In this document: positions 1 to 64,000 of the stretch, piece by piece
Layout: each line of letters opens with the position of its first letter
How positions within the stretch are numbered: position 1 is the stretch's first letter
NCBI GenBank assembly: GCA_965206845.1
Contig: OZ242221.1
Coordinates: 736,001-800,000, forward strand
From: Cenarchaeum sp.
GTDB lineage: Archaea; Thermoproteota; Nitrososphaeria; Nitrososphaerales; Nitrosopumilaceae
Direction: 5' to 3'
DNA length: 64,000 bases
Notes under the pieces: generated by a model
The model's input: the letters and a program-made list of their open reading frames with translations, nothing else
Databases searched by the model: none
What the model was told of the DNA's origin: nothing
Position numbers and translations under genes: made by a program

Positions 1-366
1 ATAGCGGAGCTGGTGGAGCAGAGGGGCTATGCGACCACTCTGGACATATCAAGGTACATGAACGTCAGCGCGCCCAGCGTGACCAAGATGCTACGCCGGC
101 TGGACGAGGCAGGATATCTCGAATACGAAAAGTACCACGGAATAAACCTCACACCAAAGGGCAGCGAGCTGGCAGAGGCCATCAGGCAGAAGCACAGCAT
201 CCTGCTGGAGTTCTTTGAGATTCTGGGGGTCGGCCACGAGACTGCCAACCTCGACGCAGAGGGCATTGAACACCACCTCAGCCCCAAGACCATCGGGCAG
301 CTAAGAAAATTCCTCATGTTTTTGAAGTCAAACCAGGCAATAATAGAGATAATCAAGAAGCTCTGA
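1..366 (+). CDS. DtxR/MntR-family metal-dependent transcriptional regulator (5' truncated by window edge)
   Basis: HTH 'DISRYMNVSAPSVTKMLRRL' and metal/dimerisation motifs 'KHSILLEFF', 'DAEGIEHHLS'; frame is open back to base 1. Confidence 0.9.
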   Translation: MAELVEQRGYATTLDISRYMNVSAPSVTKMLRRLDEAGYLEYEKYHGINLTPKGSELAEAIRQKHSILLEFFEILGVGHETANLDAEGIEHHLSPKTIGQLRKFLMFLKSNQAIIEIIKKL

Positions 367-2143
367 TCTTGACCCGAACATCGCGGGGATTGACCTTGGC
401 AAGATCCTGCGCCTCCCGGGAGTGCCTGTGGAGCTTGATGTAGCCGTTCTTGCCCACTTGGTCCGAGAGGATTACCTCATCGCCTGCGAGTATGTCGGCT
501 TCCATTCCACCGTACTCCCGCCCCACCATGAGGCACAGGGAGCGCTTTGACTCGGATATGCGAAGTGGTATCTCCGACGGCACCGCTGCCTGCTCCCTCT
601 CCTGTATGTCTATGCGAACCTGGAGCTGCTTCTCCAGCTCGGTTATCTTGGAGCCGCCGCGGCCGATTATAGCAGGTATGCATCTTTTGCCCACCCGGAT
701 TCGGACGCTGTTGCCTGACAGCACCTCGATCTGGGCATCGGGGTCAAACCGCCGAAATGTCTCGGTAATCTTCTCCTCAACCAGCTTGTGCATGTCGTGG
801 CCCTGGGTAACCGGTATGACGACATTCTCCTCGCCAAAGGTGTAGATCTCGTACTCCAGTATGCCGTCCTCAAAGTCGCGAATCTCGATTACCGGCCGTG
901 CCAGATCCTGCTCCACCATTCCAGAGGGAACCTTGATCTTCAGTTCCAGCTGGTACACCTTGTCGATCTGCCCGTACTTGACAAAGACCACGGTATCCAG
1001 GACGCTGGGAATGATGCCTAGCTCTATCTTGCCCATAAAGCGCTGAATCGAGTCCAGCGGGGCGCTGGCGTGCACCACGCCGACCATGCCCACCCCAGTA
1101 AGCCGCAGATCCGAGAATATCGTAAAGTCTTCGCGCCTCCTTATCTCGTCAAATATGGTGTAGTCGGGCCGGACAAGCATCAGTATGTCTGCCGAGTTTT
1201 CAAAGGAGCCGTCCAGCCTAGTGTACTGTGTGACTGCCCGGTCCACCTGCAGATCTCGCGGCGACTCGAAGGTCTTTACTATCTTTCCGGAGGAGTGGTA
1301 AAAGTTTGCAAGGCTCGATGCCAGGGTGCTCTTGCCGGAGCCCGGTGGTCCTGATATCAGCATGCCCTCGGCCTGCACGGTCAGTCTTGTCATGAGCTTC
1401 TCAGATATGCCATAATCCTTTAGGGACATCCGGACTGTGGGATGCACGATAGTAATCTCGTACTTTTCTGAGAAGGGCATCTGGGTGATGGCTATCCGGT
1501 AGTCGCCGTGCTGCACCACTAGCGCCCCGGGCTTGGATATCTCAACGTTCATCCCGGCCCTGGAGGACTCGAGTATCTGGGTGGTAATCTCGTGCAGGTA
1601 GTCCCGTGTAAGGGCCACATCCCCTGCTGGAACGAGCTCAAAGTGTCCCGGCTTGCCCCTCTTTGCCATGGCCGGCAACCCCTCCTTGAGGTGCACGCTC
1701 ATGGTCTGGGCATCAAAGTACTGCAGGAACTCCATCTGCTCATCCCTGGGAGTGGGATGCTGGAGGCTGACGGTGACTCCCTGAACCTCCGCCACCAGGG
1801 ACTGGACGCGGTCCGATGTATACAGTATGGCACTGTTCTGCACCGCAACATCCTTGATTATGGCGTCAATGCGCCCGCGCTCTGAGAGACTGACATCGTC
1901 CGCGCTAGGCCTTGATCCTGCAAATCGAATCTGCAGGTCAAAGCCTGCAGCCATCTCCTTTATCTTCCTGATCTCCTCCAGGCCGATAAAGCCCTCCTCC
2001 TTTTTTTGTGCGGCCTGGGACTGCAGCTCGTCTATGACGGCCTCGGGAATTATAATCTCCGAGCCTTCAAAGCCGCCGGATCTTATCAGCTCGGTAATCC
2101 GTCCGTTGATAACTATGCTTGTATCTACAACTATCTTATCCAA
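353..2143 (-). CDS. PIN-domain ATPase with C-terminal KH domain (PINA/VapC-ATPase)
   Basis: N-terminal PIN 'IVVDTSIVI...PEAVIDEL', Walker A GPPGSGKST, 'FDEIRR', KH motif IIGRGG. Confidence 0.9.
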   Translation of the reverse strand: MDKIVVDTSIVINGRITELIRSGGFEGSEIIIPEAVIDELQSQAAQKKEEGFIGLEEIRKIKEMAAGFDLQIRFAGSRPSADDVSLSERGRIDAIIKDVAVQNSAILYTSDRVQSLVAEVQGVTVSLQHPTPRDEQMEFLQYFDAQTMSVHLKEGLPAMAKRGKPGHFELVPAGDVALTRDYLHEITTQILESSRAGMNVEISKPGALVVQHGDYRIAITQMPFSEKYEITIVHPTVRMSLKDYGISEKLMTRLTVQAEGMLISGPPGSGKSTLASSLANFYHSSGKIVKTFESPRDLQVDRAVTQYTRLDGSFENSADILMLVRPDYTIFDEIRRREDFTIFSDLRLTGVGMVGVVHASAPLDSIQRFMGKIELGIIPSVLDTVVFVKYGQIDKVYQLELKIKVPSGMVEQDLARPVIEIRDFEDGILEYEIYTFGEENVVIPVTQGHDMHKLVEEKITETFRRFDPDAQIEVLSGNSVRIRVGKRCIPAIIGRGGSKITELEKQLQVRIDIQEREQAAVPSEIPLRISESKRSLCLMVGREYGGMEADILAGDEVILSDQVGKNGYIKLHRHSREAQDLAKVNPRDVRVKIRAS

Positions 2144-2423
2144 AAACGCTAATCGGTTTTGCTGTTTTTATTGCTCACTTAAGTTTTTAGAATCGAGCTA
2201 CGCCTAACATGGCATCGGTCCACCTGCCGTCCGAGACTGGCGCTATGGCTAGCCCGAAATTAGCGTGCCCGAGTGCAGGGCGTGACTGCATATCCGGCAG
2301 ACCCGCGGCCGCGTCCTGCCGTGATCACGGCAGGGATCGGACTGGCCCGTACCTTGCGCAAGAATGGAAATCTGTGAAACCAAAAAAGTTAGGTTTATTA
2401 CCAGATTACAGGAATTAAGGTAA

Positions 2424-3683
2424 ATGAACATTAGAATACTGTTCACAACATTAATTGCCGGCATGCTTGTTGTAGGCGCCGCTCCTTCAGCCTGGGGCTC
2501 TGCCCAGCTGGACGCGCTGATAAACCCCAACAACAGCGAGTCACCATTTGAGATCAAGTACCAGCGATCGGTCTTCATCGAGTACGAGGACGGCGGTCAG
2601 ATCGCAGATGCCCTGAGAGGCGCCAGTGGCTCGTTTGCGTTCACGCAATCTGACGGCGACCCGGAGGTGGAGAACCTCAAGGGACTGATCAACCAGAACA
2701 TCCGGTCCGCCCAAAGCCCCACCAGCATCAAGGAACTCAATGTCGACTATCTGGTGACCCTCAGCGGCAACCAGGAGCTGACATCCATAGACTACAAGAT
2801 TGTGCTCACCGGCACGTTGCAGGATTACATAATCGTTGAAGGCCAAGGAGCCGGGAGATCCATCATCGATATAGGATGGAGGGATCTCACGGCAGACGGC
2901 CCAGTTAGCATGCAGGGAGGAGAGATCAACCTCCCCATCAGTGCCATAGACCAGCTGGCTCCCGATGTGGCAGCGGTAATCCAGGGCGAGGCCAGGGATC
3001 TTTTGGAGCGGCCGCTCATTGATGCAGCCCAGATCCACAACCAGCCCATTGCAACCTGGCACTTTCTGTTTGATGCCACGGGAATAACCGAGGATGCGCT
3101 CCAGTTCGGCCTGTCAGAGGAGATCGCCGGGTTTGTGGTGTCCAAGTTCACCATGGGAGAGAGCAGCATCAGAGAGGGGATAAAGATAGAGAGGGAGTTT
3201 GAGGCCACATTTACCCATGACAGAGAGTACACCGTCAGAACCCTCGAGTCATCAGACAGTGCCAGCCTGTCCGTAATCGGATTTGCAGTAGGAGACAGTC
3301 TGGATGACACCGAGGTATTAGGGGTAACGCCAGAACCGCCGGAGGGAACCTCGATCAAGCCAACAGGCGACTTTCCCGTATTCATCATATACGGAATGGC
3401 AGGACTGGCAGCAGTGGGCGGCGGGGCGTTCTTCCTGTTCAGCAACAGGGCCCTGAAAAAGGAGGCAAACATGGGACAGCAGGGAATCGATCCGTCCAGA
3501 CTTACAGCGTACCAGACCAGCTCGAGCGCGGGCGGCTATCAGACCAACAGGGCAGAGGCACAGCTCAAAGTCGGCGACGACTACCAGAAGCACCGGAGCG
3601 TGTACGACGAGGCGCAGGACTCGCAAAAGGATGATGACGACACGCCACAGAGTACCAAGGGCGCCATGCCCAAGGGCTGGTAG
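2424..3683 (+). CDS. Secreted, C-terminally membrane-anchored hypothetical protein
   Basis: Signal-peptide-like N-terminus, acidic body, TM segment 'VFIIYGMAGLAAVGGGAFFLF'; TATA-like TTTATTA at ~2394. Confidence 0.75.
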   Translation: MNIRILFTTLIAGMLVVGAAPSAWGSAQLDALINPNNSESPFEIKYQRSVFIEYEDGGQIADALRGASGSFAFTQSDGDPEVENLKGLINQNIRSAQSPTSIKELNVDYLVTLSGNQELTSIDYKIVLTGTLQDYIIVEGQGAGRSIIDIGWRDLTADGPVSMQGGEINLPISAIDQLAPDVAAVIQGEARDLLERPLIDAAQIHNQPIATWHFLFDATGITEDALQFGLSEEIAGFVVSKFTMGESSIREGIKIEREFEATFTHDREYTVRTLESSDSASLSVIGFAVGDSLDDTEVLGVTPEPPEGTSIKPTGDFPVFIIYGMAGLAAVGGGAFFLFSNRALKKEANMGQQGIDPSRLTAYQTSSSAGGYQTNRAEAQLKVGDDYQKHRSVYDEAQDSQKDDDDTPQSTKGAMPKGW

Positions 3684-4118
3684 CAAGAGTTAGTGCGTGC
3701 CAGTAGTAACCCTCCTTCTGTTTTCACGATATTCAGCTTTGCAGTCCACCTGAGCCGGTTACAGGAAACCGTTGGCTCCGTTTGACCTTGCTCCATGTGG
3801 GACAGATCTTTCACTCCATGCTTGGAAACCTCAGGCTTTGGGGCCATCACCGTACGCCAAGCCGGATCTTTTTCTGTTCTGTTGCCTGCCATCTCTGACA
3901 ACCCATCTCCAGGCCACATCTCCTGTATGGAGGGAGGAGTTTCCTCTGCCGTGGCAGCATGTCGCGCTCTGGCTCGCACCACACCTGCTATGCATCGCAC
4001 AAATTTGAACATTTCTGTGGTGTGTGAACCAAAAAACCGCCGCAGGGCAGCGTGGCAGGTCGCACAAACCGGCACGGCCTAGAAAGAGATATTATCGTTC
4101 TCTGGATCCTACACTGTA

Positions 4119-5696
4119 TTGTTTTTAGTATTGGCAACGGCAGCCTGTCTTGTTATTCTGGCAGGATATGCATACCAGGGCGCGTCTGCCGAGCCTGTCC
4201 TCCATGACGAGGGCCTGATCCTCGAGAGGTACGTCTCCGGCCTCTGCTGCGGAGTGACCACCATGGAGTTCATAGATCAAGACACCCTGCTGGTTCTGCA
4301 GAAGAACGGCAAGGTCAGGCTGGTTCGCGACGGACTCCTGCAGAGCGAACCGGTTCTTGTGGTTGACACCCAACCCGTCAGGGAAGCAGGCCTGCTCGGG
4401 ATTGCCGCCGTCAACTCCACGGTGTACATTTACTATACAGCGACCATCGGCGAAGATCGACTGTTAAACAGGATTTACAAGTACGCATGGGACGGGGATG
4501 CCCTGATCAACCCGGTCCTGGTCAAGGAGCTTCCCGCGAACCTGTACCACAACGGCGGGGCGATGATAGCAGACCAAGACGGCCAGGTGTACGCCGTCAT
4601 AGGCGACACGGGCAGGTACGGGCCGCTCCAGAACAAAAAGCTGGAGAACCTGTTCCCTCCAGGAATCACCGACTACCTGGACACCGGCGTGGTTCTGCGG
4701 GTCGATCCCGAAGGCCCGTACTGGGCAGTGGGCATCAGGAACAGCTTTGGCCTTGCCATCGATCCGCTTACCGGCAACATGTGGGACACGGAGAACGGCG
4801 ACGATGACTACGATGAGATCAACATGGTGCCAGACGGGTTCAACAGCGGATGGCAGGCCATCATGGGCCCGGCAACACAGGAGGAGCTGGAGCGCCTCAT
4901 CGGGTACGGGGACTACCAGTACCAGGATCCAAAGTTCAGCTGGAAGCGCACGGTTGCTCCCGCCGGCATAGGCTTTGCAAACTTTGAGGAGACAGACGAG
5001 TACGACAGCTCGGTCTTTGTGGGAGACTGCAACAACAGCCGCCTCTACAGGTTTCAGCTGAACCCGGAGCGCGATGGGTTTGTGTTCACCAGTCCCGGCC
5101 TTCAGGATCTTCTGGCAGATGAGGGCGACTCCATGGATGAGATCATAGTCGGCACCGGTCTTGGATGTATTACCGGTATCAGGACTGGGCCTGACGGCTA
5201 TTTGTACCTGGCAAGTCATGTGGAGAATGTGATCTACAGAATTCTGCCCGCAGAGGCGGCGAGATCCCCCGAACCGGCGGATCCGCCAGGCGGCGGGTGC
5301 CTCATCGCCACAGCGGCATATGGCACGGAGCTGGCGCCGCAGGTGCAGCTCCTGCGGGAGACCCGGGACGGACGGCTGCTCTCCACCGCATCCGGGGCGG
5401 CATTTGTCTCTGCATTCAACTCCGCATACTACTCGTTCTCGCCTGCAGTCGCTGACCTTGAGAGGGAGAGCCCGGCCCTCCGCGAGGCGACAAGGCACAT
5501 GATCACCCCGATGCTGTACTCCCTGTCGCTGATGACGCTGGCAGACGAGGGCTCGGAGCTGCAGACTGTGGGGCTGGGCATCTCCGTGATTCTGCTGAAC
5601 CTGGGAATGTACGTGGCAGCCCCCGCGGCGGCGGCATGGCAGATCAGGAGGCGGCTCCTTCGGCCGTCGGCCGCACAGGGCCCGGCCGGCAGATAG
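4119..5696 (+). CDS. PQQ-dependent glucose/sorbosone dehydrogenase-like beta-propeller with C-terminal CFI-box-CTERM domain
   Basis: 'EAGLLGIA', 'HNGG', 'GIRNSFGLAIDP', 'DTENG..DEIN' motifs; 'GGGCLIATAAYGTELAPQVQLLRE' CFI-box and terminal TM. Confidence 0.85.
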   Translation: MFLVLATAACLVILAGYAYQGASAEPVLHDEGLILERYVSGLCCGVTTMEFIDQDTLLVLQKNGKVRLVRDGLLQSEPVLVVDTQPVREAGLLGIAAVNSTVYIYYTATIGEDRLLNRIYKYAWDGDALINPVLVKELPANLYHNGGAMIADQDGQVYAVIGDTGRYGPLQNKKLENLFPPGITDYLDTGVVLRVDPEGPYWAVGIRNSFGLAIDPLTGNMWDTENGDDDYDEINMVPDGFNSGWQAIMGPATQEELERLIGYGDYQYQDPKFSWKRTVAPAGIGFANFEETDEYDSSVFVGDCNNSRLYRFQLNPERDGFVFTSPGLQDLLADEGDSMDEIIVGTGLGCITGIRTGPDGYLYLASHVENVIYRILPAEAARSPEPADPPGGGCLIATAAYGTELAPQVQLLRETRDGRLLSTASGAAFVSAFNSAYYSFSPAVADLERESPALREATRHMITPMLYSLSLMTLADEGSELQTVGLGISVILLNLGMYVAAPAAAAWQIRRRLLRPSAAQGPAGR

Positions 5697-5707
5697 CCGC
5701 CCGTGCC

Positions 5708-6208
5708 TCAGGATGGCTGCCCCATGCCGTGCTCTGCCAGAATACCGGGAATCTGCTCCTGGGACTTCATTGCGGCGTAGTCATCTAGCAGGCTCTGGTT
5801 CAGCTCAAGGAATGTGTGGCCCCACCTGAACTTGTCAAGTATGAGGCGGGGGGTTGCCGCATCACCCAGGATGTAGAGCGCGGCGGCAGCCGCCTCTGCG
5901 GTGCTCAGCTTGCCCCGTTTTGCATAGTTGACGGAGTTTCCTGCGAGAAGGGGCGGGAGCCTGCGCGCAATTCCCCGGAACCTGCCGGAGAACGCCGGAC
6001 CGGCCCTGTTCCAGGAACAGTCCACTGCGGTTATCGAGTTTGCCAGTGCCCTGTCGCCGGGAACCAGAAAACGGTCGGCAAAGGGATCCAGCAGTATCGT
6101 GCTGTCGGCTGTCCTTTTGACCGCCCTGGCCAGATCAAACCTCACCATTCTTGCCGCGGTGCACTTTTTTGGATCATCCTGCCGCAACATCAAAACCCGA
6201 ACATGCAA
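5708..6208 (-). CDS. tsr3: rRNA aminocarboxypropyltransferase Tsr3 (DUF367)
   Basis: 'QDDPKKCTA', 'DCSW', 'RRLPPLLAGNSVNY', 'LSTAEA', 'FRWGHTFLELN'. Confidence 0.92.
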   Translation of the reverse strand: MHVRVLMLRQDDPKKCTAARMVRFDLARAVKRTADSTILLDPFADRFLVPGDRALANSITAVDCSWNRAGPAFSGRFRGIARRLPPLLAGNSVNYAKRGKLSTAEAAAAALYILGDAATPRLILDKFRWGHTFLELNQSLLDDYAAMKSQEQIPGILAEHGMGQPS

Positions 6209-6256
6209 GTACCAACAGGTATACGGGAAGGATATTTGTTTATTCTGTGGCTGTCA

Positions 6257-9031
6257 TCACGGAACCGGCAGATATGTAACGGTGTAGTAGAACCGCGTAG
6301 GCTGGTTGCCGCCGGATACGTTCACGATCCACGTGGAGTCGTCGATTGCGGCAGAGTTCGCAGGCGATATTGTAAACGTCCCTATGCGGATACCAGCCTT
6401 GCCATACTCTACGATGTAATCGGCATCGCCGATCCGGACAGTCGAGCCTGCACCCGTGGTGGGTTTTCGAATCGCGCAGTCATCGCCTGAGCCTATGACG
6501 CACAAACCGCCGGACGACAGCGCCGTGATCCCGGACGGGCCATATCCTGCAGTAACCAGCAGCCCGGTAATCTCATGCGGCGCGTAGCCAATGCCGCCAT
6601 CCATACGCTCCTGTACGCCAATGGCGATCAGGGAATCAGAAATCCTGCTAAACCTTTCCGCTATTGGTGTGGCAGGGACAGGGACGGGCAGATCGTCACC
6701 GGGTTCAGGGACGGTTTCTGGCGGAATAGCGTCCTGAACCTGTGGGTCGGGCTCCGGAATCGGGATATCGACAGGCCTCGGGACAACCTCAAACAGAGCC
6801 GAGCTGTTGGTGTAGCCTGCATCCACCAGCACCTCGTACCTTCCCAGGGGTTCGGACTCGGAGAGTGCGTACTTGAGACGGAATGCGCCATCAGCGCCGG
6901 CAGGTATGCTGACAGAGGCGATCTGGGATCCGCATATCGATGGGCCACATACCGCATCTGCCCCAGACTCGTAGATTACAGAGACATCAAAGAACTCGAC
7001 ATATGCAAGGCCCGCAAGGCTGGCAGATACCGGCACGACATCCCCGGGATGGTATAGATCCCCGTCAAGGCTTACCAGCAGCTCCGATCCCCCGTCCCCA
7101 GGCAGGTCCGCTATCGAGAACCTGGTCTCCGCAGCGTGTTCCCCATAGCTTGCCCGGATCGTGTATGTTCCCTCAGGGATTATGTTGGTTGGCAGTGGAA
7201 ACTCGGCCTCGTAGTATCCATCATCAAGAAATACAAACGAGACAAATGGGTCGATGCCTGAACCAAAGTCGACGGCCACGCGCACCCGCTCCGGCACTCC
7301 GGAGACCATTCTATTGCTGTCCTGTGCGGTTCCCTCGACTACGAGCACGCCGCCGGACTTGTAGATGGATTCCCGGGAGCCAACGGTCAGTGGTGGAACG
7401 GGGCCGCCGTCGGGATTCTCAGATACCTCGAAGACCGCCGCTTTGTGAGTCTCCTGGATCCGCATTACCAGCATGTACTCCCCGTAGACAGCATCGTTTG
7501 CCGCCGGCGTGCCCCAAGTGGCAGCAAACTCGGCGCCTTCCACGGCAGACCTAAAGTAGAACACGTCGCCGTCAGGTGCGGTCACCGTGTAGTGAACTGC
7601 CTGTCCGTCAGACGAGTCATGGATGCCGGCTATCACGACCTGATCTCCGGGCCCGTACACCCGCCTGTCAAGATGGGCATGGATTTCGGGTTCGCCGGAG
7701 TCGCCTGCCACGACAAGAAAGCGATCCGAGGCCAGCAGGCCGCCGTGGTATGAGGCCCTCAGCCAGTACTCGCCGGGGAAGATCTTCGGATCCAGGCGGA
7801 GCTCTCCGGCAAAGAGACCGCTGCCGTCCAGGCTGGCATTGGATCCCGCGGGAAGCAGGTTGCGTGTAGGGTCGCTTACACGGTACAGCAGGAGATCTAC
7901 GTGCTCCACGCCTGCGACCGTGTCTGCCACCCGGCCATACGCGAGCACCGTCTGGCCCGCCCGGTAGACGGCTCCGTCAGTAGAGAGCGCCAGTGAGACG
8001 TCCAGGGTGCCCGGAGACACAAGGCCGTCTGTCACGGGAACGACAAGGGTTCCGCTCTCAGCAGACGTAGAGACCTTGACGGTGTATTGGCCCAGCCCCT
8101 TTGGGCCCGGCGGGATGGCAAATTTGTAGTCAAACGAGCCGTCGTCTGCAGCCTGGATCACATCAGACAGATACATCCGCGGGGTTCCGGCGGATCTGTC
8201 TGTTGCAGTATTGACATAGGTAACCTTGACCATGATGGGATCAAAATCGCTGTAGACCACCGAGCCCGTGACATGGACCGTCTGGCCTGGGCTGTACATG
8301 CCTCCGCCGGCAGACAGCGCAATTGTCCGGTCCACCGCATTCCGCAGCTCTACCTGTGTCGAGGCGGCAAGGCCCGTATACGCGGCATCGATCACGTATA
8401 TGCCGGAGATCAGATCTGCCCGGTTTATGTGAAAGGAGGTCGAGGATTGCATGCCCTCAAGCCCGTTTGGATTCGCCTTTGGAATCTGGGTCTCCTCGTA
8501 TACCAGGCTGCCCAGGGGATCTCTGATTGTAATGCGCAGGGTTTCGCCGGAGATCAGCTGATCTGCACTCACCTGTATATTCACGCGTTGATTCGGCACG
8601 TATGCCAGCCTGTCGGCAGATACGGTAAGCGGAACCCTTTGCTCTGGTTCGATGGGATCCACCACCACCAGACCCAGCTCCTGGGTTGCACCGCCATAGG
8701 ATGCCGTCACGGTGTAGTTACCCGCATCTGCTCTGGCAGGATGCAGCGATACGCTGGTCTCAAAACCCAGCAAGTGGTCAGGAAGTATGGAGATGGCTTC
8801 AAGGTAGTCAGGACCGCGAACCGTCACATCGACAAACTCCACCTGGTTTGCCAGACTCACCACCCTGGAGACGCTGCCAGATATCATGACGCTCTCCCCC
8901 AGGACATATCTGTCACTGTCCGTCTCCAGCGTAATTGTGACGGGAGCCGTATCCTGTTGCGCATGTGACGGGACGGTTCCCACTACGGCCAGTAACAGAA
9001 CCAGCACGACTGTCGGTATTGCGAGCTTCAT
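6257..9031 (-). CDS. Large secreted surface protein with repeated Ig-like modules
   Basis: Signal peptide; about seven repeats of 'D..Y.PG..V.I.G...G.Y.V.A.Y'; Pro-rich linker near C-terminus. Confidence 0.75.
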   Translation of the reverse strand: MKLAIPTVVLVLLLAVVGTVPSHAQQDTAPVTITLETDSDRYVLGESVMISGSVSRVVSLANQVEFVDVTVRGPDYLEAISILPDHLLGFETSVSLHPARADAGNYTVTASYGGATQELGLVVVDPIEPEQRVPLTVSADRLAYVPNQRVNIQVSADQLISGETLRITIRDPLGSLVYEETQIPKANPNGLEGMQSSTSFHINRADLISGIYVIDAAYTGLAASTQVELRNAVDRTIALSAGGGMYSPGQTVHVTGSVVYSDFDPIMVKVTYVNTATDRSAGTPRMYLSDVIQAADDGSFDYKFAIPPGPKGLGQYTVKVSTSAESGTLVVPVTDGLVSPGTLDVSLALSTDGAVYRAGQTVLAYGRVADTVAGVEHVDLLLYRVSDPTRNLLPAGSNASLDGSGLFAGELRLDPKIFPGEYWLRASYHGGLLASDRFLVVAGDSGEPEIHAHLDRRVYGPGDQVVIAGIHDSSDGQAVHYTVTAPDGDVFYFRSAVEGAEFAATWGTPAANDAVYGEYMLVMRIQETHKAAVFEVSENPDGGPVPPLTVGSRESIYKSGGVLVVEGTAQDSNRMVSGVPERVRVAVDFGSGIDPFVSFVFLDDGYYEAEFPLPTNIIPEGTYTIRASYGEHAAETRFSIADLPGDGGSELLVSLDGDLYHPGDVVPVSASLAGLAYVEFFDVSVIYESGADAVCGPSICGSQIASVSIPAGADGAFRLKYALSESEPLGRYEVLVDAGYTNSSALFEVVPRPVDIPIPEPDPQVQDAIPPETVPEPGDDLPVPVPATPIAERFSRISDSLIAIGVQERMDGGIGYAPHEITGLLVTAGYGPSGITALSSGGLCVIGSGDDCAIRKPTTGAGSTVRIGDADYIVEYGKAGIRIGTFTISPANSAAIDDSTWIVNVSGGNQPTRFYYTVTYLPVP

Positions 9032-9125
9032 CTTTGTATCCCTAAATGAGCAGACAGCCTGTTTTTTAAGTTATGACCGCCGGGAGTCGCGAGCGTCCGG
9101 ATCCACATGCAGGCATCCGGGGCCA

Positions 9126-9371
9126 TTACATATCCTCCTGCGCCATCTGCTTTTTTGAGGCTATGCTCTTGATCGCAAAGAAGATGCAGGCGCCGATTCC
9201 AACCGCAAATACCGGCGCCACAAAGGGCGTCATTCCAATTACCATCAGGGCCGTACCGGCGACAAGTATTGCATCCCGCCTCACAAACCTCAACGTATGT
9301 GATGCGCCATGAACCGATAAAAGGATAGTGCCGTGGCTCAGGCCAAATTGGTTCTCTTCACTGCATGTCAT
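9126..9371 (-). CDS. Small two-TM membrane protein (true start probably internal)
   Basis: Hydrophobic hairpin 'ILVAGTALMVIGMTPFVAPVFAVGIGACIFFAI' followed by basic tail. Confidence 0.5.
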   Translation of the reverse strand: MTCSEENQFGLSHGTILLSVHGASHTLRFVRRDAILVAGTALMVIGMTPFVAPVFAVGIGACIFFAIKSIASKKQMAQEDM

Positions 9372-9597
9372 TACTCTAACTCTTCTTCATCGCCCGGCGA
9401 TGGTGTACCGGCATCCCGGAGTAATAGTTTTTTGTCAGGCTGGCCTTGGCCGTATCCCTTCTGGGCTGCCGGAACGGGCCGGAGGCGAGTCACGGGCCGT
9501 GGTCTGGGCAGTGCCGTCAGATGTGCGGCGTGCCGCATATGGCCGGATCCACGGGTGCGGATCGATGGCAGCGAGGGCGCCTTCCCGATGCAAAGAG

Positions 9598-9674
9598 TGG
9601 CGGGATTGGCAGGATTTGAACCTACGACCCCTGGTACCCAAAACCAGAATCATACCAAGCTAGACTACAATCCC
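9598..9674 (-). tRNA. tRNA-Pro(TGG), CCA encoded
   Basis: Acceptor GGGATTG/CAATCCC, anticodon arm CTGGT-TTTGGGT-ACCAG, T-loop GTTCAAATC. Confidence 0.92.
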
Positions 9675-9752
9675 ACAAGGTACGGCAAGTCGGTACCTCA
9701 ATTTAACTTTGGTACATTAGATTTTAAATAACGACCGGCAGGGATCGTAACA

Positions 9753-10646
9753 GTGGAGACGGACAGCTACCTCAGGGCAGGCAGAATAGCAGCCGAGGTA
9801 AGGGAGATGGCAAGGAACAAGAACTGGGTTGGAAGAACCACCTACGAGATATGTGAGGAGATCGAGGGCGAGATAGCAAGGCGCGGGGCAGTATGCGCCT
9901 TTCCGGTAAACACCAGCATAAACGAGGTGGCGGCCCACTACACCGCAGAGCCCAACGACACGCTTACCATCACGGAGAATGACCTTCTGAAGATCGACCT
10001 GGGAGCCCAGATAGACGGGTACATTGCAGATACCGCAGTTACCGTCAACTACAACCCCGAGTACGACTATCTGGTAAGCACCGCAGAGGAGGCGCTGGAG
10101 AACGCGCTGGCGGTGGCGCGGGCCGGCGTCAAGACCAGCAAGATTGGAAGAACCATCGAGGATACCGTAAAGCGGAACAGCTGTCTGCCGATAGCCAACC
10201 TCAGCGGCCACTCGCTGGATCGGTACACGATACACGCAGGAAGATCCATCCCCAACATATGGTCCCTGTCCTTGGAGTCGCTCTCGGCCTCGTCGGCTTA
10301 CGCCTGCGAGCCCTTCGTTACAACAAAGAATGGCGCGGGCTTTGTAAAAAACGGCAAGACAAAGAACATCTACGCCCTGGCATCACGGAAGAGGACAAAG
10401 AACGCAGACGCAGACAAGCTGCTGGAGTATATCTGGGAGAGCTTTAACATGCTGCCCTTTGCCCTGCGCTGGATCCTAAAGGACTACCGGGAGGATCGGG
10501 CAAGGGAGCTGTTGGAGGTTCTGGTAAAGAAGAAGGCGGTGCGCGCCTACCCGGTACTGGTAGAGGTCATGGGCCAGAGGGTGGCGCAGGCAGAGCACAC
10601 GTTCATACCCGGAGACGACGGAATCACCGTAACGACCAAGGCCTAG
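9753..10646 (+). CDS. map: Methionine aminopeptidase type II
   Basis: 'AFPVNTSINEVAAHYT', 'KIDLGAQIDGYIADTA', 'NLSGH', 'ACEPF', 'AQAEHT'. Confidence 0.95.
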   Translation: METDSYLRAGRIAAEVREMARNKNWVGRTTYEICEEIEGEIARRGAVCAFPVNTSINEVAAHYTAEPNDTLTITENDLLKIDLGAQIDGYIADTAVTVNYNPEYDYLVSTAEEALENALAVARAGVKTSKIGRTIEDTVKRNSCLPIANLSGHSLDRYTIHAGRSIPNIWSLSLESLSASSAYACEPFVTTKNGAGFVKNGKTKNIYALASRKRTKNADADKLLEYIWESFNMLPFALRWILKDYREDRARELLEVLVKKKAVRAYPVLVEVMGQRVAQAEHTFIPGDDGITVTTKA

Positions 10647-10649
10647 GGA

Positions 10650-10823
10650 CTACTTGGCAGTCTCGCCGTAGATCATCTCTATAGTCACCACGCCGCCGCA
10701 CGGACACTGTGCCGACTCGGCAAACAGGCAGTCCCCCGGGGCAAACTTCGCCCGGGTCTCCCTGCTGCAGGACCCGCACCGGGATACCGTGTACGCCGTG
10801 GTGACCTTGGGCTTCTTGAACAT
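10650..10823 (-). CDS. Small Zn-ribbon-like protein (57 aa, below the ORF-track cutoff)
   Basis: Manual translation MFKKPKVTTAYTVSRCGSC...CPCGGVVTIEMIYGETAK; its ATG overlaps the TGA of the upstream DUF1512 gene. Confidence 0.65.
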   Translation of the reverse strand: MFKKPKVTTAYTVSRCGSCSRETRAKFAPGDCLFAESAQCPCGGVVTIEMIYGETAK

Positions 10824-11944
10824 CACTGCGGCACCCCCAGGGTGTTGCCCACCCCCACCACTAGAACCGAGCCGCCCTCCGGGGCGGCCTCACGGATCAT
10901 CTCACGAACCTGGTGGCTCACATCGTCGGCCCGCAGCGCGACATCCTTTGTCATCAGCGTGATGGCCTCTCCGACCGTCTGCTTTACCACAATGGCATAG
11001 ATCGGAATGCCGTGCTTTGTCGCAGCCTCCTCGATCTGGAACCGTTCCGTGCCGATTCCCCCTATGGCAGCCCCAAAGCCGCGGGAGATCGTTGCCGACT
11101 CCTCGCCCTCCATCCTCATGGCGGCATCGATCATGATCACCGCATCGACCTTGTCCTGGGAGATTACATGCTCGACGGCGTCTCCCGGACGGCCCACAGA
11201 CGACAGCGGGCCCCTGGCCTTTAAGAGGTGGATGCGCCTCCCGTCCATCTCGGTCCGGGCCCAGACGGTCTGAAACGCCGCCTCCTTCTTCTCCAGATTC
11301 AGCATCATCCTGCCCACTATCATGGGTCCGATTCCGTCGCCCACAGGCTGTCCCAGCTTGAATACCGGCGCGGCGTCCCTCAGGGCCTTGGCCTCCTCCA
11401 TTATAAAGGGAAGTATCATCTGGAGAGGCAGAATCATTGGAAAGTTCTTCTGCTTTTTTGCGGTCAGATACAGGTGGTTGACAATCCTGTAGACCAGGTG
11501 CAGTGAGGATGCAATCTCCACAAGGGTCTGGATCTTTGACTGCGCCAGCTCGTCCAGGCTCGGATCAAGCTCCCGGATCTGCGCCCTTGTGTGATCGTCT
11601 CTGGAGCGCACCAAGTGCCGAACCTTGGGCACCATGCCGGCCGGATCCATGTCTACAGGCATTATGCTAAAGTAGTCAATGATGGTCCTGATGCGGGACG
11701 AGGGATCCGAGGCCGTCTTCACGTTCTTACTGATGTAATCCATCAGCTCGCTCTCTGACTCGTCCCGGTATATCTTCAGCTTGGTTACGTGCTTTTTGAC
11801 CTGGTTGGCCGAGATGTACAGCTGGATCTGCTGGCCGTAGAAGACGAAGAAGATTATTGGAAGGATCCACACCAGCATCATAAGAGGGCTGGTATCATCG
11901 CCGAAGCTAAAGAACTCCTCAAAGTCGGTAAAATCCACCGACAT
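10823..11944 (-). CDS. DUF1512-family protein
   Basis: N-terminal TM, 'IMPVDMDPAG', 'PVGDGIGP', 'IDAAMRMEGE', 'GVGNTLGV'; start placed at MSVDF (11944). Confidence 0.85.
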   Translation of the reverse strand: MSVDFTDFEEFFSFGDDTSPLMMLVWILPIIFFVFYGQQIQLYISANQVKKHVTKLKIYRDESESELMDYISKNVKTASDPSSRIRTIIDYFSIMPVDMDPAGMVPKVRHLVRSRDDHTRAQIRELDPSLDELAQSKIQTLVEIASSLHLVYRIVNHLYLTAKKQKNFPMILPLQMILPFIMEEAKALRDAAPVFKLGQPVGDGIGPMIVGRMMLNLEKKEAAFQTVWARTEMDGRRIHLLKARGPLSSVGRPGDAVEHVISQDKVDAVIMIDAAMRMEGEESATISRGFGAAIGGIGTERFQIEEAATKHGIPIYAIVVKQTVGEAITLMTKDVALRADDVSHQVREMIREAAPEGGSVLVVGVGNTLGVPQ

Positions 11945-12278
11945 CTGCTGCCCGCAATTCCAAATTAAACGCTTCGATATTTTTTGCCGCGCAGCGGTTT
12001 TAGGAACCACTCCGCGATCCAAGAACCCCGGCGGCGCCGGCCACCTGTCGCATCCGGTCAGGCCCAAAGGCGCCCCACAGCGTGTACGCCGGTGCCCGGA
12101 TAAGAGAGGAGCCGGCCCGATATCCTTTGGGGGTTTAAAAAGGGAATTATATACTTCGGTAGGCATGACCACGCGCCTCCCGCGGATGGGGTTTTTGTTT
12201 GGATACCTTCACATGGCATCCGCTCCCATCCGGGAGCCAGTAACCTGCCACCCCCGGATGGCCATGACGGTTCGGACT

Positions 12279-12296
12279 GTCTGCATGGTCTGCATG
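12279..12296 (+). repeat. Two tandem 9-bp GTCTGCATG units upstream of the tnpB promoter
   Basis: Exact tandem repeat; the homologous position in copy 2 has four units. Confidence 0.8.
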
Positions 12297-12310
12297 GTAT
12301 TGTCGCGGTG

Positions 12311-12318
12311 TTTTTATG
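12311..12318 (+). promoter_or_regulatory. Putative TATA box of tnpB copy 1
   Basis: TTTTTATG about 25 nt before ATG 12343; conserved as CTTTTATG in copy 2. Confidence 0.55.
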
Positions 12319-12342
12319 CGCGCTTGGCATTTGCATGCGGTA

Positions 12343-14067
12343 ATGAGACCCATCATGGCGGCCGCGACAGCAACAGTGTTAGCGGCGACGGCAACCGCAA
12401 CGGCAACCGAGCCGGCGCCAAAAAAGTGGTCAAGGCGCCCAATGGAGGGCACCATGGTGCGCACCATAAAGGTGGACTTTGACCAGTCGGCCGAGCTGTC
12501 AGATTTGATATCCCGCCGCATGGACCAGCAGAGGTGGGCCTTCAACATGGCCGTCCGCGAGAAGCTGAACGACCCGAGAACGACAAAGTATGACCTCAAC
12601 AAGATGCTCACCAAATGGAGGAATGAGAAGAAGTGGCTCGTCCATGACAAGGACGCGCTGGCCGCAGGACGCAAGGAGGCCTGTAACAACAGGGTGCAGA
12701 GGACCGGGCTTCGCCAGGGCCTGGACGCGGTGGAGAAGTTCATGATATCCAACGGCAGGAAGCGCCGCAACAAGTCGGTGTGGAAGTACCTGGCCAAGCT
12801 CTATCGGGAAAGGGAGGCGAGGAAGGCCGCCAAGATGTCACGCAACAGTGGGGGCGGCGATGGCGGCGCCCAAAATGAGGCAAGCGGCGCCGACGCTGGC
12901 GCAAGCCTGCCGTCAAACAAGTGGAGCAGGAAAAATAACAAGTGGCGCCGCAGGGACACCCTGTTCAAGAGGAAGGGGAAAATGTGGTCCCTGTCGGTGT
13001 TCGAGAAGCCCGTATACAAGGGCGGCAACACGGTCATGCTCCCCGGTATAGGCACTGTAAGGGTGCACGGCGACGTTGAGGATCTGGACATGCGCCCCTT
13101 CCAGCTCGTGGAGACGACCAAGAAAACAACCAAGCGCACCAAAGATCACCACAAGACTTACCGCCTCCACATCCAGGTTGAAACCAAGGCACCAGAGCCG
13201 TCCGAACATGCGGTCATCAGGGGCGTGGACATGGGCATAGTCCACGGCGCCGCCACCGTCGACCTTGGCACCGGCCATCACAAGTTCCACGACCTCCCAA
13301 ATGGCTGCAGGAGAGCCAAGAACGACGACATATCGAAGATGTACTCGGAGCTCTCGCAAAAGAGGGGAGGGAGAGGCAACCGCAGGATCAGGCAGGACAC
13401 CAATGAAGGCGCCGACGGCAGGAACAACACGAGCGGCAACAACAGGAACAAAACAAGGAAGCCCAAGTCCCGCGGCTACAGGGAGCTCCAGAGGAAGATC
13501 CGGAAGAAGCGCGAGAAGATCGCCAACTGCCAGACCAACTGGGAGAGGCACGCGTCCAAGGAGATTGCGGACGGCGCCGGCACGGTGGCCATCGAGGACC
13601 TGAAAGTCAAGAACATGACCGCTAGGGCCAAGGGCAAGGGGAGCTCCGCCAAGACGGGGCTCAACCGCGAGATGGCGTACTCAAGGCCAGGGACTTTCCA
13701 GCGCCAGATCATGGGCGCCTGTGAGAACGCGGGAGTCATCGTCATAACGGTGGACCCCAAGGGCACCAGCATAACATGCCACAAGTGCGGCCACAGTGAC
13801 AAGGAATCCAGGATATCCCAAGGGAGGTTCCGCTGCGCCAATGACAAGTGTTACAATGACGTCAACGCCGACATAAACGCGGCGCATAACATTGCCTCCA
13901 AGGCGACAGCCATGGCGGCAGGGCGGCGGGGATCGTCGTCCCAAGGCGCGAGACTCCGGCGCGGGATTGCTCCCGCGCGTTCCGCAAACAGCACGCGAGA
14001 AGCAAGCGTGGGAGGGATTGCAAGAGCGCCAGAAAAAGGCAGGGGTACTGCGTACCCATGTATATAA
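12343..14067 (+). CDS. tnpB: TnpB-like RNA-guided RuvC nuclease, about 570 aa
   Basis: 'QQRWAFN' helix, RuvC-I GVDMG, RuvC-II IEDL, 'AKTGLNR', Zn finger CHKC..CANDKC, RuvC-III NADINAAHNI; stop codon lies inside the right TIR. Confidence 0.92.
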   Translation: MRPIMAAATATVLAATATATATEPAPKKWSRRPMEGTMVRTIKVDFDQSAELSDLISRRMDQQRWAFNMAVREKLNDPRTTKYDLNKMLTKWRNEKKWLVHDKDALAAGRKEACNNRVQRTGLRQGLDAVEKFMISNGRKRRNKSVWKYLAKLYREREARKAAKMSRNSGGGDGGAQNEASGADAGASLPSNKWSRKNNKWRRRDTLFKRKGKMWSLSVFEKPVYKGGNTVMLPGIGTVRVHGDVEDLDMRPFQLVETTKKTTKRTKDHHKTYRLHIQVETKAPEPSEHAVIRGVDMGIVHGAATVDLGTGHHKFHDLPNGCRRAKNDDISKMYSELSQKRGGRGNRRIRQDTNEGADGRNNTSGNNRNKTRKPKSRGYRELQRKIRKKREKIANCQTNWERHASKEIADGAGTVAIEDLKVKNMTARAKGKGSSAKTGLNREMAYSRPGTFQRQIMGACENAGVIVITVDPKGTSITCHKCGHSDKESRISQGRFRCANDKCYNDVNADINAAHNIASKATAMAAGRRGSSSQGARLRRGIAPARSANSTREASVGGIARAPEKGRGTAYPCI

Positions 14068-14072
14068 TTCCC
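13920..14072 (+). ncRNA. Putative omegaRNA scaffold overlapping the tnpB 3' end
   Basis: Conserved in three copies with compensatory stems (13959-13978 and 14043-14057); position matches known TnpB omegaRNAs; boundaries approximate. Confidence 0.65.
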
Positions 14073-14120
14073 TTTAAAAAGAACCGCTTTTATTATAGCT
14101 AATATAGAAGTTTTTTATTA

Positions 14121-14681
14121 ATGCCACAGACTAAACCAATTGTAAGCGTAGAGAATGTAGTTGCATCCGCATCAGTAGATCAGAAGATGGATCTAAACGA
14201 GATCACAAGAACATTCCTGGATGTCGAGTACCATCCAGACCAGTTTCCCGGGCTAGTCTTCAGGTTGAGCAACCCCAAGACCGCCACGCTGATCTTTACC
14301 TCTGGCAAGATGGTGTGCACCGGCTCAAAGTCCGAAGAGATGGCCAGAAAGGCGGTAAAGACCGTCGTTCAGAAGCTCCGAAAGGGCGGCGTCAGCGTAA
14401 AGAAGGATGCCGTGGTGGAGATACAGAACATCGTAGCGTCCATCAACCTAGGCGGAAAGATCCACCTAGAGCAGGCCGCAAGAACCCTGCCCCGGAGCAT
14501 GTACGAGCCGGAGCAGTTTCCTGGCCTGATTCACAGAATGCTGGATCCCAAGACGGTAATACTGCTGTTCTCCTCTGGAAAGCTGGTGTGTACCGGAGCA
14601 AAGAAGGAGCCCGATGTGTACAGATCCGTCAACAACCTGCATGCCCTCCTAGAAGAGAAGGATCTCATGATCTACGAGTAA
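14121..14681 (+). CDS. tbp: TATA-box-binding protein
   Basis: Two TBP repeats 'ENVVAS...YHPDQFPGL...LIFTSGKMVCTG' and 'QNIVAS...YEPEQFPGL...LFSSGKLVCTG'. Confidence 0.97.
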   Translation: MPQTKPIVSVENVVASASVDQKMDLNEITRTFLDVEYHPDQFPGLVFRLSNPKTATLIFTSGKMVCTGSKSEEMARKAVKTVVQKLRKGGVSVKKDAVVEIQNIVASINLGGKIHLEQAARTLPRSMYEPEQFPGLIHRMLDPKTVILLFSSGKLVCTGAKKEPDVYRSVNNLHALLEEKDLMIYE

Positions 14682-14938
14682 TCACCTACTCCCCCCCATT
14701 TTGCACGATGTCCTGATACCTGCCCATGCGCGGAACCGGGATGCCATGGTGCGGCCTTGTGCATGAGGGCCGCATCGAGCCTGCCGGGATTCGCCGGATG
14801 CAGAACCGTCCGCGGCACCGCGCCAGGCGCAAGAGCGCCCCTGAGACGCGCGCTCAAGGTACGCAGACGGGAACGGATGCGACCCCGCGCCGCGCCAACA
14901 GCGAATATTTTATATGGTTTCAACCGATCACGTAGGCA

Positions 14939-15637
14939 ATGGTAAACCCCCGCGCGTGGCTTGCAGAGTCGATAGCCACGTACGCACTGGTCTTCTTTGG
15001 GCCGCTCTCGATAATACTGGCAGTGGCGCAGTTCGGCGAGGGGCTTACCACCATGTCGGTGCTCTTCATCTCACTGGCACACGGGGGCATCATCGGCGTG
15101 ATGATCTACACCTTTGGGCACATATCGGGAGCCCACATCAACCCCGCAGTTACCATACCCATGATGGTTACAAGAAAGATCGGCATCTCAGACGGGATAG
15201 GCTACATCGTCTTTCAGATTATCGGCGCGCTGGCGGCAGCCGCAACCCTGAAGGCAATACTGCCGGAACTGGGAGCCGCGGTAAACTTTGGAACACAGGG
15301 AGGACCAAGCGAGATATTGAACAAGAGCGTTGGTTCGGGATTTGCAGTGGAGGCCGTTTTGACGTTCTTCCTGGTGCTGGTAATATTCATGACTGCTGTG
15401 CACAAGAGGGCATCTCCGGGATGGCACGGGTTTGCCATCGGCGGAATGGTGTTCCTGATTCACCTGATAGCGGTTCCGCTTACCGGGGCATCGGTCAATC
15501 CCGCCAGGACGTTTGGTCCGGCAGTAATATCCGGCTTTTGGGAGTTTCACTGGCTGTACTGGGCCGCGCCCATTCTGGGCGGAGTCGTGGCAGGCCTGCT
15601 CATGAACTACATCTACGTCAAGAAGGAAGAGCAGTAG
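14939..15637 (+). CDS. Aquaporin (MIP family)
   Basis: 'HISGAHINPAVT' and 'GASVNPARTFGP' NPA motifs, six TMs. Confidence 0.95.
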   Translation: MVNPRAWLAESIATYALVFFGPLSIILAVAQFGEGLTTMSVLFISLAHGGIIGVMIYTFGHISGAHINPAVTIPMMVTRKIGISDGIGYIVFQIIGALAAAATLKAILPELGAAVNFGTQGGPSEILNKSVGSGFAVEAVLTFFLVLVIFMTAVHKRASPGWHGFAIGGMVFLIHLIAVPLTGASVNPARTFGPAVISGFWEFHWLYWAAPILGGVVAGLLMNYIYVKKEEQ

Positions 15638-15657
15638 GCTGGTTGCCGGTTCTGCAC

Positions 15658-16059
15658 ATGAGCACCACTCCAGACCGCCTGTTGCGCTCTGAGCATGATG
15701 CTCTGAGGGGTGCTGTAGACAGGCTGTTGGGGGAGACCGGAAGGCTCCCCGTATCTGATGTGGTCGGGGCGTACTACCTGGCCATAAGCCTGGGAGCCGC
15801 AGTTGAGGCGGCGCGCAGGGCAGGCATCGCGGCGCACGAGTCCCGGGATCTGTTGGATAGGTTCAACCGGATCCTGCACCCGCGGGTGGCCCGGGAGCTC
15901 TCAGATGCCATACAGGAGCAGATCACAAGGCTGCAGACGCAGAGCCACGAGAAGACAAGGAAGGAGACAGAGTGCGAGGCAGGCGCCTACTCGAGGCTCC
16001 GCGAGATGATGAGCACCCGGGAGTTTGTCAGGCAGTATGGGCATGGAATGGACGTCTGA
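15658..16059 (+). CDS. Hypothetical helical protein (133 aa)
   Basis: 3' part of ORF 14914-16059 from MSTTPDR; fills the gap between aquaporin and the next gene. Confidence 0.65.
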   Translation: MSTTPDRLLRSEHDALRGAVDRLLGETGRLPVSDVVGAYYLAISLGAAVEAARRAGIAAHESRDLLDRFNRILHPRVARELSDAIQEQITRLQTQSHEKTRKETECEAGAYSRLREMMSTREFVRQYGHGMDV

Positions 16060-16852
16060 TCTGGTCGGGATCAAAAAGGAGCTGGCGCGGCGCAGCCCAG
16101 GAGGCCTGCTGGAAGCCGTCCCCGAATCGGAGTACGGGGGCCTGACGGCGCGCCGTCTGGAGTGTATCCACAGGTTTGCCCGGAGCAACCCCATCTACCA
16201 CACCTCGCACCGGGAGACCATATCCGGGGTGCCAGTCCGCGTATACGAGGGTGACTGCAACAGGTACTGGCTCAACAGCATACAGCACGATTCCAGCCGG
16301 GCGCCCTTCTCGCCTACCTGGATGGCATCCGCATATGCGATGGCATCGGTGGCCCGGTCCCTGGGATTTCTGGAGGTTGTGGATGTAGGATCCGGGGACG
16401 GTCGGATTGCCCACTTTGCCAGAGTGTGCGGCATGGATGCCTGCGGCATAGAACTTGACGAAATGCTGACAGACCTGCAGAAGAGGATTGCAGACTCCAC
16501 GGGGATCAGCTACAGGACAGAGTGCGCCGATGCCGCAGCACTCGACTACGGCAGGCTTGGGCTGACGCGTCCGGCGTTCTTTATCGGCGGCCTTGCCCAG
16601 ATGGGCGGCAGTGAGCTGGCAGGAGCTGTCATAGACGGGATTGGCAGGGTCCCTGGCCTTCTGGGGAGGTCGTGCGTGGTACTTGCGGGAACGCACTCGG
16701 CCAAGTACGCGCCGGCGCCGCCGGCAGGCTGGGGCTCGACGATAAGATCCAGGGGGATGGACGTGATCAGGACAATAGAGCTTCCCACCGCCTGGACCAT
16801 GCACGAGCCGCAGGAGACGCCGTACATCTACTGCAGGTTTGCGCCTACGTAG
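16043..16852 (+). CDS. Putative class I SAM-dependent methyltransferase
   Basis: Motif I 'VVDVGSGDGRI', 'GIELD', 'CADA'. Confidence 0.7.
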   Translation: MEWTSDLVGIKKELARRSPGGLLEAVPESEYGGLTARRLECIHRFARSNPIYHTSHRETISGVPVRVYEGDCNRYWLNSIQHDSSRAPFSPTWMASAYAMASVARSLGFLEVVDVGSGDGRIAHFARVCGMDACGIELDEMLTDLQKRIADSTGISYRTECADAAALDYGRLGLTRPAFFIGGLAQMGGSELAGAVIDGIGRVPGLLGRSCVVLAGTHSAKYAPAPPAGWGSTIRSRGMDVIRTIELPTAWTMHEPQETPYIYCRFAPT

Positions 16853-17028
16853 GCCGGGGAATGGCAACTCCGGGGAGATGAGCCTGCCGGCACGGGGCAG
16901 CCGACTGCCTGTAGGCGCTCCGGGAATGCCCCCGGCGGGGCCGCGATCAGTCAGTTAGTTTGTGGCGATATCCTGCAGGATGCCACCTGATAGAAATTCA
17001 AATTAAGGCCGTGCTTGGTAGCGCTGTT

Positions 17029-17103
17029 GGGCTCGTTGCATAGCATGGATAGTGCGAACGCTTGCGGAGCGTTAGGTCGAGGGTTCGAATCCCTTCGGGC
17101 CCA
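17029..17103 (+). tRNA. tRNA-Arg(GCG)
   Basis: Acceptor GGGCTCG/CGGGCCC, anticodon arm AACGC-TTGCGGA-GCGTT, T-loop GTTCGAATC. Confidence 0.93.
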
Positions 17104-17272
17104 CTCTTTGGATCGCGGCGGCGATGTCACCGCGCGCAGACCGGGCGATTAGGGAGTCGGATTGTAGACGCGCCGCATCCGGGCTGATCCCTAGTCAGAG
17201 ATCATCAGCCGAGTTTGCAGGAGAGCCAGATCTTCCAAAAGGCATATTAGATGATTTTTCTGTTGTTTTTTC

Positions 17273-17857
17273 ATGGGCGATTCCAAGGAACCTCACGTAG
17301 TGGGAGTCGAGGTGCTAAAGCAGAACGGTCTGGACGTGGATGCCCTGATAAGGGAACTGGTAAGCAACGCGGCCGTCGAGTTTGCGGCATACTATTACTT
17401 TACGAACCTGCGCTCCTTCTGTACCGGAATGGAGGGTGAAGGAATCAAGGGAGTGATAGAGGACGCCAGACTCGAGGATCTCAGCCACTTCGAGTCCTGC
17501 ATAGACAGGATATACCAGCTGGGGGGGGAGTTTCCCACCGACATTACCAAGTTTGTAGAGCGGGCCAACGCAGAGTTCCTGCAGTCGGACAGAAAGACCA
17601 CGCTGAACCAGATCCTGGACAAGTGCCTCAGAGCCGAACAGGGGGCCATCATAAACTGGAACAAGATATGCAGAATGACCCACGGAAAAGATCCCGTGAC
17701 GTACGAGATTGCGTCACACATACTGGCAGAGGAGATAGAGCACGAGTCCTGGTTTCTGGAGATCCTGCACGGCAGGCCGTCAGGACACATGCGGAGAAGG
17801 TATTCAGGCGAGCGGCCACACACCGGCAAGCATTCCAGGTCACTGGGAGATCTCTAG
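17273..17857 (+). CDS. Dps-like (DpsL) ferritin-superfamily protein
   Basis: 'EFAAYYYFT', 'EDARLED..HFE', 'RIYQLGG', 'LAEEIEHESWF', 'RPSGH'. Confidence 0.9.
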   Translation: MGDSKEPHVVGVEVLKQNGLDVDALIRELVSNAAVEFAAYYYFTNLRSFCTGMEGEGIKGVIEDARLEDLSHFESCIDRIYQLGGEFPTDITKFVERANAEFLQSDRKTTLNQILDKCLRAEQGAIINWNKICRMTHGKDPVTYEIASHILAEEIEHESWFLEILHGRPSGHMRRRYSGERPHTGKHSRSLGDL

Positions 17858-17906
17858 CAATTGTCCGGTATGAATAGTTTTTATCTAACTACATTTACAC
17901 TAACCT

Positions 17907-18287
17907 GTGAGCCAAAAATACAGCACTCTAGAGGAGCCATGCCGCGAGATTCTCAAGCTTCCGAAGATCAGGTTTGCCGGCGTCATCGACAGAATGGGCA
18001 GGCGGATTGCCGGCGGCTTTGGAAAGGATGTCGTACCACTCGTTACCGACCGTGACAACCGGGGAATGTACATACAGCTAGCACTGGAGTATCTGATGAG
18101 AAGGGACTTTGACAGCAATCTGGGACAGATCGACTACATAGCATCCCGTCGCGAAAAAGTCACAATGATAACCATTCCTATAGAGAATGGCATAGTACTG
18201 ATAAGCGCCGAGCGGGATGTCGACATCGAAGAGACAATCGCGCAGGTAAACTCTACGTTTACGCTGCTTCCCCACGTCAGGCCCTAG
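17907..18287 (+). CDS. Thaumarchaeal roadblock-like protein (DUF6659-like)
   Basis: 'IRFAGVID..GR..AGG', 'MRRDFD..LG.IDY..SRREKV'. Confidence 0.7.
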   Translation: MSQKYSTLEEPCREILKLPKIRFAGVIDRMGRRIAGGFGKDVVPLVTDRDNRGMYIQLALEYLMRRDFDSNLGQIDYIASRREKVTMITIPIENGIVLISAERDVDIEETIAQVNSTFTLLPHVRP

Positions 18288-18386
18288 GCGCAGACACGAT
18301 CGGCTGATCTTCTGGGCTGCTTTGGCAGGCGCGTATGCCACGGGTCAGGTGTCAAAAGAATGCCCTGCACACTGCCTGCCCAGGCA

Positions 18387-18503
18387 TCACCTCCGAAACA
18401 TGACAAATATGCGGGTTCCCACAAGGATGCCTACGGCGGCGATGATGGCCAGCATCACCAGATACCGGGCCGGGTCGTCCATGCCAGTCCATAGGATGTC
18501 CAC
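18387..18503 (-). CDS. Possible 38-aa single-TM peptide
   Basis: Manual translation (V)DILWTGMDDPARYLVMLAIIAAVGILVGTRIFVMFRR. Confidence 0.4.
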   Translation of the reverse strand: MDILWTGMDDPARYLVMLAIIAAVGILVGTRIFVMFRR

Positions 18504-18884
18504 AGATATAGGTCAGATCCCCGGCATGTCAGCAGGATCTGCGCCCGTGTCTTGATGTGGACATCTTGCTGACCCGCAGGTAGCTGCGCTGCCCCATCAG
18601 TCGGTGAATTTTTTACAGCTGCACCCCGTAACCAGGCACCTGCCGGTGCCCCCCAGGTGCGATGCGGAGAAATGAAAGCACCCGATCTCCATGTTTCTGC
18701 ACTGCACAGGAACCAGAATGTACGGCATCTTTTAGGTTGTTCTGTTTTGGCAGCGTCGCACCATCTCAAGGCACGCAGCTGTGGCGATCTGCAGACCGGA
18801 AGCCGACAGAAGAGAGCCGCCACAGGCTCCGACATGCCGCAGACGGGACATCCGGCAGACGGTCAGCCGGCCGCACCGGGCATC

Positions 18885-19058
18885 TCAGCCGTAAATGAGG
18901 CAGTGTTCGCACTCGCAGCTGGGCTGTGCGCTTGACTTTGCAAGGCATTTTTTGTGCTGGCCCGCCTGGCACTGGACACAGACCTCGTCCAAGCTATCCA
19001 CCTCGGAGTACTTTTTTGACTGATCAAAGCCAAACCCTCCATCCTGAGGTCCTACCAT
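18885..19058 (-). CDS. Small Cys-rich metal-binding protein (57 aa)
   Basis: C..C...H..C......CECEHC pattern; TATA-like TTAAAATA 23-30 nt upstream. Confidence 0.6.
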   Translation of the reverse strand: MVGPQDGGFGFDQSKKYSEVDSLDEVCVQCQAGQHKKCLAKSSAQPSCECEHCLIYG

Positions 19059-19088
19059 ACATCCACTGGCGAGCACCTACTATTTTAA

Positions 19089-19390
19089 GGGAATTATATA
19101 CAAAAGTACACGGTACTTCTGCCTTTTCTTGGCGTTCTTGCAATCCCTCCAACGCTTGGTTCTCGCGTTTGGTTCACGGAGCGTCCGGGAGCAATCCCGG
19201 CCTGGAATCTCGCGCCTTGGGACGACAATCCCTGCCGCCTTGACGGCAATGTTGTGCGCCGCGTTTATGTCGGCGTTGATGTCGTTCTTGCACCTGTCGT
19301 TCGTGCAGTGAAACTTTCCCTGCGACACCCGGGAGTTTTCATCCCTGTGCCCGCATTTGTGGCATGTCGTGCTGGTGCCCTTGGGGTCCC
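19089..19390 (-). mobile_element. Truncated right-end remnant of the TIR-tnpB family (copy 3)
   Basis: GGGAATTATATACAAAAGTA from 19089; encodes DPKGTSTTCHKCGH...NADINAAHNI; no left end or second TSD seen. Confidence 0.88.
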
Positions 19391-20027
19391 ATGTGTGGTA
19401 CCAGGTTCGCAGTTCTGCCTCCCTCCGGCCGCGCCGCTGCAAGTGCGCTGTCCATCAAAGAAAGGGCTCACAGACTTGACGCGGCTCATGGAGCCGCTAC
19501 GTACGCGCGAAGCGGATCGTGATCCTGCGCAGGAGGTCGCGTCATACGCCTGTCCGGTATGCGCATGCAGGAGAATCTCTGCGCCCGACCCGTAGCGGAG
19601 CATGGCGCGCCTCAAAGTCGTCCGCTAGATCTCATCCTTGTCTTGGTCGTTGTCCCAGAGATGCATCGTTCCCCGTATCATAAAGGAACCCACAATTATG
19701 GCCACAAGGCCGCCCACTACAAAGACAAAGAACCTTCCCACATCACCTACAGAGGCCAACACACATGGATCCCCTACCGTGTAATCAAGTCTTTCTATAA
19801 TCCATTGGGTAGGTATTTTTAGCGCAGATATCCCTGGTATGCCATGAGCAAGGCAAAGCGCGTCGCCGCCTGGGTCGGAATACTTGGAGGCGGCATCGGC
19901 TTTTACTTCTTCTACGGATATGTAGCAGAGCTGATGCGCTAGGCCTGCCCGATCCACAGATGGGCCGCGCGGCCGGCACGGGATCCAAGCCGCGGGGTCA
20001 GACTTAACTACCATACGCCGGTGGGTT

Positions 20028-20465
20028 ATGTCGTTGGATGAGATTCCCCGTCAGGCAGCAGACCTCCTTGATGACATACGGCTGGGATACGTTGCCACCA
20101 CGAATGGTGACGGCACCCCCAACCTGTCACCCAAGGGAACCATCTTTGCCATTGACGCACACCACCTGGTCTTTGCGGACATCAGGTCCCCCCAGACCGT
20201 CAGGAACATTAGATCAAACCCGGCAGTTGAGATCAACGCAGTGGATCCCGCATCAAGGAAGGGGTACCGCTTCAGGGGCACGGCCTCCATACTGGAGGAC
20301 GGGGACGAGCTGGCAGGGATAATTGACATGTATAAAAAAAGAAACGTCAGGAGCAGGATCAGCAGGGTAGTCAAGGTCAGGATAGGTGCGGTTGCCGAAG
20401 TGACGTCGCCACTGTATGATCTAGGAATGTCCGAGTCTGAGATCAGGAAACGCTGGCAGCCGTAG
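20028..20465 (+). CDS. Pyridoxamine 5'-phosphate oxidase-like FMN/F420-binding protein
   Basis: 'GYVATTNGDGTPNLSPKG', 'TVRNIRSNPAV', 'GYRFRGTA'. Confidence 0.85.
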   Translation: MSLDEIPRQAADLLDDIRLGYVATTNGDGTPNLSPKGTIFAIDAHHLVFADIRSPQTVRNIRSNPAVEINAVDPASRKGYRFRGTASILEDGDELAGIIDMYKKRNVRSRISRVVKVRIGAVAEVTSPLYDLGMSESEIRKRWQP

Positions 20466-20502
20466 GGCCCGGCTACCTGACCTTTCTGTACTTTTTTGCT
20501 GG

Positions 20503-21561
20503 CTACGCGCTCATCTTTTTTGGACTCTGTCTCGGGACAGCGCCCAGCTTCTGCTTTGCGGCCTCAAGCTCCTGCCTTGTGTAGTCCAGCTGCCTCTTCG
20601 TAGAATCAAGCTCCTGCTTTGTGGCCTCAAGCTCCTGCCTTGTCTCATTTAGCCTTCGCTTTATCGACTCGACCACGGCACTGGCTGCCCGAACCACGTT
20701 TGGCGGATCGGCAGGCGAGACCGGCAGCACACCATCGGCAGGCACCAATGCGTCGTGCCGGGAGATCTCTGCGTCCCTCCTGGACATAGCTGCCTCGTAG
20801 CTGCTTGTGATGCTGGCCAGCTGCCTCTTTAGACTCTCAAGCCTTGCCCGGTCGGCATCGATCTCCATCCTCAGTCGCCTTGAGATCGACTCGTCATTCC
20901 CGGGCTTGCCGGTGCCCATGGGGCGGTCCGCGGTCTCAGGGGCATGCCTGACGGCCTTTATCTTCTCCAGAATTTTGTCGTGCTCGTTTCTTACGAGCTT
21001 GATGTCTGCCTGCTTTTTGTTGTACTCCCGCTTGGTGGCCATCAGCTTGCCCACGATGCTGTTGTACTCGGTCTTGACACTGTCCAGTTTTTTCGTGATC
21101 GACTCCAGGCTCTTTGTCTTGGCCGCCATCTGCTCCTGTATGTCCTCTGGCACTAGCCCCCCCTCTGGGATCGTCTGCTCACGGGCGTGATCGTCGGGTA
21201 CGGGCGTCTCTGCGCCCTGCGGTGCGGGCTTTTTTGTGGCCTCCTCTGCCTGCACAGTGGGCAGCCCGGCCACTCTGTCTGTAGCCTGCGCCCTGCCTGC
21301 AGACAGGGTATCATGACTGCCCTGCCTGGTCTCTGGCAGCACGCGACCGGTCACCGGCTGGTCTTTCGATAGGGCCGGAGAACCGCCTGGCGGTGGCGCC
21401 TTGAACTTTGGTGCATGGTATGCCTTTGGCAGCGCCGTCCTGACGCTTGACGGCGCTTCTGCTGCTCCCGCGGGATCATCCTCCCTGTCTTTTGACACCT
21501 TGAGCCACTTTAGTGCCCTGCCACCTAGTATCTTGTTTTCTTGTGTCTTGCACCATTTCAA
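20503..21561 (-). CDS. Hypothetical protein with disordered N-terminus and coiled coils
   Basis: Pro/Ala-rich N-terminal half, heptad-rich C-terminal half; start uncertain. Confidence 0.65.
   Translation of the reverse strand: MKWCKTQENKILGGRALKWLKVSKDREDDPAGAAEAPSSVRTALPKAYHAPKFKAPPPGGSPALSKDQPVTGRVLPETRQGSHDTLSAGRAQATDRVAGLPTVQAEEATKKPAPQGAETPVPDDHAREQTIPEGGLVPEDIQEQMAAKTKSLESITKKLDSVKTEYNSIVGKLMATKREYNKKQADIKLVRNEHDKILEKIKAVRHAPETADRPMGTGKPGNDESISRRLRMEIDADRARLESLKRQLASITSSYEAAMSRRDAEISRHDALVPADGVLPVSPADPPNVVRAASAVVESIKRRLNETRQELEATKQELDSTKRQLDYTRQELEAAKQKLGAVPRQSPKKMSA
20545..20650 (-). repeat. Degenerate 21-bp (7-aa) coding tandem repeats
   Basis: ETRQELE-ATKQELD-STKRQLD-YTRQELE-AAKQKLG; GGCCTCAAGCTCCTGCCTTGT recurs at 63-bp spacing. 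Confidence 0.75.
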
Positions 21562-21572
21562 AGTTAATCACA

Positions 21573-21770
21573 CTATGAACCGCGTCTTCTTTTAATAAAG
21601 TTAAGATAAAACCCCGTCCCGCCGACGACAAGGCCACCCACCAGTGAGGCTGTGGCCATCTCCGGGTACTCGCCGTGTATGTTGGGCGCCAAAAACAGGA
21701 GCAGTGCGCCAAATATTATCAGTGCAAAGGGCCCTCCCCGCCTGGATCTGTTGTGCTCGCTGTGTGCCAT
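21573..21770 (-). CDS. Small two-TM membrane protein
   Basis: Two hydrophobic segments and basic tail 'IKRRRGS'. Confidence 0.6.
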   Translation of the reverse strand: MAHSEHNRSRRGGPFALIIFGALLLFLAPNIHGEYPEMATASLVGGLVVGGTGFYLNFIKRRRGS

Positions 21771-21858
21771 ACTGCATATCACTATGGCGCCGATACATAT
21801 TTGACTCGATCGATTCTGCGTCTGGCCCTGCTGCAGAGCCTAGTCGATCAAGCCACGT

Positions 21859-23445
21859 CTAGATGTAGTCCCTTACGAGCCTGCCAACCTTGTGCCTTCC
21901 GATGTCCGTAATGAACGGACCCAGCCTCGGGCCCCGGTTTGTGCCCAGTATGATCTGGTACAGCGTGCGAAAGAGCCTCCCAGGAGGAACGCCGCTTGAC
22001 TTTGCGACCCCAAATATCGCATCCTGCAGGTTCCCTGGGCTCTCCGGGGCGGTCAGCACGTGTGCCAGCTCCGCCAGCGCTCCTGTCATGGCGTCGTCCA
22101 GCTCCACCTCGATCCTCTCCTGCACGTCAAAGTCGTCAGAATAGTTTCCCGCTAGGTCTATGAGATGCTCCACTTCTGGGGCAGGCCCGGCAAGCACACC
22201 GTAGTCTGCCAGCTTTTTGGCCACCCGCTCCCTCCGCTCCTCCCGGAACACCCGGCACAGCTCCACTAGAAGCCGATAGCTGATGTGCGGAGTGGGCGCG
22301 GCCGGTGGGTTTAGCAGGTTGACGTACTGGTACAGCCCGCGGGATCTGATCTGCTTTGCCTGGTTGTCCGGCTTTGTCCTGCCAAAGTAGAGATCCTCCA
22401 GCTCGTTGTATTCGTCCATCAGGGAGGGTATGTCGTCAAAGCCCACCTCCCGGGCGCCGGTTATCCTCTTGTAGAGCAGGAGCAGTATGGATTTTGGGCT
22501 GCCGTAGCGGAGCCACTGCTGCGGCGTCACCACATTGCCCGATGACTTTGATATCTTCCTGCCTCCCTTGTCCAGAAACATCTCGTATCGCACATGGTAC
22601 GGGTGCGGATAATCCAGAATGCTGTCGGCCACCCAGTCGTTCACCTTTACCGAGTCCATGATGTCCTTGCCGTAGGCCTCAAACCGTATATCTAGCGCCT
22701 GCCACCGGGCGGCAAACTCCACCTTCCAGGCCAGCTTGCCCAGGTCCCGGGATATGTCTGACTCGCCGCAGTGACCACAGCCCCTCACCAGGGTAGAGCC
22801 CACCTCGGCATCGCGGCACCGGTATCTCACCACCCTCTCGTCGGGGAGGTACTCGAAGGCCTCGGCCGTGTACAGCCGCCGGCACTGGGCGCAGACGGGA
22901 AAGTACGGAAGCGACTGGCGGAACTTCTCCTGTCCCACCATCTCCGCTATTCTCTGACCGATGCGGCCGCTGTTTATCAGGATTGTGTGGATCTGCTCCC
23001 GGAACAGCCCCTCCTCGTAGGCCTTCTTTGCACTCTGAAACCTGTACCTTATCCCCACTGCGTCAAGGCCCTCCAGCAGGAGGCTGCTCATGCGGTCGCC
23101 GTACGAGTCATACTCCCCGTAGGGATCCGGCACCAGCGAGACCGGCCTTGCCAGGTGCTCCTCCAGGGATATGGGAAACCCGTGGGGAATCTTTCTCAAG
23201 CCGTCCAGATCATCCGAGTACGCCACAAGCTCCGCGGGGTACCCCTGGTCCTCCAACGACAGCTTTACCCCATAGGCCCGCACCGCATCACCCAAGCTGC
23301 CTATGTGCGGTATGCCCGATGCACCCAATCCGCTCTCCACCCGGATCAGATCCAGGCTCCTTCCCAGGCGCCTCTCCCGCTGCACCAGCTCGTGCGCCAG
23401 CTTGTCTATCCAGGTGCCGCGACCCACAGTGTCTGCCGACATCAC
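21859..23445 (-). CDS. lysS: Lysyl-tRNA synthetase, class I
   Basis: 'SGIPHIGS' (HIGH), 'KLAWKVEFAARW', 'KISKSSGN' (KMSKS). Confidence 0.96.
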   Translation of the reverse strand: MMSADTVGRGTWIDKLAHELVQRERRLGRSLDLIRVESGLGASGIPHIGSLGDAVRAYGVKLSLEDQGYPAELVAYSDDLDGLRKIPHGFPISLEEHLARPVSLVPDPYGEYDSYGDRMSSLLLEGLDAVGIRYRFQSAKKAYEEGLFREQIHTILINSGRIGQRIAEMVGQEKFRQSLPYFPVCAQCRRLYTAEAFEYLPDERVVRYRCRDAEVGSTLVRGCGHCGESDISRDLGKLAWKVEFAARWQALDIRFEAYGKDIMDSVKVNDWVADSILDYPHPYHVRYEMFLDKGGRKISKSSGNVVTPQQWLRYGSPKSILLLLYKRITGAREVGFDDIPSLMDEYNELEDLYFGRTKPDNQAKQIRSRGLYQYVNLLNPPAAPTPHISYRLLVELCRVFREERRERVAKKLADYGVLAGPAPEVEHLIDLAGNYSDDFDVQERIEVELDDAMTGALAELAHVLTAPESPGNLQDAIFGVAKSSGVPPGRLFRTLYQIILGTNRGPRLGPFITDIGRHKVGRLVRDYI

Positions 23446-25019
23446 GCCGTCAGATCCCGGGCCATGTAGGGCCCATCAGGCCGGTACCCCAGCCTCCCAT
23501 AGTAGGGTCTTGTCCCCACGGCACTGATGACCAGCATCTTCCTTGCGTCGTAGTCCTCTCGGGCCACCCTCTCGGCCTCCCGCATCAGGCCCCTGCCCAG
23601 CCCAGAGTGCTGGATGTCCGCCCCGGATCGGCTGCCTATCCTCAGGGACCTTCCGTAGACATGCAGCTCCCTCACAATGCAGGAGCGGCCGGTAACCTCG
23701 CGCCGGTGCGCCCGCTCTCCGGGACGCCGAAGCCGCAGGAACCCGTACACCAGATCATTCTCGTCCTCGTATGATATGAACGCCTCATCGCCCCCCGAGG
23801 CGCGGTACCCGCGTATCTTCAGCCGCGGATTGCCGTGCACGCCTGAGAGGCCCGCCTCGCGGCACCTTATGCACCGGCACGACAGGCCGCGGGACTGCAT
23901 GTATTTGAGCACCAGCTGGCGCAGATTGCCGGATCTTGGCCCGGCGGTAATCTCCCCGGGAGAGATCTCCCTCTGAACCCGCATGATCCTCACCCACGGC
24001 GGTACCATCCTCTTTGCCTCAGCCAGCACGCGGATCATCTCCTCCTGGGTGTAAGGATGATACCGGCCCGCCACATACTCGTCGTACAACGGCGTGCCCT
24101 CCAACACCAGCGACGGGTATATCTTGAGCATGTCAGGCTTGAGATCCTCATCGGTAAAGAGCCGCTCAAAGTCGGCTATATCCGCCTGCGGCGTCATGGA
24201 CGGAAGGCCAGGCATCATGTGCGCCGCGATCTTGTACCCCGCATCCCTGGCCACCTGGAACGACTCTGTCACATCAGCATAGGTGTGGCCGCGGTTCACC
24301 ATGCGGTACACCCGCTCCTGCAGGGTCTGGACGCCTATCTCCACCCTGGTCACGCCGTACTCCAGCATGGCGTCAACATGCTCCCTTTTGCAGTAGTCCG
24401 GCTTGGTCTCCACCGTCAGGCCGACGTTTCGAATGTCGGCTGCCTCGTTGGCGGACTTGGCCTCCTCTAGGGAGGACGACACGAATCCGTTCAGCGCGTC
24501 GTAGCACGACTTGACAAAGCCTGCCTGGTAGTCCCGCGGCATGAAGAGGAACGTGCCGCCGACTATGACCAGCTCCAGCTTGGATGGATTGTGGCCGTAA
24601 GCCACCAGCCGGTCCAGCTTGGTCAGAATCTGCCTGCCCGGATCATACGAGTTCGCCATGGCGTTGAGGGTGGACGGCTCGGTGCCGGTGTAGCTGTTGG
24701 GCGTGTTGAACTCGACTCCGCCCGGGCAGTAAGTGCACCTGCCGTGGGGGCATGCATACGGCTTTGGCATCAGGGCAATTACTGCCACGCCGGAGGCCGT
24801 CTTTACCGGCTTTGTCATCAGCACGTCCTGCAGCCGGTCAAAGTCAGAACCGCGGGCAGTGGCCAGAATCTCATGGTTTCCCGGTATTTTTGTCAGGGAG
24901 TACTTGGAGCAGACCCGCATTATGGCCGAGCGCACCTGCTTCTTTGTGGGGCAATTTATGGCAAGCAGCTGCCCCGATATCTCGCTACATGCCCTGTCGT
25001 AGTCTGATGCCTGCATCAA
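23442..25019 (-). CDS. elp3: Elp3 tRNA U34 radical-SAM/acetyltransferase
   Basis: 'CPHGRCTYCPGG', 'ETKPD', 'VRELHVYG', 'QHSGLG', 'ISAVGTR.YY'. Confidence 0.95.
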   Translation of the reverse strand: MMQASDYDRACSEISGQLLAINCPTKKQVRSAIMRVCSKYSLTKIPGNHEILATARGSDFDRLQDVLMTKPVKTASGVAVIALMPKPYACPHGRCTYCPGGVEFNTPNSYTGTEPSTLNAMANSYDPGRQILTKLDRLVAYGHNPSKLELVIVGGTFLFMPRDYQAGFVKSCYDALNGFVSSSLEEAKSANEAADIRNVGLTVETKPDYCKREHVDAMLEYGVTRVEIGVQTLQERVYRMVNRGHTYADVTESFQVARDAGYKIAAHMMPGLPSMTPQADIADFERLFTDEDLKPDMLKIYPSLVLEGTPLYDEYVAGRYHPYTQEEMIRVLAEAKRMVPPWVRIMRVQREISPGEITAGPRSGNLRQLVLKYMQSRGLSCRCIRCREAGLSGVHGNPRLKIRGYRASGGDEAFISYEDENDLVYGFLRLRRPGERAHRREVTGRSCIVRELHVYGRSLRIGSRSGADIQHSGLGRGLMREAERVAREDYDARKMLVISAVGTRPYYGRLGYRPDGPYMARDLTA

Positions 25020-25197
25020 ACACAGGTGACATGCCTGCCATAAATTCTTTAGAGCTCATCCCGTATGCGGGATCAGATCTTCCCCGTTTGGGGTCTGGTT
25101 TGCGTAGAGCTCCCTCTGGAAGGAGATGCCACCGGCGCGCCTCCAAACCCCTGTACCCGGCCGGTACGGCCGGCGGTTGCACGGCTCTGGCGCGGGA

Positions 25198-26457
25198 TCA
25201 TGTAGGATCCTGGGGCTTGGGGCTCGCCGCGTCGTCACCCTTGCTCGTGTCCCGGAGCTGCTCCTTGCGATACTCGATCTTCAGCCAGACGGGCGTGATT
25301 ATGGTGGTGGCAATTACCATGATGATTATGGTCGAGTACACGCTGCTGGTCAGAATGCCGGACGAGACGCCAACGCCGGCGACGATGAGGCCCACCTCTC
25401 CCCGGGAGATCATTCCAATGCCAACCTTCATTCCCTTGCTCCGATCCTTGAGGAACAGCCACGCTGGTATGCCGCATCCGAACAGCTTTGTCACAACTGC
25501 GATGACGATGATCACGCCGCTGAGCATCAGAATCTCCAGGTTGACATCCCGCAGGTCCACCTGCGCGCCTATAATCGCAAAGAACAGCGGTGCAAAGATG
25601 AGGCCGATCTTCTCGATAAAGTGCTCCACCTTCTCAAAGACCTTGGTTGTGGACAGCGCCATCCCGACGGCAAAGGCGCCCACTATGGGGGACAGGCCGA
25701 TGGAGCCGGCCAGTGCCGCTGCGCCAAAGAACGACGCGGTTGCGATTCCCTCGACGCTTCCCTTGGCCTTCCAGAGCCGCGGCGTCACAAGGCGCGGAAT
25801 CAGGAATACCGAGGCAAGCAGCATGATGGCAAAGAAGGCCAGCACCTGGAATATGGTAATTATGATTTCAAAGATGTCAATATCAACAATCCCCGAGTCG
25901 CTGCCCACCAGGGACGTGACCACGGACAGAACCGCTATGGCAAGTATGTCGTCCACTATTGCGGCCCCGATGATCAGCCTTGCCTCCTTTGATTTTATCT
26001 TTCCAAACTCGCTGAGTACCTGGACCGAGATTGCGATGCTCGTGGCAGTCAGCGCAGTGGCGATAAGCATGGACTGCAGGACGTCAAACCCGAACATCTG
26101 GAACGCCACCAGGCCCGCAAAGAACGGTACCACCACCCCCATGGTGCCCACCGTGAGCGAGGCCTTGCCTCCCCGCAGGAACTCCCTGGGAGTCATCTCA
26201 AGGCCGGCCATGAACAGGATTACGATTGCGCCAATCTCCCCCAGGATGCGGAGCTCCGCATCCAGCTTCAGTATCGACTCCCCGTTGTAGACAAGAAACG
26301 CACCCAGCGCAAACGGCCCGATTATCATGCCGGCCAGAAGCTCGCCCAGGACTATGGGAAGATGTATCCTCATGAACAGCTCTGCCATGAGCTTGGCTGC
26401 AAACAGGAGTATGCCCACAGCGATTATGGTCTGAATAAAGTGCGCCTCCGTAGCCAT
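25198..26457 (-). CDS. Cation:proton antiporter (CPA2)
   Basis: About 12-13 TMs; 'TATSIAI', 'AAIVDD', 'RGEV'. Confidence 0.9.
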   Translation of the reverse strand: MATEAHFIQTIIAVGILLFAAKLMAELFMRIHLPIVLGELLAGMIIGPFALGAFLVYNGESILKLDAELRILGEIGAIVILFMAGLEMTPREFLRGGKASLTVGTMGVVVPFFAGLVAFQMFGFDVLQSMLIATALTATSIAISVQVLSEFGKIKSKEARLIIGAAIVDDILAIAVLSVVTSLVGSDSGIVDIDIFEIIITIFQVLAFFAIMLLASVFLIPRLVTPRLWKAKGSVEGIATASFFGAAALAGSIGLSPIVGAFAVGMALSTTKVFEKVEHFIEKIGLIFAPLFFAIIGAQVDLRDVNLEILMLSGVIIVIAVVTKLFGCGIPAWLFLKDRSKGMKVGIGMISRGEVGLIVAGVGVSSGILTSSVYSTIIIMVIATTIITPVWLKIEYRKEQLRDTSKGDDAASPKPQDPT

Positions 26458-26622
26458 ATCTTCTGTTTATAAACAGCGCGATCATATAAGCGTCGCAATT
26501 CTGGCATGATCCAGGCCAGAAATGCCCCACGTATGTGAACTATGGGCAGGATCCAGGCTGCCGGTTATCTGGAGCCCGTCTGGCAGCCCGGGCTCTGTCC
26601 GGCGGCGCGTGGACGTGACACG

Positions 26623-27801
26623 TCAGGATGCCGGCGGCTCCTGCTCTAGTGTGACCCGCAGAAAGTCAAACCGGCGACATGTGCACCCCGTCTCAAGCAT
26701 GTCGGCGACGCTCGGACTGATGCTGCCCCCCTCAACGAACCTCTTGACCGGGAGGCCCCCCTCTGCCTCCATCAGCAACACTACTCTGGTGGGCGACCTC
26801 CTTGCGTACCTGACGGAGTGGATGGTCTTTTGGTTTATCTTGCTGGCACCTTCGTAGATCAGCACCGGACCAGCGGGAATCGTCTTGAGCGACCTTAGCA
26901 GCCGGGACGGAACCTCGTCCTCGGTCTCTACTGTGACCCGGATGACGGACCGAAAGCGTACCGGCATCTTGCGCATGTCCTGGGATACCTCAAGGGACGC
27001 AAGCTCGATGCAGGGCAGCTCCACCGTAGCCGGAAAGGCATGGCTGCGCCTTCGCGGGTTGAGAAGCCGGGCAAAGAACGGCCTGCCGTCTCCCAGAACA
27101 AGGCTGTCCTTGTCTTCACCGCCGATCCAAGATATTCTTGCCTGCGTGGCTCCCATTGCGTCACGGAGAAACCCGGAGATCTGCCTCTCCACGCTCTGGG
27201 CGCCGACGCAGAGGGTGCACCCGGAGCCGCCGCATCCGGAGCAGCGCGGGCGCTTCTGCGGCATGCCGCGAAGCCTTTTGATGTACCGTCCCGATACGGC
27301 AACCGGCCTCGTGTGGATGTCAACGGAGTCGTTCCTAAAGCTGACGGTAATCGTCAGATCCGGCCTGGTGTGATCTATTGTGGCGCCCGTGGCCCGGCGG
27401 AACTTTTTTGCAAGCTCGCCTGCGATCTCTGCCTTGATGCTGTCGGTGCCCTTCAGAAGGTACCTAGAGCGAACCGCGTCGTCCCTGTCAAGCACCGAGG
27501 GCCGGAGCGAGGCGCCCACCATGAACGACTCAAACTCCACATCGTAGGTCAGATTCCTGAACCTGTCCACGTATGTGCCCAGCCGCCGGCACAGGCCGCG
27601 GCATATGTAGCATTCCTCCGGCTCCTCCCTGTCCATCTCCCGGCGGATCCTCCCCCCCAGCCTCTTGCAGGAGGAGAGCCCCAGCCGTCTGACGTACAGC
27701 CTGCCCAGGCAGCTGTCGCACAGCGCAAACTCGGAGGATACCTTCAGCGCATGTGCCACGACGGATTGCAGCTCCAACCGAAAGAGTCCGGGTTTCGTCA
27801 T
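26623..27801 (-). CDS. tRNA pseudouridine(54/55) synthase Pus10-like
   Basis: N-terminal 'LCDSCLGR', 'GRYIK..RGMPQ', 'GGEDKD...LGDGRPF', 'EGGLPVKRFVEG'. Confidence 0.85.
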   Translation of the reverse strand: MTKPGLFRLELQSVVAHALKVSSEFALCDSCLGRLYVRRLGLSSCKRLGGRIRREMDREEPEECYICRGLCRRLGTYVDRFRNLTYDVEFESFMVGASLRPSVLDRDDAVRSRYLLKGTDSIKAEIAGELAKKFRRATGATIDHTRPDLTITVSFRNDSVDIHTRPVAVSGRYIKRLRGMPQKRPRCSGCGGSGCTLCVGAQSVERQISGFLRDAMGATQARISWIGGEDKDSLVLGDGRPFFARLLNPRRRSHAFPATVELPCIELASLEVSQDMRKMPVRFRSVIRVTVETEDEVPSRLLRSLKTIPAGPVLIYEGASKINQKTIHSVRYARRSPTRVVLLMEAEGGLPVKRFVEGGSISPSVADMLETGCTCRRFDFLRVTLEQEPPAS

Positions 27802-27812
27802 TATAGGATTTG

Positions 27813-29141
27813 CTAGCCCAGCCCCATCTGGCGCAGCCGCCTCTCGGCATCGCGTCCCCGGGTTGCCTTTATCATACTCTTGGAGCCCTTGTAGCTCTTT
27901 ACGAGCTCTCTTACATCGCGCTCCGGCCAGCCAGAGCCCCTGGCAATCCGCTTTGCCCGGGAGGCGTTGATCAGGTTAGGATCTGCCTTCTCAGCGACGG
28001 TCATGCTCTGTATTATGTAGCGCCACCGCTGGAGCCGGCCTTCGGCCTTGTCTATCTCAGACTCCTTTACCGTTTCGGATATGCCGGGCAGGTTCTCAAG
28101 AAAGCTCCTGACCGAGCCGGTCTTGGTAATCTCTTCTATCTGGTGGTAAAAATCCTCCATGTTCATCTTTCCCCTGGACAGCCTCCTGAGCTTGCTCTCG
28201 TCCCCCTCGGTCTCCAGCCGTCGAACCAGATCAAGAACCGCTTGGATGTCTCCCATTCCCAGAAGCCGTCCCACGAATCTTGTGGGTGAGAACTTTTCAA
28301 GATCGTCAACCCGCTCGCCGGTACCGATGTACATTATCTGGGCTCCCGTGGCAGCCGACGCTGCCAGAGCCCCGCCCCCCTTGGCCGAGCTGTCCAGCTT
28401 TGTGACCACTATGCCGCCCACCGGCACCGTCTTGTGAAATGCCTCTGCCTGGCTGAAGCACCTGCGGCCTATGGTTCCGTCGATTACCAGCAGCGCCAGA
28501 TCCGGATCCGAGGCGCGGCTTATCCGCTTCATCTCGTCTAGCAGCTCCTGCTCCTCCTTGTGCCTTCCCGCGGTATCTATCAGTACTATGTCGGGCGCCG
28601 AGTCTGCAAAGTATGCCAGTCCACGCTTCACGATATCTGCCGGGTCGTGTGCCCCCTCCCGCCCGTACACCTCTACCTTTGCCCGCTGGCACATGGTTCT
28701 GAGCTGCACCAGCGCCCCCGGCCGGTAGGTGTCAGCGCCTATGACGCCGACCCTGTACCCCTGCTTTGTAAGAAACAGGGACATCTTTGCGGTAACCGTG
28801 GTCTTGCCGCTTCCCTGTATGCCCAGCATCAGAACCTTGTTGATCCGGCCCGGAACGAACTCGAACTTTGCCTCCGTTCCCAGAAGCTTTGCCAGCTCGT
28901 CGTAGAGGATCTTTACTATGTGATCCTTTCGTGAGAGGCCCGGGGGAGGGTTCTCCTTGAGGGACCGCTCCTTTAGCTGCTTGGATATCTCAAACACCAA
29001 GGGCACGTCCACATCGGCATTGAGCAGTGCCAGCTGCACGTCGTGTGCGAGCGCCTTTATGAGCTTCTCGTCAACGCCGGAGGAGTTTACGATCTTCTTT
29101 ATGGCCGTCCGCAGGTTACCCTTGAGTCCCTCCAGCATCAC
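27813..29141 (-). CDS. srp54: Signal recognition particle GTPase SRP54
   Basis: GIQGSGKTT, DTYRPGA, DTAGR, TKLD, 'GRLLGMGD', M domain. Confidence 0.96.
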   Translation of the reverse strand: MMLEGLKGNLRTAIKKIVNSSGVDEKLIKALAHDVQLALLNADVDVPLVFEISKQLKERSLKENPPPGLSRKDHIVKILYDELAKLLGTEAKFEFVPGRINKVLMLGIQGSGKTTVTAKMSLFLTKQGYRVGVIGADTYRPGALVQLRTMCQRAKVEVYGREGAHDPADIVKRGLAYFADSAPDIVLIDTAGRHKEEQELLDEMKRISRASDPDLALLVIDGTIGRRCFSQAEAFHKTVPVGGIVVTKLDSSAKGGGALAASAATGAQIMYIGTGERVDDLEKFSPTRFVGRLLGMGDIQAVLDLVRRLETEGDESKLRRLSRGKMNMEDFYHQIEEITKTGSVRSFLENLPGISETVKESEIDKAEGRLQRWRYIIQSMTVAEKADPNLINASRAKRIARGSGWPERDVRELVKSYKGSKSMIKATRGRDAERRLRQMGLG

Positions 29142-29496
29142 ACTACAGGCGGGCTTCTTCTATTTCAAGTCTTGGGAATTGGTTCTTTACGCCTAAGAAC
29201 TAGTTCCCCAAACCCTCTACGAATGGGCTCTTCGGGGTTTCTCGTCTGGAAGGGGACGGCGCAGCAGCCAGCACTGCGCTCAACGTCACAGATTCAGCCA
29301 TCATGGAACCGACCTGTCCACGGCGCCCACCCATCGTCTCAGAACCGCCAAGGGAGACAGGGTCCTTTCGAGCATTGGTGGACTTGGGCAAGACATACCT
29401 GTGTCCCGCCGCCTGGCTGAGAGCCGTACCGGATCTGACCAAGCAGGGCCTGCAGGTAAAGTGGCAGCAGCCCGGCAGGGGGTCAGCCTATGCGGA

Positions 29497-30183
29497 TCAG
29501 CCAGCCCTGGGAGCCTGACGGGCCCCGGAGATTTTGTAGAACCCGCGGTAGCCGTCCCAGTGTGCGGATCCGGTTACAAGTATGGGAGACGTAAACAGCG
29601 GGCAGTCGATCACCAGAGTCTCGGCCTCGCCGCCCTCAAAGCTCAGGTTAAAGCCGAACCTCTCTGAAAGACCCTCCAGCACCGGAAGGTTCTCCCTGGT
29701 AATCTCCCTGCCGAGCCAGGAGCCGTCCAGGCCTCCTGCCGCAACGGCGGTGATGATAAACCGAAAGTCCGCGTCCAGCAGCTCGCGCATGTATTGCACC
29801 TGATCCTTATGCCAAACCGGTGAGATCATCTCCAGTCCCAGCCGACCGCAGATCTTCTCAAAGGCATCTAGCTGAAACCTGCTCAGGATTCCACCGTGAA
29901 CCACCCCCCGGATGCCGTGTTCGTGCCTGACCTCATCCAGCATGGTATGAAGCGTTGCAAGCTCCATGGCAGCATCCGAGGAAGATGCGGCATACTTTTG
30001 CGGCATCTGCATTGCCGTTGCCTGTAGTTTTGTAATGTCTATGTTCGGATGGTGCAGCAGCATGCTTTCAGGGGAGGCAGGCGAGACTGTCACCAGGCAT
30101 TCCACGGAATGGCCCTGCTTTTGTGCGCTGTACACCGAATAGGCGCTATCCTTTCCGCCGGAGAAGAGCGCCGCCAGCTTCAT
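29497..30183 (-). CDS. Diphthine-ammonia ligase (Dph6 family)
   Basis: 'LFSGGKDS' PP-loop, 'FEGGEAETLVIDCPLF'. Confidence 0.9.
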   Translation of the reverse strand: MKLAALFSGGKDSAYSVYSAQKQGHSVECLVTVSPASPESMLLHHPNIDITKLQATAMQMPQKYAASSSDAAMELATLHTMLDEVRHEHGIRGVVHGGILSRFQLDAFEKICGRLGLEMISPVWHKDQVQYMRELLDADFRFIITAVAAGGLDGSWLGREITRENLPVLEGLSERFGFNLSFEGGEAETLVIDCPLFTSPILVTGSAHWDGYRGFYKISGARQAPRAG

Positions 30184-30277
30184 TGTAACGGCACTTGCCG
30201 AAGTACTTGGCATGCTTCATCACTCATAATCCTCATCACCAGTCAGACGGCTTTTCCAGTCATCATCAGCACCCAGG

Positions 30278-30688
30278 CTAGTTTTTTACGCGCATTATTT
30301 TAGTCCTGTCCATGACCTTCCAGTACTCTACATTCTGGCCGTTCTCCAGCTGGCCCTGCACACTCTCGTCTATCAGGGTCACATCGATGGTATCAAAGGT
30401 GTCAGAGTCCATCACCTGTGTTATGTCGCCAGTCATCGAGATTATCTGTCCGAGTCTCTTGTCGATGAGCGGAACATGCACCTGCATGCTGACAGGTCCC
30501 ACGTGGGGGCGCTTCTGCCCGTCAAAGATGCCCACGGCCACGATTCGCGCCTTTGCCGCACCGTGCTTGCCTGGCTTGCTTGTATCGTACTCTGTTATTC
30601 TGCACGCCTCGCCGGTGGCCTGATCCCCCACGGGAAGAAGAATGTAGGATCCGATCTTCAGGGAACCTAGGTCAGCAGGTCTGCTCAT
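30278..30688 (-). CDS. eif5a: Translation factor aIF-5A
   Basis: Hypusine loop 'SKPGKHGAAK'. Confidence 0.96.
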   Translation of the reverse strand: MSRPADLGSLKIGSYILLPVGDQATGEACRITEYDTSKPGKHGAAKARIVAVGIFDGQKRPHVGPVSMQVHVPLIDKRLGQIISMTGDITQVMDSDTFDTIDVTLIDESVQGQLENGQNVEYWKVMDRTKIMRVKN

Positions 30689-31100
30689 ATGTGATGGACG
30701 GGCGGTGTTGAATATTTAACTTTTCTATTTAGCATGACTGCGCTCCAGAGGAGCATACCAGTTCAGATGTCGACCTCCGGGTAGCCATTTTGGATACCTG
30801 TCTGTAGAGCACGGCCATTTGTTACGGATCCCCCCCAACCCTGATGCCGCAGGCAGTGCGGCGTACGGCTGCAGATATAGGATCCAGGCGGCATAAACCG
30901 CAGTGGCAGCTTGCCCCACAAGCGCCTGCACCGCGGCACCATTCCGACGGATCCGCCATACAGCCATTCCCGCAACAAAGGGGCCCACAGTCCAAGGTAC
31001 AGGGAGCGCTTCCCGCTCAGTCTTCTTGACAGCAGTCAGGCAGCGTAGCCATTACGCGTCACTGTGGGGCTAGATCCGCGGCATGCATTCGTAGTAGGGT

Positions 31101-31712
31101 CTACTTGAGCCGCTCTAGGAGCGACAGTGCAAACAGATTTGACATCTTGATGCCCTTCTGACAGACATCCCTGCGCGTCTTCTCGCAGTATTTTTTGACG
31201 CTCTGGTGGCTCTTCTCGCTGGCCACCTCCAGGACCATTATGCTCTGGCTATATGGGAACGTAAACTTGAGCGGCTCTGTGCAGTAGAGATCCATGCTGC
31301 CCCATATCGCCCGGCCCACCTGGGTTCTTCGGGCCAGCTGCTCTGCCACCTCCCGCATGTCCTCACTGGACTCCCCGTACTCTAGGTAGTACACGGACAC
31401 AAAATTCACAGGATCCGAGACCTCCCGCTGAAAGAGATCCTCGCGGCTGCTGAGCATGAAGGAGATCTTTTCCTGGTTGAACCTCTTCAGATCCCGCCGG
31501 ATCTTTGCCTCGTCCCTGTACTTGACCAGGATGTAGTGGTTGGCATGGGAAGAAAAGTACGACTTGCCGTCGTCTGAGAATGTGGCGGTAACAAAGTACA
31601 TGGACTCGATATTTCTGGAGTGGGCCCAGATATCCTTCAGCTCCGCCGAGTCATGATCATGCCTGTATGGAACGCATGCGTATCCCATGTTCACCATAAG
31701 CGTTCGTAACAT
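31101..31712 (-). CDS. Conserved hypothetical protein
   Basis: Long ORF with host-like codon usage; TATA-like TTAAATA upstream; no recognised motif. Confidence 0.65.
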   Translation of the reverse strand: MLRTLMVNMGYACVPYRHDHDSAELKDIWAHSRNIESMYFVTATFSDDGKSYFSSHANHYILVKYRDEAKIRRDLKRFNQEKISFMLSSREDLFQREVSDPVNFVSVYYLEYGESSEDMREVAEQLARRTQVGRAIWGSMDLYCTEPLKFTFPYSQSIMVLEVASEKSHQSVKKYCEKTRRDVCQKGIKMSNLFALSLLERLK

Positions 31713-31841
31713 AGGTTTTTTGCCACGGCGCAGTATTTAACATTTGGAGCCCGTGGCACTGCCTGGGATTCGTGGCACGGCACAACGGCACGCCCCTGCG
31801 TCGATAGTTATTTAATACATAGAGGTACACGATCAAACTGT

Positions 31842-31966
31842 CCCAAGCTAGCTCAGCCTGGTAGAGCTTCCGGCTGTAGTTGTCGGCTTTGGGCTGGCTC
31901 AAATAGCAGCATACCAGGCATACAGAAACCGGGTTGTCGCAGGTTCAATTCCTGCGCTTGGGACCA
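31842..31966 (+). tRNA. tRNA-Tyr(GTA) with 48-nt intron at 37/38 (31880-31927)
   Basis: C1:G72 acceptor CCCAAGC/GCTTGGG plus ACCA; bulge-helix-bulge (CTGT/ACAG helix, AGT and AAA bulges). Confidence 0.93.
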
Positions 31967-32009
31967 CAATATAATCCGGCGCCGGTGTGTGATCGGCGCG
32001 CCCCCCGAG

Positions 32010-33074
32010 TCACGGGTTGATGACTGCCCGGCCGTTGATCTTTCTTGATATGAGATCTTCCATGGCGGTGTTTGCGTCATCCAGTGAGTACCTTTTTGTG
32101 ATCTTTGGGTTGATGACTCCCTGCCTGGCAAGGCCGATCAGCTCCACCATGTCGTCGTACCTTCCCGTGTACGCCCCCTGGATGGTAATTGATTTGAGCG
32201 GTATGGTAACAAGGGAGATGCTCAGGGAACCGCCAAAGAGTCCCACCAGAACCATGTTCCCCCTCTTTCGCAGGACCTGCAGCCCCACCTTTACCGTGTT
32301 TGGGGCGTTGACAAAGTCGATTACGCTGTCAGCCCCCTTGCCGTTGCACAGCGACATTATTCTGGATGCGGCATCGGCCGAGCCTGGCTGAACCTTCGAG
32401 TTGACCGTATGGTCGGCGCCCATCTCCCTTGCAGTCTGCAGCTTCCTGTCATCCAGGTCAACACAGATTATCTTGGCATCGGTTATCGCCTTTGCGATCT
32501 GTATCCCCATGAGGCCCAGCCCGCCGGCGCCGATGATCACAATAAACTCGGGTGAGTTGGCATTTGCCTTCTTAACTGCGGTAAACCCCGTCAACCCGGC
32601 GCAGGCAAGGGAGGTTGCGCTGTCATGGTCAAGACCGGATATGTCAGCCAGGTACTTGTAGCTGGGCACCTTGACGCTCTCGGCGTAGCCACCGTCCTGA
32701 AACAGTCCGATAGATCTTGGGGTCTCGCAGAGGTTCTCGCTGCCCTCCAGGCATGTTTTGCAGCTGCCGCAACCCAGCCACGGGTACACCAGCACCTGAT
32801 CTCCCGGCTTGAATCCCTGCACGTCAGGGCCGATCTTAGAGACGGTGCCTGTTATCTCGTGCCCAGGAGTGACCGGGTACCGGACACCCCTGTCTGTAAC
32901 CTTGAGAAATGTCCCGTCACCCAGATCGTAGCCGCCCTCCCACAGATGCAGATCACTGTGGCAGACTCCTGCGGCTGTAACCTTTACAACAACCTCCGGT
33001 CCCTGGACGCGCGGTGTCTCCAGATCGGTAACTTGAAGGGGCTTTTGCGGCTCGACGATTCTGGCTGCCTTCAC
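32010..33074 (-). CDS. Zn-dependent alcohol dehydrogenase (MDR family)
   Basis: 'GVCHSD', 'GHE', C..C..C.......C, 'GAGGLG'. Confidence 0.92.
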   Translation of the reverse strand: MKAARIVEPQKPLQVTDLETPRVQGPEVVVKVTAAGVCHSDLHLWEGGYDLGDGTFLKVTDRGVRYPVTPGHEITGTVSKIGPDVQGFKPGDQVLVYPWLGCGSCKTCLEGSENLCETPRSIGLFQDGGYAESVKVPSYKYLADISGLDHDSATSLACAGLTGFTAVKKANANSPEFIVIIGAGGLGLMGIQIAKAITDAKIICVDLDDRKLQTAREMGADHTVNSKVQPGSADAASRIMSLCNGKGADSVIDFVNAPNTVKVGLQVLRKRGNMVLVGLFGGSLSISLVTIPLKSITIQGAYTGRYDDMVELIGLARQGVINPKITKRYSLDDANTAMEDLISRKINGRAVINP

Positions 33075-33168
33075 AGCGATTTTTTTCCGGCTGACAATAT
33101 AAGAGTTGACCGGGTAAGCAAGAAAAGTAGATCACACAGATATTATGTCAGTTCGCGGCACAGACGGT

Positions 33169-33828
33169 ATGAGCGAGGAGCCGCTGGGGATATCAAAGAA
33201 GCCTGTAAACATCCTGTTCAACCCATCTGTGATCTCAAAGAGGGACGTATGGGAGATCGACCTAATTCACATTCTGGATATCCTGATGGAGATCCTCAAA
33301 AAAACCGACAACAAGGATCTCCGGGTTGCGGGAATGGCGGCCCTGTCGTCATCCCTCATATACCGCATGAAGGTAGAGAGCATATTCGCGCTGCAAAAGT
33401 CTGCGATGGAGAGAAAGCCGGTGGTCAGAAGAGATGACATGAACATCGACATGGTGGATATTCCCTACAGGCACGAGTCAACCTACCCGGTGTCACTGGA
33501 GGATCTGATGGGGCTGCTTGAGAACCTGATCAGTTCCATTGCCAGTACTGGATCGCGCAGGAGAAAAACCGTACTCGAACCCAACGAGGTTCCCAACTTT
33601 CAGGAGTACTTTAACGCCCTTGAGAATGTCATAGAAAGGTACGAGAGCACGATAATGAAAAGGATCGCGCCCGCAGGCTCGGTGCTTCTTCAGGAGATTG
33701 TGTCGGATCTGGAGTTCATTGACGCCATCAGGTGCTTCTTTGCCGCCCTGTTCCTGGCAAAGGACGGGAAGGTAGATCTGGAGCAGATAGGCGATGACAT
33801 CAGGATCACGCTGCCTACCGGCGCATGA
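33169..33828 (+). CDS. scpA: Segregation/condensation kleisin ScpA
   Basis: 'DVWEIDLI', 'PVSLEDL', C-terminal winged helix 'FFAALFLAKDGKVDLEQ..DDIRI'. Confidence 0.85.
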   Translation: MSEEPLGISKKPVNILFNPSVISKRDVWEIDLIHILDILMEILKKTDNKDLRVAGMAALSSSLIYRMKVESIFALQKSAMERKPVVRRDDMNIDMVDIPYRHESTYPVSLEDLMGLLENLISSIASTGSRRRKTVLEPNEVPNFQEYFNALENVIERYESTIMKRIAPAGSVLLQEIVSDLEFIDAIRCFFAALFLAKDGKVDLEQIGDDIRITLPTGA

Positions 33829-33893
33829 GGCCGGGCCCACTCATTTGAATGCAGGTTCCCTCGCCGGGTCAGCCATGGCAGGCGATGCCGCGC

Positions 33894-34598
33894 CTACTGG
33901 CGGAACTCCGGCCGCCACCGCCTGGACATCTTCTCATCCATATCGTCTGCCAGAGCATCCAGATCTGAGATGTCGCCCAGTTTTTGGAAGGTAAGCTTCT
34001 GAAGCGTCTGTATGACGCTCTTTGCGGCCCGGTATTGGGGCACGCCGGGATCGTTGAGCTCTCCGTACAGCCCGATTCCCCGAACGCCGCAGGCCATTGC
34101 GTACCCTAGAACCAGGCCGTTGAAGCCGGTGATCAGCGACCTCTGGGGCGAGAGATCAAAGCCGGACTTTTGCAGCTGTCCGGCAATCTCCTTGGAGGTT
34201 GAGGTGACAAACGTCCGCGGAGATCTCTGCAGCTCCCTGTCTGTGTGAAACCCGCCCACGGTGTAGATGAACTTGGCCGAATACTTTTTTGCCACATCGA
34301 CCACATCCTGGCACACGTCGTGCAGCTCCTGGATGCTCTGCGGCTGGCCCGCACTCCCGCCGAATATGATCAGGCTGTCGGTGCAGGTGTACCACCACTC
34401 CTCTTTTGCCATGCTTATGTAGCCGCCGTTGTCCACCACGTATCCCGGGAGGGATGATCTTGCAGATCTAAAACGCCTGCACTTCAGATGAGCGTTGACA
34501 AAGTCCACCACTATACTACCCACGTTGCCCATATCCTGCATTGCTGCTATGACTATGGGTTTTTGCAGATTCGGCTCCTTCTCCTGAATGAACTCCAC
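33894..34598 (-). CDS. PAC2-family proteasome assembly chaperone-like protein
   Basis: 'DMGNVGSI', 'IYTVGG', 'ITGFNGLVLG', 'GLYGE'; GTG start at 34598 with TATTAAT 23 nt upstream. Confidence 0.85.
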   Translation of the reverse strand: MEFIQEKEPNLQKPIVIAAMQDMGNVGSIVVDFVNAHLKCRRFRSARSSLPGYVVDNGGYISMAKEEWWYTCTDSLIIFGGSAGQPQSIQELHDVCQDVVDVAKKYSAKFIYTVGGFHTDRELQRSPRTFVTSTSKEIAGQLQKSGFDLSPQRSLITGFNGLVLGYAMACGVRGIGLYGELNDPGVPQYRAAKSVIQTLQKLTFQKLGDISDLDALADDMDEKMSRRWRPEFRQ

Positions 34599-34642
34599 AT
34601 ATGGAATCCGGCATCTTTGGATTAATAGGTTAGCTTGAATCA

Positions 34643-34800
34643 GGGAATTATATACAAAAGTAAACGGTACTTTTGTCTTTTTCTGGCGCTCCGGCGATCC
34701 CTCCCATGCTTGGCTCTTGCATGTCGTTTGCGAAACGCGCGGGAGCAATCCCGCGCTGGAATCTCGCGCCTTGGGACGACAATCCCTGCCGCCCTGCCGT
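34643..34800 (-). ncRNA. Putative omegaRNA scaffold, copy 2
   Basis: Homologous to the right ends of copies 1 and 3 with conserved and covarying stems; boundaries approximate. Confidence 0.65.
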
Positions 34801-36279
34801 CGCCATGACGGCAATGTTGTGCGCCGCGTTTACGTCGGCGTTGATGTCGTTCTTGCACCTGTCGTTCGTGCAGTGGAACTCCCCCTGCGATGTCCGGGAG
34901 TCCTTGTCCTTGTGCCCGCACCTGTGGCATGTTGTGCTGGTGCCGCCGGGATGGACGAACACGACCATCACGCCGGCGTTCGCGCATGCGCCCTCGATCC
35001 GCATTTGGAACGTCCTAGGACGCGAGTATGACATCTCCCTGTTGAGCCCCGTCTTGGCGGAGCTCCCATTGCCCTTGGCCCTAGCCGTCATGTTCTTGAC
35101 TTTCAAGTCCTCCATGGATACGGTTCCTGCGCCGTCCGCTATTCTCTTTGACGCGTGCCGCTCCCAGTTCGTCTGGCGGTTGGCGACCTTTTCACGCTTC
35201 CTTTGGATCTTCCTTTGCAGATCCCTGTAGCTGCGGGACTTGGGCCTGTCGCGCCTAGCCTCCCTGTTGATGCTGTCCTGCCCGCAGGTCTTGTCCTGTT
35301 TGCCGGACTTGCCGTTCTGCCTGATGCGCCTGTTGCCGCTACCTCCCCTCTTTCGTGAGAGCTCCGAGTGCATCTTGGATATTTTGTCGTTCTTGGCGCG
35401 CCTGCAGTCCTTTGGAATGTCATGAAATGTATGGCTGCCTGTGTCCAAGTCTACGGTTGTGGCTCCGTGGACGATGCCCATGTCGACTCCCCTGATGACC
35501 GCTGACTCTGATGGCTTTGGAGCCCTGGTTCTTGTCTGGATATGTAGGCGGTACGTCCTGTTGCAATCCTCGGTGCGCCTCGTGATCCTCTTGGTGGTCT
35601 CGACGAGCTGGAAGGATCGCATGTCAAGCCCCTCCACGTCGCCGTGGAGCCTTACCGTGCCGACACCAGGCAGCATGATTATGTTGTCGCCCTTGGGCAC
35701 GGGCTTCCCAAACACGCACAGAGCCTGCCTTTCACGCTTTCTCCTGAACAAATCATTGGCGTGGCTCCAGCGGTTCCTCTTGTTGCTCCACCTGTTCGAT
35801 GGCAGGTTTGCGCCGGAGCCGTCGTCATTTGCGCCATTGTCGGAGCCGTCCCCGTCCCGACGTATCAACTTGGCCGCCTTTTTCACCTCCATTTCCCTGT
35901 CCTTTATGGCCATGTTTTTCCACATGATTTTGTTGGAGCGCTTTGTCACGTTTGACTCCAAGAACTTCAGAACGGCCTCCCTTCCCTGGGCAAGCTCGGC
36001 CCTCTGCACCAGTACGGGGCCGTCAAGCCACCTGTTTCCACTTCTCCATTTTGTAAGCTTGTTATAAAGGTCAAATCTGGTTATTGCTGGATCCTTCAGC
36101 GTCTTCTCCACGGCCATGTTGTAGGCCCATCGCTGCTGGACAATGAGGCGCGATATGAGAACCGACAGCTCCCAGGACTGGTCAAAGTCAACCATTATGG
36201 TGCGGACCATCGTGCCGTTCCCTGCGGGATTTGGCCTCATTTCTGGCGCCGGCGCGGTTGCAGTTGCTGTTGCCACCAT
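34648..36279 (-). CDS. tnpB: TnpB-like RNA-guided RuvC nuclease (543 aa)
   Basis: GVDMG / MEDL / NADVNAAHNI catalytic motifs, CHRC..CTNDRC Zn finger; diverged paralogue of copy 1. Confidence 0.92.
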   Translation of the reverse strand: MVATATATAPAPEMRPNPAGNGTMVRTIMVDFDQSWELSVLISRLIVQQRWAYNMAVEKTLKDPAITRFDLYNKLTKWRSGNRWLDGPVLVQRAELAQGREAVLKFLESNVTKRSNKIMWKNMAIKDREMEVKKAAKLIRRDGDGSDNGANDDGSGANLPSNRWSNKRNRWSHANDLFRRKRERQALCVFGKPVPKGDNIIMLPGVGTVRLHGDVEGLDMRSFQLVETTKRITRRTEDCNRTYRLHIQTRTRAPKPSESAVIRGVDMGIVHGATTVDLDTGSHTFHDIPKDCRRAKNDKISKMHSELSRKRGGSGNRRIRQNGKSGKQDKTCGQDSINREARRDRPKSRSYRDLQRKIQRKREKVANRQTNWERHASKRIADGAGTVSMEDLKVKNMTARAKGNGSSAKTGLNREMSYSRPRTFQMRIEGACANAGVMVVFVHPGGTSTTCHRCGHKDKDSRTSQGEFHCTNDRCKNDINADVNAAHNIAVMATAGRQGLSSQGARFQRGIAPARFANDMQEPSMGGIAGAPEKDKSTVYFCI

Positions 36280-36481
36280 AGATGTGATTCGTAATTAGCA
36301 CGCAGGCATATTAGAGCACGATCTTTGGCATAATCATACGAAAGTTGCATGCTTTGGAGCACACATCTGTAAGATTATGGGCATCGAAGGCCCGATTCTT
36401 AATTGCGGATCATGTCTCATGATGATTGATTTCATTACCGCATGCAATATTCCACACCGCATAAAAGCGCCGCGACTATAC

Positions 36482-36517
36482 CATGCGGACTATACAGACC
36501 ATGCGGATCATGCAGAC
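36482..36517 (-). repeat. Four tandem 9-bp units (consensus GTCYGCATG on minus strand)
   Basis: CATGCGGAC-TATACAGAC-CATGCGGAT-CATGCAGAC on the plus strand. Confidence 0.8.
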
Positions 36518-36669
36518 AGCCCGTACCGTCACGGCAGCCAATGCCGCCGCGTTTGCCCATGCGGTCACGGCCGTCCAGAACGTTACGCAGGCATCGCGCA
36601 AAGGTAGCGCGTGGGAGAGAGCCGGAAAAGGCAGAAGACCCGTTTACTTTTGTATATAATTCCCTTGAA

Positions 36670-37707
36670 TCACGCGGGAATCTCGTCGAGCTCAAAGTTG
36701 TGTTCCACAAAATACTCAACCCGCGTCTTTTTAAACTCCCGGGAGCTGAACAGGATTCTGTACTCGTCTACGTCGATCTGCCCCTGTATGGTGCCTGCCA
36801 TCTCCCGGGCCTCATCCTCTGACTTGCAGTGGATCATGGAGAAGACGTTGTAGGGCCAGTCCGGGTACACGGGCCTCTGATAGCAGTGGCTGACCTGTGG
36901 GAAGGCCCCCAGCATGCGGCCGACCTCCTCAACCCTGCCTTCTGGCACCTTCCAGACGATCATGCCGTTGGCCGTAAAGCCTGCGTCCCGGTGACGTAGG
37001 ATTGCCGCAAACCTGCGCATGACTCCGATCTCCTCGTAGTGCCTCAGCCTCTCAAATATCATATCCTCGGTCATGCCGAGACTCTGCGCCGCAGGCAGGA
37101 ACGGCCGGTCAGATATCGGCAGATCCTTCTGCAGCTCCCTTACAAATGCCCGGTCTTCCTCGGTGGGCTTGAACTTTGCGTCCCGGATGTTCTTCTCCGG
37201 CTCGCTGGGGGCGACCGCATGCTTTTTCTCCTCGACCATCTCAAGCTTTACCCCGATCTTGAACAGCCGAATGGTTGGAAGCATCCGGATCTTGACAATG
37301 CCTGGAATTCTTTTAAACTTGTCAATCTCTGTCTTCAGATCCGAGCCCGGGGACACTGCCAGTGTAAACCACAGGTTAAACTCGTGATCCCGCTCGTAGT
37401 TATGGCTCACCCCGGGATGGCGGTTTACCACTGCCGCCACGCTCTCCAGCTCCTCTGGCACTATCTGCATTGCAACCAGCGAGCTCCTGTAGCCCAGCCT
37501 GCGCGTGTCAAAGATTGCGCTGAGCTGGCGCAGGACGCCGGACCTTTTCAGCTTCGTCAGCCTCTCCTTTACCGCATACGGCGTGATGCCAAACTTTTCT
37601 GCGATCACATCAAAGGGCCTGGCCGTCAGAGGAAACGTCCACTGAATTTCGTTGAGAATCTCCCTATCCAGACTGTCCATACCGTGGCCAAACTCGGTGA
37701 CCGGCAT
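36670..37707 (-). CDS. Siroheme decarboxylase AhbA/AhbB (NirDL/GH-like) fusion
   Basis: Two Lrp-like halves with 'VSHNYER..EFNLWFT' and 'VSHCYQR...WPYNVFSMIH'; next to hem genes. Confidence 0.88.
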   Translation of the reverse strand: MPVTEFGHGMDSLDREILNEIQWTFPLTARPFDVIAEKFGITPYAVKERLTKLKRSGVLRQLSAIFDTRRLGYRSSLVAMQIVPEELESVAAVVNRHPGVSHNYERDHEFNLWFTLAVSPGSDLKTEIDKFKRIPGIVKIRMLPTIRLFKIGVKLEMVEEKKHAVAPSEPEKNIRDAKFKPTEEDRAFVRELQKDLPISDRPFLPAAQSLGMTEDMIFERLRHYEEIGVMRRFAAILRHRDAGFTANGMIVWKVPEGRVEEVGRMLGAFPQVSHCYQRPVYPDWPYNVFSMIHCKSEDEAREMAGTIQGQIDVDEYRILFSSREFKKTRVEYFVEHNFELDEIPA

Positions 37708-37928
37708 TTCAATTAAAAATGTACCGTACAGGGACAGGCTGCATAGCTTGCGCCCACACAGACTGAGGCAGGGGATGCCTCCCGCCAAGAGCTGCCGTCC
37801 CGGCGCCCACGCCGTTTTGCCCAAGCCGCAAAACGCGCCTTCGTCGGATCCTGCGTGGAGGGCTGCGGCCAGGCCACGACGGCACAAGAGAACCCAGGAA
37901 TAAATACGAGTCATACGCCAACACAGCA

Positions 37929-38579
37929 GTGATTGTTGACCTTCATCTGAGGGACCGGTTCGTGCTCGTGGTGGGCGGGGGCGGACAGGCGCTCAAAAAG
38001 ACAAAGGATCTGCTGCAGGAGGGATGCTCGATTCTGGTCATAAGCAAGGATGTGGTACCTGAGATCGAGGATCTGGCAACAGAGGGCCACATCAGGCTGC
38101 AAAGAGCGGCTCTGGCAGGTGCAGGCGCGCTCAAGAAGCACAGGCCGTTTCTGGTAATCTCCGCCACCAGCAACACCAAGCTCAACCAGGAGATCACGGC
38201 GGCCGCGGGGGAGATGGGCATTCTGGCATTCTCATCAGACTGCCCACAGCAGAGCAGCTTTGCCAGCGTATCGACGATTGCGGCAGGCGGCCCGGTCAGG
38301 GTGGCGGTGTCCACCGGAGGAAGGAGTCCCATCATGGCAAGGAAGATCAGGGAGGAGATCGAGCCTGCGGTAAGGGACGCCGTAACAGAGGAGCGCCTGA
38401 ACCAGATCAGGGTGCAGGAGACGGCAAGGGAGATGGCAGGAGCCATTGGCACACAGAGGCAGAGGAGGAGGTTCCTGTACGCAGTAATGGATGATCCGGC
38501 CATTGATCGGTTAATAAAAGCCGGAGATCTCACAGAGGTTCGGGGGCGGATAAGGGATCTTCTGGAGAACTGGAGATGA
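37929..38579 (+). CDS. Precorrin-2 dehydrogenase/sirohydrochlorin ferrochelatase (CysG N-terminal/SirC-like)
   Basis: 'VLVVGGG', 'VAVSTGGRSP.MARKIRE'. Confidence 0.88.
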   Translation: MIVDLHLRDRFVLVVGGGGQALKKTKDLLQEGCSILVISKDVVPEIEDLATEGHIRLQRAALAGAGALKKHRPFLVISATSNTKLNQEITAAAGEMGILAFSSDCPQQSSFASVSTIAAGGPVRVAVSTGGRSPIMARKIREEIEPAVRDAVTEERLNQIRVQETAREMAGAIGTQRQRRRFLYAVMDDPAIDRLIKAGDLTEVRGRIRDLLENWR

Positions 38580-39829
38580 CGAACAGCATAATTAACGCAA
38601 AGGTAACCTTTCGCAGCTCACCCATCCATGTCTTGGAGAGGTTTACCTTCAAGGAGCCGGAGATCGCATTGAAGAAGTTCATCGAGCACTCTGAGCTGGA
38701 CGAATGCGTGATCGTGCAGACATGCAACAGGGTGGAGCTGTTTGCGTCCGCAGGCCGCTGTGACCAAGAGAGGATCAAGAGGACGTGGGCATCGCTGGCC
38801 GGGCTGGATGAGAGTTCCTTTCAAGACAACTTTGAGATAACAGAGAACGAGCAGGCCTACCGCCACCTTCTGCGGCTGACATCGGGTCTTGACTCGATGG
38901 TCGTGGGCGAGGAGCAGATCCTAGGCCAGATAAAGAGATCCATTGCAACCGCCAAGGGAGTGCACACGTCCGGAAGGCGCCTGAATACCATGTTTGACAA
39001 GGCCGTAAGAGCTGGCACTTGGATAAGAAGCACCACGGGCATCGGACAGGGGGGCATATCCGTAGGATCCATGGCAGTCAAGCTTGTCGAGGAGAACATA
39101 GACGATCTCAAATCAAAGAGAATCCTGCTCATTGGAACCGGAGAGGTCTCGACCCTCGCGGCCAAATCCCTGGCCCGGCGCGGCTATGCCTTTGACGTGG
39201 CCAGCAGGACGCTGTCTAGATCAAGGGCGTTCTGCGAGACCATGGGCGGCAAGCCCATAAGGTACCAAGACGTCTTAGAGCGGTTCAAGAACTATGATGC
39301 CGTATTTGTGGCAACCTCTGCGCCGTACTTTCTTGTAACCTTTGAGCACATCAGGCAGGCAATGAGAGCAAAACCGCAGGGCATAATGATTCTGGATCTC
39401 TCCAACCCGCGAACCGTAGACGAGAAGGTGGCCACGCTGGGCGGCGTCAAGCTTATGAACCTGGATCAGATCGCCGAGATGGTAGACAAAAATATGAGGA
39501 GCCGGCTAAACAAAGTCAAGATGGTGGAGGATATAATCACTCAGGAGACTGCAGCCATAGGGGCGTCCATGAGGCGCCTTGACGCAGAGCCCATAATCAA
39601 GAGCGTCTTTAGCAGCGCAGATGAACGCCGCAAGAAGGAGCTGAAGAAGGCGCTGCAGATGCTGGGGGAGCAGGATCAGTCAAGGATCAAGATCATAGAG
39701 GATCTGACAAAGGCGGTAGTCGAGGGGATCGTGTCAGCACCCATGAACAACCTGAGAAAGGCATCGGAGCGGGGAGACGAGGGCATATTGGATGCGGCAA
39801 GCAGCCTGTTTGGGTACCGTACGGATTAG
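38576..39829 (+). CDS. hemA: Glutamyl-tRNA reductase
   Basis: 'TCNRVE', 'GLDSMVVGEEQILGQ', 'DLSNPR'. Confidence 0.96.
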   Translation: MTNSIINAKVTFRSSPIHVLERFTFKEPEIALKKFIEHSELDECVIVQTCNRVELFASAGRCDQERIKRTWASLAGLDESSFQDNFEITENEQAYRHLLRLTSGLDSMVVGEEQILGQIKRSIATAKGVHTSGRRLNTMFDKAVRAGTWIRSTTGIGQGGISVGSMAVKLVEENIDDLKSKRILLIGTGEVSTLAAKSLARRGYAFDVASRTLSRSRAFCETMGGKPIRYQDVLERFKNYDAVFVATSAPYFLVTFEHIRQAMRAKPQGIMILDLSNPRTVDEKVATLGGVKLMNLDQIAEMVDKNMRSRLNKVKMVEDIITQETAAIGASMRRLDAEPIIKSVFSSADERRKKELKKALQMLGEQDQSRIKIIEDLTKAVVEGIVSAPMNNLRKASERGDEGILDAASSLFGYRTD

Positions 39830-39859
39830 GGTTATATTTGAACCAAGTGTGTATCAATT

Positions 39860-40849
39860 ATGTCATTTCCCAGTAGCCGCCTGAGAAGATTGAGATCCTC
39901 CGAGGGGATGAGGAGGCTGGCAAGGGAGTCGGTGCTGTCCCCTGATGATTTTATCTGTCCCATATTTGTGGACGAGAGAGTGGATTCCCGGGTCGAGGTG
40001 GACTCGATGCCCGGCGTGTACAGGGTTCCACTCAAGGAGGCAGGCGCCGAAGCCGGAGCGATACGCGATCTGGGCATTCCCGCCGTCATGCTGTTTGGCG
40101 TTCCTGCCAGAAAGGATGATGCCGGAAGCGGCGCATACGGCGATAACGGGATAGTCCAGCGCGCAATAGAAGAGATCCGCAGCAGTTGCGGCAGCATGGT
40201 GATCATGGCAGATGTTTGCCTGTGCCAGTATACGTCAACTGGGCACTGCGGCCTGATAAGGAACGGATCCGTGGACAACGACTCGAGCCTGGAGGTTCTG
40301 GCAGACATCGCCGTCAGTCAGGCAAGAGCCGGCGTGGATGTGGTGTCCCCATCGGCAATGATGGACGGCCAGGTGGCCGCAATCAGATCGGCCCTGAACG
40401 AGGCGGGTTTTTCTGAAGTGGGCATAATGTCGCACTCGGCAAAGCACAGATCCAACTTTTACTCCCCGTTTCGCGACGCAGCCGAGTGCGCCCCAAAGTT
40501 TGGCGACAGAAGAACCTACCAGGTTCCCTACACAAACGCCAGGGAGTCCATAAGGGAGATGGAGGCGGACATCGGCGAGGGCGTGGACATCATCATGATA
40601 AAGCCGGCCCTGGCATACCTGGATCTGATCGCAGAGGCAAGAAGGAGGTTCAGCCTGCCCGTATCGGCGTACAGCGTCTCCGGCGAGTATGCCCTTGTAA
40701 TGGCGGCTGCCCGGCAGGGATGGATCCCCAGAGACGAGACAGTTCACGAGATTCTGTCCTCCATAAAGCGGGCCGGTGCAGACATGATAGTAACATACTT
40801 TGCAAGGCAGGCGGCGGAGTTTCTAAATGAGACAGGACCAAAAGTTTGA
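39860..40849 (+). CDS. hemB: Porphobilinogen synthase
   Basis: 'DVCLCQYTSTGHCG', 'PSAMMDG', 'FYSPFRDAA', 'IKPALAYLD', 'VSGEY'. Confidence 0.96.
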   Translation: MSFPSSRLRRLRSSEGMRRLARESVLSPDDFICPIFVDERVDSRVEVDSMPGVYRVPLKEAGAEAGAIRDLGIPAVMLFGVPARKDDAGSGAYGDNGIVQRAIEEIRSSCGSMVIMADVCLCQYTSTGHCGLIRNGSVDNDSSLEVLADIAVSQARAGVDVVSPSAMMDGQVAAIRSALNEAGFSEVGIMSHSAKHRSNFYSPFRDAAECAPKFGDRRTYQVPYTNARESIREMEADIGEGVDIIMIKPALAYLDLIAEARRRFSLPVSAYSVSGEYALVMAAARQGWIPRDETVHEILSSIKRAGADMIVTYFARQAAEFLNETGPKV

Positions 40850-41138
40850 GATCGAGCGGGCGTTTGACCTCATCCCCCATGTCATCGGGGCCAGCTGGAC
40901 GGTAATACAGTTCCGGTTTACCGGCGTGAAAAGGCCCACCCGGGAGCAGTACCGAAGGAGTGTCATCCGGTACGTGAGGCTGCTTGATCCGCTGTTTGAG
41001 GACTTTGCGGGGGATGAGGAACTCCGGGAGGTCCAGGAGTACATCAGAAGGAGGAAGAGGGCCGAGATCGAGAAGATCGCGGCGGGCAAAAATGCCGAGG
41101 TCGAGAAGCGCTACGACAGGTACGTGGATTATGGCTAG
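40827..41138 (+). CDS. Conserved hypothetical protein
   Basis: Overlaps the hemB stop; C-terminal 'EKRYDRYVDYG'. Confidence 0.6.
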   Translation: MRQDQKFEIERAFDLIPHVIGASWTVIQFRFTGVKRPTREQYRRSVIRYVRLLDPLFEDFAGDEELREVQEYIRRRKRAEIEKIAAGKNAEVEKRYDRYVDYG

Positions 41139-41146
41139 GAGACGCC

Positions 41147-41767
41147 TTAGAACCTCCAGAGCTTCGGCCTTACCAGCCTGAACCTTCTTCTTGTAATCAG
41201 GAGGCTCCAGTCGATGGACATGAACAGCAGCACCACGCCAACCCCGATCCCATCGGCAACCACTATTCCCACCAGCTGATCCTCGAAGAGCTGCAGGAAG
41301 GGAGTCAGGACGGCCTCGCTGATGGAGATCATTATGTAGTACGCCACCACCCTGCCAAGCCAGAAGCCGATGTACAGCCCAACGCTTCTTGCCCGCATCA
41401 TGCCGTAGGCCACAAAGAGCATGTTGCTGGGAAGCGGGCTCACTGCAAACAGAAACGACGCCACGGCATAGCCGTACCTCTTTTTGCCAAGAAACCTGCC
41501 GATCATGTCAAGGTTGGATCTGTGCTCGTCGTCGACGAATCTTCGAAGCATTGTGCTGACCCTCTTGAGAACAAACCTACCCAGGGTGGCGCCGGTTGCC
41601 CCCACCAGAGCCAGTGCGACGGGGTTCAGTGAGCTGTCCAGGGCATGAAATGAGACTAGCACGATCCACGACGGGGGCATCAGCAGCGGCGCGGCGTTGA
41701 TCGCCACAAAGAGAAGCAATATTCCCAGATACGAGAGCTCAGATACCGCCTCAAAGATGCCACTCAT
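41147..41767 (-). CDS. DedA/VTT-like membrane protein
   Basis: Multiple TMs; 'GATGATLGR', 'SPLPSN.LF..YG', 'GR'. Confidence 0.7.
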   Translation of the reverse strand: MSGIFEAVSELSYLGILLLFVAINAAPLLMPPSWIVLVSFHALDSSLNPVALALVGATGATLGRFVLKRVSTMLRRFVDDEHRSNLDMIGRFLGKKRYGYAVASFLFAVSPLPSNMLFVAYGMMRARSVGLYIGFWLGRVVAYYIMISISEAVLTPFLQLFEDQLVGIVVADGIGVGVVLLFMSIDWSLLITRRRFRLVRPKLWRF

Positions 41768-41940
41768 CTGCTGACTGTAGCGGGAACCAATTCTAAAAGC
41801 ATTGGGTAGTCGGGCGAGCCCGCACCGGACGGTGCGCAGATGTGCCATGCATGGCATGAGCCAGGCCTGCTCTGCAGAGACACGGGACGGTTTTATAGCT
41901 CTTTGGCAAGTGATTAATAGCGGGTGGAGAAGAGGCAGGC

Positions 41941-42453
41941 ATGGTGGACAAGTACGAGGATCCTTTTGTCAGGATTGCGTTCATGATTGGGGGGGACGAG
42001 TACCTCAAGGTTGCAAGATCACTGCTCAAGTCCAGGGATGCCACCGATGAAGAGATTGCAAGTTCCACCGGGCTTAGGATCAACATGGTCAGAAAGGTTC
42101 TGTATGATCTGTTTGGCAAGTCCCTGATTACAGGCATTCGCGTAAAGGATGAGAAGAAGGGCTGGTTCGTCTACAGGTGGCGCTCCCGCAGGGAAGAGGT
42201 CGAGGGATTTATAGAAAACCAGAAGAAGACGATTGCCGAAAGACTGCAACAGAGGCTGGACTATGAGAATCTGTCGGATTTTTACCACTGCGGAAACAGT
42301 GACTGCGTCAGAATGCCCGCAGTGGATGCTCTCGAGTACGACTACAGGTGCCCGTCGTGCGGGAAGATCATGAACCAGAAGATCAACGACAGAGCCAAGC
42401 AGGCCTTTGCCAAAAAGATCGACAAGATAAGAAAGGACATGCTGCAGGCCTAG
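41941..42453 (+). CDS. tfe: Transcription factor E alpha
   Basis: Winged helix 'TDEEIA..TG.RINMVRKVLY.L', 'GWFVYRW', Zn ribbon 'C...C...CPSCG'. Confidence 0.93.
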   Translation: MVDKYEDPFVRIAFMIGGDEYLKVARSLLKSRDATDEEIASSTGLRINMVRKVLYDLFGKSLITGIRVKDEKKGWFVYRWRSRREEVEGFIENQKKTIAERLQQRLDYENLSDFYHCGNSDCVRMPAVDALEYDYRCPSCGKIMNQKINDRAKQAFAKKIDKIRKDMLQA

Positions 42454-42963
42454 CGCGTTCCGCAGTTGTGTGGTGTGGGATCGCCAGACAGTGGAGCCGC
42501 CATGGTCCTGGCACGCGCCGGCACGCCCATTTTCAGGCAACTGATCCCCGGATAGGCAGCATCCAAGGGCGACCGCAACCTGCAGGGACGTACGTGGCCG
42601 GCCTGACCCTGGCCTGCCCGGATTTTGCATTTATGGTAGATATTGGATATTTTCTTTAACTTTGTACCATACGTGATCAGATGTATTAAATATAATAAAG
42701 TGCAAGGTATGCTGACGAGGACGCATGAAACGGCTTCAGCTCTGAGCTTTGGAAGCCAGCAGAGGTGCAGGAACACCTTGAGCCCTGAAGTACCGACGGG
42801 GTTCATGATTCCTCATACTCCTCGTCCATCATCCTGCCATGACCCAGCCGTTCCGGAATGATCGGGATCGCGCAGATGCTGCTCTGCTGTCCTGCCTGAT
42901 GCACCAGCGTGTCACGGGTTCTGCAAGCGGCAAAAAAGGCTCGCGCGCGGACACAGGCCCGAT

Positions 42964-44292
42964 CTAGCAGTAATCGTCCAATGAGACCTCGTCTGATCCG
43001 GGAATCTTTGCCACTTCAAAGCCCTCAGGCCTCTTTGAGAGCGGCCGCGTGGCATCAATCCCCATCTTCGCGGTTCGCAGATTCTCCTGGTCGCTGGAAG
43101 GATCCAGGCTCGAGCCACGCACGTCCTTGATTATCACCAGATCCCTGTCCGCCTGGAACCTGGTTGCCATTGCATACTCGACTGACTCGGCCGAGTCGGG
43201 ATCAATATCGGGATCCACCACGGTGACCTGCTTTAGCGAGCGGTGGAGCCGGAACATCTTCTGAATGATCTCCTTGGGATCCAGGTCGGATCTCTTCTCG
43301 GCCTGGACTACTGCGTGAAGCCAGCTGCATCCCCCGTCGGTCATCGATACCCGCCGGGTTTGGGGGAAGGCCATTCTCATCTCATAGTTGAGCTTTGACT
43401 CTATGGGCATCCCCATCAGCAGCCTGTGTTCGGAGAACCCCGACAGAATGTCGTGAAAGATCGGATCGTTCCTAAAGTAGAGGGACTCCAGCTCAAACAC
43501 CGGCTGGTCGCGCCTGTGGTCATACGTCTGGAGCATCTCGACCATCCACTCCGGATGGGTTACGTCCTGAAGAATTCTTCCCTCCATGACGATCTCGGAC
43601 TCGGAGGGAACAAGCATCCCCGAGTACGGGCACCCTGCAAGGGTCAGGTTCCCGTCCAGGATCGAGTTTGCGATGTTCAGCTCATCGTTCCCCCACTCCG
43701 CCTGGTACGCGCCGGCAATGGAGACGGCCGGATGCACCCCCACGGTAACGGAGACCCTGAGATCCTCGCCATGCTGCTTCGCATCAGTAAAGCACCGGTG
43801 CAGGTGCCGCTCCTCAACCATCCTTACAGAAAAATGGGTTCCGTCAACGGGCATCATGCGGTGAAACGACGAGTTCTGCCTCTTGGACTCGGGGTTTTGC
43901 GCATAGACTATCGACGAGGTGATAAAGGGTCCCGGCTCCTTCTCAAAGTGTGTGACAACCGGAAGGGATGACGCGTCCCGGGATCTGTTCTCCATGAACC
44001 TTCCCCGTTCTGTGGTATGCGGTTTTGCCGCCCCGTCGATGCAGGAGATCATTCTTTTGTGAATGTCGTCCCTGCCGGAGCCTACTGCCATGGCAAACCT
44101 TTCCCGGGTTCCGACCAGGTTTGACACGAGCCGGAATCTGCTTCCCTCTATGTCCTCAAACATTATGGCGCGGCGCCCGTCGGCCTTGGCGGTAACCGCG
44201 GCTATCTCGTACCGTGCAGATACCTGCCTTTTTACCACCATCAGATCTTTGGATCTCTCCACTGCAGAAAGATACCCCCGGAGGTCAGACAT
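42964..44292 (-). CDS. UbiD-family decarboxylase
   Basis: 'LPVVTHFEKEPGPFIT', 'SEIVMEG', 'VEYAMATRFQ', 'LDPS', 'KMGIDAT'. Confidence 0.9.
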   Translation of the reverse strand: MSDLRGYLSAVERSKDLMVVKRQVSARYEIAAVTAKADGRRAIMFEDIEGSRFRLVSNLVGTRERFAMAVGSGRDDIHKRMISCIDGAAKPHTTERGRFMENRSRDASSLPVVTHFEKEPGPFITSSIVYAQNPESKRQNSSFHRMMPVDGTHFSVRMVEERHLHRCFTDAKQHGEDLRVSVTVGVHPAVSIAGAYQAEWGNDELNIANSILDGNLTLAGCPYSGMLVPSESEIVMEGRILQDVTHPEWMVEMLQTYDHRRDQPVFELESLYFRNDPIFHDILSGFSEHRLLMGMPIESKLNYEMRMAFPQTRRVSMTDGGCSWLHAVVQAEKRSDLDPKEIIQKMFRLHRSLKQVTVVDPDIDPDSAESVEYAMATRFQADRDLVIIKDVRGSSLDPSSDQENLRTAKMGIDATRPLSKRPEGFEVAKIPGSDEVSLDDYC

Positions 44293-44626
44293 CCCGCACC
44301 ATCTCCAGTACGTCGCCCATAAGGATTTTAGCTGTGGCCGCATCCATCTCGCTCCGTATGCTGAAGGAGACTATTGCAATTCCCCTGGTATGGCTGCTGA
44401 TCCTCTCGGCGATCAGCCTCAAAAAAAGTGACTCGGCCTTGGCAGGAATTACGGTTGTGGTAACCGGCCCCGGATCGGTGCCAAGGGACACCACCATGGC
44501 GCCCAGACTGTCGGCGCCCTCGGTTATGGATACAAAGTCCCCGTTATCAAACCTCAGCAGCCTTACAGAGAATCCGCGATCGGCCACCCGGACGGTTTTT
44601 TGGTAAAACCTGGATGCCTTGGTCAA
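44285..44626 (-). CDS. Hypothetical protein (PAC4-like)
   Basis: 'FDNG.FVSITEG...LGAM.VS'; overlaps the UbiD start. Confidence 0.55.
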   Translation of the reverse strand: MTKASRFYQKTVRVADRGFSVRLLRFDNGDFVSITEGADSLGAMVVSLGTDPGPVTTTVIPAKAESLFLRLIAERISSHTRGIAIVSFSIRSEMDAATAKILMGDVLEMVRDV

Positions 44627-44638
44627 CAGGTACCTGAA

Positions 44639-44887
44639 TCAGTCTACAGTTTTTAACGCTATTGATTCAGATTCTTTGGAGTCGGCCTCCACCCTTGCCC
44701 GGAGTTTGGCCTTGTACTTTAGGTTTCGCGGTTTGGTTCTGAGCCTGTATCCACAGCATGGACACCACAGACCCTCCCACTTGATGAAGATCTCACAAAT
44801 TTGGCATCGCCTCTGTCCGGACGCATATCTTCCGGTGCCCACAGGTTTTTGTGCCTTATATCTAATGCATATTCCCTTACAAGTCAC
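44639..44887 (-). CDS. Small basic Zn-ribbon protein
   Basis: 'RCQICE....GLWCPCCGYRLRTKPR'. Confidence 0.75.
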   Translation of the reverse strand: MTCKGICIRYKAQKPVGTGRYASGQRRCQICEIFIKWEGLWCPCCGYRLRTKPRNLKYKAKLRARVEADSKESESIALKTVD

Positions 44888-45047
44888 TTACTATTATATA
44901 GAATATGTAGGTATATAAGCATGGATAAGAGATTTCTTGAAAAAACCTATCGCATTTTACTTGAGATTAGCATGTACAAATAACATGTCCTAGAAAAATT
45001 GGGAAAAGTTTGAAGAATGTTCTAATTTATAAGGCTGGCTCCCGCCA

Positions 45048-46410
45048 AACTCTGTTTCCTAATTATTTCCAGTCACGCCTAATGGCTCCAAAATCAGGCC
45101 AGACTAGGCAAGCCAGCTGAATTTGAGCTTCACATCAGGCATTTTCAACAAGAAGCCATATTGATCAGAGAGGCGTGCCGGTAGTCAGGCTGCGAAACAT
45201 GACCACAAACACCTCCTCTCCGAATACACCCGACCCACATAATACTAAAAAATCTTTCAATCCGAAAAAATGCAGGCTCCAGTACGATGACCGCAAGTAC
45301 ATAGACCGTGGCCAGCTGTACGTGCTTCAGATAAGCATGGCGATCCTAAAACAGGGCCTGGAGGAGCTAAATCATGGAAAGGTCGGCCGCCCGTTTGGCT
45401 TTTCAAACGCATGCTTTGCGGCAGCATCCCTATTCAGAAACGCCACGGGCATAAAGTACAGGCAGCTGCAGGGCCTGGCAGAGGCAATCGTCGGCAGGGT
45501 AAATGCGCCCACATACTCGGCATTCCAGAAGAGGATGACAAAACTCAGCTGCGTTTTTGATGAGAAAGGCAGTGGCAATACGGCTGCCGCATGGTTCTCA
45601 GACGGCAACACGAGAACCGAGATAAGCCTGTTTGCCTTTGACTCCACCGGACTCAAGCCTACAAACCGCGGTGACTGGATGACAGAAAAGTGGGGCACGA
45701 GGCGCGGATTCATAAAGCTGCACGTGGGCGTGGACACCAAGACCAAGAAGATCTATGCCGTGGTCATAACTGACGACAAGTGCGGAGACTCCCCACAGTT
45801 TGAGGAGCTGGTGGAGCAGGCTTTTGCAAATGCGGAAAAATCGCCAAACGCGGGTACGTCCGCAGACACCGGAGTCGCAGCTGACGGTGCGTACGATACC
45901 AAGAATATCCGCAGCTACTGCAACGAGCGCGGAACCAACCCGCTGATTCCCGTCCGCATTGATTTTGCCGGAAATGCAAACGGGTGCATGCCACGCAAGG
46001 AGGCAGGATTCAGGCAGCTTGGCGGTTTTGACCACATAGACAAGAAGACAGAACACGGGTTTGCAGATCTTACGCGCGAGCAAAAGGGGGAGCTCCAGAA
46101 GGCATGGCGGAAAGAGTCAGGATACAACGACAGGTGGGCAGTCGAGATCGCCTTCTCCACATTCAAACGGGTCCTCGGTGAGTGCGTGAACGCACGAAAG
46201 TGGGAGAACGTCAAGACCGAGATATACGGCAAGGTGTGGCTGTACAACCATCTGATTGACACGGCAATTGACAACGGGTATGGCACGCCAAGGGTGGTGT
46301 GCCCGTCTGTAAAACCGGCCCCGAAGACAGCAAGACAGGAGGGGAGGCAGTGACATAGACAGAGTCACACAGGCGGGTGTCTGTGTGCCGCATAATTAGG
46401 AAACAGAGTT
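45048..46410 (+). mobile_element. Complete IS5-family insertion sequence (1363 bp)
   Basis: 19-bp perfect TIR AACTCTGTTTCCTAATTAT (45048-45066 / 46392-46410); 8-bp TSD TCCCGCCA (45040-45047 / 46411-46418). Confidence 0.92.
45199..46353 (+). CDS. IS5-family DDE transposase
   Basis: 'DSTGLK', 'KLHVGVD', 'ADGAYDT', 'SGY..RWAVE..FS.FKR'; start may be GTG 45175. Confidence 0.92.
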   Translation: MTTNTSSPNTPDPHNTKKSFNPKKCRLQYDDRKYIDRGQLYVLQISMAILKQGLEELNHGKVGRPFGFSNACFAAASLFRNATGIKYRQLQGLAEAIVGRVNAPTYSAFQKRMTKLSCVFDEKGSGNTAAAWFSDGNTRTEISLFAFDSTGLKPTNRGDWMTEKWGTRRGFIKLHVGVDTKTKKIYAVVITDDKCGDSPQFEELVEQAFANAEKSPNAGTSADTGVAADGAYDTKNIRSYCNERGTNPLIPVRIDFAGNANGCMPRKEAGFRQLGGFDHIDKKTEHGFADLTREQKGELQKAWRKESGYNDRWAVEIAFSTFKRVLGECVNARKWENVKTEIYGKVWLYNHLIDTAIDNGYGTPRVVCPSVKPAPKTARQEGRQ

Positions 46411-46479
46411 TCCCGCCAGATGACGGCCGGATGGCGCTTCCCAATAAGATATAATTAAGGTGACAGATCGAATCCGAAT

Positions 46480-47559
46480 ATGAAGGGTGTTGTTTATGAG
46501 GAATACGCACCAGATGACGATTTTGCAAAGATCCTTCGCGTCAAGGATCTGGACGACCCAAAACCCAAGGCCGACGAGGTGGTGTTTCAGGTCAAGGCCG
46601 CCGCACTAAACTACAATGACATCTGGGGAATGCGCGGATCACCCGTGCCGGTGCCACTGCCGCACATCTCCGGCTCCGATGCCGCAGGCGAGGTTATAGC
46701 AGTAGGCGAGGATGTAAAGAATATCCGGGTTGGTGACAGGGTGGTCTCCCACTCCAACATGTCCTGCCGGGTATGCAGGGCCTGCACGGACGGGAGGGAG
46801 TTTGACTGCGCCAAGAGAACGATCTGGGGATTCCAGACAGGACCCGTCTGGGGGGCATACTGCGAGGTTACGCACCTTCCCGAAGTCAACATCTCAAAGA
46901 TTCCCGACAGTGTCAGCTTTGACGAGGCGGCAGCTGCATCCATGACGCTGCTCACATCGTGGCACATGCTGGTGGGAAGGGCAAGGATCATACCGGGCCA
47001 GACGGTGCTTATCATGGGAGGCGGTTCCGGGGTAGGAAGCTTTGGAATCCAGATTGCCAAACTGTACAACTGTGACGTGATTGCCACGGCAAGTCCTGAC
47101 AAACTCAGCAAGTGCATCGAGCTGGGAGCAGACTATGCGGTGGATCACAGAAAGGACGACTGGCACAAAGAGGTCAGGGCCATAACAAAGAAGATAGCAA
47201 AGGAGAAGGGCGAGCAGCCTGGAATCGACATATCATTTGATCATATCGGCCAGACCCACTGGAACAAGCAGCTGACCCTGCTCAAGTACGGCGCAACCCT
47301 GGTCTCCTGCGGCGCCACCACTGGATATGACGCAAAGACAGACCTTCGTCACATATTCTTCAAGGGAACAAACATTCTTGGCTCCACCCAGGGAACAAAG
47401 GCAGAGCTTGACCAGGGCCTGTACTGGATGGGCAAGGGCAAGATCAGGTCGGTAATCGACTCCAGGCACTCCTTTGAGGAGGCAGCGCAGGCACACACCA
47501 AGATGCTGACTGGAAAGGGACTCTTTGGCAAGATCCTGCTCAAGCCAGAAGGTGCCTAG
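46480..47559 (+). CDS. Zn-binding MDR oxidoreductase (acryloyl-CoA reductase candidate)
   Basis: 'ALNYND', 'SGSDAAG', structural Zn C..C..C.......C, 'GGGSGVGS', 'CGATTG'; specific function is inference. Confidence 0.8.
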   Translation: MKGVVYEEYAPDDDFAKILRVKDLDDPKPKADEVVFQVKAAALNYNDIWGMRGSPVPVPLPHISGSDAAGEVIAVGEDVKNIRVGDRVVSHSNMSCRVCRACTDGREFDCAKRTIWGFQTGPVWGAYCEVTHLPEVNISKIPDSVSFDEAAAASMTLLTSWHMLVGRARIIPGQTVLIMGGGSGVGSFGIQIAKLYNCDVIATASPDKLSKCIELGADYAVDHRKDDWHKEVRAITKKIAKEKGEQPGIDISFDHIGQTHWNKQLTLLKYGATLVSCGATTGYDAKTDLRHIFFKGTNILGSTQGTKAELDQGLYWMGKGKIRSVIDSRHSFEEAAQAHTKMLTGKGLFGKILLKPEGA

Positions 47560-47566
47560 CCGCTAA

Positions 47567-48415
47567 ATGTCCGGACTCTTCCGCTCTCTACTCTTCATTC
47601 CCGGCAACAATCCACGGTTCCTGGAGAAGGCAAAATCAATTCCCGTGGACATAGCATGCTTTGACCTGGAGGACTCGGTGCCGGATGCGCAGAAGGGCGC
47701 CGCACGGGAGCTCGTCCGGGCAGCACTCAAGGAGCGTTCCGGATACACACCGTCGGTGTACGTCCGGACCAACTCTCCCGCATCGCCCCATATGTCAGAC
47801 GATTTGGATGCGGTGGTCTGCGAGGGGATAGACGGCATCGTGGTACCCAAGGTCGACAGCACGACAGAGATGAAGAGGATCGAGAGGGCGCTCTTGCATC
47901 TGGAGAGGGAGCGCGGGCTTGCGCGCACGCTCATAATTCCCTCCATCGAGTCCGCGCAGGGAGTCGTAAACTGCTATGGTATAGTATCGTACTCAGGGCG
48001 GGTGGCGGCAGTGATATTTGGCGTCTTTGACCTGCTCAACGACATGGGCATCGAGTACACCAAGCAGCCTCCCGGGGCAGAGTACTCCAGGGCAAAGATT
48101 CCCGTGGATGCCAGGGCCGCAGGAGTGGCCGCCATAGATGCCATCTGGCAGGATCTTCATGATGAAGACGGGCTTGAGGACGACTGCAGGATCGGCAGGA
48201 GCCTGGGCTACGCAGGCAAGAGTGTCATACACCCAACCCAGATATCCATGGTGCACCGGGTGTTTCACCCCACCGCAGCAGAGATCCAATGGGCAGAGAT
48301 GGTCCGTGACGCATACCAGAGTGCAGTGAAAGGCGGCCGGGGGGCCACCACCGTGGACGGCCACATGATAGACGAGGTGCACTACAAAAGGGCCATGGCC
48401 ATCCTAGACGGATAG
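47567..48415 (+). CDS. CitE/HpcH-family CoA-ester lyase
   Basis: 'RSLLFIPG', 'DLEDSV', 'PKV', 'GKSVIHP.Q', 'GHMID'. Confidence 0.9.
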   Translation: MSGLFRSLLFIPGNNPRFLEKAKSIPVDIACFDLEDSVPDAQKGAARELVRAALKERSGYTPSVYVRTNSPASPHMSDDLDAVVCEGIDGIVVPKVDSTTEMKRIERALLHLERERGLARTLIIPSIESAQGVVNCYGIVSYSGRVAAVIFGVFDLLNDMGIEYTKQPPGAEYSRAKIPVDARAAGVAAIDAIWQDLHDEDGLEDDCRIGRSLGYAGKSVIHPTQISMVHRVFHPTAAEIQWAEMVRDAYQSAVKGGRGATTVDGHMIDEVHYKRAMAILDG

Positions 48416-48572
48416 GGCCGCTGCCCCAAGGCCGATCCGGCGCAGGGCCGGCTCCCGTTCCGGGCCGCATAGCGGTATCTGGCCAGGCGCAAAGATCCGC
48501 AAGGGCGTGCATCTAAACCGGGTGTGGGTGTAGCCCGCGCCCGCCTTGAACTCTTTTATTTCAGAATGAGTA

Positions 48573-48917
48573 ATGGAATGTATCAGCTCCACAAGCATAT
48601 TCCAAGCAATTCACGAGGCAAAACTGGAGAGGCGCATAGAGGATCTGTTGCTGAAGCTGCTCAAGTACAACTCTACACCAAACGTCCAGGAGCCGCTCCG
48701 CCAGTTCTTGACAAACTACCAGATGGCCACAGAGTCGTTCTCGGACAGCTCCCAAAATGCCCACACATACGAAGATGTCCTTGAGTGCTACCACCAATAT
48801 GCCAAGAACCAGTGCATGATTGTAGAGACCCTACTAGAGAACCTGCGGTACACGCTGGACAAGGACGGAACCCGGAAGGAGCTCGCGATGATGCTCAAAG
48901 ACGGATTTACGTTCTAG
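48573..48917 (+). CDS. Conserved hypothetical helical protein
   Basis: ORF with upstream TTTTATT; host-like codon usage. Confidence 0.6.
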   Translation: MECISSTSIFQAIHEAKLERRIEDLLLKLLKYNSTPNVQEPLRQFLTNYQMATESFSDSSQNAHTYEDVLECYHQYAKNQCMIVETLLENLRYTLDKDGTRKELAMMLKDGFTF

Positions 48918-49013
48918 TGGGGAATGTGGTATTCCTCGAGGGACTGTCGGGAGAAACCGGTCACATAGCAGAATGAATAAACATAACCGAACCCACCGCA
49001 TATATGGGTCAAA

Positions 49014-49739
49014 TTGTTTGATGTGCTGGATCCGGTAAATGCGATAACTCGGATGTACGAGGCAGGTAGATACGACGACGTCGTAGGCTACTGCAGAAGG
49101 ATGCTGGAGAGGGATCCGGGGGACATGACTGCGCTGCAGAACATGGCCACGGCGTTTATCCACCTGGGCGAGTTTGAGGAGGCGCTGGTCCACTGCGAGA
49201 AGGTGCTGGAGAGGAACGGCCATGACGAGTACGCCCTGAGGAACAAGATCTTTGCACTGGAGAACCTCAAGCGCCACCGGGAGGTCCTTCCGCTGGCAGA
49301 GCAGCTGGCCCTGCGCAACCCAAAGGACACCTGGGCCCTCAACAGCGCCGGCCTGGCGCTAAACGAGCTGAACCGAAACGGGGAGGCGTTGTCGTACTAC
49401 GACAGGGTGCTTGATGCGGATCCCGGCAACACGACTGCACTGCTGAACAAGGCAAACACCCTTGTATTCTTTAAGAGATACGAAGAGGCCATCGGCCTGT
49501 ACGACCGGGCACAGAGATCAGACCGCTCCCTCAAACAGGTAGGAAAGGTAAAAGCAGAACTGCTTGCAAGGCTGGAAAGGGAGGACGAGTCGTTTCTGGC
49601 GGCCCAGGGCGTCCTGCTAGACGACATGCCAGGCATCATAAGGCAGGCTGCCCAGAACAGGTGCACCGTGTTTCACCAGTTCTGTCTCAACGAGTACGAC
49701 TCGACGCGAACCGGCGCCGCAAGGCACGCGAAAGAATGA
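49014..49739 (+). CDS. Tetratricopeptide-repeat protein
   Basis: About five 34-aa TPR units 'AL.N.A..L..L....EAL..YD..L..DP'. Confidence 0.88.
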   Translation: MFDVLDPVNAITRMYEAGRYDDVVGYCRRMLERDPGDMTALQNMATAFIHLGEFEEALVHCEKVLERNGHDEYALRNKIFALENLKRHREVLPLAEQLALRNPKDTWALNSAGLALNELNRNGEALSYYDRVLDADPGNTTALLNKANTLVFFKRYEEAIGLYDRAQRSDRSLKQVGKVKAELLARLEREDESFLAAQGVLLDDMPGIIRQAAQNRCTVFHQFCLNEYDSTRTGAARHAKE

Positions 49740-49771
49740 TTTTATACGCACCGCACTCCAGTCAGGTTTAG

Positions 49772-50374
49772 ATGTTTACGGGGATAATCGAGGGAACCGG
49801 CACGGTGGAGAGCATAAGCCGCAGCACCAGCGGCCGGAGCGCCATCAGGATGACGGTGGACCTGGGCAAGAGTGCTCGGGGGCTGAAGATAGGTCAGAGC
49901 GTGGCGCTCAACGGCGTGTGCCTGACGGTGATAGAGCTAAACAAGGGCAGGTGCAGTTTTGAGATGATTCAGGAGACGGCAGAGAAGACCAGCATGGGAG
50001 ATCTGAAGAAGGGCAGCACGGTAAATATCGAGCGAAGCCTCAAGGCCAGCGACAGGCTGGAGGGGCACTTTGTCCTGGGCCATGTGGACGGCGTGGGCAC
50101 GATAGCGGAGATCCAGGAGAAGCCCGACGAGGTGCAGGTGTGGTTCCAGCTTCCCGAGGAGCTGACAAGGTATGTTGTCAAAAAGGGATCCATTGCCGTG
50201 GACGGCATCAGCCTGACCGTAGCGGATACCAGAAAAAACATGGCGTCTGTGTGCATGATCCCGCACACAATCCAGGTAACAAACTTTACACGCAAGGTCA
50301 AAGGCGACAAAGTTAATGTTGAAACCGACATTCTGGGCAAATACATTCTGGGGAAGAACAACCTACAAATTTAG
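49772..50374 (+). CDS. Riboflavin synthase, bacterial-type alpha chain
   Basis: N-terminal MFTGI, 'SVALNGVCLTV', 'GHFVLGHVD', 'GSIAVDGISLT'. Confidence 0.95.
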   Translation: MFTGIIEGTGTVESISRSTSGRSAIRMTVDLGKSARGLKIGQSVALNGVCLTVIELNKGRCSFEMIQETAEKTSMGDLKKGSTVNIERSLKASDRLEGHFVLGHVDGVGTIAEIQEKPDEVQVWFQLPEELTRYVVKKGSIAVDGISLTVADTRKNMASVCMIPHTIQVTNFTRKVKGDKVNVETDILGKYILGKNNLQI

Positions 50375-50430
50375 TGGTAGTTACCAGTTTTCTAGTAAGC
50401 TTTATAATCAGATCAGCCACGACCTACCAC

Positions 50431-51099
50431 ATGCACCTTGATGCCGCCATCGAGTCGCTACGGCATGGCGAGTTTGTCCTGCTGTATGACTCGGCAGGCC
50501 GTGAGAACGAGGTCGACATGGTGGTGGCAGCCGAGCACATTACCGCAGAGCACGTCGCGCGGATGCGGCAGCATGCCGGCGGCCTGCTGTGCACCGCAGT
50601 GGATCACGCCTTCGGCCAGAGGCTCGGCCTGCGCTACATACACCACATGCTCTCTGGCTCCCTTGATGCCGACGCCAAGGAGATGGTCATTGGACTGGCG
50701 CCCTACGGGGATCATCCAACGTTCTCAATCGCAGTCAATCACTACCAGACGTATACCGGCATTACGGACAGGGATCGCGCCCTGACCATACGGAAGATGG
50801 CAGAGCTGCACGACGCGGAGAACGCAAGGACCAAATTCATATCATCCTTTAGGACGCCAGGTCATGTGCCGCTACTCATGGCCGAGAACGGCCTGCTGGC
50901 CCGCAGGCGTGGACATACGGAGCTCTCTGTATACCTCTCAAAGATTGCCGGCCTCCGACCAGTCACCGCAATCTGCGAGATGCTGGACGCAGAGACGTAC
51001 TCCGCACTATCTGTGGCCAAGGCAGAGAGATACGCAAGGCAGAACGCCATTCCGTTTGTGAACGGACAGGGCCTTGTCGAGTATGCAAGGGTACACTGA
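50431..51099 (+). CDS. ribB: 3,4-dihydroxy-2-butanone-4-phosphate synthase
   Basis: 'RENEVD', 'TGITDRDRA.T', 'PGHV', 'RRGHTE', 'ICEM'. Confidence 0.93.
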   Translation: MHLDAAIESLRHGEFVLLYDSAGRENEVDMVVAAEHITAEHVARMRQHAGGLLCTAVDHAFGQRLGLRYIHHMLSGSLDADAKEMVIGLAPYGDHPTFSIAVNHYQTYTGITDRDRALTIRKMAELHDAENARTKFISSFRTPGHVPLLMAENGLLARRRGHTELSVYLSKIAGLRPVTAICEMLDAETYSALSVAKAERYARQNAIPFVNGQGLVEYARVH

Positions 51100-51101
51100 T
51101 C

Positions 51102-51548
51102 ATGAACATAGCCATCGTAGTCTCGGACTTTAACGAGGAGATAACATCAAGGATGCTCCAAGTGGCAAGGGAGAGGGCCTCGCTGCTGGGACTGGGGGTA
51201 GTCCATGTCAGCCATGTTCCCGGGGCATACGACATGCCACTGGTGGTGGATCACCTGCTCAGGAACCCCGGCATCGATGCCGTGGCAACACTGGGGGCAA
51301 TCATCCGGGGCCAGACAAAGCACGATGAGGCAATAGCGCAGGCAGTATCCCGGGCCCTGTCAGATCTGTCACTAAAGCACCAAAAGCCGGTATCCCTGGG
51401 AATCACAGGACCCGGGATGACCGAGCGCCAGGCATACGCCCGGATCAGGCCCGTAGCGGAGAGGTCGGTGGAGGCGGCAGCAAAGGTATCCCAAGAGATT
51501 GAGAGGATAAAGGCGGAGGGCGATCTTGTACCAGAGGATGGGCGATGA
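51102..51548 (+). CDS. ribH: Lumazine synthase
   Basis: 'IVVSDFN..IT', 'VPGAYDMP', 'LGAIIRGQTKH'. Confidence 0.94.
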   Translation: MNIAIVVSDFNEEITSRMLQVARERASLLGLGVVHVSHVPGAYDMPLVVDHLLRNPGIDAVATLGAIIRGQTKHDEAIAQAVSRALSDLSLKHQKPVSLGITGPGMTERQAYARIRPVAERSVEAAAKVSQEIERIKAEGDLVPEDGR

Positions 51549-52294
51549 TCCAGCTCACCATAATGAAGATTACCGGCTACGGGCCGTGGACCGTCACGCT
51601 GGGAAGCGACCGTGAGCATCGCCTGCAGATGCTGCAGGCATCAATGTATGGAAAGGTGCAGGAGCTCTTCTCTGCCCGGAACTCGCTGGTGTTTCTGAAC
51701 AGGGCCGACGAGTTCTTTGCGGTAACAAACGGTCTGGATCTTCAGGATCACATAGACATACAGGTGGAGCTCGAGTCCCAGTTTGATGTCAGACTGTCGA
51801 TGTCCGTGGGCCGCGCGGCAAGCCCGTTTGAGGCAAACATCCAGGCGCACAGGGCAAGATCCAAAAAGCCCCTTAATGAGAGCCACAGTATATACGGCTC
51901 CCTCAACGGAGGCGCCGATGACATGGTGACCATCATGCACCTTGATGTGGAGAACCTCACCTCAAGGGCCGAGACGATCTCGCCATATGAGATCTCGTCG
52001 ATCATCTTTGATCTGTACGCCAGAATGTCCGAGTTCTTCCAGAAGCGGGGAGCTCTCTCGTTCTTTATGGGCGGGGACAACTTCATGGTGGTGGCAGACG
52101 CGCAGGCAAGAGATGCCGTAGCCGAGTTTCTTGCCGACAGGAGCCGGAGCGGCATGGTGATCAACTGCGGCATAGGAACGGGCAGGACCGCGCGCCAGGC
52201 CGCAGGCCTTGCCACCGCATCCCTGGACACGATACGCAGCATGCGAGACTCGGGACAGAAAAAACCAGAGATCTACGAGACGCGATGCTCATAA
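51545..52294 (+). CDS. GTP cyclohydrolase IIa/III (ArfA-like)
   Basis: 'YGPWT.TLG.DREH.LQ', 'FMGGDN'. Confidence 0.9.
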   Translation: MIQLTIMKITGYGPWTVTLGSDREHRLQMLQASMYGKVQELFSARNSLVFLNRADEFFAVTNGLDLQDHIDIQVELESQFDVRLSMSVGRAASPFEANIQAHRARSKKPLNESHSIYGSLNGGADDMVTIMHLDVENLTSRAETISPYEISSIIFDLYARMSEFFQKRGALSFFMGGDNFMVVADAQARDAVAEFLADRSRSGMVINCGIGTGRTARQAAGLATASLDTIRSMRDSGQKKPEIYETRCS

Positions 52295-53469
52295 GAAATG
52301 CCAGTGTGTTGCTGGGAGAAGACCTCAGGTATGTGCAGGATACCAGTATCGGTATCCGCGGCGGGCGGTTCTGCGACATCGGGCAGGAGAACGGCGCCGA
52401 CGGGGAACAGGTGGACTGCGAGGGCCTGCTGCTGATTCCGGGCCTGGTCAACTGCCACACCCACGTGGGGGACTCGGTGGCAAAGGATGTGGCCCTCAAC
52501 GAGACGACCGACGGCAGGGTGCATCCGGCATCCGGCGTAAAGGCCCGGGTTCTTGAGGGAACCGACGACGGGCACCTGGTGCAGTTCATGAGGGCCGCCT
52601 GCCAGTCCATGGTAAGAAGGGGAATCACCACGTTTGTTGACTTTAGGGAAGGCGGCATGGCCGGTGTTGCGCTCCTGAGGAAGGCGGTCCGGGAAGTCGG
52701 GATCCGGCCCGTCATTATGGGACGGATCGGGAGCTACCAGAACGCAGGGCAGATACGGAAGAACAGCGGCCTTGTGGAGCCGCAGAAGGCAGAGCTGGCC
52801 CGGGTTCTGCAGTGTTGTGACGGTCTGGGCATAAGCGGGGCTAACGAGAACAGCGACGCGGTCCTAAAGCACTACTCCCAGACTCCCAAGCTGCGGGCCA
52901 TCCATGCGGCAGAGACGGAGCAGAGTACCAAGGCATCCCGTACCGTAACGGGGAGGAGCGAGGTGGAGCGGGCCTTGGAGATGCGGCCCCACTTTGTCGT
53001 GCATATGACGCATGCGTCTCCGGAGGAGATCCGGCTTGCGGCAGCCGGTACCCGCGGTGTCGTGGTCTGCCCAAGGGCCAACGGCGCCCTGGCAGGCGGG
53101 GTACCGGATGTGGGCATGATGCTAAAAGCCGGCTGCACCGTTGCAATAGGCACCGACAACATCATGGTAAACTCGCCGGATATGTTTCGGGAGATGGACT
53201 ACACGTGGAAGGTCGCCATGGGCAGGGACCGGTCCAGGATCGACCCACGGGAGATTCTGAAGATGGCCACGGTAAACGCGTCAAGGATCCTGTGCCGTGA
53301 TGTGGGGGTAATCCGGCAGGACGCCCCGGCAGACGCAGTATTTGTGAACAAGCATGCGCTGGATCTGGAGCCGATGCACAACCCGCATGCGTCGGTAGTG
53401 CACCGCGTATCCGAATCGGCAATCAGGGCAGTAATGATCGGCGGGAGGATAGTGCATGGCCAGATCTAG
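52285..53469 (+). CDS. Metal-dependent amidohydrolase
   Basis: 'PGLVNCHTH.GD', 'IHAAET', 'VH.TH', 'CPRAN', 'GTDN', 'ATVNA'. Confidence 0.88.
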   Translation: MLIRNASVLLGEDLRYVQDTSIGIRGGRFCDIGQENGADGEQVDCEGLLLIPGLVNCHTHVGDSVAKDVALNETTDGRVHPASGVKARVLEGTDDGHLVQFMRAACQSMVRRGITTFVDFREGGMAGVALLRKAVREVGIRPVIMGRIGSYQNAGQIRKNSGLVEPQKAELARVLQCCDGLGISGANENSDAVLKHYSQTPKLRAIHAAETEQSTKASRTVTGRSEVERALEMRPHFVVHMTHASPEEIRLAAAGTRGVVVCPRANGALAGGVPDVGMMLKAGCTVAIGTDNIMVNSPDMFREMDYTWKVAMGRDRSRIDPREILKMATVNASRILCRDVGVIRQDAPADAVFVNKHALDLEPMHNPHASVVHRVSESAIRAVMIGGRIVHGQI

Positions 53470-54127
53470 GCCCCGGGTGATACTCAGCGCCGCAGTGTCG
53501 GTGGACGGCAAGATCGCCACGGTTCAGGGCGACGCTGGACTCTCCTCCCGGGCCGACAGGAGGCGCGTGCACCTGCTGCGGTCCCGCGCCGATGCCATCC
53601 TGATCGGAAAGAACACCTTGGAGCTTGACGACCCGCTGCTCACGGCCAGGCTTGCAGGAGGAAGAAATCCCGTCCGTGTCATCCTAGACTCCCGTGGCAC
53701 GATCTCCTCCGGATCCAAGATTCTCAGAACCAGCGGCAGTGTTCCAACAATAATTGCAGTCACCAAGAGAATCTCAGAGGATGACATGCTGCGCCTGAGG
53801 AGGTCGCCGGCCGAGGTTGTGGTATGCGGTACGGAGGAGGTCGATATCAGGGCACTGCTGGCAGATCTCCACACCCGTGGCATTCGGCTCCTTCTGGTGG
53901 AGGGAGGCGGGATCATAAACTGGTACTTTGTCAAGCACGGCCTGGCAGACGAGGTGATAGTCACCGTTGCGCCGTACCTTGTGGGCGGACAGTCTGCGGC
54001 ATCCCTGATCCGGGGCGCAGGTTTCCCAAGCATCGCAGATTCGGCCAGGCTGAGGTTGCGAAGCGTATCCCGGTTCAAGGACGAGGTAGTTCTCGAGTAT
54101 GCCATACGCCAAAAGAGAGCGGCGTAA
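53456..54127 (+). CDS. Pyrimidine reductase of riboflavin synthesis (RibD C-terminal/ArfC)
   Basis: 'SVDGKIA', 'DAILIG..T...DDP.LT', 'VEGGG'. Confidence 0.92.
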   Translation: MARSRPRVILSAAVSVDGKIATVQGDAGLSSRADRRRVHLLRSRADAILIGKNTLELDDPLLTARLAGGRNPVRVILDSRGTISSGSKILRTSGSVPTIIAVTKRISEDDMLRLRRSPAEVVVCGTEEVDIRALLADLHTRGIRLLLVEGGGIINWYFVKHGLADEVIVTVAPYLVGGQSAASLIRGAGFPSIADSARLRLRSVSRFKDEVVLEYAIRQKRAA

Positions 54128-54157
54128 GTCCGGATGCGGCAGGGCCGCTCCGGGAGA

Positions 54158-54448
54158 CTAGCGCCGGCTTATCTTAAAGTCCCTCTTTGGCTGCTGGAGG
54201 GAGATGAGTATCTGCTTTAGCTGGTCGTCTGTAACCTGGGACTGCAGCCTCCCTTGGGACGCCATTCCGATGAGATAGTCTTCCACCATACCAGCAAGCT
54301 CTGGCTTGACCATTCTTATATTTGACAACCGCATTCGTGCCTTCTGCTCCAGTATCCGCTTGAGCGCGGCATCCTTTTGCGCATTGATCTCAGCCTGATT
54401 CGGCTTTTGTCCAGAGTGATCTCTTTCGTCTGGGTATGGAGAGCTCAT
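54158..54448 (-). CDS. PDCD5-like DNA-binding protein
   Basis: 'IL...AR.RLSNIRMVKPELA..VE.YL', 'RDFKISRR'. Confidence 0.9.
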   Translation of the reverse strand: MSSPYPDERDHSGQKPNQAEINAQKDAALKRILEQKARMRLSNIRMVKPELAGMVEDYLIGMASQGRLQSQVTDDQLKQILISLQQPKRDFKISRR

Positions 54449-54455
54449 TTTCACA

Positions 54456-54908
54456 CTACGCATAGATCATTAGCTGGGGATTGGCCGAGCCAAGCTCCTT
54501 GAGTATGTCTGTTGCCAGCCTGTCAATCTTCTGCATTCCCTGCTTTGAGATTATCCTGCCCCTCTTGTCCAGTCTCTCCACATAGCCTAACTTTTCCAAC
54601 CCATGAATTGCACTGCGGACGATGGCCCCTCCGGCGCTCTTGTGATGTGCCGCCCCGTATCCGGAAGGCTTGCCTCCGCCGTACACCTTGCAGAGATCCT
54701 GCACCCCCATGGGGCCGTGAATGTAGATCTTTCTTAAAACAGAGGCGCATCTTGTATGCCACCAGTCCCGGTTGTGGGGTGGCCTGATTGCGTGTGCCCC
54801 GGTCTTTACAAAGTGTATCCAGGCAGGTGCCGGAATGTCCTCACTCTTCAGTATTGCAGAAAGCCGACTGATCAGAAGGTCAGGCGGAACGTCATACACC
54901 TTTGCCAT
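54456..54908 (-). CDS. rps19e: 30S ribosomal protein S19e
   Basis: 'VKTGAH...P....WW..RCAS.LRKIY..GP.G'. Confidence 0.95.
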   Translation of the reverse strand: MAKVYDVPPDLLISRLSAILKSEDIPAPAWIHFVKTGAHAIRPPHNRDWWHTRCASVLRKIYIHGPMGVQDLCKVYGGGKPSGYGAAHHKSAGGAIVRSAIHGLEKLGYVERLDKRGRIISKQGMQKIDRLATDILKELGSANPQLMIYA

Positions 54909-55100
54909 AGGCTCAGATGTTCGGCAATCGTCTTATAAATCATTGAGCGGGGAGATTTCGGATCCGTACTGTCCTGATGCAGGCCGCGTTCCGGAGCGCA
55001 AAACGGCCGGTGGCAGAAGAACCCGTGTGGCGCCGGTACGCAAACCAGGTACGTCGCATGCTGCATTTGTCCCGGCGGCCGGAGCAGATACGGCCGCAGC

Positions 55101-55643
55101 CTACGATGCGCCGGGATGCCGCGATCCTGCGCTCACCACGCTCTTGCCGTGCCCGGTGGGTATGATCCTCTTTTGGGCTCCCGGAAACTCGGCATCAAGC
55201 TGGCTCCCGCCCTGGATTCTGTCCAGCAGAACCGCCAGCGCGCTTATCTCCGAGTGCGGCTGGTTCCCAACTGCCACGTTGTAGTCTGCCGCATCATAGA
55301 CCTCCCTGGGAACCTTCTCTGCACCCACCACCACCAGGATGTCCTTCTCCTGGCGGATCCGCTCCTGCACGCTGCCAATGCGCTCGCCGTACATAGTCAG
55401 ATGGACGATCTTGGATCTGTGCCTGTACCCGTGCAGGAGCTTGCGCCACTCGTCAACAAAGATCACCTCAAAGTTCCCTCCCAAGGATACGTTGACTTTC
55501 TCCAGAGTGTCCCTGATCTCCGGATTTACCTCGTTCATAAAGATCCGCCGGGCGCCAAAGGCCCTTGAGACCAGGGCCACATGAGTGGTAACCCTGTCGT
55601 CCCTTACCAGCCGCTGGCCGATTCGGAGCACCTCAATTACCAG
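55101..55643 (-). CDS. trm56: tRNA (cytidine56-2'-O)-methyltransferase
   Basis: '[15 protein letters not shown]', 'VHLTMYG', 'VGAEKVP', 'NQPHSE'; start codon uncertain. Confidence 0.93.
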
Positions 55644-56745
55644 AAGCCACCACCCCGTAGTCCTCTGCAGGCTGTCCCGTCCTGTCTGACACCTTCCTGA
55701 TAAGCAGCTTGAGCTGCGCAATGTTGCTTCCGGTCTTTGCCGATACGGCAATCCACTTTCTGCCATCCTCCAGGCCCAGCAGCCGGGCCTTGAGTCTGAT
55801 CTCTGGCGCGTCCACCAGATCCGACTTGTTCAGCACGTACAGAACCCTGTCCTGCTCGACGCCAATCTCCCACAGCGTCTTCATGCAGCTCCGAAACTTC
55901 TTCCTCAAGTCAGCCGCCTGGTCGCTGATATCCACCACGACTATCACAGCGTCCGTATGGAGCAGCTCCTCCAGGGTTGACTTGAAGGCGTCTATCATGT
56001 AAGCAGGCAGCTTGCTGATAAAGCCGACCGTGTCAGAGATGAGAAACACCCAGTCCCCCACGGGAACGCGTCGCGTCGTGGTGGACAACGTGGTAAAGAG
56101 GCTCTTGTTCTGTTCCTGCTGCTCTCCTGTCAGCCGATTAAACAGCTTGGTCTTTCCCGCAGATGTGTACCCTGCAAGCGACGACGTCTGGAATCCGGCC
56201 CTCTGCCTTGACCTGCGGTGAAGCTCCCTCTGCCTTCCTGCCTTGAGCAGCTTGGACTTGACCCTGTGCATTCTGTGCTTGATGTCGTTGTAGTAAGTGT
56301 CCACCTCAAACTTTCCAATTCCCATAAAGCCCGGCTGCTCCCCCATCCTTGCCAGGCGGACCTTCTCCCTGGCCCGTGACATCTCGTACCTCAGCTGGGC
56401 CATCTTTACCTGCAGCCGGGACTCGGTGGAAGACGCCCTGCTCTCAAAGATCTCCAGTATCAGCGCCTCCCTGTCCAGAACAGTTATGTGCAGCTTGGAC
56501 GCCAGATTGTAGTTCTGACTGGGCTTGAGAATCTCGTCAAACACCACTACGTCAGGCTGCATGCTGTTCACCACCTCCTCTAGCCGCCGTACAATCTCTT
56601 CGCTTACTCCATACTTTGGCCTCTTGAGAAACCGGTGCCTGACTGTATGGCATACCGCATACCCGGCAGAATCGCACAGTGCGGCTGCTTCGCTGAAGAC
56701 ATCCTCTATGTCGTATGTGATTAGTATGGCAGATTTGATCTTCAT
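55633..56745 (-). CDS. hflX: GTPase HflX
   Basis: 'ILEIF..RA', 'GYTSAGKT', 'DTVGFI', 'NKSD'. Confidence 0.94.
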
Positions 56746-56761
56746 TGACGAGATACCAGAA

Positions 56762-57805
56762 CTAGGCCTTCTTCTTTAGTGCCTTTTCTATGTTGATGTT
56801 AAGCACGATCTCCGCTATGTCGCTGGCATACTCGGCCACCCTCCGGATATCCTCCGTGATCCGCCTTGTGCGATAGAGATCCTCGGCGTCTAGTGACTTG
56901 GCTACGTCAGTCACGCGCGTCTCATACTCGAATATGAGCTTGGCCTTCTCAATGGTCTCCTCTGCCTGCAGGTAGTCCTCCTTGAAGAGGGACAGGCACG
57001 CATCATCTAGCACGGACAGGGCAAACTTGCTCATATCCTGTATCTTGTCCATAATCTCCGGCCTCATCTCCTTCTTGAACTCCAGCAGATCGTAGGCTAT
57101 TCGTGTCGCATGATCGCCTGCGCGCTCGATGCTCTTCACAACCAGCCTGTATCCAAGACACTGCCTGGCATTGCTGAAACCAAGCTCCTTTAGCATGTGC
57201 CCGTTCTGTATTGCAATCTTTAGCTGGCGAATTATGTAGAACCCAAACCGGTCCACCTCGTCGTCAGTGCTTATTATCTCCTTGGCAAGATCCATGTTGT
57301 TCTCCCGCATGGCAAGCATCACGTCATCTAGCATGGACACTGTAAGATGCAGCATTCTCTTGAAGGCTCCGTTTACCGAGAGCTCCAGCAGGTTGACCAG
57401 CACCTGTATTGTTATCCCTCCCGTATGATCCGAGATTATCTCTGTTCCCATGAGCATTCTTCTTACCGCATCCTTTACCGCCGTTCTCTGATCGGGCCGG
57501 AGCCTTCCGCTCTTTGGGTTTACGTTGATGGTGTTCAGGCCAAGAAAGTACAGCGAGATCAGCTTTCTGACTATGGTGTGACTGGCCTCCTCAGGTCCGA
57601 TCTCGATGGTTACAGCCTCTGCCGGCATCCCTCTTGTCTTGTACTTTGGCGGGTAGATCTGCAGCACCGACGATCCGTCGCGCATCATTCTGAGCTGATC
57701 GCCCCGCTTCAGTCCCAGATCTGTAATCCACTGTTTTGGCAACGATACTATATATGATGACTTGCCGGTAAACTGGATTTTCCGGGTTTCCTCTCTTTCC
57801 CCCAT
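56762..57805 (-). CDS. Phosphate uptake regulator (AbrB + two PhoU domains)
   Basis: '[18 protein letters not shown]', 'DDEVDR', 'ERAGDHA', 'RVAEY..DIAE'. Confidence 0.9.
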
Positions 57806-57947
57806 AATGTATATAGGCATTCGAGAATTACATAATTTATACCTGCTCATATACAAAAGGGCAAATCTGCGCATATGACTCCGGACGCTGCCGGTTCTGT
57901 CCTGCGCGCAGCGCATGGACTAATATTTTGCCAGTACCGCACCACAT

Positions 57948-58415
57948 ATGATGGATCATGTTCTGAAGCTCAAGCACACGATAGACGCGCTGTTTGGCAG
58001 TGGCGTATCCAGGTATCTGCCAAAGGAGTTGAGCATCACGCTCTCAAGGAAGAACCGCCGGATTCGTAGCGTGTACCACGACGGCCGACTCCTGTGCACG
58101 CTGAGAATTGATGGCGGCCTTGCAATATCACCATACTTTGCACAGATGCTGCTCAAGAGCAGGACGTTTAGGCAGAGCTGTCTGGAGATCGATGACGAGT
58201 CAAGGCCCTTCGTGCAGCAGGGCAAGTCCGTCTTCTGTCGCCATGTGGTCTGGTGCGGAAGAAACGTCTCCATCTCATCGGAGACGCCGGTTCTCCACGA
58301 TGACAGGGTCATAGCTGTGGGACGGGCGGTACTGTCCAGGTCAATGATCATGTCCATGAAGCGCGGGGTGGCGGTCCGCATCAGAGATAGTTTTAAAACT
58401 GTAGAGGAGCAGTAA
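57948..58415 (+). CDS. PUA-domain protein (archaeosine TGT C-terminal-like)
   Basis: 'LFG.G', 'GKSVFC.HV', 'AVGRA', 'GVAVRIR'. Confidence 0.8.
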   Translation: MMDHVLKLKHTIDALFGSGVSRYLPKELSITLSRKNRRIRSVYHDGRLLCTLRIDGGLAISPYFAQMLLKSRTFRQSCLEIDDESRPFVQQGKSVFCRHVVWCGRNVSISSETPVLHDDRVIAVGRAVLSRSMIMSMKRGVAVRIRDSFKTVEEQ

Positions 58416-58422
58416 GGATGTC

Positions 58423-58761
58423 ATGATGCGGGGCGGAAACCGGAAGATGCGCCGGCAGATGGACAAGATGGGCCTTCAGATGGAGGAGGTATCAGACGTT
58501 CAGGAGGTCATCATAAAGACAGACAAGATAGAGATAATCCTATCAAAGCCCCAGGTATCCAAGATGCAGGCAAAGGAGGGCGGCGCCTTGTACACGGTCA
58601 GTGCGGACAACTACGAGGAGAGAGAGCTGGAGGTCCAGATATTCTCTGATGAGGCCATTAAGACTGTGTGCGAGCGGGCCGGCGTGGATGAGGAGAGGGC
58701 AAAGGGAGCCCTTGCCGAGGCAGAGGGCGATATTGTCAATGCCATAATGCTGCTACAGTAG
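58423..58761 (+). CDS. nac: Nascent polypeptide-associated complex protein
   Basis: 'RRQMDKMG...EVIIK' and C-terminal UBA-like 'GVDEE.A..AL....GD...AI'. Confidence 0.9.
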   Translation: MMRGGNRKMRRQMDKMGLQMEEVSDVQEVIIKTDKIEIILSKPQVSKMQAKEGGALYTVSADNYEERELEVQIFSDEAIKTVCERAGVDEERAKGALAEAEGDIVNAIMLLQ

Positions 58762-58853
58762 AATACATCCCGGGAACGGCAGTGTGCGCGGGTCGCCGGA
58801 TCCGCACGGCAGCTGTATGATTTAATTAATGGCGCCCAGAAATCATCTCAGAA

Positions 58854-59189
58854 ATGAACGGCGTGGCCGAATCCAAGGTTGGCAGCATAATCAAGTCGCT
58901 CTCGATGCTAGAAGATGATCTGGACTCTCTGCATTCCAAGGCATCAGATATGAAGAAGAACCTGTCAATCAAGGCACATAGCGAGATCGACAGGCTTTTG
59001 GAAGAGGTACGCAAGATGGCGGCCGCAGAGGCCGAGAAGATCATCACCGAAGCGCGTGCAAAGGCCCAGTCACAGGCAGAAAAGATAACCCAGGACGGAG
59101 AAGAGAGGCTGAAGGAGATACAAACCATGGTTGATGCAAACTTTGACGAGGCAGTTGAGGACGTTGTGTCGACCGTGTTAGAAAAATAA
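58854..59189 (+). CDS. Coiled-coil protein resembling A-ATPase subunit H/G
   Basis: 'AEKII.EAR.KA...AEKI...GE', 'NFDEAVE.V'. Confidence 0.6.
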   Translation: MNGVAESKVGSIIKSLSMLEDDLDSLHSKASDMKKNLSIKAHSEIDRLLEEVRKMAAAEAEKIITEARAKAQSQAEKITQDGEERLKEIQTMVDANFDEAVEDVVSTVLEK

Positions 59190-59226
59190 ACCTATATCAC
59201 ACAAGAGCGGTACCCTTACCATCAGC

Positions 59227-59847
59227 CTGTTCGGATACGCACGCATCGGCATTGCCACGGCTTATGGCAGACCATACTACAGGCTCTCAAAATTTCTTCG
59301 AAATCTGGATGTGGTATATGACTCCATACTCCCGGATCAGATCGAGTCGTATACAGGAAATCTGGTTCTTACCACACGGAGGGAAACACGGCGGAGCTCT
59401 GCAAGATACATGTTCTTTGAGGAGATGATCGACTCGCATCCTACAGTACTGCGTGGCATAATACTGCAGAGACTTGATCCGGATCTGGGGGAGAGGAAGC
59501 TTGTTCTGGGAATTGATCCCGGGCGCAAGCTGGGGCTGTCGGTCTACTACCTTGGCCGGGAGATCGAGAGCTCGTTTTACTCCTCGGTGGACGGCCTGGT
59601 GTCCCACATTGCCACAATCCTGTCAGATCTGCAGGCTCGAAGAAAGATTGTCAAGATCGGCAACGGAGACATGACGCAAGCCAGAGAGATAGGAGCCAGG
59701 CTAAAACTGGAGTCCCTCTCCCGCTTTGAGCTGGAGTTTGTCGACGAGAGCGGAACCAGCCTCAAGATCAGGCACTTTAATCAAAGCGGAAAGCGGGACA
59801 GGCTGTCTGCAAAGTATATCACACAGAGGGAGTCTGTGGCCCACTGA
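59227..59847 (+). CDS. Hypothetical protein with RNase H-like (YqgF-like) domain
   Basis: 'LGIDPG..LGL', 'KIGNG', 'VDE.GTS', 'D..SA..I'; frame is open upstream of the track start. Confidence 0.7.
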   Translation: MFGYARIGIATAYGRPYYRLSKFLRNLDVVYDSILPDQIESYTGNLVLTTRRETRRSSARYMFFEEMIDSHPTVLRGIILQRLDPDLGERKLVLGIDPGRKLGLSVYYLGREIESSFYSSVDGLVSHIATILSDLQARRKIVKIGNGDMTQAREIGARLKLESLSRFELEFVDESGTSLKIRHFNQSGKRDRLSAKYITQRESVAH

Positions 59848-60457
59848 CGCCATACCAGATGTAGTTAAAATTAACCTGATATGTAAAAAATACAGACAGT
59901 TGTGATAAAATTCTCATTGTTAAAACCAGTCATGAAAATGCCTTACGAAGAAGACAAGCTCCAGGGAATCGAGGTGGATGGTGCCAAAAAGCGCGCCAGC
60001 CTGCATCCGGATGCGCGCAGCCGTGCTGCTGGCACGGGAGCCAAACCGGTGCCAAAGAGCCCTTAAGGAGCCAATTTTTTGCCGTAAAGACCACAATGCC
60101 AAACCCAGCGTGCTGACGGCGCCAGGCAGTCTGACGCAATCCGGAAGACTCGCCCGTCCTTGTCGCGGCAGGACAGGCCAGCCATGTGGCGCATCCGGCG
60201 TTCCTGCAGGGGCTGTCCCGGAAGCCGGCAGGCCCAACCGCACCGGCTGCTGCCAGACAGGTGTTTGCTGCATGCTCTGACTGGGTGTCGTGTCAGGCAG
60301 GAGACACATCTGGACACTTGTGGCCGTTTCGTGCAGATTTAGGCGTAAATGATTACAGGTGAGACAGAATGCTGGAGCTTGTCCCATGCCCAATCTAGTC
60401 TCCTGCCCCGCCGGAATCATTTTGTTTATAAAATGGAGCATGCTGCCATGTATTAGG

Positions 60458-61033
60458 ATGGCAAAGTGGGCCGATTACCTGATCTCCGAGGTATCTTATG
60501 ACTCCAAGCGCAGGATCAAGTCTGTGCTGCGCCACAAAGATACTGGTACGGACGTTCAAAGGCCTGAGATCGTCAACAGGGTATCCATAATAGATGATCT
60601 AAGGGGCGGCCGATCCTACTGCACTATTTTTAACGGGCTTGACACCTGGACGCTGGGCAGCAAGATCCGTCTGCACCGCATAGGCTCTCAGCGCTCGATC
60701 AGAGTAGACGACAACAAGGTGGCATTTGATAACCTTGGCCCAGTTCTGGAGATGAGTATGGAGTTAGAGATGGAGAAGCCGGAGCCGGCCATCGAGTCCA
60801 AGGTGCCGAAGGTTACCGAGGCGATCAAGGACAAGAAGCCGGAGCCGGCAAGCCTTCCGCATACTAAAACAGATGACGCTCCCCCCGCTGTACGCGACTT
60901 GCCGCCCAAGAAAGATCAGGACGTCCCGGACAAGAAGGACGACAAGCCGGCTAAGAAGCGGCAGGCCAAGAAATCGGAACCCACGACAAGAAAACGCAAG
61001 CCGAGAACCGTCAAGGCAAAGCCAGAAGAATAG
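60458..61033 (+). CDS. DUF3892-like domain plus Lys/Pro-rich tail
   Basis: 'MAKWADYLISEVSY...DNL' followed by low-complexity basic C-terminus. Confidence 0.65.
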   Translation: MAKWADYLISEVSYDSKRRIKSVLRHKDTGTDVQRPEIVNRVSIIDDLRGGRSYCTIFNGLDTWTLGSKIRLHRIGSQRSIRVDDNKVAFDNLGPVLEMSMELEMEKPEPAIESKVPKVTEAIKDKKPEPASLPHTKTDDAPPAVRDLPPKKDQDVPDKKDDKPAKKRQAKKSEPTTRKRKPRTVKAKPEE

Positions 61034-61136
61034 ATCAAAGAATCCCCGGACTGCCCAAGCAGTGCCTCGTCAAACATCGACAGGGCTGATGTGACAGAAT
61101 CTTGAATTAGATGCGAGTGCCGCGTCTGCTGGCGCC

Positions 61137-61517
61137 TTATGCTCCTGTAACCGGCTCAACCGCCCAGTCCTTGTTAACCCAGACGCCCACAGTCCTAGAG
61201 CCCCATCCCCACGAGTTTATCACATCGACCCACTGTCTGATCTGAGGAATGTGGTTCTCTGCAGAGCCTGGATTTGCGGCGCATTGATAGTGGCCCGATA
61301 CGACGATCAGATCTGAGCCGTGGGCATCCCGGGATATCCTTGCCTTCTCCTTTATCCTGCTGACGTATGTCAGATCCCCGGCCCATCTGTCCACACCGGG
61401 TTCGGTAATGGTATCCACATAGTCCACCGAATAGTTATTCCTGATCCACGCGTTAAGTGGAGTTTGAACCCTGCCGTCGATGCAGCCAATCAGAGTGGCA
61501 AACCTTCCCCCAGACAC
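61137..61517 (-). CDS. Small beta-carbonic-anhydrase-like protein
   Basis: 'CIDGR' (CxDxR) and 'HYQC' (HxxC) Zn ligands, 'DTITEPG'. Confidence 0.8.
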   Translation of the reverse strand: MSGGRFATLIGCIDGRVQTPLNAWIRNNYSVDYVDTITEPGVDRWAGDLTYVSRIKEKARISRDAHGSDLIVVSGHYQCAANPGSAENHIPQIRQWVDVINSWGWGSRTVGVWVNKDWAVEPVTGA

Positions 61518-61620
61518 ACTATTGCGGGATCCGCCGTAGTTAAAAATCAATATCAGGTAGGCATGCCCAGATTCTGGAGCGCCGTCGGCACGCAGGCCCC
61601 AGCAGGCAACGGATATCCTA

Positions 61621-61746
61621 CTAGCTGCCGGAACTCTTTGCCGCCTTGCTTATGATATCCCTGAAGGTCTCTCCGTACATGGAGTTTCTCTTAATCTCCG
61701 ATTCGTTGCTACTCTTGATGGCGTTCTGGATCTTCTTTTGATTCAT
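61621..61746 (-). CDS. Possible 41-aa basic peptide
   Basis: Manual translation MNQKKIQNAIKSSNESEIKRNSMYGETFRDIISKAAKSSGS. Confidence 0.35.
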   Translation of the reverse strand: MNQKKIQNAIKSSNESEIKRNSMYGETFRDIISKAAKSSGS

Positions 61747-61905
61747 AACAGAACATGACGGGCCTGACAAAAAGGCCAGATGATCTTAAAAATTGACCTT
61801 TTACGTACTATTGATGTCATCCAGGGCAGCCTCCAGGCGGCAGCCTGCTAGGGCAGGCCGGCCGCGGTGAAGAGACATGAAACATACGGAAGGTCGTCCC
61901 CCAGG

Positions 61906-62832
61906 CTAGAGGGCCGAATCCACCATCAGCGCAATAAACAGCACCGTCAGATACGGGCTGGAGAACTTGAACAGGAGCCAGGATGCCCTCTCAACCGGCT
62001 TGAGCACCACCCACGCAGACAGTACGACCATAAGCGCGCCAGAGGCAACGGCGGTCCACAGATACACCTGCCCCATCATCGGCTCCCCGCCATCCAGGCT
62101 CAGAAAGAACGGGGCCACGCTGAACAGCACCATTACGACTGTGGACGCTGCAATAATTCTTGCCGAGGCCGACTCTGACTTGATCGCCGTAAGCATTGGA
62201 ATGTTTGCCCTGTTGTAGTCCTCCTTGAAGTGCAGGGTCAGGGCCCATATGTGCATGGGTATCCAGATGAACACCAAGCCTGCCATCACAAGCCCCATGG
62301 TCCACAGATCGTTCATGGTTACTGCAACCCAGCCGATCATCGGCGGAGAGCCCCCGCACAGTCCGCCCAAGATGATGTTTGACCAGCTGTTCCGCTTTAG
62401 CGCGTACGAGTACACCAGCACGTTATTTCCAAGTCCAAAGGCAATGAATATGGCAGCCCAGGCTCCCTGCTCCGGCGTTGTCTCAAGGGCGATGGCCGCT
62501 GCCAGTACAAGGGAGATTCCCGCCAGAACGATACCAAAGTTGCGTGCGTTCTCCGGGGTAATCCTGCCAGATGGAATGGGACGCTTCTTTGTGCGCTCCA
62601 TAACAGCGTCGATGTCCCTGTCATGGTAGTTTGTAAGCGTGTTTGCTGCTGCCGAGCCCGCAGCAACCGACCCCAGCATGAGGGCCCATGTTACCCCAGA
62701 TATTGGAATATTGTAGAGGTTTGAAGCGGTAAGGGCTGCTCCAAAGGCAGTAAACACCAGGAGATACCATATCTTGGGTTTTGAGAGTTCGTAGTATACC
62801 GCAAGACGGGACTGGGTTTTTTGTCTCTGCAA
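61906..62832 (-). CDS. ctaB: Heme O synthase (protoheme IX farnesyltransferase)
   Basis: 'KPKI', 'DRDIDAVMERT..RP.PSG', 'H.WAL....KEDY..A.IPML'. Confidence 0.94.
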   Translation of the reverse strand: MQRQKTQSRLAVYYELSKPKIWYLLVFTAFGAALTASNLYNIPISGVTWALMLGSVAAGSAAANTLTNYHDRDIDAVMERTKKRPIPSGRITPENARNFGIVLAGISLVLAAAIALETTPEQGAWAAIFIAFGLGNNVLVYSYALKRNSWSNIILGGLCGGSPPMIGWVAVTMNDLWTMGLVMAGLVFIWIPMHIWALTLHFKEDYNRANIPMLTAIKSESASARIIAASTVVMVLFSVAPFFLSLDGGEPMMGQVYLWTAVASGALMVVLSAWVVLKPVERASWLLFKFSSPYLTVLFIALMVDSAL

Positions 62833-62848
62833 TACAAACCGCCTGTTT

Positions 62849-63301
62849 TTAGGGCATATATGGCATTGCTTTCTGGCGCGTCTTCATCTCGATAAAGCTC
62901 TCAGAAGAGATTACGCCGTCGATCTTGCCTATGTGATCTGCAACAATCTCGTGCATGGAGTTTAGCGCCTTGGAGTAGACCGTAACCAGAATGTCAAACC
63001 TGCCTGTAACCTCGGCAATCTTCCTGACGCCGTCGATCTCAAACAGCCTGTTAATTACGTCGTCCCTCTTCTTTGAGTTCATCTTTATTCCTATGAGGGC
63101 CTTGATCCGGTACCCCAGCTCGTGATCGTTTACATCAATGGTGAACCGCTCGATCAGCTTGCGCCTCTGCAGGCTCTTTATCCTCGAGTACACCACGCTG
63201 GTGTTTACCCGGATCTTCTTTGACAGTTTTGGAACAGAGATCGCAGAGTTGTGTGACAGCTCCGATAGGATCATCATGTCAATCCGGTCCACTTTTGCCA
63301 T
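62849..63301 (-). CDS. Lrp/AsnC transcriptional regulator
   Basis: 'D.ID..IL.EL', HTH, 'EVTGRFDI'. Confidence 0.9.
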   Translation of the reverse strand: MAKVDRIDMMILSELSHNSAISVPKLSKKIRVNTSVVYSRIKSLQRRKLIERFTIDVNDHELGYRIKALIGIKMNSKKRDDVINRLFEIDGVRKIAEVTGRFDILVTVYSKALNSMHEIVADHIGKIDGVISSESFIEMKTRQKAMPYMP

Positions 63302-63381
63302 ATCTTCGGATTATAATAGTATCCAATGTATAAAAATCTATTATATAGGATGCACGAAAATGCAAGAATTTCAAAAACGAT

Positions 63382-64000
63382 TTAGAATTTACCCTTTTTG
63401 TAGAGAGATTCCGCTAAAAGTACTGCGCCCTTGGCGGATCCCATCTTCTTGTTGTGTGAGAAGAGCACGTACTTGAGCCCGTTATCAAAGAGATCCTCCT
63501 TTTCCACCCGTCCTATGGTCGTGGTCATCCCGTCTCCCACCTCGCGGTCGATTCTTGGCTGTGGTCGTGTTGGATCCTCATGAAATGCATAGTAGTTCTC
63601 TGGTGCCGATGGCAGACCCCTGACCGTGATCTCCCGGTTGGCGTCGTCGTAGGCCTGCTTTGCCATCTGTGGATCAATCTCCTTTGCAGTCTCTACAAAG
63701 ACCGATTCGGTGTGCCCGTCTATAACGGGAACCCGGGTGCAAGTGCTGCTGACCCCGATGTCTGCATCCTCGATCTTTCCGTCTTTTAGCCTTCCAAGAA
63801 TCTTTTTGGTCTCCTTTCTGACCTTGTCTTCCTCATTGGGAATGAATGGCAGGATATTGCCGGATATGCTCATGGCCGACACTCCGGGAGTGCGCCCCGC
63901 ACCAGAGATTGCCTGCATGGATGTCATGAAAACCTTCTTGGCACCGTACTTTTCGTATAGCGGCTTGAGCGTGATTACCAGACCAGTGGTGGTGCAGTTC
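63382..64000 (-). CDS. asd: Aspartate-semialdehyde dehydrogenase (5' truncated by window edge)
   Basis: 'NCTT' at the window edge, 'QAISGAG', 'CTRVPVIDGH', 'SHN...GSA.GAVL.AE'. Confidence 0.93.
   Translation of the reverse strand, partial: NCTTTGLVITLKPLYEKYGAKKVFMTSMQAISGAGRTPGVSAMSISGNILPFIPNEEDKVRKETKKILGRLKDGKIEDADIGVSSTCTRVPVIDGHTESVFVETAKEIDPQMAKQAYDDANREITVRGLPSAPENYYAFHEDPTRPQPRIDREVGDGMTTTIGRVEKEDLFDNGLKYVLFSHNKKMGSAKGAVLLAESLYKKGKF

Follow-up and report, generated by a model that had tools for sequence, protein, structure and literature searches.

The right end of a small transposon in Cenarchaeum sp. (positions 13921-14072 of the window, that is, of the whole 64,000-nucleotide stretch of DNA analysed) most likely encodes the omega (right-end) RNA scaffold used by the element's own TnpB-like nuclease. 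As the preliminary description had proposed from three copies, an RNA-type structure lies over the 3′ end of the TnpB gene; it covaries, is specific to the sense strand and accompanies an intact catalytic triad. The explanation as a whole, combining this omega RNA scaffold with a non-autonomous IS1595-type element moved in trans and with homing, appears probable to us.

A single-gene transposon with short inverted ends

Copy 1 of the transposon is 1931 bp long (window 12142-14072) and has 13-bp inverted ends (TIRs), an 8-bp target duplication (TSD) and a single gene, encoding the TnpB-like nuclease. Its parts and the two other copies in the window are the following:

12131-12133, plus strand: candidate TAM (putative role), the three bases ahead of the left TSD (-3 to -1), which read GGG in copy 1
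12134-12141, no strand assigned: left TSD copy, 8 bp TTTAAAAA, same letters as 14073-14080
12142-12154, plus strand: left TIR, 13-mer GGGAATTATATAC
12463-14067, plus strand: tnpB-like open reading frame (ORF), 534 aa from MVRTIK, TAA stop within the right TIR
14060-14072, plus strand: right TIR, 13-mer GTATATAATTCCC, presumed 3′ end of the scaffold
14073-14092, plus strand: predicted guide, right TSD (14073-14080) plus flank, as expected from TnpB biology
19089-19389, minus strand: copy 3, a fragment truncated to the right end; its scaffold spans 19089-19241 (169.4 bits)
34643-36664, minus strand: copy 2, 2022 bp, TSD TTGAATCA, scaffold at 34643-34795
36531-36664: left-end module of copy 2, an inverted, partial and weak scaffold (30.6 bits, versus 177.6 bits for the right-end scaffold of copy 2)

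The window holds five exact copies of the 13-mer, while only 0.56 matches are expected by chance even at up to two mismatches. One 13-mer-like match at 2045-2057 lies in ordinary coding sequence without a scaffold and was rejected as an element end. Genome-wide we counted about 15 full copies, with a perfect TSD in 9 of 15 and a match of 7/8 bases in two further ones. The conserved TnpB core ends ~175 nt before the transposon end and the ORF stops 5 nt before it. In both full copies of the window the ORF indeed ends, as had been noted before, at a TAA within the TIR, and the stop falls inside the TIR in 10 of the 14 copies that were scored among 15 examined. In four related genomes, no exact empty site orthologous to the insertion upstream of the TBP gene was found, the flank on that upstream side having diverged.

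A covarying fold on the sense strand

All stems named in the preliminary description are present at their places: the subterminal stem GGGTAC-tgc-GTACCC at 14043-14057, with variants on the minus strand in copies 2 (34643-34795) and 3 (19089-19241), the upstream stem GCGGGA-ttgc-TCCCGC at 13961-13976, which reads CCGGGA...TCCCGG in copy 3, and the short GGGA...TCCC stem. The account of the region as a few stems proved too small, however, as the right-end fold comprises up to eight helices, six of them inside 13921-14061 and two more possible upstream:

13866-13920, plus strand: possible helices H1 (13866-13872 with 13879-13884) and H2 (13893-13896 with 13917-13920), in or beside the RuvC-III coding part
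13921-13941, plus strand: hairpin H3, conserved loop GGGA(U/A) at 13929-13933
13945-14030, plus strand: multi-branch domain with closing helix H4, hairpin H5 and stacked helices H6 and H7
13945-13949 with 14026-14030, plus strand: closing helix H4
13961-13976, plus strand: hairpin H5, the upstream stem quoted above
13980-13983 with 14011-14014, plus strand: H6, stacked with H7
13992-13996 with 14006-14010, plus strand: H7, stacked with H6
14039-14061, plus strand: subterminal hairpin H8, next to the TIR and extending into it

Consistent with the earlier proposal, the structure runs through the TIR to the transposon end, and the TSD is the first flank sequence beyond it. The compensatory covariation first seen in three copies also holds in the larger set of 16 right ends, for which RNAalifold predicted 47 pairs, nine of them with compensatory changes. 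Paired cells amounted to 97.9% versus 91.7% in shuffles. Double-change cells numbered 45 against 15.6 in shuffles (none of 500 reached the observed value) and 1-5 with partners slid; the shuffle controls overstate independence because the copies are related and recombine. An alignment of 30 model-fitted matches from two genera showed double changes in 20 of 37 pairs and 102 such cells versus 31 in shuffles, although it leans towards the structure of the model because it was fitted to it. For copy 1 by itself, the folding energy is -85.3 kcal/mol (z = -2.73).

On the level of single helices, the closing pair of H3 is GC in seven, CG in six and AU in three of the 16 copies, and its loop is conserved in another archaeal genus (G018) and in bacteria (UGGGAAU in 15/17). 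H4 changes from GGCGC/GCGCC here to GACGG/CCGTC in G018 and CACGG/CCGTG in bacteria; H7 has compensatory changes in three pairs and H8 double changes in 5/9 pairs of the 30-sequence alignment. One H1 pair flips from GC to CG in 6/16 copies via two synonymous Ala codons, and it is uncertain that H1 and H2 are parts of the RNA. We further hypothesize that the H3 loop pairs with the 3′ UUCCC in a pseudoknot, for which no compensatory change appeared among all variants listed. No Rfam family matched the region at its gathering score (best E-value 0.17, on the opposite strand), leaving homology to a characterised omega RNA unsupported.

Among 748 cells, 82 were G-U and 8 were A-C pairs, an excess that marks the fold as sense-strand-specific. 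This bears directly on the idea that the region consists of DNA-level transposase-binding sites or hairpins of an IS1595-type right end, the covariation being a by-product of co-evolving inverted repeats. The 3′ arm of H8 does lie in an extended TIR common to the left end (its 5′ arm is found at the right end only), two copies (genome positions 1188043 and 1049606) carry at their left end a long stretch of right-end sequence in inverted orientation, and the loop motif GGGAAU is identical to the outermost bases of the TIR when inverted. Against these points, the G-U excess leaves one strand alone able to fold, H3-H7 are absent from most left ends, and helices 100-150 nt from the end lie past usual transposase footprints. 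DDE transposition is also not known to employ single-strand hairpins, and we consider such a DNA-level origin highly unlikely.

The nuclease and the tail of its reading frame

Judged from its sequence and a predicted model, the tnpB-like protein has the TnpB fold together with the D-E-D triad of RuvC and a zinc finger of the TNB type. It is matched by PF07282 at 7.8e-15, while PF01385 stays under its cut-off with 24.2 bits (Pfam), and phmmer against the PDB returned Cas12f/TnpB at 8e-11. The residues D256, E378 and D470 as well as C439, C442, C458 and C463 are invariant in 23/23 aligned proteins. Best Foldseek matches of the AlphaFold model were AsCas12f (8e-13) and ISDra2 TnpB (8h1j, 7.5e-12) with low TM scores of 0.28-0.41; since its mean pLDDT is 57, the model was used for family-level matches only.

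A gene-centred interpretation would see in the region the coding sequence of a C-terminal TnpB extension, with pairings incidental to GC-rich coding. The frame is open to the TIR in most scored copies (10/14), and gene callers annotate the tail as protein. However, the tail lacks the codon periodicity of a constrained protein segment: variable sites per codon position amount to 0.49/0.47/0.39, compared with 0.38/0.08/0.50 in the RuvC-III core. Compensatory helix changes in the tail change amino acids, its pLDDT in the AlphaFold model is below 40 (predicted disordered), all frames on both strands are open across it, and the slid-partner controls collapse. Incidental pairing in coding sequence is thus extremely improbable in our assessment. 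The tail of the tnpB ORF is, on both the comparative and the modelled data, probably disordered and free of constraint at the protein level.

Relatives in archaea and bacteria

The architecture, the ends and the 8-bp duplications recur in the second archaeal genus and in ~1.29-kb bacterial relatives, which are bounded by the same 13-mer and come from several bacterial phyla; 17 bacterial right ends independently show the same architecture. The bacterial nuclease forms are ~410 aa long and accompanied by a short scaffold of ~110 nt. Archaeal and bacterial TnpBs share ~31% identity overall and 35-44% over the matched RuvC region. A covariance-model search of 41 genomes (the present one and 40 relatives) gave matches in the present genome and G018 only. 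A protein search of 201 genomes (the present one and 200 others of the family) found the present genome alone at E ≤ 1e-30; close relatives seen in ENA stand outside this set. Scanning JGI metagenome contigs for the right-end signature pattern gave no match, and 34 further bacterial 13-mer regions yielded one usable element (L197), most being solo 13-mers. Stretches of 3.0 kb and 2.4 kb between 13-mers (L172-L174) were considered as a tnpB-plus-transposase unit and rejected, as they hold ordinary genes.

RNA from the region was sought in four RNA runs. In sponge metatranscriptome X2, 13959-14041 is spanned by two contigs of 109 nt (word depth 940) and 35 nt (depth 800), which do not reveal the strand or ends of an RNA, nor whether it continues past the TIR. 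The contig of the neighbouring TBP gene had a depth of 10.4 in the same run, contig depth being a poor measure with DNA carry-over possible. In runs X1, X3 and X4, no contig was placed on the scaffold at 95% likeness.

These observations bear on a reading in which the structure is no guide scaffold but a sense-strand RNA element that serves the tnpB mRNA in cis, whether by stabilising its 3′ end, as a terminator, or as a signal for translation or processing. It would agree with the position of the structure within the 3′ end of the tnpB transcript, where the ORF reads through, with the lack of an omega-type Rfam match, and with RNA contigs giving no sign of a distinct small RNA or of a 3′ end extended into the flank, although contigs cannot show ends. 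In contrast, a cis-acting signal does not account for a multi-helix architecture whose loop and closing helix are kept from archaea to bacteria and which ends exactly at the transposon end. Nor does it explain why tnpB-less derivatives retain the module (a 369-bp element carries two scaffold modules), or the target-site asymmetry described below. We consider it unlikely and prefer the omega RNA scaffold.

A probable IS1595-type shell

Judged by its ends and duplications, the element is probably a non-autonomous, IS1595-type cut-and-paste shell; its family spans archaea and bacteria. The preliminary description had contained none of these points. The 8-bp target duplication, as in the IS1595 family, is present in archaeal and bacterial elements alike. 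In five of eight bacterial loci the 13-mer (≤3 mismatches) lies 40-165 nt upstream of an IS1595-family (PF12762) transposase ORF. The present genome has a single IS1595 ORF (at 27.5-28.5 kb), which is open, 309 aa long and matched by PF12762 (DDE_Tnp_IS1595) at 1.3e-34. It shares 56% identity with a bacterial IS1595 transposase, the end of which bears the exact 13-mer. The resident gene is flanked by a 9/13 TIR match on one side only, with no recognisable second end, and a search for second ends and TSDs of IS1595 transposase copies in the bacterial loci and the own genome found none. From these data we infer an IS1595-family DDE transposase as mover of the element; a cognate candidate is available in the same genome, and its action on these ends is predicted.

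Insertion sites and a candidate TAM

Oriented by tnpB, the insertion sites are asymmetric. At 21 of 24 sites G occupies position -1, immediately before the left duplication, compared with 4 of 24 that have C at the mirror position (Fisher p = 1.4e-6). This G is found at 11/11 archaeal and 10/13 bacterial sites, the orientation of one bacterial site (L180) being arbitrary because it is without tnpB. The first TSD base is biased too (T in 9/11 archaeal, A in 12/13 bacterial sites), which could reflect transposase preference instead. At the occupied junction, in contrast to the G at -1 of left-flank sites, the C of the TIR precedes the target. This asymmetry relative to tnpB is a new observation and fits a candidate TAM, with the terminal CCC of the TIR protecting the occupied site. 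It would also offer a candidate answer to the concern, raised in the preliminary description, that a guide starting with the TSD matches the occupied junction and invites self-cleavage. TnpB TAMs are usually 4-5 nt long; the present candidate is mainly one G and thereby weaker than typical ones. With its neighbouring bases, the predicted motif would read roughly GKG in the archaeal and AWDG in the bacterial elements.

The orientation-linked G could alternatively stem from an intrinsic asymmetric target preference of the transposase complex, since the two ends of the element differ beyond the 13-bp TIR, and would then be no TAM. Both the bias of the first TSD base (T in archaea, A in bacteria) and the different subterminal sequences of the two ends are in line with this. 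The 13-bp ends are identical, however, the bias is on the side required of a TnpB TAM if the right flank is the guide, and it recurs in two lineages whose TnpBs are only distantly related. We rate a transposase preference as rather unlikely.

Proposed function and significance

We propose an omega RNA that would be read on the tnpB strand and overlap the non-conserved ORF tail. Its parts would follow in the order GGGA(U/A)-loop hairpin, multi-branch domain, A-rich linker, subterminal hairpin and 13-nt TIR, with the 3′ arm of the subterminal hairpin serving as inner TIR. On the model of characterised TnpB systems, the transcript or its processed form would extend ~16-20 nt into the flank, with the 8-bp target duplication as the first part of the guide. 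An IS1595-family DDE transposase would move the element in trans. Sites still lacking the element (TAM ending in G, TSD and right flank) would be cleaved by the nuclease-RNA complex, repair from the occupied copy would restore the element, and the occupied junction would escape cutting because the CCC of the TIR precedes the target.

More tentatively, and falling somewhat short of what we would call probable, the data may be read as a cross-domain family in which TnpB and omega RNA were built into IS1595-type ends. The end would then be dual-coded, its inner TIR being the last RNA hairpin, its terminal CCC an anti-TAM and the duplicated target the first eight guide nucleotides. The G at -1 would be a footprint of TnpB-dependent retention, by homing into empty sites, of a DDE transposon that is mobilised in trans, and the tnpB-less two-module derivatives would be RNA-only parasites. 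A 2026 review, in its available text, describes the association of TnpB with prokaryotic DDE transposons as rare and of unclear benefit, and homing as profiting cut-and-paste DDE elements little (PMC13565253).

Against this background, the family is a compact case for whether and how an RNA-guided TnpB benefits prokaryotic cut-and-paste DDE transposons. It offers a covarying scaffold, a genome with ~15 recent insertions flanked by clean 8-bp duplications, and same-ended relatives in several bacterial phyla. It yields a specific prediction on TAM and occupied-site protection plus a candidate trans-acting transposase, and illustrates one way in which a guide RNA gene and transposase-recognised ends can occupy the same nucleotides. 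The bacterial ~410-aa nucleases with their ~110-nt scaffold may be of interest for genome editing.

Comparison with known systems

With TnpB-omegaRNA (OMEGA) systems of IS200/IS605 elements such as ISDra2 (8h1j, 8exa), the present element shares the nuclease type with intact RuvC triad and zinc finger. Also as in OMEGA systems, a structured RNA lies over the gene 3′ end and reaches the right transposon end, and a guide from the flank is expected. The shells differ: ISDra2-type ends are asymmetric hairpins without TSD, whereas the present element has 13-bp TIRs and 8-bp TSDs and no Y1 TnpA. Unlike in IS200/IS605, its guide would begin with the duplicated target, and its candidate TAM lies 8 bp from the left end instead of adjoining it. 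Its protein is ~130 aa longer than IS200/IS605 TnpBs such as that of ISDra2, owing to low-complexity inserts. According to the available text of the review, the IS1341 group of IS200/IS605 has neither TIR nor TSD, carries subterminal ssDNA hairpins and inserts 3′ of a fixed tetra- or pentanucleotide (PMC13565253); the TIRs and TSDs found here place the element outside this group.

The element is a DDE-associated TnpB, a kind already known. Such TnpBs are described, in the available text of Altae-Tran et al. 2023, as having inverted terminal repeats and a TnpB 3′ end ≤250 bp from the transposon end; for solo TnpBs bounded by those ends, movement in trans is presumed (PMC10691335). In the present element, too, inverted repeats surround TnpB, and the 3′ end of the gene keeps to this distance from the transposon end. 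For the branches DDE-1 to DDE-6, the main text of that study names IS630 alone (DDE-6), and the available text of the 2026 review names ISL2, IS630 and IS1031 as TnpB-associated DDE families (PMC13565253). Within these portions, neither source contains IS1595, or an omega RNA structure, covariation or TAM logic for DDE elements.

IS1595 insertion sequences, with ISNwi1-like ends and 'passenger' forms, have the 8-bp TSD and short TIRs in common with the present element. Their end consensus (ISfinder) consists of short TIRs starting GG..ATTAT. Unlike in IS1595 elements, tnpB is here the only gene, without a transposase, and both ends are of the type that adjoins the transposase 5′ end.

Finally, the element resembles Fanzor1 in eukaryotic TIR/TSD (DDE) transposons, as a TnpB-family nuclease carried by a cut-and-paste transposon. 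Fanzor1 has a conserved structured RNA at its 3′ end near the right inverted repeat, in the available text of PMC10530073, and in its elements the 5′ TSD makes up part of the TAM, according to the corresponding text of the review (PMC13565253). The present TSD cannot itself be a TAM, because it is 8 bp long and variable. Furthermore, Fanzor1 hosts are eukaryotic and the present hosts prokaryotic, and by phmmer against the PDB and Foldseek the present protein is nearer to Cas12f/TnpB than to Fanzor.

A TnpB-type gene within a TIR/TSD transposon

Copy 1 of the element (window 12142-14072, 1931 bp) ends in perfect 13-bp terminal inverted repeats (TIRs), GGGAATTATATAC, and sits between two copies of an 8-bp repeat in direct orientation, TTTAAAAA, its target site duplication (TSD). 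It lies in an archaeal genome of one 1.65-Mb contig (57% GC), together with the following features of the window:

3695-3977, minus strand: archaeal RNase P RNA (189.6 bits)
9601-9674, minus strand: tRNA gene
14121-14681: TATA-binding protein gene, identity read from the ORF translation
17029-17103, plus strand: tRNA gene
19089-19389: copy 3, truncated, right end only
34643-36664, gene on the minus strand: copy 2, full, TSD TTGAATCA

Genome-wide, 15 full-length end pairs of 1.83-2.64 kb were found, 12 of them with an open frame of at least 548 aa. The 8-bp TSD is perfect in nine of the 15 and matches in 7/8 bases in two further copies; solo ends and short derivatives devoid of tnpB are present as well. 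The element is a recently active TIR/TSD transposon, and its identity as an IS200/IS605 element was rejected because of the presence of TIRs and TSDs.

The single long ORF of copy 1 (12463-14067, from a conserved MVRTIK start) encodes a TnpB-type nuclease. Pfam reported a Cas12f1-like TNB domain (7.8e-15) and OrfB_IS605 at 24 bits, which is under its cut-off, while phmmer searches against solved chains returned Cas12f and TnpB matches down to 8e-11, in an alignment that reaches residue 478 of the 534, where RuvC-III lies. The catalytic residues D256, E378, and D470 as well as four zinc-finger cysteines are invariant in all 23 aligned archaeal and bacterial relatives. With a poor AlphaFold model (mean pLDDT 57), all Foldseek matches were Cas12f, TnpB, or Fanzor2 (best 8e-13; ISDra2 TnpB at 7.5e-12), at TM scores of only 0.28-0.41.

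Copy 1 ends 49 nt before the start of the TATA-binding protein gene (flank 14073-14120), adjoining an AT-rich, TATA-like stretch; in a same-genus genome, the proximal portion of this upstream region is retained and the element is absent. Repeats abound in the genome (198 repeated segments), which hosts further IS families, among them a different 1.37-kb IS at window 45046-46411 (genome 781046-782411) with its own TIRs, a 408-aa transposase ORF, and ~6 genome copies, and others of 1.21-1.24 kb and 1.06 kb, the latter apparently with an integrase-type transposase, judged by eye.

A covarying RNA structure at the right end

The stems that the preliminary description had named at the right end are all present at their places. 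Alignment of 16 right ends and RNAalifold prediction revealed a larger structure containing them.

Helices of the putative right-end scaffold (copy 1, window coordinates)
13866-13920: two more upstream helices, possible
13921-13928 with 13934-13941: hairpin H3, loop GGGAU
13945-13949 with 14026-14030: H4, long-range closing helix
13961-13966 with 13971-13976: H5
13980-13983 with 14011-14014: H6
13992-13996 with 14006-14010: H7
Between the multi-branch domain (H4-H7) and H8: A-rich linker
14039-14047 with 14053-14061: subterminal hairpin H8, extending into the TIR (14060-14072)

The covariation claimed from three copies was borne out across these right ends. Standard pairs made up 97.9% of 748 cells in comparison to 91.7% in shuffles, and both sides had changed in 45 cells, a count that none of 500 shuffles reached (15.6 in shuffles), with the copies being kin and recombining, so that these figures overstate independence. 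When the 3' partners were shifted by 1-3 columns, 35-50% remained paired, with one to five double changes. A covariance model derived from the terminal 153 nt detected 28 modules in this genome and eight in a genome of another genus of the family, and none in the remaining 39 relatives searched. Among the 30 best matches, 20 of 37 pairs showed double changes (102 cells versus 31 shuffled, 0/500), in an alignment that is model-fitted and leans towards the model. Pairing of the conserved GGGA(U/A) loop with a 3' UUCCC is a hypothesis proposed without covariation support. The 3' arm of H8 is part of an extended TIR common to the left end, while its pairing 5' arm is consistently present at the right end only; an RNA hairpin has thus been built onto the inner TIR.

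The module also occurs in other arrangements. Two full copies outside the window (genome 1188043-1189924 and 1049606-1051551) have a second, long inverted copy of the right-end scaffold at the left end (134.4 and 84.6 bits), thus bearing outward-facing modules at both ends; in the former, C follows the right TSD, so that the second module likewise has G at its -1 position. At the left end of copy 2 (window 36531-36664, plus strand), part of the scaffold is recognised weakly in inverted orientation (30.6 bits), and TIR homology of this copy reaches ~40 nt (90% complementary). Also outside the window, a 369-bp element without tnpB (genome 1178387-1178755) is built from two scaffold modules in inverted arrangement (138.6 and 50.2 bits), separated by ~80 nt, and a 706-bp derivative (938659-939364) has one weak module; both are possible RNA-only hitchhikers on TnpB.

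Selection on the sense-strand RNA

On the tnpB strand, the paired cells comprise 650 Watson-Crick and 82 G-U pairs but only eight A-C and eight others. This excess of G-U over A-C implies that the complementary strand is unable to form the structure, which argues against both a duplex-DNA or cruciform feature and an antisense RNA. In 10 of 14 scored copies, the ORF crosses the structured region and stops at a TAA within the TIR. Its tail, predicted to be disordered in the AlphaFold model, lacks codon periodicity in its evolution: variable sites per codon position amount to 0.49/0.47/0.39, compared with 0.38/0.08/0.50 in the adjoining RuvC-III core. Compensatory changes alter the peptide, and every frame of the region is open on both strands. 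The object under selection is the RNA fold, not the tail peptide. In seven database relatives (P0093, P0099, P0100, P0103, P0107, P0112, and P0117), the called ORF crosses the TIR in another frame (peptide ...VYNSL...) into the flank; their annotated C-termini are therefore partly translated transposon end and host DNA.

Part of the stretch is contained in four sponge metatranscriptome runs as assembled contigs only, with ends and strand unreadable. Two contigs of run X2 span 13959-14041, one of 109 nt at word depth 940, which runs on into the hairpin of another copy and stops within the TIR, and one of 35 nt at depth 800, compared in this run with depths of 16-99 for ORF pieces and 10.4 for the contig of the neighbouring TATA-binding protein gene. 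This is a weak hint of abundant scaffold RNA, contig depth being a poor measure and DNA possibly being present in the library.

Relatives in bacteria

Searching the genome collection yielded only distant bacterial relatives (26-45% identical) from MAGs labelled Dadabacteria, Thermodesulfobacteriota, Spirochaetia, Arenicellales, and Dehalococcoidia. At 24 of 80 bacterial loci, both 13-mer ends (up to three mismatches) flank a ~410-aa TnpB in elements of mostly ~1.29 kb, with a perfect 8-bp TSD in seven of the 24 and 7/8 matching bases in three more. Their ORFs likewise extend to 13-17 nt from the element end. When 17 of these 24 right ends, picked for length and non-redundancy, were folded independently with RNAalifold, the archaeal plan emerged again: a UGGGAAU-loop hairpin, the long-range CACGG/CCGUG helix, and a terminal hairpin followed by the TIR. 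The two arms of the closing helix are GGCGC/GCGCC in the present genome, GACGG/CCGTC in the other archaeal genus, and CACGG/CCGTG in bacteria. The RNA element is conserved in both archaeal genera and in several phyla of bacteria.

Solo 13-mers with near-identical flanks recur across five bacterial genomes (G217-G221), often just upstream of genes (loci L185/L217, L189/L195/L216, L188/L194, L191/L196/L218, and L203/L213), and could represent either old solo ends in orthologous positions or a promoter-like motif. By archaeal standards, we read the 13-mer as similar to a BRE combined with a TATA box; the TIR might therefore also serve as a promoter.

Target-site asymmetry and proposed mechanism

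Insertions were oriented by tnpB and unoccupied sites rebuilt. Archaeal sites with a good TSD show G directly 5' of the left TSD (-1) in 11/11, G at -3 in 7/11, and T as first TSD base in 9/11, while C at the mirror position past the right TSD occurs in only 3/11. In the 13 bacterial sites, including one without tnpB and hence of arbitrary orientation (L180), G stands at -1 in ten, A as first TSD base in 12, and the mirror C in one; another element (L197) shows G at -1 and a TSD beginning with A, with T in the mirror position. Pooled, G at -1 in 21/24 versus mirror C in 4/24 gives a Fisher p of 1.4e-6. A transposase that is symmetric and works on identical ends should be blind to gene orientation, and the asymmetry suggests either retention of insertions that chance to have a TAM, the motif 5' of the nuclease target, or an asymmetric transpososome. 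If the right flank, TSD first, serves as the guide, an unoccupied site must carry its TAM precisely at -1 and the positions upstream of it. Once the site is occupied, the same target at the right junction follows the CCC of the TIR, and the left junction matches the guide over only 8 nt; together, these offer a candidate answer to the self-cleavage problem raised in the preliminary description.

With an intact TnpB active site, a sense-strand structured RNA reaching the transposon end, TIR/TSD anatomy, and asymmetric target sites, the right-end structure is best explained as an omega RNA, a reading that we consider probable, its functional steps being putative. By analogy with established TnpB biology, the scaffold RNA would be cut out of the tnpB message or transcribed with it, run on ~16-20 nt into the flank, and direct TnpB to unoccupied site copies, in which a TAM with a terminal G precedes the TSD and the flank. 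Repair from an occupied chromosome copy would restore the element, and an IS1595-family transposase would mobilise it in trans.

Mobilisation and comparison with known systems

Every copy of the element lacks a transposase gene, and the ends of the other IS families of the genome differ from its own. The genome encodes one IS1595-family DDE transposase (PF12762 at 1.3e-34, open 309-aa ORF) with a 9/13 TIR match on its upstream side and no recognisable second end. Such genes occur in four of the five bacterial genomes bearing relatives, and in five of eight such loci the 13-mer (up to three mismatches) lies 40-165 nt upstream of the ORF; with one of these counterparts, the archaeal transposase shares 56% identity. 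In combination with the 8-bp TSD, this supports IS1595-type mobilisation, and we infer that the element is probably moved in trans by a transposase of this family. Presumably, its TIR end consensus matches ISfinder's ISNwi1 group. Several ~26-nt inverted-repeat motifs starting with GGCTCTG (genome 27.1-27.5 kb; locus L120, 1065-1315) adjoin the sole IS1595-family gene and may be small MITE-like remnants of a different IS1595 subgroup.

A full-text search, judged on titles and abstract openings, returned no paper on an IS1595-TnpB association, and the supplements of the 2023 study by Altae-Tran et al. may include the present clade. The RNA architecture, TIR dual coding, cross-domain conservation, and TAM-like asymmetry were not found in the portions of the literature searched. 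DDE-associated TnpBs are already known: passages of Altae-Tran et al. 2023 (PMC10691335) describe six such branches with inverted terminal repeats, the TnpB 3' end at most 250 bp from the transposon end, and solo TnpBs within the same ends, and a passage of a 2026 review (PMC13565253) gives the DDE families associated with TnpB as ISL2, IS630, and IS1031.

Follow-up and report, generated by a model that had tools for sequence, protein, structure and literature searches.

TnpB nucleases are tied mainly to the scar-less transposons that are moved by Y1 and serine transposases, their association with DDE transposons is relatively low, and a cut-and-paste element may not benefit strongly from a TnpB, according to the available part of a 2026 review (PMC13565253). 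Six DDE-associated TnpB branches were described by Altae-Tran 2023 (PMC10691335); in the parts of that paper that concern them, the transposons that contain TnpB have inverted terminal repeats, no more than 250 bp separate the tnpB 3' end from the end of the transposon, and the ends of solo TnpB elements resemble those of transposase-carrying relatives, which suggests mobilization in trans. The DDE partners named were IS630 in the main text of that paper and ISL2, IS630, and IS1031 in the accessible sections of PMC13565253, and IS1595 was named in neither of these texts. Fanzor, the eukaryotic TnpB homologue, is also found in DDE-type transposons with inverted ends and duplications (PMC13565253, in part).

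Other relevant systems are the IS1341-type elements of the IS200/IS605 family, in which tnpB is the sole gene and the guide RNA presumably overlaps its 3' end, and the IS607 elements, which use a serine-recombinase TnpA. IS1341-type elements have subterminal hairpins and depend on a Y1 TnpA, and neither type has inverted ends or duplications. The IS1595 family, like the eukaryotic Merlin elements, has inverted ends that start with GG and 8-bp duplications. In ISfinder, the ISNwi1 group of elements has ends like 'ggnnatTAT', 8-bp repeats, and members with passenger genes. As described in the relevant part of PMC8101967, 8-bp duplications are usual in the IS1595 family, and a zinc finger is combined with a DDE_Tnp_IS1595 domain. 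No literature on TnpB together with the term Nitrosopumil- was found, and no paper on IS1595 and TnpB treated both as one element, as judged by titles and abstract openings.

The element family described here is a DDE-associated TnpB family, which is a kind already known, and its IS1595-type ends make it a variant. The member that we analyzed lies in a window of 64,000 nucleotides of Cenarchaeum sp. contig OZ242221.1, to which all unlabeled positions refer. The element was 2022 bp long (34643-36664), and its cargo was a single intact tnpB gene of 543 codons (34648-36279, minus strand; protein P0001), which ended 5 bp from the element boundary. Only tnpB and a nested miniature inverted-repeat (MITE)-like repeat were present between the inverted ends; we classed the element as non-autonomous because no transposase gene of its own was found there. 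The sequence-only reading had proposed perfect 25-bp terminal inverted repeats and an 8-bp duplication of the target, and both were borne out. Specifically, GGGAATTATATACAAAAGTAAACGG at 34643-34667 (plus strand, tnpB 3' side) was an exact inverted match to 36640-36664 (minus strand, tnpB 5' side), and 25-bp inverted ends were found in none of 100 dinucleotide shuffles. Beyond base 25, the arms of the element remained similar, imperfectly, up to about base 41. The inverted end on the tnpB 3' side contained the last seven codons and the TAA stop of the gene. The duplication TTGAATCA was found on both sides of the element, at 34635-34642 and 36665-36672.

The insertion separated two genes on the minus strand. 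The ORF at 36670-37914 was called ahbAB-like (siroheme decarboxylase type) because it contained two AsnC-like ligand domains (AsnC_trans_reg2) and two NirDL-like HTH domains (NirdL-like_HTH). As had been noted from the sequence, its TGA stop (36670-36672) lay within the duplicated target, where it formed the last three nucleotides of the right duplicate, and the gene was intact. On the other side was a PAC2-family gene (33894-34598), which was delimited by its Pfam match, its in-frame translation, and an alignment with a genome of the same genus, G153. The likely PAC2 start was the GTG codon at 34598-34596, which is 36 nt from the insertion. A TATA-like motif in the element terminus had been considered as a driver of outward PAC2 transcription, and this candidate was dropped after the likely start was moved to this GTG. 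In genome G153, PAC2 and ahbAB were adjacent, with about 112 bp between the matched parts versus 2141 bp here, and the end motif was wholly absent from that genome. One copy of TTGAATCA was also present in the G153 intergenic spacer, where its spacing from the start of PAC2 was not the same as here, which was suggestive at most.

Sequencing runs provided further evidence on the insertion. Contigs of three DNA runs from three studies (X13, X16, and X11) bridged both junctions, which excluded a misassembly. An empty allele had been set beforehand as a possible refutation of the insertion if it failed to collapse to a single target; empty alleles were found in runs X16 and X18, and both collapsed to one copy of TTGAATCA. 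In X16, the joint skipped 2030 bp, and in X18, 17 loose letters corresponded to 34617-34633; the sides of the empty-allele contigs were short (27 letters and 17 + 9 letters). The occupied allele was present in run X16 as well, and this coexistence directly supported the earlier suggestion that such elements had moved relatively recently. The insertion of this mobile element of about 2 kb at 34643-36664 was thus confirmed, both as genuine and as recent.

The architecture was not confined to this copy. A first copy at 12142-14072 carried the duplication TTTAAAAA in place of TTGAATCA, and its protein was 62.6% identical to P0001 over 554 aligned residues, as expected for the diverged paralogue with a different duplication that had been described. 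The statement that the two copies had the same termini held over the outermost 13 nt at both ends and failed farther inward, where the ends differed. Eight of the 15 full-length copies in this genome had perfect 8-bp duplications and one more matched at 7 of 8 positions; the remaining six had no identifiable duplication. In five other genomes, 40 regions around end motifs yielded 18 elements with 8-bp duplications, of which 13 were perfect and 5 had one mismatch. The claim that terminal repeats and duplication were reproducible together therefore held in 27 elements of six genomes. It had been left undecided whether the duplication was 8 bp or 6 bp within a T-N6-A pattern. The first and last bases varied among perfect duplications, and the pattern was broken because duplications such as GTTGATCA and CGGTTACG departed from it; the duplication was 8 bp. 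The duplications were AT-rich, and the genome has a G+C content of 57%. A search of genome contigs for related loci returned one locus (L126), which had little bearing on distribution.

The tnpB product had the sequence features of an RNA-guided nuclease. Protein P0001 matched Cas12f1-like_TNB (PF07282; E 2.6e-14) and OrfB_IS605 (PF01385; E 4.6e-08), and a phmmer search of PDB aligned its RuvC-II, zinc finger, and RuvC-III segments with Cas12f and TnpB chains. The RuvC D-E-D triad and the zinc finger were intact in P0001 and conserved in all 12 intact paralogues, which shared the motifs GVDMG, MEDL, NADVNAA, and CxxC...CxxxxC. The RuvC-II glutamate was in its canonical place and preceded the zinc finger by about 60 residues, whereas this distance is 6 residues in Fanzor in the portion of PMC13565253 that deals with it. 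An AlphaFold2 model built on a 34-sequence alignment was unusable (mean pLDDT, 42.8; pTM, 0.29). The paralogues were 58-84% identical in amino acid sequence, and the presence of many diverged singleton copies per genome resembled the situation reported for haloarchaeal IS1341-type elements in part of PMC3119063. A dN/dS comparison between paralogues, which had been proposed as a check, gave a median of 0.275 (range, 0.19 to 0.37; 66 pairs), which indicated purifying selection. Together with the conserved triad and zinc finger, these ratios indicated that tnpB is maintained.

The inverted ends pointed to an IS1595-type transposase. Three complete elements of related genomes (L047, L041, and L046, the last two from a 99.9% identical pair) encoded a PF12762 transposase between ends that started with GGGAATTATA and were flanked by 8-bp duplications. 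L047 had 24-bp ends and the duplication TTTGGTTT; the duplications of L041 and L046 were AAAATTAT and AAAAAAAT. These partner elements share the zinc ribbon and DDE_Tnp_IS1595 domain of the IS1595-family transposases (Pfam; PMC8101967, in part). Unlike those elements, the one studied here had no transposase, and its cargo was a predicted RNA-guided nuclease with a structured RNA. In a unit of genome G196 (L066, 2223-4731), one duplication, GGGTCTAG, enclosed both a tnpB element and, 6 bp away, an element with the transposase. Within one genome, the ends of transposase-carrying and tnpB elements were identical over the first 10-14 nt only. The 13-mer of the ends, with at most 2-3 mismatches, was also found 5' of the gene in 10 transposase loci of genomes G139, G227, G211, and G271, where it preceded the DDE-domain match by about 475 nt. 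A scan for the mate end completed an element in 1 of these 10 loci (L047), and a search for flanking 8-mers found no mate ends at the other nine.

The genome studied here, which is 99.99% complete and in one contig, contained one PF12762 gene (G000:27527-28465). Its product was 57-61% identical to four of the five transposases compared and 50-51% identical to that of the G196 unit, and it kept motifs that we take to be the DDE triad. No recognizable pair of inverted ends was found around this gene; visual inspection showed only a single end-like stretch, on its upstream side. All 16 TNB matches in this genome belonged to the same end family, and the ends were not shared with its other IS families (IS5-like, rve-type, IS110-like, and others). 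The ends and the 8-bp duplication are those of IS1595-family DDE transposons and not of IS200/IS605 elements, and the element was probably moved by a transposase encoded elsewhere. This agreed with the mobilization in trans suggested for solo TnpB elements by Altae-Tran 2023 (PMC10691335, in part).

The 3' end of tnpB also appeared to encode an RNA. Among 16 copies in this genome, we found a structure of 41 pairs in 7 helices that extended from the tnpB 3' end to the element boundary (34643-34824 here, minus strand) and placed a terminal hairpin 11 nt from the element end. Pairing was kept in 97.4% of cells, compared to 91.2% in shuffled alignments, and none of 500 shuffles reached 97.4%. Ten pairs had changes on both sides, and invariant G-U pairs were valid only on the tnpB sense strand. 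A covariance model also found the structure in other genomes, at the 3' ends of their elements, and 25 of 29 pairs there had changed on both sides. Of the 18 duplication-bounded elements in those genomes, the model matched 16, on the sense strand and at the 3' end, and it did not match either of the transposase-only elements searched (L047 and L041). A search of 34300-37000 against Rfam gave nothing at E ≤ 1. In the case of the RNA-labeled run X18, coverage of the element interior was limited to short pieces with mismatches, and paralogues may be their source. With its conserved fold and compensatory changes, the region of ~180 nt at the end of tnpB is a likely omega-RNA, and its transcription would continue into the flank.

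We consider it probable that the element is a non-autonomous DNA transposon with the inverted ends of the IS1595 (DDE) family, in which a cargo of tnpB and guide RNA replaces the transposase. An IS1595-like transposase made elsewhere, of which G000:27527-28465 is the only one in the genome, would bind the shared termini of ~13 nt, GGGAATTATATAC, although its activity is putative. It would then cut the target with an 8-bp stagger and thereby generate the 8-bp duplication. By its sequence, tnpB encodes an intact, putatively functional RuvC nuclease, and about 180 nt of its 3' end with the terminal repeat form the conserved candidate RNA scaffold on the sense strand. Readout transcription past the element could add the flank (the duplication and the PAC2 leader) as a guide, and the TnpB-RNA complex would cut a matching empty site. 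At the place of the G in the empty site, the occupied site carries the C of ...TTCCC, and repair from the occupied copy would restore or spread the element.

This proposal bears on a bias next to the duplication. In tnpB orientation, position -1, which precedes the upstream duplicate, was G in 24 of 27 elements and C in none. The mirrored position, at which 6 of 27 elements had a C, showed no bias (Fisher p 1.3e-6 for the two positions). The first base of the duplication was T in 20 of 27 elements. In the G196 unit, position -1 was C. The G at -1 may be a target-adjacent motif (TAM). The TAMs of studied TnpBs are 4-5 nt long, and a single conserved G is much shorter. An orientation-specific G beside the duplication was not described in the available part of Altae-Tran 2023 (PMC10691335). 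In our proposal, G-preceded insertions predominate because TnpB would cut matching empty sites and repair would restore or spread the element. The minimal TAM would be the G before the duplication, usually followed by T as the initial base of the duplicate; the duplication and the flank would together serve as the guide, and the nuclease would select which insertions persist. Such a system would be a natural prokaryotic case of RNA-guided TnpB homing coupled to a duplication-making, cut-and-paste DDE transposon, with G as a footprint of selection, and we put it forward tentatively, as a possibility held with rather less than even confidence.

The G could instead reflect the targets that the transposition machinery prefers, as might be the case with an asymmetric transpososome that results from subterminal end differences, in which case TnpB would be uninvolved. 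DDE transposons often favor certain targets, and two of the three transposase-only elements also had a G at -1 in transposase orientation. The AT-rich duplications recall those of the IS1595-family member ISApl4 in the accessible part of PMC12561309. However, many elements had ends that were identical over at least 20 nt, which would give a transposase little to distinguish them, and a matching excess of C was absent from the mirrored position. In place of the G of the empty site, the occupied allele also has a C, as self-avoidance through a TAM would need. On these grounds we regard target preference as a somewhat unlikely source of the bias.

It is improbable that the copies are immobile relics whose TnpB now serves the host, for instance in regulation or defense. 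Each copy was a diverged singleton (closest pair, 84% amino acid identity; dS, 0.33-0.92), the element had no transposase, and purifying selection would fit a host function as well. However, the insertion was polymorphic in present-day samples, eight copies had perfect duplications, the end motif was missing from the same-genus genome G153, and the catalytic triad was intact. The known domesticated relatives of TnpB have lost this triad. A very improbable alternative is an autonomous element, for which both the staggered cut and the integration would be the work of TnpB, perhaps aided by host repair. The proteins (543-583 aa) were larger than a typical TnpB, the element had no other gene, and RuvC has an RNase H-like fold, as do DDE transposases, but the same ends and 8-bp duplications flanked transposase-only elements without tnpB, and we know of no case of TnpB-catalyzed integration. 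Least credible of all is an ordinary IS200/IS605 or IS607 element with a Y1 or serine TnpA and a coincidental repeat and duplication: OrfB_IS605 is the Pfam name of the protein and archaea commonly carry IS1341-type elements with tnpB alone (PMC3119063, in part), but those families lack inverted ends and duplications (PMC13565253, in part), which were both present in 27 elements here, and a search of the genome at E ≤ 0.01 gave no Y1_Tnp match and no Resolvase match.

The family provides many independent and cleanly bounded insertions, an occupied/empty polymorphism in present-day samples, a compact candidate guide RNA, and a simple, testable TAM prediction. Thus, a few constructs would be enough to test what a DDE transposon gains from a TnpB. 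If the homing proposal is true, the TAM would allow the empty site (G) to be told from the occupied one (C of ...TTCCC). In addition, archaeal TnpBs of 450-580 aa with defined ends are material for guide design.

The nested MITE-like repeat (~141 bp; 36277-36420, with a boundary that is ambiguous by 3 nt) lay at the start codon of tnpB, and the non-coding region between it and the 5' inverted end (36421-36639, minus strand) contained the start that the tnpB frame originally had, farther upstream. The repeat was itself polymorphic in the population, as contigs of X16 (skip from 36276 to 36418; side, 255) and X13 (skip from 36277 to 36420) were without it. Depth peaked at the repeat, of which the genome holds about 35 copies at 91% identity or more.

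The element under study, the second tnpB copy of the window, occupied 34643-36664 (2022 bp) and ended in exact 25-nt terminal inverted repeats (34643-34667 and 36640-36664), a result matched by 0 of 100 shuffles; imperfect likeness between the arms continued inward to about nt 41. The 8-bp duplication TTGAATCA was present once on each side of the element (34635-34642 and 36665-36672). The sole long open reading frame (ORF; 34648-36279, minus strand) encoded a 543-aa protein, which we identified as TnpB because it matched the Pfam models Cas12f1-like_TNB and OrfB_IS605, and its final seven codons and TAA stop fell within the terminal repeat. The right neighbor was an ahbAB-like gene (36670-37914, minus strand), and the left neighbor was a PAC2-family gene whose likely start, inferred to be a GTG at 34598, lay 36 nt from the insertion; all three genes had a common orientation. 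As claimed in the sequence-only reading, the duplicated target included the ahbAB stop codon, as TGA formed the final three bases of the right TTGAATCA copy. A MITE-like repeat of about 141 bp (36277-36420) was located exactly at the tnpB start codon. This repeat had about 35 genomic copies at 91% identity or more and was missing from contigs of sequencing runs X16 and X13; without it, the tnpB frame would start 14 codons farther upstream, as it does in two paralogues.

The insertion of the tnpB element is real and recent. Misassembly at the junctions had been raised earlier as an alternative, and it was countered by the DNA runs X13, X16, and X11, each from a different study, whose contigs bridged both junctions. 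It had also been proposed that the empty allele (the site without the element) would collapse to a single TTGAATCA, and this was borne out in two contigs. In another X16 contig, 34633 was joined to 36664, with 2030 bp skipped and 9 letters fitting either side. In X18, an RNA-labeled run from a fourth study, a 394-nt contig covered 36664-37000 and then continued into 17 letters matching window positions 34617-34633. Each contig was weak alone because its sides were short (27 letters in X16; 17 plus 9 letters in X18), and the two agreed, with one TTGAATCA each. In G153, a genome of the same genus, PAC2 adjoined ahbAB, the matched parts being about 112 bp apart there versus 2141 bp in the window.

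The window's genome (G000) is a single contig of 1.65 Mb with 57% G+C. A tblastn search and motif scan identified 15 full-length tnpB copies plus some fragments, and all 16 TNB-domain matches came from the tnpB family with this end motif. Twelve copies were intact, two had a stop or frameshift, and one was split by an IS5-like insertion. Since such an insertion split the tnpB element at G000:C1:870565-872715 (duplication TCATGAAA), transposons nest within this family. The intact TnpBs shared 58-84% amino-acid identity, with dN/dS values of 0.19-0.37 (median 0.275; 66 pairs, 513 codons), and the RuvC D, E, D residues and zinc finger were kept in all 12. Eight copies had perfect 8-bp duplications, one had a 7/8 match, and 6 of the 15 had no identifiable duplication. 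The sequence-only reading had hesitated between 8 and 6 bp; GTTGATCA, CGGTTACG, AATCACAA, and others settled the size as 8 bp. Identity common to the ends of all copies covered the first 12-13 nt alone, and the 5' ends were of three types. The "same termini" ascribed to the two window copies held for the first 13 nt and failed beyond them; the first copy (12142-14072, duplication TTTAAAAA) carried a 583-aa tnpB at 12316-14067 on the plus strand. A solo fragment at 19089-19400 consisted of a terminal repeat with one mismatch and about 300 nt of tnpB 3' end, and no mate end was found for it. Separately, the direct repeats flanking the rve-type insertion sequences at G000:C1:713940-715005 and 891856-892924 were 15 bp or longer, an unusual length for target duplications; the boundaries of these insertion sequences may be misplaced.

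A search of G000 for Y1_Tnp and Resolvase gave no match at E≤0.01. The sole IS1595-like transposase gene (G000:C1:27527-28465, equivalent to locus L001 1402-2340; minus strand) was full length (313 aa), with a DDE_Tnp_IS1595 domain and a weak IS1595 zinc ribbon. It retained motifs that probably represent the DDE triad. It had no clear inverted-end pair; a single end-like stretch upstream was noted by eye. We infer that this transposase mobilizes the tnpB elements in trans. According to the available text of a 2026 review (PMC13565253), elements of the IS200/IS605 and IS607 families lack both inverted ends and duplications, whereas the window element has both; IS1595 is absent from the list in that text. 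The usual duplication of IS1595-family members is 8 bp in the available part of PMC8101967, as it is here. DDE-associated TnpB is already known as a kind because Altae-Tran et al. 2023 (PMC10691335), in the part available, describe six such branches with inverted terminal repeats, and they consider it probable that solo TnpBs are mobilized in trans. Inverted ends are likewise present here; IS1595 is not named as a partner in that main text; the supplementary files may list such a branch. The window element is a variant of this known kind. A literature search joining TnpB with Nitrosopumil* found no paper.

The 13-nt end was present in 18 of 301 sampled genomes of the taxonomic family (a tally that takes in one match in G332, a genome flagged unpublished and used for no other result). 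The positives included 9 of the 10 genomes of genus g12 and 5 of the 37 of genus g3; the end was not found in G153. The 543-aa TnpB (P0001) had 223 protein relatives at E≤1e-5; among the 120 matches listed, one was 98% identical and the other 119 were 57-74% identical, and all lacked a protein name. Only three complete transposase-carrying elements had the family ends. L047 in genome G211 (2046 bp) had 24-bp perfect ends and duplication TTTGGTTT; it encoded a PF12762 transposase of 319 aa and sat within another IS. L041 and L046 in G227 (2144 bp each, 99.9% identical) had ends beginning GGGAATTATAGTG and duplications AAAATTAT and AAAAAAAT. About 1.1 kb of extra, mutually unrelated sequence lay past the transposase gene in L047 (354-1408) and L041 (257-1400), and tblastn with P0001 detected no TnpB similarity there. 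In G196 (L066 2223-4731), two elements, one with tnpB and the other with a transposase gene, were 6 bp apart within one outer duplication, GGGTCTAG; therefore, tnpB and transposase moved at least once as a single unit. The transposase of G000 was 50-51% identical to that of the G196 unit and 57-61% identical to the other four of the five compared. The related genomes G227, G196, G413, and G211 (2.2-2.7 Mb) had a very high TnpB load, with 35-75 TNB-domain matches each, and only some of these matches carried the end motif. In L022 (G139:C121) and L025 (G139:C160), a DNA-methyltransferase-like ORF followed an IS1595-like transposase gene with a 5' end motif (by eye); these may be larger cargo-bearing elements because no 3' end was seen within 2.4 kb. 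One further family member (L126 716-4882, 4167 bp, duplication TAACGTAG) had a frameshifted tnpB and, nested within the element, an IS66-family transposase ORF. This element lay on a 31-kb contig (57.7% G+C) of a MAG titled Dehalococcoidia, which could reflect mis-binning or transfer.

When aligned, the final 200 nt of 16 G000 copies had 81% mean identity, and RNAalifold predicted 41 pairs in 7 helices. Paired cells reached 97.4% versus 91.2% in shuffles (0 of 500 reached that value), both-sided changes occurred at 10 pairs, and slid controls paired at 52% or less. An RNA was favored over a DNA hairpin because several invariant G-U pairs work on the tnpB sense strand only. A covariance model built on the last 132 nt was searched against 45 loci of other genomes (E≤0.01) and found 34 places, every one at the outer end of a terminal repeat; the transposase-only elements searched, L047 and L041, had no match. 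Among 40 regions fetched around end motifs from G148, G413, G385, G196, and G227, 18 elements had 8-bp duplications, and 16 of these were matched on the sense strand. Both-sided changes occurred in 25 of 29 pairs of the model-fitted alignment. The layout of this candidate RNA is that expected of an omega-RNA, with a guide predicted to begin at the flank.

Together with 9 from G000, these 18 elements represent 27 independent insertions. Read in tnpB orientation, 24 of the 27 had G directly 5' of the upstream duplicate, 2 had A, 1 had T, and none had C; the first base of the duplicate was T in 20 of 27. The mirrored positions had no bias (C in 6, A in 11-12 of 27; Fisher's test for G versus mirrored C, p 1.3e-6). 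Because the ends of an element scarcely differ, a bias tied to orientation points to the oriented cargo. The G may be a TnpB TAM (the motif adjoining the target), a tentative reading to which we give somewhat under an even chance; the main rival explanation is that the transposase has a target preference that is itself asymmetric. At the empty site, the G is placed exactly where a TAM would sit for a guide beginning at the duplication; at the occupied site, the same place is the C of ...TTCCC. The corresponding base was G in the L126 element as well and C in the G196 unit.
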